Source of the DNA: Promethearchaeota archaeon
Lineage (GTDB): Archaea > Asgardarchaeota > Lokiarchaeia > Sigyniarchaeales > SOKP01
Direction of reading: 5' to 3'
Assembly (NCBI GenBank): GCA_019058015.1
Contig: JAHLWH010000099.1
Location: forward strand, 1-20,389
Length of the DNA: 20,389 nucleotides
Part shown: positions 1-20,389 of the stretch, one piece after another
Position numbering within the stretch: position 1 is the stretch's first letter
Layout: every line of letters starts with the position of its first letter
The notes under the pieces: model-generated
Seen by the model: the letters and a program-made list of their open reading frames with translations, nothing else
Told to the model about the DNA's origin: nothing
Databases searched by the model: none
Translations under genes and position numbers: made by a program

Positions 1-212
1 ATATAGAGGCTCGAATTCCCTTCTCAATGCAGACGTAAATGGAGCATTAAATATCCACAGAAAAGTAGTCGGAGCTGCTTTTATTCAAAATCTAGCCGAT
101 AGAAGCTGCTGGTTTCAGCCTGTGCGAATAAGGGATTTGTTCCAAACTTCGCATGAACAATTTTTATTAAAAACTGCTAACATTTCTTAACATTTTTAAT
201 AATTTTGATAAC
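1..212 (+). mobile_element. Right end of a TnpB-carrying IS, with probable omegaRNA scaffold
   Basis: TnpB 3' end plus hairpins gctg/cagc (108-119), ttgttc/gaacaa (137-160) and ttattaaaaa/tttttaataa (164-202). The boundary near 212 is a guess. Confidence 0.5.
2..190 (+). CDS. tnpB: TnpB (IS200/IS605 or IS607 family RNA-guided nuclease), C-terminal part, truncated by the window edge
   Basis: Frame 2 reads YRGSNSLLNADVNGALNIHRKVVGAAFIQNLADRSCWFQPVRIRDLFQTSHEQFLLKTANIS*. NADVNGALNI is the RuvC-III motif of TnpB/Cas12f. Not in the ORF track. Confidence 0.85.
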   Translation, partial: YRGSNSLLNADVNGALNIHRKVVGAAFIQNLADRSCWFQPVRIRDLFQTSHEQFLLKTANIS

Positions 213-393
213 CTACTACACCTGTATTAAAAAAGAATTTTATTTTTTTTCTTAGGAGAATCTAAAAATAAAAGAATATTCTTATTTTTAAATTAGTCAT
301 TTAATAAAATCAAATAATGTAAATGATTTTTCAAGAAATTGGAAAAAACATCATTTATAATTAAAATTAACTGTAAAAAAAAGTTGAAATTAA

Positions 394-1557
394 ATGGAAT
401 GTAGAGAAAGAGTCCTTACTACTCTAAATTTAGAAGAACCAGACAGAGTCCCAACACATATAATTGCATTAGACGCAAATAATGTAGATAAGATCCTAGG
501 GAAACCACAAATGACTGATTTCGACTTGATTGAACAAATGAAGCGTGATAATCCCGATAATTGGATAGAAGAATTAAATAATTTAGTTGAAAGTGTAGAG
601 ACATCAATTTTTTCTCGAATGGTGGAAGCATCTGCTGAAATAGGTCTTGATGCAATGCAAGTGGGTATTCTTCCTTTTAAATTTATAAATGAGCATGAAA
701 TGAGTGATGTCTTTGGACGAATCTGGGAAGTGATGAACAATGAAGGCAATTTCTTTCCATTCTATAAATATGGAACTCTAAATTCGCTCGAAAAATGGGA
801 AGTGCTCAAGAAAGATTTAGAAGAGACTTTAACAGATAAATATTGTAAGATGGCCAAAAAATTTTATAGGCGAATTAATAAAAAACATAAGGATAAGATT
901 TTCGTGTTTGTAACTAACGATTTAGCAGGTATTTTTGAGTCAGTATGGCAAGGAATGGGAATTGAGTATTTTTCAAAGCAACTCCATAAGAATCCGAGTT
1001 TTATTAAAGAAGTATATGATGTTTATGCTGATTTTAACATTGCTTTAGCTAACACTTATATGGATGTAGGTATGGAGGTTTGGATTGAATCAGGAGATTT
1101 AGCGTACAGAACTGGTCCAATGATGTCACCGAAAAGATTTAATGATTTGCTTTTACCTGCTTATAAGAAATTAGTGAATGCAATTCATGAACGAGGGCAA
1201 AAAATTGTACTTCATACCGATGGTCAAATTACACCTTTATTAGATTTTACAGTAAGCTGTGGTTTCGATGGCCTTCATGCGCTCGAACCAACTGCGGGAG
1301 TTGATTTGGCATTAGTTAAGAAAAAGGTAGGGGACAAACTCTGTCTTTTAGGAAATGTTGATATCTCACATGTGCTAACAGCGAATGGAACAAAAGAAGA
1401 TGTAGAATCTTGGGTTAAAAATGCCATTAAAACAGCGGGTCCCGGTGGAGGTTATATTTGCTCTGCTACTAATATGCATCCCGGTGTTGAACCACGAAAT
1501 CTAAAATGGATGGTTGAAGCAGCTAAAAAATTTGGAACCTATCCGCTTAATTTATAA
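394..1557 (+). CDS. Uroporphyrinogen decarboxylase / MtaA-CmuA methyltransferase family protein
   Basis: N-terminal RERVLTTLNLEEPDRVP, GDLAYRTGPMMSP, LHTDG, LCLLGNVD and GPGGGYICS motifs typical of the URO-D-like family; 387 aa. Confidence 0.85.
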   Translation: MECRERVLTTLNLEEPDRVPTHIIALDANNVDKILGKPQMTDFDLIEQMKRDNPDNWIEELNNLVESVETSIFSRMVEASAEIGLDAMQVGILPFKFINEHEMSDVFGRIWEVMNNEGNFFPFYKYGTLNSLEKWEVLKKDLEETLTDKYCKMAKKFYRRINKKHKDKIFVFVTNDLAGIFESVWQGMGIEYFSKQLHKNPSFIKEVYDVYADFNIALANTYMDVGMEVWIESGDLAYRTGPMMSPKRFNDLLLPAYKKLVNAIHERGQKIVLHTDGQITPLLDFTVSCGFDGLHALEPTAGVDLALVKKKVGDKLCLLGNVDISHVLTANGTKEDVESWVKNAIKTAGPGGGYICSATNMHPGVEPRNLKWMVEAAKKFGTYPLNL

Positions 1558-1617
1558 TTAGGTTGGGTTTTTTGAATAAAATTTTTTTATTTAAAATAAC
1601 AAATTTTTATCCGTACA

Positions 1618-2034
1618 TTATTGTTCCCAATGCATGAACATTCCTGGCATATCTGGAGATCGTTCGATGAATCCATACTTTTTATAAAACTTAGAAACTC
1701 CCTCCGCTGCCATTAAACCAATAAAAGAATTGGTGTAAACATGTTCCTTAAAATAATCCATGATGGCATTCATAATGCGTTTGCCAATTCCTTTTCTTTG
1801 ATACTCAGGCAATACTATTACATCTTGAATATAGAAATAAATAGCCCCATCTCCAATTATTCTCCCACATCCAATAACTTCATTATTGAGGATAACACAT
1901 ATCGAAAAAAGGGAGTTATTTAAACCGATTTCGACTGCCTTAGGCTCTTTTTTCCCCCATCCAACAGCCTTTCGAAGTTTTTGGTATATTTCTACAGTCG
2001 GTAAGCGTTCAACTAAAATATATTTATCACTCAT
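1618..2034 (-). CDS. GNAT family N-acetyltransferase
   Basis: IGCGRIIGDG, IQDVIVLPEYQRKGIG (acetyl-CoA binding) and FYKKYGF motifs. Start placed at ATG 2034 (MSDKY) rather than the track's 2064. Confidence 0.9.
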   Translation of the reverse strand: MSDKYILVERLPTVEIYQKLRKAVGWGKKEPKAVEIGLNNSLFSICVILNNEVIGCGRIIGDGAIYFYIQDVIVLPEYQRKGIGKRIMNAIMDYFKEHVYTNSFIGLMAAEGVSKFYKKYGFIERSPDMPGMFMHWEQ

Positions 2035-2160
2035 ATTTATTATCATTTTCCAAAGAATTTGCAACTATGATTTATTATTATAGTATATTTAAATTTTAAA
2101 AGATTCTATAGTAATTAAATTACGATGACTTAGAAATTTAACAACATACAAAAATAAAGT

Positions 2161-3033
2161 TTGATACAACATATAAATATTCTAACAACGGGTGGAATTC
2201 CTATTCTTTTCCGAAATTACGGAGAAGCAGAAGTTAGTGAGGATTTAATTGCAGGTTTCATAAGTTCTATCTCGAATTTTTTTTCACATATTAACCATTC
2301 AAAAATAAAATCTAGTGAAACTGAAGATAATAAATATTTCTATAAATCTACACAAGAAATAATATTTGTAGTAGGTGCAGATAAAAGTGATGATGATTAT
2401 GGAGTTATTAATAAACTGCAATTAATCTCTGAGAAATTTTTAGACAGATATGGAGATTTATTTCGAAAAAAAAAATGACGTGGTGATAGCACAACTTTTA
2501 GGGACTTTTTTGGAGTGCTTGATAACATTATAATGGATTCAATAAAAATTTCGATAATTGGATTCGATGGAGTCGGAAAAACAACTCTACTTCATTTAAT
2601 TTGTGGCAAGGACATAAATTTAGAATATCGACCAACAATTGCCACAGATATTGCTATCTATGATGGTTTGGGTGGAAATACGGAAGTTATTTTTTGGGAT
2701 TTCGCTGGTCAGAAAAATTTTCGCAGTCTATGGAAGAATTTATTAATTAATACAAAAATTGCCTTGCTCGTTACAGATTCCACTTATGAGAACATAAATG
2801 GTGCAAAGCAAATTATTCATGATATACTAGATAAATATTATAAAGATACTTTAATTATTGGGATTGCAAATAAACAAGATTTAGATATTAGATTAACCCC
2901 TGATTTTTGTGAAAAATTACTTTCCACAGATACAAGAAAAATAAAAACTCATGGTATGGTTGCTATTGACCCTATGTATCGTGAAAAAATTTATAAGATT
3001 TTAAGAAATGCAATTAATAAGATTGAGAAATAA
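2161..3033 (+). pseudogene. Longin-like domain fused to an Arf/Rab-like small GTPase, interrupted by an in-frame TGA at 2476-2478
   Basis: ORFs 2161-2478 and 2515-3033 share a frame and are separated only by one TGA (FRKKK*RGDSTTFRDFFGVLDNII). The N-part is longin-like (ILTTGGIPILFRNY, LIAGFISSI). The C-part has G1 GFDGVGKTT, G3 WDFAGQ and G4 NKQD. Confidence 0.75.
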
Positions 3034-3114
3034 TGAATTAGACTAAATCATCATTAGATGATAAAAATTTGCTATAAGTAAAAATTTATATTTCTTTTTA
3101 TAGTAATTCAATAT

Positions 3115-3253
3115 ATGGATAAAATTGACATTGCAATATCTATGACTTTAATGGGTAATTCCAGAATCCCATATCAAAAACTAGCCGAAATGTTCAAGAT
3201 GTCGGTCAATTCAATCCATAAACGTATAAAATCCATGGTCAATTTGGGTATAG
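3115..3253 (+). pseudogene. Truncated Lrp/AsnC HTH regulator, paralog fragment of 4324-5250
   Basis: MDKIDIAISMTLMGNSRIPYQKLAEMFKMSVNSIHKRIKSMVNLGI aligns with the first 46 aa of the 4324 gene; homology then ends abruptly. Confidence 0.85.
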
Positions 3254-3391
3254 TTTGTAAGATTAATGAAAAAATCAAGGATAAAGTAAAAAATGCTAGT
3301 AAAATCTAACACACAAAATAAACCTGAGGATATTATCGATCCCGATAATAACTCAGCAATAATCATCAAAGATCTCGTAAAACAATTTGAA
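3250..3391 (+). pseudogene. Remnant of an ABC ATPase 5' end and upstream spacer, paralog of 5747-5897
   Basis: From ATG 3293: MLVKSNTQNKPEDIIDPDNNSAIIIKDLVKQFE versus MSSKSNIKDKPQKPEDIFDPNNNSAIIIKDLVKQFE at 5790. The DNA is near-identical (aataactcagcaataat.atcaaagatctcgtaaaacaatttgaa). Confidence 0.85.
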
Positions 3392-3825
3392 AACCTTTCC
3401 ATTAAGGAGAATATATGAACATGCTGTAGATGCTTGGTTAAATGCAGTTAAATCAGTAGATAATGGAATTGAACCTAAAGATGTTGATGCATGCTATGTT
3501 GGAAATTATTCGGCTGATTTATTCAATCATCAAGGTCATTTAGGTCCTATGATTTCTAGTCTTTTTGGGCTAAATCCAAAACCTGCACCGAGATTTGAAG
3601 GAGCCTGTGCAAGTAGTGGAGTCGCCTTCAGACAAGCAATAATAACAATCGCTTCTGGGTTAATGGATGTGATTTGTGTTTGTGGAATTGAAGTTATGAA
3701 TGAAGAACCTACATCGGTTTTTATGAGAAAGGGAAAGCAGTTGAAGCTATAAAAAAAACAAAGAAAGTTATAGAGAGATGGCGCTAAACCTATAAATATT
3801 TCTGGAGGAAAAATAAAAGGAAAGG
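3392..3825 (+). pseudogene. Thiolase (SCP2/acetyl-CoA acetyltransferase-like) remnant with internal deletions and frameshifts
   Basis: DACYVGNYS...HQGHLGP...RFEGACASSGVAFRQA...CGIEVM (N-terminal domain). Other frames then give GFYEKGKAVEAI and RDGAKPINISGG (C-terminal domain). The N-terminus, the middle and the GHP motif are missing. Confidence 0.8.
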
Positions 3826-3835
3826 AGGTAAAAAA

Positions 3836-4261
3836 ATGAGCGAAAATGAAAATGAAATAACGGTAAATAATTATTTAAAGTATCTCTCAGAAGGAAAATT
3901 AATGGGCTCTAAATGTAAGAATTGTGGGCATATTGATGTTCCTGCTAGAAAAATGTGCAGTAAATGCTTAAAACCAGAGACAGAATGGATAGAAATGTCA
4001 GGAAAAGGAAAACTTGCTGCATTTTCTAGTATTCATGTAGGAACACCCTATTTTGAGAAGAAAGGCTATAATAGAAAAAAACCGTATGTTTTTAGTATCA
4101 TTGAACTAGATGAAGGTCCAATGGTCTCCGCACAATTAGTCGGTGTTGATGAATTACATCCGGAATTAATTAAAGTTGGAACACCAGTTAAGGTAAAATT
4201 TCTAAATATAAAAGTTGAAGGGCTCCCTGAAAAGGTTGATCTAAGATTTGAACCAGTCTAA
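3836..4261 (+). CDS. DUF35 Zn-ribbon/OB-fold protein (thiolase partner)
   Basis: GKLMGSKCKNCG...PARKMCSKC and IIELDEGPMV; follows the thiolase remnant; SD-like aggaggt upstream. Confidence 0.9.
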   Translation: MSENENEITVNNYLKYLSEGKLMGSKCKNCGHIDVPARKMCSKCLKPETEWIEMSGKGKLAAFSSIHVGTPYFEKKGYNRKKPYVFSIIELDEGPMVSAQLVGVDELHPELIKVGTPVKVKFLNIKVEGLPEKVDLRFEPV

Positions 4262-4323
4262 ATTCTCAATAAATGTAAAAATTACATATATTTTTTTATA
4301 TTTCTTTCCCTTTTTATTTTTGT

Positions 4324-5250
4324 ATGGATGAAATAGATTTTTCAATATGCATGATGTTGATGTGGAATTCTAGAATTCCGTATCGAGAATTAGCTGAAAC
4401 CTTCAACATGAGCGTCAATTCCATCCATAAACGTATAAAATCCATGGTTAATATGGGTATCATCCAAAATTTTAACACAAAAATTAGTGGGGCATATTTA
4501 AAAGTTATTAATGTAGTTATGTTTGGGATATCAAAGGCAAAAAATCGAGATGAACTATTAGAAAAACTCGGTGAGAAAGAATATATCTATAATGCTACTT
4601 ATGCGAGTGGTAATTTAATTTATATCCACGCTTTTATTCGAAATTTAAATGAATTAGATTCCTTAGTTTCATTTGTAAGAAAGGAAGGTGAAATTAATGA
4701 ACTTACCGTGGGTTTGGATAGCAATTCTCCAAGTAGTGGTTTGGAGGATTTTGGAGATATCTCATTTTCTGAGTTAGATTTTTTGATTATTAATGCCTTG
4801 AAGAATAATTCACGAAAGACCGTATCTGATATAGCATACGAGGTCGGGATTTCTACGAAAACCGTTACACGCCATTTAAACCGATTAATAGAGAGAAAAC
4901 TTATAGAGTTTAGCATCGATTGGTACCCTGATAAATCTGCAATAGTAATGTCCATCATTAATTTACAATTGAATCCTAGCGCCAATGTTGATAAGTTGAA
5001 GTTGATAGAAGAGTTTCGTGTAAAATTCGGTAATAAAGTATTATTTTCATGGATTTTTAGTAATTTGCCAAATACGATGCTTGTATTGGTTTGGACTAAT
5101 AAAATGCAAGAACTTCAAGAATTAGAAACATCTTTAAGGTCTGAGACTATCGATTCGGTAAATGTGACTGTATTACTCAAAGGTATGATGTTTTCTACAT
5201 GGCAAGATAAATATCTTGAAGAAAAAATTAAGAAAATTGAGGGCAAATAA
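4324..5250 (+). CDS. Lrp/AsnC family transcriptional regulator with two HTH modules
   Basis: Two wHTH units: NSRIPYRELAETFNMSVNSIHKRI and NSRKTVSDIAYEVGISTKTVTRHL. Confidence 0.85.
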   Translation: MDEIDFSICMMLMWNSRIPYRELAETFNMSVNSIHKRIKSMVNMGIIQNFNTKISGAYLKVINVVMFGISKAKNRDELLEKLGEKEYIYNATYASGNLIYIHAFIRNLNELDSLVSFVRKEGEINELTVGLDSNSPSSGLEDFGDISFSELDFLIINALKNNSRKTVSDIAYEVGISTKTVTRHLNRLIERKLIEFSIDWYPDKSAIVMSIINLQLNPSANVDKLKLIEEFRVKFGNKVLFSWIFSNLPNTMLVLVWTNKMQELQELETSLRSETIDSVNVTVLLKGMMFSTWQDKYLEEKIKKIEGK

Positions 5251-5421
5251 AAATAAACGTTTTTTTATAGGATACTATTCTTCACCTACTAAGCTTTAAA
5301 ATGGGTACAAATGGTCTAAAAATTATTTAAATACGAAATTTTATAATCTTAATTTAAAACGTATAGTGAATTATTAAAATGATTTCGTGTCAAAATTCAT
5401 ATTTTAATGTGTATAGTTTTT

Positions 5422-5435
5422 CACCCGATCGGGTG
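5422..5435. promoter_or_regulatory. Perfect 14-bp palindrome CACCCGATCGGGTG, candidate operator
   Basis: GC-rich perfect inverted repeat in an AT-rich intergenic region upstream of the ABC operon; extra CACCC half-sites at 5442-5446 and 5475-5479. Confidence 0.55.
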
Positions 5436-5579
5436 TTGAATCACCCAATTTTTATGTTTTTCTTTCCCATTTTACACCCAAGCATATAGCGTCAAAATAA
5501 TAAACAATTCAAGAAATAATTATTTCAGAGAATAACTCTCGGTAATAGAAATAATATGAAAAAAAAGGTGATAAAAAAT

Positions 5580-5750
5580 ATGGATGTTAAGGAAAATATT
5601 TTAGCAATAATCTGTTATGCTATTGCTTTAGCTATGGGAATTGTAAGTATAGTACTTAGTATTATTGGAGAACCTATTGATGTTATACTGCTTGGCATAG
5701 GTGTGGCTGCTTTGGGATTAGCTGGACTAGATTCTATTGATAAAGAATAG
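5580..5750 (+). CDS. Small membrane protein with two TM helices
   Basis: Two hydrophobic stretches (ILAIICYAIALAMGIVSIVLSII; VILLGIGVAALGLAGL). An aggtga SD-like site precedes ATG 5580; alternative start at 5556. Confidence 0.75.
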   Translation: MDVKENILAIICYAIALAMGIVSIVLSIIGEPIDVILLGIGVAALGLAGLDSIDKE

Positions 5751-5789
5751 TTTATGAGATTATTGATAAAATCATGGAGTAGATAAAAA

Positions 5790-6596
5790 ATGTCATCAAA
5801 ATCAAACATTAAAGATAAACCACAAAAACCTGAGGATATATTCGATCCAAATAATAACTCAGCAATAATAATCAAAGATCTCGTAAAACAATTTGAAGAC
5901 GTTACCGCCGTCAATGGATTGAACCTTGAAATAAAAAAAGGCGAACTTTTTGGCCTTTTGGGACCTAATGGTGCCGGTAAGACTACAACAATAAATGTAC
6001 TTTGTGGGTTATTAAAACCAACAAAAGGAACTGCTATTGTTGGTGGTTATGATGTAAGAAAAAATCTAAAAAAGGTTAAAGAGTTAATTGGTGTATGCCC
6101 CCAAGAACCTGCAGTTTTTAAATTTCTAAATGCTAGGGAAAATATAGAACTCTTCGGAAATCTACACGCAATGCCTAAGAAAAAAATAAAAGAACGTACT
6201 GATAAACTTTTAGAATTATTAGACTTAACTGAAGCCAGTAAAAGGAAGACAAAAGGTTATAGTGGAGGCATGCGTAGAAAATTAAATATGATAATAGCAT
6301 TAATCAGCGATCCAGAAATTGCATTTCTTGATGAACCTACGGTAGGAATGGATCCTCGTGTCCGTCGTTCAACTTGGGAATTTATTGGTTCCCTCAAAAA
6401 TCAAAATAAAACAGTTATCCTAACAACTCATTATATCGAAGAAGCGGAAGCTCTCAGTGATAGAGTAGGTATTATTGATTATGGAGAACTGATAGCACTT
6501 GGATCTCCTAAAGAATTAATGGAAAAGTATGAATCTAAAAATTTAGAGGAGGTTTTTATGAAAATAACTGGTAGAAGAATAGTGGAGGGAATATAA
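5790..6596 (+). CDS. ABC transporter ATP-binding protein (DrrA/ABC-2 type)
   Basis: Walker A GPNGAGKTT, signature YSGGM, Walker B IAFLDEPT, H-loop LTTHY. Confidence 0.95.
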   Translation: MSSKSNIKDKPQKPEDIFDPNNNSAIIIKDLVKQFEDVTAVNGLNLEIKKGELFGLLGPNGAGKTTTINVLCGLLKPTKGTAIVGGYDVRKNLKKVKELIGVCPQEPAVFKFLNARENIELFGNLHAMPKKKIKERTDKLLELLDLTEASKRKTKGYSGGMRRKLNMIIALISDPEIAFLDEPTVGMDPRVRRSTWEFIGSLKNQNKTVILTTHYIEEAEALSDRVGIIDYGELIALGSPKELMEKYESKNLEEVFMKITGRRIVEGI

Positions 6597-6597
6597 A

Positions 6598-7338
6598 ATG
6601 AATCTACAAAGAATAATGGCTCTTGTAAAAATGGAGCTGAAAAAGTTGATTAGAGAACCAGCTTATTTGTTTTTAATGCTATTGTTCCCTGCAGTCCTTA
6701 CATTAGCATTTGGAATAGCTTTTGGAGATCCTGCACTTGGAATGGATTTTAGTGTATTGACACCTGGTTTAATCTCTTATGCTTGTATTTTTATAATAAT
6801 GACCGTAGCTATGTCTTTTACTGAACAACGGGAACAAGGATTGCTAAAAAGAATTAATGTAACACCTATGACGTCTGGTGAATTCATAGGAAGCCATATG
6901 ATATCAAATATGTTTATAGCCATTTTACAAGTGGTAATAGTTTTGGTAATGGCTCTTTTTTTTGGTTTTAGACCACTCAGTGATGTTGTCGGATTTATTT
7001 TAGCATTTCTTATAATTGCATTATTTTCACTATGTTCAGTTGGATTAGGACTTATTACAGCAACAATTGCGAAAAGCGCTGGAGCCGCTACTGGAATTTC
7101 ATTCATTTTCATTCTTCCTCAGATGTTTTTTGGAACTTTTATACCAATAACCGACACCACTAGAATAATAGCAATGTTCCTCCCAAGTTATTACGTAGTA
7201 GATGCTTTAGCATCGATTTTCGGGGGCGCCCCATTAACAAGTGAAAATCTTTTGATAGATTTTGGTGTTATATCAATAGTTAGCGTTGCAATTATAATTA
7301 TTGGAATACAGTTATTTAAAAAATATGGAAATAAATAG
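6598..7338 (+). CDS. ABC-2 type transporter permease
   Basis: About six hydrophobic segments and an EQREQGLLKRINVTP motif; starts 1 nt after the ATPase stop. Confidence 0.92.
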   Translation: MNLQRIMALVKMELKKLIREPAYLFLMLLFPAVLTLAFGIAFGDPALGMDFSVLTPGLISYACIFIIMTVAMSFTEQREQGLLKRINVTPMTSGEFIGSHMISNMFIAILQVVIVLVMALFFGFRPLSDVVGFILAFLIIALFSLCSVGLGLITATIAKSAGAATGISFIFILPQMFFGTFIPITDTTRIIAMFLPSYYVVDALASIFGGAPLTSENLLIDFGVISIVSVAIIIIGIQLFKKYGNK

Positions 7339-7431
7339 AATAAAACTTGATTAAGACATTTAATGGAATAAAATTTTAAATTAATTTATTTTTTTTATTT
7401 ATTTAGCAAAATATCCTTATATTTTTTCAGT

Positions 7432-7442
7432 AAATTTATATT
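7432..7442 (+). promoter_or_regulatory. TATA-like box upstream of the candidate ncRNA
   Basis: AAATTTATATT, with TTTATA at 7435-7440, about 25 nt upstream of the AGGG at 7464-7467; this is archaeal promoter spacing. Confidence 0.45.
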
Positions 7443-7463
7443 ATTACAAGATAATAAAGTAAT

Positions 7464-7781
7464 AGGGACTCGATGACGGAGCTATTATACATTTATCGAG
7501 GACACGTACGACAAACTTATGACTATGTGTGCATAATAATGTAGACATCCTGAGTGTATAATCAGAAATTACTGCAATAGAAAATGGGCTCTTGATTGAA
7601 TGATGGAGTGTATCCAATATAATGATATGGAGCCAGTACCCAGCGTTGCAACATGGTTATTTTCCCTAATATAGCATAGAGTTTAAAGCCCTGCACGAGA
7701 GAACTTTTTTGATTTATGGAAAATCCTAAAAATGAGAAAATGTGTTAGTGTTTTGGGCTAAATCTATGCTCCCTTTTTTTT
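7464..7781 (+). ncRNA. Candidate structured non-coding RNA of about 310 nt, family not identified
   Basis: No ORF of 60 aa or more. About 37% GC versus about 12% in the upstream spacer (hand count). Many helices: 7469-7476/7493-7500, 7484-7495/7551-7562, 7502-7508/7524-7530, 7580-7587/7657-7664, 7673-7680/7763-7770, 7687-7691/7755-7759. Ends in a T8 tract. Confidence 0.6.
7774..7781 (+). terminator. Oligo-T terminator
   Basis: T8 run directly after the long 3' hairpin of the candidate RNA. Confidence 0.45.
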
Positions 7782-7803
7782 AAAAAGTTATTAAAAAGAG
7801 TGT

Positions 7804-8286
7804 TTATAAAAATTCAAAATCTTCAGAACCAAATAACGATTTGAGCTCGCTGCTAATAACTTTATGGTCAGTATATAAATATCTTTTTAATATTTCTTTA
7901 ATTTTAAGAGCCCATTTTTGTAATATCATTTTTAAAATGCCAACTTGGATATCTATATCAGTTATAACACAAATTATTCCAGAATCTCCAATTTTCATAC
8001 CAAATAAAAAACCTTTATCATATTCAGTTATTTGAATTTTTATTTTACCAAACCCTAAGATCTCTCCTTGTTCTTCTCCTGCTTGAAATACGGCTCCTCC
8101 AATAGCACCAATTCTCTCAACCGTTCCTTCCACTCCATCGACTGCAAATTTTGAAACGCTCTTTAGGGTTATTCCTGAACTATCCATCAAAATAACGTGC
8201 CTAATTCCGATTGTAGAATTCATGATTTTCTCAAGAATTAATTTAAGAGTGCGTTCATCTTCTGAACGGTCTATGGCAATACTCAA
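7804..8286 (-). CDS. Roadblock/LC7 (MglB-like) domain protein
   Basis: GIRHVILMDSSGITL, IGAIGGAVFQAGEEQG, ITEYDKG and DIQVGILK fit the roadblock fold; TTG start with an AGGAG SD about 10 nt upstream. Confidence 0.85.
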   Translation of the reverse strand: MSIAIDRSEDERTLKLILEKIMNSTIGIRHVILMDSSGITLKSVSKFAVDGVEGTVERIGAIGGAVFQAGEEQGEILGFGKIKIQITEYDKGFLFGMKIGDSGIICVITDIDIQVGILKMILQKWALKIKEILKRYLYTDHKVISSELKSLFGSEDFEFL

Positions 8287-8426
8287 ATCTAAATTGCTCC
8301 TTTATATATAAATCTGAACTTCAAATAAGTTTTCTTTTCTTTATTTAAAAACCCTAATATAATAAATAAACAACTAACTTTATTATACTATTTAGTAGGA
8401 GGAGGTTAAAAAATTTAACCAAATTT

Positions 8427-8753
8427 TTAGAAAAGAGATTGTTTAGAGAGTAATTCATTTAACTGTTTAAATTTATGCGAATATTTTGCAGATTTCTTTA
8501 ATAAAACCAGTAATTTTATTTTCTCTTTTTTTCCAATTTCTTTCACAATTTTCGTATATCTTGTGAAGTCCATAAAATTATTTTCACAAATAGCACTTAG
8601 TGCAAGAAAATCCTCATTAATATTTAATTTTTTAGGAATCCTTGATGCAATTGGAAATCCATTCTCATCGGATAAAACTCCAGCAATAAAATTTGGAAAG
8701 GTTTTTTTAATTTTTTTTAAAAGGTCATCGACCATTTTCTGGGTTATGAGCAT
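8427..8753 (-). CDS. Divergent roadblock-like protein
   Basis: VDDLLKKIKKTFPNFIAGVLSDENGFPIAS resembles the roadblock alpha1-beta1-beta2 start; the C-terminal half is divergent. Confidence 0.55.
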   Translation of the reverse strand: MLITQKMVDDLLKKIKKTFPNFIAGVLSDENGFPIASRIPKKLNINEDFLALSAICENNFMDFTRYTKIVKEIGKKEKIKLLVLLKKSAKYSHKFKQLNELLSKQSLF

Positions 8754-8834
8754 AATTAAACAGACTAAATTTTAATTTAAATTTTCGATAACGTTATAAT
8801 TAAATCAACTTTGATCGATTTTTTTAAACTGTAT

Positions 8835-8850
8835 AATATGAAGATAATAT
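8835..8850 (-). promoter_or_regulatory. 16-bp upstream motif, copy 1 (+ strand AATATGAAGATAATAT)
   Basis: Exact duplicate at 9343-9358. Lies 82 nt upstream of the 8753 start, next to a TTTAAA TATA-like box. Confidence 0.55.
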
Positions 8851-8988
8851 AATGCGAAGAAAATGAGATATTGGATAAATTTATGCTGAATCAGAATTTT
8901 ATGCTAAGCTATATTCTTTAAAGGAGATGTAATAAAAATGAAGGTTAAACTGAGATTTGTAAAAAAAATAAAGTTGATTTTTTAAAAA

Positions 8989-9258
8989 TTAGAGTTTTAT
9001 ATTTAAACTCCTTATTAATTCTCTAAAACGTTTTTGAACAGCCTTTTCTGATATATTTTTTTCTTTTGACAATTTATTTGCCATAAATATGGCTGCCGCT
9101 GCTAAAATTCGCGTTGGATCATGATCTGATATAATTTCATGTGATTTTTTAATTTCTTTAGTATGTTTCATATGCTTTAAGAATTTAATAACACCTTCCT
9201 CACTAATATCATCTAGATTAAGCAAATCCTTAATCAATTTGATATTTTCTCCATTCAT
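8989..9258 (-). CDS. Stand-alone TFB/TFIIB C-terminal cyclin-repeat-like protein (89 aa)
   Basis: DPTRILAAAAIFMANKLSKEK-NISEKAVQKRFRELIRSLNIKL aligns with the adjacent [23 protein letters not shown]...[22 protein letters not shown]. Confidence 0.7.
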   Translation of the reverse strand: MNGENIKLIKDLLNLDDISEEGVIKFLKHMKHTKEIKKSHEIISDHDPTRILAAAAIFMANKLSKEKNISEKAVQKRFRELIRSLNIKL

Positions 9259-9342
9259 TTTTTCTTAACTTTCTTGAGAACTAAATTTTCAATTATAATA
9301 GCTTTGAGCTAATCAAATTTAATCTTCCTTTTAAAATAAAAG

Positions 9343-9358
9343 AATATGAAGATAATAT
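9343..9358 (-). promoter_or_regulatory. 16-bp upstream motif, copy 2
   Basis: Identical to 8835-8850. Lies 85 nt upstream of the 9258 start, next to TTTAAA. Confidence 0.55.
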
Positions 9359-9481
9359 TTAAATGAAAGACGTAAATTAAATTAAGAGTTAAAATTCATA
9401 GCCTTCATTTTTTTTGAAGAAAATTAATGGAGTTAAGATATTTTATAGTATTACAAGAAAGTCAAAAATCACTTCTCTTTT

Positions 9482-10441
9482 TTAATAAGTATTCCTTCTG
9501 AAAGGAAGTTTAAAATTCAGATTTTCAGCTAATTCTTTATATCTGTTCCTAACTGTAACCTCAGTAACCTGTGAGACTTTAGCAATATCCCTTTGGGTGC
9601 GTTTTTCTTTCGATATAATGGAAGCGAAATAGATTGCTGCTGCAGCCACGCCGGTTGGGCCACGCCCTGAAATTAAACCTCGAGATTCTGCAATTTTGAT
9701 AATTTTCATTGCAATTTTTTGACAGGTTTGAGACAATTTAAGTTCAGAAGTAAAGCGTGTTATATAATCAAAAGGTTTTGTCGGATTCAGATTTAAGTTT
9801 AATTCTTGGGAGATAAACCTAAATGAGCGCCCAATCTCTTTTTTATTTACTCTTGCGATTTCAGAAATCTCATTTAGAGTTCTTGGTATTTTATACATTC
9901 TACATGCGGCATACAAGGAAGCTGCAGCAACGCCCTCAATACTTCTTCCACGTATTAGATGAGCATCTACTGCATCACGATAGACTTTCGCGGCAGTTTC
10001 CCTTAAATTTTTCGGTAAATCTAAATTTGATGCCATTCTATCTAATTCACTTAGCGCAAATGTTAGATTTCGCTCTGTAGCATCCGATACACGAATTCTA
10101 CTTTGCCATTTTCTTAACCGATAAATTTGCCCTCGAAGTTTAGATGGTATTTCTTTTCCAAAAATATCTTTATTTTTCCAGTCAATCATTGTGCTGAGCC
10201 CCATATCATGGATGAGATATGTCATAGGAGCTCCCACACGTGTGCGTTTCCTTTTTTGATCTGCGTCAAAAGCTCGCCACTCTGGACCTTTATCAATGTA
10301 TTTTTCTTTTATAACAAGTCCACAATATTCACAAATCATTTGGCCTCTATTTTCATCGTAAATAATTCGTTTTCTATCACATTCAGGGCAAATATCATCA
10401 AATAAAGACAGATTTTGAAATTTTAATTTCCAAGTTCCGAT
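9482..10441 (-). CDS. tfb: Transcription initiation factor IIB (TFB); start codon uncertain
   Basis: Zn ribbon CPEC-x15-CEYC, B-reader GPEWRAF, and two cyclin repeats ([17 protein letters not shown]; [13 protein letters not shown]). CPEC (from 10390) lies upstream of the first ATG (10339), so the true start is further 5'; ATC at 10441 is tentative. Confidence 0.93.
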
Positions 10442-10491
10442 GTCTTTAACACCTTTTTTAATTTTGGGGGGATAATTTTTTTTTAAGTCAG

Positions 10492-10761
10492 CTACTTTTT
10501 TTTTGATTTCTTCATTTTTGTAAAAAGAGATTCAGAGGAGAAGTCAAAATCAACTTGTTTAGTGTTTGTATCCAGTTGAATTGAAACTAATGGCATATCT
10601 ACCGGACCAAAAATATCTTTTACATGTCCGATCATATTCATTTTTTTATCGAATACTGGACTATAAATATTAAATTGTCCCTTTTTGAATCCTCTTGACC
10701 TAAAAATCTGATTTTTTTTAGAAGTGCCAATGAAATTTAAGTTTAATTTGATCCAAGTCAT
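10492..10761 (-). CDS. gar1: H/ACA RNP protein Gar1
   Basis: [26 protein letters not shown] is the Gar1/Naf1 signature; gar1-tfb adjacency is common in archaea. Start is probably ATG 10761. Confidence 0.85.
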
Positions 10762-11055
10762 GTAAGGGGAATGCAAAAGTATTGTTAGAATGAATAACTT
10801 ATGAGTAAGCACTTTTTTATTTAAATTTTTTGAAAAGGTAGAAAAGGAACAAAAATTTGAGTAGGTTTTATCTCCGAAGTTCTTACTTCTAATTGATGGT
10901 ATTAAATTAATATTAAAAGAAGATATATATTTTTAAATTATTCGTGTTAATTTAATTTAATTTTCACTATTATCCGACAATTTTATTTTTATTCCCAAAT
11001 CATTTTATCTATTAAAAATACCATTTTTTATTATACCTTTAAAATATAGATTTTA

Positions 11056-12138
11056 CTAAAGTAAATTGAGTTCATATTGTTTCTTACAGAAGCATTGGGG
11101 TGAATAATTTAGCTCATTTACATCTTGGGATAATGTGAAATTACTAATGATTTTTAAATTTTGTTTATTACAGTCTGAATTAAGACAGTTATGAACCCCA
11201 CGATTTGTTCCTGCTCCAGATGGATCACACAAGATTCGAGTTGTTTTAAATTCTTTTTCTTGTAAAGATTCGTTTAAACAAGTAATAATCGAATATATCC
11301 ATGGGGGTCTATATCTATTTTGAAACCAGAGATATTCTACTAGGGTTCCTTTTTGAATATTAACTGGGTTGATTGAAATAGAATTAATTTTTATTTCTAA
11401 CAGTTTTTTTATTGATTTTTTACAATCATCTATTGCTGCTTGTTCTGAAAGAAAGGGTGGTTTAAATAAAAGGTAAGCTTTTACTCCAATCTTATATTCT
11501 CTGCACAGATTAAGAGCCTCTTGGAAGTCATTGAATTTAAAACCTTTATTTATATAATTAATTCGAATATAATCATTTACGGTTTCTAAGCCAATCCCAA
11601 CTTCAACATATTTATTTGGCAAAAATTTTTTCACTTCATCCAGATTTTCGTGGTTTAGATATTCTGGACGTGATTCTATTACAAATTCTTTAATATTTTT
11701 AGTTTGGGCAACTTTTTTATATATATACTCCCTAGCTGTTTTAGGCATTTCGGTGTCGTCTAAGAAACTTCCTGAATTAAAAATTTTGATGATCCATTGT
11801 CCTGTATCACTTTGAATTTTATCTAAGGAATTCTTAAATGCAAAATCGAATTGATTTATAATATTTTGGGAATTAACATGGTCAATATTTGCATCACTGA
11901 TATATCCACACATTGAACACCCCCCATTATCTCCTAAAGCCCATTCACATCCACGAGTTCTCAAAATGATAGTTAATTCATTTCCTACTTCATTTAATAA
12001 TCGATCTGGTTTTGTCCAAAAATAAACTGGCTTATTCAAATCATTATTAGGAGATCTAATTTTGACTTTTTTGATTATATCTTGCCTAATTTTTCTTATT
12101 TTCTCTTGTATTATGGGTTGTTTATTTATTTGATTCAT
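11056..12138 (-). CDS. raSEA: Archaeosine biosynthesis radical SAM protein RaSEA
   Basis: ILRTRGCEWA...GGCSMCGY, KIFNSGSFLD, ESRPEY, GIGLET, YLLFKPPFL and YRPPW motifs; overlaps the arcS stop. Confidence 0.88.
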   Translation of the reverse strand: MNQINKQPIIQEKIRKIRQDIIKKVKIRSPNNDLNKPVYFWTKPDRLLNEVGNELTIILRTRGCEWALGDNGGCSMCGYISDANIDHVNSQNIINQFDFAFKNSLDKIQSDTGQWIIKIFNSGSFLDDTEMPKTAREYIYKKVAQTKNIKEFVIESRPEYLNHENLDEVKKFLPNKYVEVGIGLETVNDYIRINYINKGFKFNDFQEALNLCREYKIGVKAYLLFKPPFLSEQAAIDDCKKSIKKLLEIKINSISINPVNIQKGTLVEYLWFQNRYRPPWIYSIITCLNESLQEKEFKTTRILCDPSGAGTNRGVHNCLNSDCNKQNLKIISNFTLSQDVNELNYSPQCFCKKQYELNLL

Positions 12139-14212
12139 AGATATCAACAATTCTCCCTGTTTTTGAATTTTTAATAAAAACAGTTCCAACTAACATTGTG
12201 CCCATTCCAATAACTTTATCCCTTGAATTATTTAATATGACAACTAAATCGTTAGGTTGTAAATCTGAACCATATTCTAATATACCTGGTCGAAATAAAG
12301 TGCTACCTTTTATGCATTCCCCATTAAAAACAATCATATTATTAATTTTATCTAAAGGTAAGAGGTTCTCTACAGCTTTAATCGTTAATAAAAATTGACC
12401 AGTTGATTGCCGAAATTTTCCAATCAATTTGTTTGTATTCTTGTCATAGACAAATTGAAGATCTTTATTTTTATGTTTTATTATTTTAACATTTTTTGTT
12501 ATTATTTCCTTACTAAAGTTTTTACCGAAATAATAATCAATTATTGCCGAAATTTTTCTAGTTTCTGAACTTGTTTTTTTATTTAAAATCGGGGGTTTTT
12601 CCTTTACATCGAATGTTCCGATAAATGTCTCAATCATTTCTTGTAAAGAAATTAAAGAATTTTTTTCAGTTACTCCCATTGAAGTATTGGTGTAGAATAT
12701 ATTTAATTTTAAATGTTCTTGAACTCTCTCAACAATTGGAATATAATTGCTATCAACGTGAGCAATAATTGGAATAGATTTTGGGTATTTAGATAAAAGA
12801 TTTATTAATATTTCTGAAGTAATTTGTATTTCTTCTTGACTCCATAAACCAGTTACCGATATGTCATATGAATTTGCAGGGTAAATTGATTCTAATTGTC
12901 TTGGAATAACTCCTAAGGGAGAAGTTAAAATAAATTCTTGGATATTAGGAAATTTAGACTTAGCGGTATCTCTTAGGATACGCAATAATTTTTTATGAGA
13001 TTTAGAACTCGAGTATGGTTTTTTTGCCGAACAAGGAAACAACACAATTAAATTGGTAAATTCCTCTGGAGTAAAGTTATTTACGACACGTTGTCTAAAT
13101 TCATGAAAATCCGGGCGGTAAAATGAGAGCTCACTAGGGCAACTAATTTTTTTTAGTTTTTGATATAGAGGTGTGTATTGTCGAATAGTTTCAAAATATT
13201 CTCTATCTAATACTTTTAACATGGATGTTAAGTAGGAATCATTTAAAGAGGATTTTTCGACTAATTCTCTAAAGTCTTCCGTGGTTAAATATTGTTTAAC
13301 TTTATTCATATAAGATAATGCTGATAAGAGGTTATGTCTATATAAAAACACCAAATTTTCTTCATTTTTTTTTTGTTGTTGCATCTCTGGTGAGATGGAT
13401 TGACAAAATTTACAAGAACAAGGTAAAAATTTCATTTTATATAAAGGAATAAGCTTCTCATCAAGATTATAAAAATTATCACATGATAGAAAAAATAAAT
13501 AGGTTGCATCAATGACATCAAACCCTAAATAAACTAGCATTGGATAATATTTAGGTACGATTTTCCCTGAAGCGATATATAGAAGATTATTATCAACATT
13601 ATTTCTAAATGATACAATAACTTTTAGGATGTTTCTAAAATTCTTCAAATTATCAAAAAGATCCAAAAAATTGAGTGCTTTGATGTTTTTATGCTTTTTA
13701 ATAAACTCAATATAGTAATCTAATAAAGAAATATTATCAAAAAACTTAATACTAAGACCACAATCAAGATTTTGATATTTTTTTAAGAGGTTTTCACATT
13801 GTGATAGATAATTTTGTAGTTCTGAAATTGCAAAATCAAGACTCATCGCAGTTGTGGGGATATTTAATGGAATGATGGGAAATACATTATTTATCTTTTC
13901 TTTTATTAAATTATCTTCCAAATTGTCTTGAAAGGTCTCAAATGTCCCACTATTAGAAAAAAAGAATCCATTACTATGAAAAAACGAATCATGGAAAAAA
14001 TTAATTTCTTTTAATTCATCAAGATTTAAAATTTTAAAAAGATCATAATTTTTCAGAAAATCTAAAAGTTCCTTATCATTAAATAATAAATCATTTATAG
14101 GAACTATCAATTTTGGAGTATGAATATATCCTTTTTTTCCTTGAATTAGATTCATACGGGAGATTTTTCCAAACCCGCCCTTGAAATTTAAAATTTCGAA
14201 AAAACCTTTCAT
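12122..14212 (-). CDS. arcS: Archaeosine synthase subunit alpha (TGT-like, DUF5591 and PUA domains)
   Basis: LVYLGFDVID, CSCKFC, FPCSAKKPYSSSKSH, LTSPLGVIPRQLE, YDISVTGLW and a C-terminal PUA domain; coupled to RaSEA. Confidence 0.88.
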   Translation of the reverse strand: MKGFFEILNFKGGFGKISRMNLIQGKKGYIHTPKLIVPINDLLFNDKELLDFLKNYDLFKILNLDELKEINFFHDSFFHSNGFFFSNSGTFETFQDNLEDNLIKEKINNVFPIIPLNIPTTAMSLDFAISELQNYLSQCENLLKKYQNLDCGLSIKFFDNISLLDYYIEFIKKHKNIKALNFLDLFDNLKNFRNILKVIVSFRNNVDNNLLYIASGKIVPKYYPMLVYLGFDVIDATYLFFLSCDNFYNLDEKLIPLYKMKFLPCSCKFCQSISPEMQQQKKNEENLVFLYRHNLLSALSYMNKVKQYLTTEDFRELVEKSSLNDSYLTSMLKVLDREYFETIRQYTPLYQKLKKISCPSELSFYRPDFHEFRQRVVNNFTPEEFTNLIVLFPCSAKKPYSSSKSHKKLLRILRDTAKSKFPNIQEFILTSPLGVIPRQLESIYPANSYDISVTGLWSQEEIQITSEILINLLSKYPKSIPIIAHVDSNYIPIVERVQEHLKLNIFYTNTSMGVTEKNSLISLQEMIETFIGTFDVKEKPPILNKKTSSETRKISAIIDYYFGKNFSKEIITKNVKIIKHKNKDLQFVYDKNTNKLIGKFRQSTGQFLLTIKAVENLLPLDKINNMIVFNGECIKGSTLFRPGILEYGSDLQPNDLVVILNNSRDKVIGMGTMLVGTVFIKNSKTGRIVDIYESNK

Positions 14213-14285
14213 CTTATTAAAGAATGATGTAAGGAAAAAAAAATAAATTTTACGATTTAAATTTATTTCGAATTAAAGATAGTTT

Positions 14286-16334
14286 TTAGAGTTGGATTTC
14301 CACCATAATTGCAGGGTGATCTGAGGCAGTTCCTCCAAAATATCGACATGAGGACACAGTTGTTCCAGGAGATACAAATACATGGTCTATTCTCTCTGCT
14401 GGTAATCGAGGGATCCAAGATGTGGGGAGGGTTCCCAGAATTGAATTATCTGCAACTTCCCAACAATCATTTAAAATGGCAGTTGTAATATTGTATTGTT
14501 CAGTATTCGGAATGAAATTAAAATCACCCATTAATATTACATTGCTTTTTCCTTCTATCCTACTTATAATATTTTCTTGCTGAATTATTTGAGCTCGACT
14601 AACTGAAGTATTAACATAATTTCCAAGATGAGTTATGAATATATTAAATGTGGTTGTTCCGACTGTTATTTCTGCTTGTATTGTCGCAGTTTGCTCGCCT
14701 CCTTCACTATACATATAAAATGTCATAGCGTTTTCGATCGGATATTTCGAGAGCAATGCCAATCCAAAAGTTCCTGTTACAGTTTTCGGTCCAAAATATG
14801 AATACATTTTTAATTTACTATTCATGAATCTTACTATATCCGTGTTTCCACTTGAAATTCTGCACGTATCTGATTCTTGTAATCCTATAATATCGGGATA
14901 TGCTTGTATTATTACCTCAAACTGACTATAAAAATCCTTATTAGCTTGCTCATTAATACCTTGCTGAATATTATAAGATAAGACTTTTATGGAATTTCCT
15001 GTCGTTGCTTGTTCAATTGAATATGGTTCAGTTATGATTGCGCTAACAATTGTTCCTATACTAATAATTCCTAATATCACTGTAATGGTAATTTTTAGTT
15101 TCATACTATTTATTGCTTTTTTGAAAATCAACGAGGATTTCTTTATGAGAAGAACCGGTAAAACGATAATAATTCCAATTATTAGAAATACAAACCAAAT
15201 CATATCTCTAAAAAATGGACCAACTAAAGGGATGTAATCCGATACTATTGTAAATACAGCTGATAAAATCATTATTATGAAATATCCTGACGCTATAATA
15301 AAACTTCCGCCAATTTTCCATGTGGATGGTCTGCTTTTTATTAACTCTCTTGATAATAACATGAAATCAATTAAAATTATAGGTGAAAAAATTAACATTA
15401 TGATTACTGGTAAACGCTGTATTATATTTGTTGGAGGAACAACAACTGGATAGGCGCCTTCAACAGGAGGGAAAGATGTTTGATGCCCATATACTGTTAA
15501 AACTAGTGTCAAAGCGAATAAACCGTTCCAAAGTAAAATAGTCCAAAGTTTAATTTTTACAAAAATCTCTGGTTTAAACAATGTAAATATAGTAAATAGA
15601 GCAATCATAATTATCAATATGGCTAAAATTGCAACATAATCGAATTCTGTCCAACGGCTTATTACTGTAGGACTGGAGAAAGAAAAATAAATCAATATAA
15701 AAATGCTTATTAATCCAAGAGTTAAACCTAAAACTTTCCATGTACTAGCTGGTTTTTCGTTTATTAATGTCTCTTCAATTTTTGTATCTCGTCCTTTATT
15801 TAGCAGATTAATTATCATAATTGCAGATATAATAGCCAGAAGCCAACCTATACATTGAAACCAGCTATAGGTAGAAATATCAAGTCCTGTACCTAGAGTT
15901 CTAAAAAAAATTGAAGATACAATGGCAAAACCGAGTCCCAGACCTAATGTCTTGCTATCGTTCTCCTGATTACTTAAATCTTTTTTCTGAAGAAATACTG
16001 GAAAAAAAATCAGGAAACACCCAACACCAAGTCCTGAGATTATCATTTTAAATTGAACTTCAAGCATTACTTCAACAACTCTGCAGACAATCATAACTTC
16101 TCCAATGATTACCATCAATTTGTCCGGGAAGCTTTTTCTAAAAAGAAATAGCACAGCTGGTGATAAGAAAAACAGGAGTGCCAAGACATTTTCATTTAAT
16201 TCGACTTCGATTAAATTTAGAGCATATATTGCCTCAAGGAAATCTGAACATAATTGCAAGAAAAATAAGAACATAATTGAAACTAGCACTAATTCTGAAT
16301 AGATTTGGCTAAAAAATTTTTTGTTAGAAGACAT
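14286..16334 (-). CDS. Polytopic membrane protein with a C-terminal EEP (endonuclease/exonuclease/phosphatase) domain, Cwh43/PGAP2IP-like
   Basis: Many TM segments followed by SYNIQQG, DIIGLQESD, GLALLSKYPI, LMGDFN, IDHVF and SDH EEP motifs. Confidence 0.85.
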   Translation of the reverse strand: MSSNKKFFSQIYSELVLVSIMFLFFLQLCSDFLEAIYALNLIEVELNENVLALLFFLSPAVLFLFRKSFPDKLMVIIGEVMIVCRVVEVMLEVQFKMIISGLGVGCFLIFFPVFLQKKDLSNQENDSKTLGLGLGFAIVSSIFFRTLGTGLDISTYSWFQCIGWLLAIISAIMIINLLNKGRDTKIEETLINEKPASTWKVLGLTLGLISIFILIYFSFSSPTVISRWTEFDYVAILAILIIMIALFTIFTLFKPEIFVKIKLWTILLWNGLFALTLVLTVYGHQTSFPPVEGAYPVVVPPTNIIQRLPVIIMLIFSPIILIDFMLLSRELIKSRPSTWKIGGSFIIASGYFIIMILSAVFTIVSDYIPLVGPFFRDMIWFVFLIIGIIIVLPVLLIKKSSLIFKKAINSMKLKITITVILGIISIGTIVSAIITEPYSIEQATTGNSIKVLSYNIQQGINEQANKDFYSQFEVIIQAYPDIIGLQESDTCRISSGNTDIVRFMNSKLKMYSYFGPKTVTGTFGLALLSKYPIENAMTFYMYSEGGEQTATIQAEITVGTTTFNIFITHLGNYVNTSVSRAQIIQQENIISRIEGKSNVILMGDFNFIPNTEQYNITTAILNDCWEVADNSILGTLPTSWIPRLPAERIDHVFVSPGTTVSSCRYFGGTASDHPAIMVEIQL

Positions 16335-16441
16335 GATGAATATAAAAATGATGATTATACTTAAAAAGATATTTGTTACTTCTCTGAATATATTACAGCG
16401 AGAATTTCTATGATATTTATTCTAAAAATAAGTTGAATTAA

Positions 16442-17488
16442 TTATAATTTTTTCTTAATTTTTTCCAAATTATCTCCAAGACCAATAACTATAGCATCAT
16501 AATGGTATCCGTCAAGCTCTTCTCCTCTACAATCCATACTCAAACCTTGTTCCCTACACCATCGACCTAATTCTTGCACCTCTTGATGAGAGAAAACACT
16601 TGCATCAATAAAAAAGATTGACCTAAGATTCGGAACATCCTTAATTGGGTGGATCTTTGTTATTGGGTTTTTAAATACCTCGAAATCGTATAGGTTTAAT
16701 AAACCATTGATACCTTTTATTTCAGTTATTTGATTATAAGTTAAATCTAAATTGCGAAGCGTAATAAGGTTTCCAAGACCTTTTATCTCGGTAATCTGAT
16801 TATGGGTCAAATTGAGCGTATCAATGTTATAAAGGTTATCAAGCCCCTTACTCTCGGTAATCTTATTGTTCCCTAAATATAAATCTCTCAAATTTCTGAG
16901 GTTATCCAAACCTTTAATCTCGATAATTTGATTATCAGATAATCTGAGATAATCTAAATTAATTAAATTATCGAGTCCTTTAATTTCAGTAATTTGATTC
17001 CCATGCAATTTTAACTTCTTTAATTTATGAAGATTATCTAGACCCTCAATTTCTTGTATCCGATTTCCCACTAAATGTAATTCTCTTAAATGTATTAGGC
17101 TTTCAAGCCCTTCTATTTTTCGTATGCAGTCGCTGCTTAAAGTTAATATCTCTAAATTTTTAAGCAAATTGAGAAATTCTAAATTTTTAAATTTACATCT
17201 AGAAATATGGAGATTCAAAAGATTTGAAAAATGCGCGAGCATCTTTGAATCTTCAATATCAATATCGCTTAAATGGAGATGGTAAACTCGCATTCGCCAA
17301 TTTGTATTAAAATATAAGATGTTCTCTTGATGACCATATTTTGTAAGAATATTTAATAAAAATTCTCTCTCAGTTCTATCCGAAATCCTCTTAATCTCTT
17401 TAAGTTGAGACTCCACTACGGCCTGTATCCTTGCTCTCTTGGATTCGGGATCTCCTCGAGCGGCTTCTTCTCCCTCCAATGCATCCAA
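16442..17488 (-). CDS. Leucine-rich repeat protein (SDS22-like 22-aa repeats)
   Basis: Repeated units of the form NxIxEIxGLDNLxxLxxLxLx; TTG start is uncertain. Confidence 0.9.
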   Translation of the reverse strand: MDALEGEEAARGDPESKRARIQAVVESQLKEIKRISDRTEREFLLNILTKYGHQENILYFNTNWRMRVYHLHLSDIDIEDSKMLAHFSNLLNLHISRCKFKNLEFLNLLKNLEILTLSSDCIRKIEGLESLIHLRELHLVGNRIQEIEGLDNLHKLKKLKLHGNQITEIKGLDNLINLDYLRLSDNQIIEIKGLDNLRNLRDLYLGNNKITESKGLDNLYNIDTLNLTHNQITEIKGLGNLITLRNLDLTYNQITEIKGINGLLNLYDFEVFKNPITKIHPIKDVPNLRSIFFIDASVFSHQEVQELGRWCREQGLSMDCRGEELDGYHYDAIVIGLGDNLEKIKKKL

Positions 17489-17651
17489 AAAAACTTATCC
17501 GAAATATCTTACCACTTTTTATTTCGCATTTCTCAATAGTCTAATAATAAATAAGAAAAAAAAGATGCTTAAATATTTTTACACCCTCCCGATTTTGCGT
17601 TTAATCCACTAATCCACATTCCGAATATTGGGAAAATAATTATTTAATTTA

Positions 17652-18608
17652 TCAAATTACAAAATTTTGATAACTTTTGTGCTCATCCAATATAAAGGTC
17701 GTAAAAGTATCTTCAATTTCTTCAGAATCATAAAGTCCTTTCATGAATTTACCAAAATCTTCAATTTCTTTAACTCTAATTACAGCAAATAATCCATATT
17801 GCTCTCCAATCCTAAATAAGTCAGTTATTTCTTCTTTTTTCTCTAATTTCAATGCGATTTCATTATATTTTGAAGAATCTTTTGGTTTAATTCGTACGAT
17901 AAATTTTCCATTATATCCTATTTTTTTGGGGTTAAAATTAATCGCATAATTAAGAATAATGCCATAATCTTCAAGTTTTTTTATCCTATGATATATAGTT
18001 GATTGAGATACTTCTTTATTATAATTTCTTTTAAAGATTTTAGTAATTTCATAAGTAGAAATTAATTTCAAGTCTTGATCTTGTTGAAGTATTTTCAGGA
18101 TTATATAATCAATTTCATCTACTTTATGACTTTGATTTAAATTGACTTCAGACAGTTTAATACCATTTGTTTTAAATACTTTTATGGTATCTACAATCTG
18201 GTATTTTCTAAAGCTCGAATTTGCTAATACTTTATCTAATAAATTTAACACCTTGTTAAATTCATCAGTATTTTTAAAAATAAAAAGTCCAATTAGTGAA
18301 AATTCTCCTAAAATGCCGTCTAACATTTTTAATTGAGGGATTTTTAATAGTTCCTCCAAAATTTGCGGTTCATTTGGATTTGTCTTGATTTCTACGATAA
18401 CAAATTTTAAGTTTGGTTGTATATGGGGATTAATATTAATTGTAAAATTATTAATTATATTATTTAACTTTAAATTATTGAAATTATTTATAATTGTTTT
18501 TCTAGCTAGTTTGAAATCTTTGGAGATCTTTGATATTATTGGTTTTGTCTTAGAATTTAACTTTTTTAATAATTTTATATGTTTAACTTGAATCTTGATA
18601 TTTTCCAT
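17652..18608 (-). CDS. Lrp/AsnC family regulator with duplicated HTH and ligand-binding modules
   Basis: VDEIDYIILKIL...VSQSTIYHRIKKLEDYGII and two RAM-like domains; divergent from ahcY. Confidence 0.85.
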   Translation of the reverse strand: MENIKIQVKHIKLLKKLNSKTKPIISKISKDFKLARKTIINNFNNLKLNNIINNFTININPHIQPNLKFVIVEIKTNPNEPQILEELLKIPQLKMLDGILGEFSLIGLFIFKNTDEFNKVLNLLDKVLANSSFRKYQIVDTIKVFKTNGIKLSEVNLNQSHKVDEIDYIILKILQQDQDLKLISTYEITKIFKRNYNKEVSQSTIYHRIKKLEDYGIILNYAINFNPKKIGYNGKFIVRIKPKDSSKYNEIALKLEKKEEITDLFRIGEQYGLFAVIRVKEIEDFGKFMKGLYDSEEIEDTFTTFILDEHKSYQNFVI

Positions 18609-18738
18609 ACTAATTCAATTAATTAATTGTGTAAATATATCTCTTATTATGTATGATTTTTTTAAGATTATATTTAAATATTATCATTAAATTATTAGAC
18701 TAATAAAAAAAATTTCAATATAAGAAAGTGGTTAAATT

Positions 18739-20001
18739 ATGGTAAAATATAAAGTTGCAGATGAGAGTTTAGCGGAAAAAGGGAAAGAAGCATTATATAT
18801 TGCCGAACGGAAAATGCCAGTAGTAGCTAAAGTAATAAGAGAACGTTTCGAAAAAGAAAAACCGCTTAAGGGAGTTACAATTGCTGGATGCCTTCATATT
18901 ACAAAGGAAACGGGAATTTTAGCTCGAACTTTAATCGCTGGAGGGGCAGAAGTGGCATTATGTGGATCAAACCCATTATCTACCCAAGACGATGTTGCTG
19001 CAGCCTTAGCAGAAGAGGGAGTTAATGTTTTCGCATGGCATGGAAATACCAGTGAAGAATTCTATTGGTGTATAAGACAATGTCTAGATTTAAAACCAAA
19101 TATTCTTATTGATGATGGAGGAGATCTTATTGTAACCGCACACCAAGAGTATCCCAATTTACTTAAAGCAGGAAATTTTTGGGGATGCCAAGAAGAAACT
19201 ACAACCGGAGTAAAGCGATTTAAAGCTATGGAAAAACAAGGAGTGTTAAAAGTTCCACTTTTTCCTGTTAATGATGCAAGATGTAAGAATCAATTTGATA
19301 ATGAACTTGGAACTGGCCAAGGTATTATTTCAGCAATCGATGGAATGCATATCTTAATGGCAGGAAAAAATTGTGTAATTGCAGGATTTGGACATTGTTC
19401 AAGTGGGATGGCTTTAAGAGCAAGAGGATTAGGAGCTAATGTAACTGTCACAGAAGTAGACCCAATTAAAGCATTAAAAGCAAAATATACTGGCTATAAT
19501 GTTATGCCTATAGATGAGGCAGTTAAAAATGCGGATGTTATTTTCACTGCTACTGGATGTAAAAATGTCATTGATGAGAGACATTTTAAAGATTTTAAAG
19601 ATGGTTTAATCTTGGGGAATTTGGGTCATTTTGATGTCGAAATAAATGTAGCGAAGTTGAGAGAATTTGCAAAAAGTGTAAAACCTATTCGACAAGACGT
19701 AGAGGAGTTTACTTTACCAAATGGAAATCGTGTTTACCTTTTAGCTCAAGGTAGGCTTGCTAATTTGGTTATTTCAGAAGGACACCCAAGTGAAGTAATG
19801 GATATGAGTTTTGCATTACAAGCATTAGTTTCAGAGTATATAGTGAAAAATAAGCAAGATTTAAAGCCAGGAATGATAACGAACCCAGAGGATATTGTCG
19901 ATCAAATCGGTTATCTTAAATTGCAATCTATGGGAATTAAAATTGATAAATTAACTGAAGAACAATATAACTATATCCACGGTTATGCCGAAGGAACTTA
20001 A
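18739..20001 (+). CDS. ahcY: Adenosylhomocysteinase (SAH hydrolase)
   Basis: GCLHITKET, SNPLSTQDDVAAAL, DDGGD, EETTTG, GHFDVEI, GRLANL and GHPSEVMDMSF. Confidence 0.97.
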   Translation: MVKYKVADESLAEKGKEALYIAERKMPVVAKVIRERFEKEKPLKGVTIAGCLHITKETGILARTLIAGGAEVALCGSNPLSTQDDVAAALAEEGVNVFAWHGNTSEEFYWCIRQCLDLKPNILIDDGGDLIVTAHQEYPNLLKAGNFWGCQEETTTGVKRFKAMEKQGVLKVPLFPVNDARCKNQFDNELGTGQGIISAIDGMHILMAGKNCVIAGFGHCSSGMALRARGLGANVTVTEVDPIKALKAKYTGYNVMPIDEAVKNADVIFTATGCKNVIDERHFKDFKDGLILGNLGHFDVEINVAKLREFAKSVKPIRQDVEEFTLPNGNRVYLLAQGRLANLVISEGHPSEVMDMSFALQALVSEYIVKNKQDLKPGMITNPEDIVDQIGYLKLQSMGIKIDKLTEEQYNYIHGYAEGT

Positions 20002-20168
20002 TTTTTTTTCATTTTTTTATCTTTTTTTTAATTATTTTAAGATTATCACTTTAGTAATTTGAAGATTCTCCGTGGATTTTAGAAATAATTGAGCGAATTA
20101 GACGTCTCTTCAAATGATCTACAAATCAGATTTACAAGTCCCGGTAATAAAGAATAAAAAATTAGAAA

Positions 20169-20387
20169 TTAATTAGATGAATCTATCAATTTTATATAAT
20201 TTATGCAAATCTCTAGTACTTTCCCTAAAGATTCTTTATCAACAACTTCTGGCGTATCTTCTCTGGTATGATAAAAAGGTGGAAGTTCTTCTTTAAGATC
20301 AAGTCCAGATATTGTTACAGCAGGTAACCCTTTACGAACAAAAGCAGCTCCATCAGTTGCACCAAAAGTGAGAGGGCCAGTTTTAAT
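20169..20387 (-). CDS. M28 family metallopeptidase, C-terminal part, truncated by the window edge
   Basis: Minus strand reads IKTGPLTFGATDGAAFVRKGLPAVTISGLDLKEELPPFYHTREDTPEVVDKESLGKVLEICINYIKLIDSSN*. The TD..AF and YHT..DT motifs are typical of M28. Not in the ORF track. Confidence 0.8.
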   Translation of the reverse strand: MKTGPLTFGATDGAAFVRKGLPAVTISGLDLKEELPPFYHTREDTPEVVDKESLGKVLEICINYIKLIDSSN

Positions 20388-20389
20388 AT

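Follow-up and report, generated by a model that had tools for sequence, protein, structure and literature searches.

A Probable Three-Hairpin Box H/ACA-Type sRNA Encoded near gar1 in a Loki-Type Asgard Archaeon

Introduction

Archaeal box H/ACA sRNAs are recognized by a small set of features, and the definition and rules that we use come from PMC2377435 and PMC11077068. Each motif consists of a lower stem, a large internal loop or pocket (5-11 nt per strand), and an upper stem whose K-turn or K-loop is separated from the pocket by 5 or 6 bp; an ANA box, mostly ACA, lies immediately 3' of the lower stem. The pocket shows bipartite complementarity to rRNA or tRNA on both sides of an unpaired UN, and 14-15 nt (at most 16) separate the ANA box from the target U. 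Pab40/Pf7 of Thermococcales (Rfam HgcG, RF00064; PMC2377435) is among the closest described RNAs and, like the one reported here, carries three H/ACA motifs in a single molecule.

Our literature search found no description of the RNA-guided modification machinery of Asgard archaea and no modification map of their ribosome. Among known lineages, these archaea are those most closely related to eukaryotes. We analysed a window (i.e., the whole stretch of DNA studied here, 20,389 nucleotides) from a Loki-type (Promethearchaeia) Asgard archaeon, and it contains a stand-alone, previously unannotated non-coding RNA gene of ~310 bases at 7465-7773 on the + strand. This single-copy gene probably encodes a three-hairpin box H/ACA-type sRNA which, as far as sequence can tell, most likely directs pseudouridine formation in the large rRNA. 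An earlier reading made from the letters of this DNA (hereafter the sequence-only reading) had offered an undescribed Asgard ncRNA class, which was too strong. Indeed, the class is known and not new, because the anatomy has what defines archaeal sRNAs of the multi-motif box H/ACA type; it is the layout that is unusual. Our analysis establishes this gene and its conservation, together with its secondary structure, motifs and complementarities; we infer its protein binding, its pseudouridylation activity and its transcript ends.

The RNA Gene and Its Surroundings

The gene lies between two convergent ORFs (6598-7338, + strand, and 7804-8286, - strand) and is delimited by the following elements:

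7435-7440, + strand: TATA-like promoter box TTTATA, ~25 nt 5' of the GGG that starts the RNA
7465-7773, + strand: RNA gene, ~309 nt, covariance-model match 7464-7773, ends inferred
7774-7781, + strand: T8 tract, from its sequence a likely archaeal terminator

Between 7339 and 7803 there is no ORF of at least 60 aa, and the GC content goes from 0.11-0.13 (windows in 7300-7449) to 0.36-0.41 (7450-7699). The sequence-only reading had described precisely this, an ORF-free island of higher GC after an AT-rich spacer, framed by TTTATA and T8, and had proposed a stand-alone structured RNA, rich in K-turns and with its own promoter. This proposal is upheld, for an RNA that has no Rfam match. In related loci, an A/T-rich element of the TTTATA/TTTAAA type occupies the same alignment columns upstream of the GGG. 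In the alignment of relatives, the conserved block begins at this GGG and stops past the outer helix of the third hairpin, and T-rich runs are found 3' of the RNA in many relatives, not in all.

The folding energy of the + strand is -76.3 kcal/mol (z = -2.14, with 1/100 shuffles equally good), and the - strand gives z = -1.80. Taken alone, this makes for a weak RNA call; the strong case for the reality of the RNA comes from conservation and covariation. At gathering thresholds, Rfam gave no match in the entire window. At E <= 10, four chance-level matches only were obtained on 7340-7810 (plasmodium snoR27, MIR395, CRISPR-DR66 and MIR169_2; E 0.9-6), all well under their cut-offs. The HgcG (RF00064) model, with a cut-off of 77 bits, did not match anywhere in the genome at E <= 10.

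The sequence-only reading had also considered a highly divergent housekeeping RNA, i.e., RNase P or SRP RNA. The size is comparable, and some archaeal RNase P RNAs do contain K-turns. Nevertheless, this identity is excluded, and we give it next to no weight, because the genome's own full-length matches for both sit elsewhere: RNase P RNA (RF00373) at C111:22989-23316 (63 bits, E 4e-17) and SRP RNA (RF01857) at C111:28122-28443 (79 bits, E 7e-18). Moreover, neither model matches the region even at E <= 10. The segment UGCAAUAGAAAA, likened earlier to RNase P J11/12, is the lower stem and pocket of hairpin 2 (see below).

Conservation, Distribution and Expression

Covariation was scored as pair counts against shuffle and slide controls. 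In an alignment of 20 sequences of the family, 91.5% of the cells are paired, versus 34-44% with the partners slid, and compensatory changes affect 34 of the 68 pairs, versus 10-15 in the slid controls; 0/500 shuffles matched the observed values. Phylum-wide, in 19 model-aligned sequences, 89% of the cells are paired (37-44% in the controls) and 57 of the 68 pairs are compensatory. Indels between homologues are not multiples of three.

The family covariance model recognizes the window locus with 247.9 bits over model positions 1-308. A single full-length match was found in 119 of the 131 sampled genomes of the window's family (f1). The RNA was not found in the 12 others, one of which belongs to the same genus and is rated 100% complete. 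Copies exist in many Asgard families: the model matches 4/14 genomes in f2, 2/4 in f4, 2/2 in f5 and 2/2 in f7, and, in a phylum sample of 151 genomes, 60 carry a match, with 10 families outside the window's class among them.

Metatranscriptomes (three runs, three studies) contain RNA contigs of 164-190 nt, with at least 99% identity, over 7472-7688 only. In these three runs, none lies over 7200-7470 or 7690-8000, and such contigs cannot show absence or ends. They are a hint that the RNA is expressed. They do not reach hairpin 3.

Could the region belong to a neighbouring gene, as its 3' UTR or a cis element, or be what is left of a decayed protein-coding gene? It does sit between convergent genes, and an opposite-strand Roadblock-like ORF adjoins the RNA in 56 of 66 loci. 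We judge this extremely unlikely. The TATA-like box is at a constant distance and the conserved block opens at the GGG; the upstream ABC-2 permease is retained in just 9 of the 66 loci; the RNA contigs end before both flanks; and the compensatory pairs, the indels and the lack of ORFs reported above all count against it.

The neighbourhood of the RNA also includes a gene for an H/ACA RNP protein:

10492-10812, - strand: gar1 homologue (Pfam Gar1), 2.8 kb from the RNA gene

The Pfam match (10549-10677, - strand) reaches 29 bits (E 2.6e-6), the cut-off of 29.3 bits being just above. The same genome also encodes Cbf5, Nop10 and L7Ae. The RNA and gar1 lie at most 10 kb apart in 105 of the 123 genomes having both (median distance 2.6 kb), and this linkage holds in all 4 f2 genomes with the RNA.

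Hairpins 1 and 3 and Their Predicted Targets

The lower stem, pocket and upper stem succession is present in all three hairpins, with covarying stems. The features of the first and third ones are:

7488-7547, + strand: hairpin 1, H/ACA motif, both stems covarying
7488-7493/7538-7543 and 7503-7508/7524-7529, + strand: hairpin 1 lower stem and upper stem
7494-7502 (UAUCGAGGA) and 7530-7537 (UGCAUAAU), + strand: hairpin 1 pocket
7509-7523 and 7545-7547, + strand: hairpin 1 K-loop and ACA box
7674-7769, + strand: hairpin 3, H/ACA motif within an outer helix, stems covarying
7674-7680/7763-7769, + strand: hairpin 3 outer helix
7688-7696/7748-7758, + strand: hairpin 3 lower stem, with a UU(U) bulge at 7752-7754
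7697-7704 (GAGAGAAC) and 7741-7747 (UGUGUUA), + strand: hairpin 3 pocket
7705-7710/7736-7740, + strand: hairpin 3 upper stem
7711-7712 (GA) and 7731-7735 (AAUGA), + strand: hairpin 3 K-turn
7760-7762, + strand: hairpin 3 AAA box

In the window, the pocket strands measure 9+8 nt in hairpin 1, 9+11 nt in hairpin 2 and 8+7 nt in hairpin 3. The lower stems of hairpins 1 and 2 have 5-7 bp, and the search descriptor given in PMC2377435 takes at least 7 bp, longer than in these two hairpins. Each hairpin has its ANA box (ACA 7545-7547, ACA 7651-7653, AAA 7760-7762), the corresponding columns read ACA or AUA at all three places in relatives, and a regular expression retrieves the box in 49/54 homologues for hairpin 1 and 48/54 for hairpin 3. 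The upper stem of hairpin 1 has 6 bp and a U.U followed by tandem G.A, and that of hairpin 3 has 5-6 bp followed by tandem G.A. Phylum-wide, 12/12 pairs of the hairpin 1 stems are compensatory. Each ANA box is located in an internal loop shut by another helix, versus a free tail or hinge, and this counts against an H/ACA identity. On the whole, hairpins 1 and 3 fit the box H/ACA rules.

From complementarity, the predicted target of hairpin 1 is a uridine of the peptidyl-transferase centre, 23S U2496 in E. coli numbering. Its pocket is complementary to 23S UUGC-UU-CCUCGAU (6-7 + 4 bp), the site corresponding to E. coli 23S 2496, with 14-15 nt between the target U and the ACA (14 nt in the strict scan). 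Under strict canonical criteria, which were chosen after the hits had been seen, pockets 1 and 3 each find one rRNA site in their own genome, as do 26/2000 and 39/2000 shuffles, respectively. A simple base-pair-count scan is marginal for hairpin 1 (4% of shuffles as good). The guide is well kept, CGAGG being present in 50/54 homologues and CGAGG followed in order by GCAA in 44/54, and the target reads UUGC-U[U/A]-CCUCGAUG in 5/5 distant genomes, where the unpaired N alone varies. Counting against this target, the 3' guide pairs over 3 bp (GCA) in the window's genus versus 4 in most relatives, and 4 bp is the low end of what is functional in Pyrococcus according to PMC2377435. The position itself is a modified one in other organisms. 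Yeast and E. coli numbers differ by 369 in two published pairs (2826 = 2457, table of PMC11077068; 2921 = 2552, PMC1766470), and by this constant offset E. coli 2496 is yeast 25S Psi2865, for which PMC5699541 and PMC8307265 tabulate snR46 as the guide. For P. abyssi the offset is 92 and the position is Psi2588; according to PMC2377435, this pseudouridine is conserved in eukaryotes and is guided by the first motif of Pab40/Pf7, a three-motif sRNA.

For hairpin 3 we propose, less firmly, 23S U807 as the candidate target. E. coli U807 may be the equivalent of yeast Psi960. The pocket is complementary to 23S UAGC-UG-GUUCUC, over 6 + 4 bp in f1 and 4 + 4 elsewhere. With the conserved 2-nt bulge taken as extrahelical, the ANA box is separated from the target U by 14 nt; with the bulge counted, the distance is 16 nt. 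Two genomes carry a 10-nt insertion at this bulge point. The simple base-pair-count scan is not significant (36% of shuffles as good). Most lineages keep the guide GAGAGAAC nearly unchanged, whereas the proposed target varies in its 3' flank (GUUCUC in f1, GUUCCC or GUUCCU elsewhere); mismatch-free conservation is limited to 4+4 bp. The guide being more constant than the target, a cause other than pairing may therefore hold the hairpin 3 pocket constant. The outer helix is lost from both strands in 4/20 sequences. Contigs labelled Bathyarchaeia and Woesearchaeota contain ordinary single H/ACA hairpins that combine a K-turn and an ACA with the hairpin 3 pocket and the 2-nt bulge of its lower stem. 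Helix 69, checked by hand, does not fit as a target of hairpin 3. Among the other sites met in the rRNA scans, 16S ~430 (6+6 bp) was rejected as lying in a variable region.

Hairpin 2, the Atypical Module

Hairpin 2 departs from the two others, and comprises:

7573-7653, + strand: hairpin 2, H/ACA-like, atypical, lower stem covarying (6/6 pairs)
7573-7577/7646-7650 and 7587-7591 (GGCUC)/7630-7634 (GAGCC), + strand: lower stem and upper stem
7578-7586 and 7635-7645, + strand: pocket
7594-7601 and 7619-7628, + strand: K-turn strands
7602-7618, + strand: apical hairpin
7651-7653, + strand: ACA box

Its K-turn stands ~10-11 positions above the pocket, versus 5-6 by rule. The hairpin is missing in one relative (G241) and replaced in another (G178). 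In the genome's own rRNAs, no canonical target was found for its pocket. The hairpin has two complementarities of 7 nt, one to 23S 2557-2563 and one to 2578-2584, and 141/2000 shuffles do as well; the distance from U to ANA is 13 or 17 nt in two possible readings (hand count). From these complementarities, binding to the region of the A-loop helix H92 is one possible role of hairpin 2, and a structural role is another. In 16S, UGGGUACUG (E. coli ~316-324) is perfectly complementary to the 3' strand of this hairpin over 9 nt; the site was not adopted because it has no U at the required position and no 5'-guide pairing. A UGGG/CCCA pairing within the hairpin was also dropped, being unconserved in f2, f4 and f5. 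RNAduplex matches of the linkers to 16S and 23S are window-specific.

The Basal K-Turn and the Closing Helices

Besides the three hairpins, the RNA has an additional K-turn below hairpin 1, read by hand from the alignments, and helices that close the modules:

7468-7481, + strand: basal K-turn, bulged C-box-like strand, stems covarying
7468-7471, 7475-7476 and 7477-7480, + strand: its C-stem ACUC, GA (after the bulge GAU) and NC-stem CGGA
7548-7557, + strand: basal K-turn, D-box-like strand (UCC 7548-7550, CUGA 7550-7553, C-stem GUGU 7554-7557)
7558-7564, + strand: closing helix of hairpin 2, 5' strand AUAAUCA, pairing with 7654-7660
7654-7666, + strand: closing helix 3' strand UGGUUAU (7654-7660), plus CCC (7664-7666)

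In the C-stem and NC-stem, 5/7 pairs are compensatory in the family and 6/7 phylum-wide, and the hairpin 2 closing helix has 5/5 compensatory pairs phylum-wide. GGG 7465-7467 and CCC 7664-7666 form standard pairs in 16/16, 20/20 and 20/20 of the sequences that have letters at the first, second and third pair, respectively; both are missing in families f5 and f7. A further K-turn proposed by hand (the 'fourth') at ACAUGAUUAU was abandoned, its UGA pairing with UCA in a plain covarying 7-bp helix.

About half of the helices drawn by the sequence-only reading proved wrong, and covariation backs the rest. The pairing acacgta/tatgtgt is the hairpin 1 upper stem, tgga/tcca is the apical GG/CC, ggctc/gagcc, agcataga/tctatgct, agccc/gggct and gcac/gtgt all stand, and the UGA motifs are indeed K-turns, at four sites. 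The others are unconserved in the alignments. In ctcgatga/ttatcgag, the first strand belongs to a K-turn and the second to the hairpin 1 pocket; ctga/tcag is not kept; gaaaatgg/ttattttc gives way to AUAAUCA 7558-7564 with UGGUUAU 7654-7660, cca..gttgcaac..tgg to UUGCA 7646-7650 with UGCAA 7573-7577, and the terminal aggga/tccct to the 5' GGG with CCC 7664-7666.

The basal K-turn raises the question of a composite box C/D and H/ACA RNA, in which it would be a true C/D motif recruiting Nop5-fibrillarin. Its 5' strand reads xAUGAnGG and its 3' strand CnGA, the stem II G-C is kept, and the D-like box of the window is a perfect CUGA. A box C/D sRNA is defined by a K-turn of C (RUGAUGA) and D (CUGA) with a free guide of 10-12 nt upstream of D/D'. 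Here, the C/D-like K-turn (7468-7481/7548-7557) has no free methylation guide, because pairing (UGGA/UCCn) or the ACA box takes up the nucleotides 5' of the D-like box; furthermore, the N of CnGA varies freely and a C'/D' pair with guide is absent. We regard the composite reading as very unlikely.

A Model for the RNP and Its Significance

In the box H/ACA-type model that we prefer, L7Ae would sit on the K-turn of each hairpin, and Cbf5-Nop10-Gar1 on its lower stem, ANA box and pocket. Pairing of the two pocket strands with rRNA would flank a uridine, and Cbf5 would then convert this uridine to pseudouridine. The C/D-like K-turn below hairpin 1, together with the closing helices, would lock the three modules into a single fold.

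The same features can be read otherwise, as those of a new kind of L7Ae-bound scaffold or chaperone RNA, H/ACA-like but without pseudouridylation, which would, for instance, hold pre-rRNA segments (the PTC strand and H92) during folding of the large subunit, or nucleate another RNP. Four K-turn sites, closing helices that bury the ANA boxes and the atypical hairpin 2, whose strands show complementarity, in a non-canonical geometry, to the A-loop region on either side, all speak for it, as does a hairpin 3 pocket conserved beyond its proposed target. We nonetheless hold it to be unlikely: hairpins 1 and 3 satisfy the H/ACA distance and stem-length rules, the best single sites include a known conserved pseudouridine position (PMC2377435), the hairpin 3 type is a plain H/ACA hairpin elsewhere, and the gene is linked to gar1.

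A more speculative view, which we consider rather unlikely, is that of a clamped RNP with four L7Ae, where hairpin 2 would grip both strands of H92, the hairpin 3 pocket would be fixed for another reason, and the whole would act as a chaperone of rRNA folding or processing in the PTC region. The eukaryotic snR10 and snR30 are essential or processing H/ACA snoRNPs. If this view were true, the RNA would be an archaeal counterpart of snR10/snR30-like snoRNPs, genetically coupled to gar1, and possibly a forerunner of the multi-hairpin eukaryotic H/ACA snoRNAs.

Returning to the box H/ACA-type sRNA, one of its predicted targets is a pseudouridine common to Thermococcales, yeast and human, which offers a handle on the age of sites and guides. 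Hundreds of Asgard MAGs can be annotated for this gene with the covariance model, and the clamped layout, the extra K-turn and the gar1 linkage are testable details for RNP assembly.

Comparison with Known Systems

The composite C/D-H/ACA scaRNAs of eukaryotes, e.g., U85, place an H/ACA unit atop a C/D-like K-turn stem. The Asgard RNA shares this arrangement; unlike U85-type RNAs, it has no free methylation guide, and Nop5-fibrillarin binding is unsupported. Unlike the Asgard RNA, the H/ACA snoRNAs of eukaryotes consist of two hairpins, carry H and ACA boxes, and lack K-turns. Among them, yeast snR46 (Psi2865) addresses the same position as that predicted for hairpin 1 with the same bipartite guide logic.

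Single-hairpin archaeal H/ACA sRNAs, as described in PMC2377435 (Pf9/Pab160) and PMC11077068 (S. islandicus sR115 and sR435), have the layout of hairpins 1 and 3, with an upper stem of 5-6 bp, a K-turn and an ANA box 14-16 nt from the target U. On the contrary, the Asgard RNA fuses three such units, clamped by extra helices, and its ANA boxes are in internal loops whereas those of the single-hairpin sRNAs are in free tails.

Every motif of Pab40 combines an ANA box with a K-turn or K-loop, like those of the Asgard RNA (PMC2377435), and the lengths are similar (276 positions for the HgcG model versus ~309 nt); the Asgard RNA also has the extra basal K-turn and closing helices. For motif 3 of Pab40 the target is helix 69 (Psi2016), and for hairpin 3 the candidate is U807. 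Finally, the target of Pab40 motif 1, Psi2588, is E. coli 2496, i.e., the very site predicted for Asgard hairpin 1.

The Locus and Its Three-Hairpin RNA

The RNA region (7465-7773, +) sits in the gap between an ABC-2 permease gene, whose (+) ORF ends at 7338, and a convergent ORF at 7804-8286 (-). The sequence-only reading had placed here an ORF-free island, richer in GC than its spacer and framed by a TATA-like box and a T-tract, and all of this holds: no ORF of at least 60 aa overlaps the RNA region, the spacer has a GC content of 0.11-0.13 against 0.36-0.41 for the body, and TTTATA and T8 lie at 7435-7440 and 7774-7781. In an alignment of related loci, the TATA-like box keeps the same location as in the window. 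Folding energy by itself sets the region only slightly apart (z = -2.14 for the + strand, -1.80 for the - strand).

The RNA is built of three hairpin domains (hairpins 1, 2 and 3, from 5' to 3'), each comprising a lower stem, an internal loop and a capped upper stem, with an ANA (i.e., ACA-type) trinucleotide immediately 3' of the lower stem. The cap is a K-loop in hairpin 1 and a K-turn in hairpins 2 and 3. About half of the helices first drawn from the sequence recur in this structure; the other half do not.

Structural elements of the RNA
7465, +: RNA start, GGG, about 25 nt 3' of the TATA-like box
7664-7666, +: CCC pairing with the 5' GGG (7465)
7468-7481 with 7548-7557, +: C/D-like K-turn at the base of hairpin 1
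7545-7547, +: ANA box of hairpin 1, ACA
7558-7564/7654-7660, +: 7-bp helix closing hairpin 2
7651-7653, +: ANA box of hairpin 2, ACA
7674-7680/7763-7769, +: outer helix around hairpin 3 (both strands deleted in 4 of 20 sequences)
7760-7762, +: ANA box of hairpin 3, AAA (ACA in most relatives)

Conservation and Covariation

With 7440-7790 as the blastn query, the element turned up in 21 of 24 further genomes from the family, with identities of 66-100%. Two alignments of 20 sequences were used (A1 and A2). Of the 48 pairs in the RNAalifold consensus of a 20-sequence alignment, 22 show compensatory changes; a 68-pair structure was drawn by hand after this prediction. On A2, sliding the 3' partners by 1-3 columns lowers the share of paired cells from 91.5% to 34-44% and the number of compensatory pairs from 34 of 68 to 10-15, and none of 500 shuffles reached the observed pairing values.

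Of the 131 genomes sampled from the window's GTDB family (f1), 119 hold a single full-length copy according to a covariance model of the RNA (R1). Beyond it, matches were obtained in 4/14, 0/1 and 2/4 genomes of families f2, f3 and f4; at class level in 2/2 (f5), 2/2 (f7) and 0/3 (f6); and in 60 of the 151 genomes of the phylum sample (families including f9, f10, f12, f17, f18, f21, f25, f26, f29 and f30), fifteen other families of which gave no match under stricter filters. In 19 phylum-wide sequences, 57/68 pairs show compensatory change and 89% of cells are paired (37-44% when slid), in an alignment that leans towards the model because the sequences were fitted to it. The RNA is real and conserved across many Asgard families; homologues and covariation thus bear out the structured RNA proposed from the sequence.

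In a pattern scan, most carrier contigs are titled Promethearchaeota or Promethearchaeia, which upholds the Asgard assignment, though such labels are unreliable. A contig titled Nanopelagicaceae bacterium (L113) carries a full-length RNA (295 bits) at match coordinates coinciding with those of an f1 genome contig, and looks mis-binned or mislabelled; several contigs titled "Hermod-", "Hod-" or "Odinarchaeota" also come from the window's family. In one genome of the same genus rated 100% complete (G001), neither blastn nor the covariance model found the RNA, and gar1 is present (C53:10973). Another genome (G051) holds a second, partial match to the hairpin 3 part of R1 (C17:42380-42456; positions 220-297, E 8e-10) some 500 nt from its full RNA, which may be a duplicated hairpin.

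Probable Assignment to Box H/ACA

No catalogued RNA family matches: Rfam gave zero matches over the entire window at gathering thresholds, and just four, all chance-level, in the RNA region with E up to 10. A divergent RNase P or SRP RNA, one of the identities first considered, is contradicted by full-length matches to both on another contig of the genome, C111 (RNase P, 22989-23316, 63 bits, E 4e-17; SRP, 28122-28443, 79 bits, E 7e-18). Both score under the Rfam cut-offs (84 and 96.5), so standard annotation would miss them. A distance of 5 kb separates the two genes, and the 5' half of the 16S gene is about 12 kb away.

According to PMC2377435 and PMC11077068, an archaeal H/ACA sRNA contains between one and three hairpins. 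Each bears a K-turn or K-loop and is followed by an ANA box on its 3' side; the upper stem measures 5-6 bp and each pocket strand 5-11 nt, and the distance between target U and ANA box is 14-15 nt, at most 16. Hairpins 1 and 3 conform to this pattern. Hairpin 2 departs from it in K-turn spacing, its K-turn sitting about 10-11 positions above the pocket, and it is absent or replaced in two lineages. The most likely reading of the RNA is a three-motif box H/ACA sRNA; its class would then be an already-known one, and the earlier suggestion of an undescribed Asgard ncRNA class is too strong.

Predicted rRNA Targets

For target scans, we located the genome's 23S rRNA and both 16S halves. The 23S match (C87:36427-39640) spans 3214 nt versus a 2987-position model, consistent with expansion segments, and its AU-rich stretches give many spurious guide-target hits. 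The 16S is split near model position 828 over two contig ends (C111:40453-41294 and C75:22513-23151), which may reflect a break in the assembly, or else an insertion or intron at that point.

The invariant pocket nucleotides of hairpin 1 pair with 23S UUGC-[UU]-CCUCGAU with UCGAGG as the 5'-strand guide and GCAA, or GCA within the window's genus, as the 3'-strand guide. Aligned with E. coli K-12 rrlH, the predicted target U is E. coli 2496. The target sequence is kept in 5/5 distant Asgard genomes, where the sole variation is the unpaired N. Yeast 25S and E. coli 23S numbering differ here by 369 (Psi2826 = Psi2457, table of PMC11077068; Um2921 = Um2552); with this constant offset, the site is the position of yeast Psi2865, listed as guided by snR46 in tables of PMC5699541 and PMC8307265.

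The pocket of hairpin 3 (GAGAGAAC + GUUA) pairs with 23S UAGC-[UG]-GUUCUC, giving E. coli U807 as candidate target. Lower stem and 3' guide duplex are directly adjacent, and the distance to the ANA box comes to 14 nt if a conserved 2-nt bulge is ignored. Outside f1, the target 3' flank varies (GUUCCC, GUUCCU) and the guide is constant; just 4+4 bp are conserved without mismatch. H/ACA hairpins resembling hairpin 3 in pocket (GAGAGAAC / GUUAGUG), 2-nt lower-stem bulge, K-turn and ACA occur on contigs labelled Woesearchaeota (L153:1784-1978) and Bathyarchaeia (L114:5293-5471), which suggests that this guide type may be old and widespread. Directly upstream on L153 there is a further K-turn hairpin, with AACA after it.

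Under strict canonical criteria, chosen after the hits were seen, pockets 1 and 3 have exactly one rRNA site each, as do 26/2000 and 39/2000 shuffled pockets meeting them, respectively; looser scans of the pockets were not significant. Two stretches, E. coli 2557-2563 (in the A-loop helix H92, 3' strand) and 2578-2584, are each complementary to 7 nt of hairpin 2, in a non-canonical arrangement equalled by 141/2000 shuffles.

Linkage to gar1

The window's genome encodes Cbf5, Nop10 and L7Ae, and its sole Gar1 match (10549-10677, -) adjoins a TFB gene, the pair standing 1.7-2.8 kb from the RNA gene.

Neighbouring genes
7804-8286, -: Roadblock/LC7-like ORF (weak domain match)
9482-10339, -: TFB gene
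10492-10812, -: gar1 homologue, beside the TFB gene
12122-14212, -: 696-aa ORF with TGT, DUF5591, TGT_C2 and PUA domains

Among 123 genomes with both hits, RNA and Gar1 are less than 10 kb apart in 105 and less than 5 kb in 97 (median 2.6 kb), a linkage that is supportive rather than decisive since related genomes are not independent. All four f2 genomes having the RNA carry gar1 within 10 kb; the exceptions are two f4 genomes, one complete genome (1.18 Mb apart) and 14 genomes with the two on different contigs, mostly with RNA or gar1 near a contig start. The cluster RNA, Roadblock-like ORF, small ORFs, TFB and gar1 recurs across f1 and f2. The RNA's neighbour is the Roadblock-like ORF in 56/66 loci and the ABC-2 permease in 9/66, some loci being duplicates. 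From its domains, the 696-aa ORF looks like an archaeosine tRNA-guanine transglycosylase, a further RNA-modification gene nearby.

Expression

One contig (164-190 nt, at least 99% identity) wholly within 7472-7688 came from each of three metatranscriptome runs, which belong to three studies, two of them possibly one campaign. These contigs lie inside the RNA and reach neither flank, leave hairpin 3 uncovered, and give neither ends nor strand. They hint, weakly, at a small RNA that is discrete and abundant.

Comparison with Known H/ACA sRNAs

Result listings of a literature search contained no paper describing Asgard H/ACA RNAs. The Rfam HgcG model (RF00064) does not match the RNA, which gives no grounds for placing it in that family. 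Among known RNAs, the closest is nevertheless the HgcG member Pab40/Pf7, which also has three motifs. The predicted guidance of U2496 by hairpin 1 is the best supported part of the H/ACA reading, and motif 1 of Pab40/Pf7 guides P. abyssi Psi2588, called conserved in eukaryotes in PMC2377435; by an offset of 92, this site is E. coli 2496, the same as the predicted target of hairpin 1.
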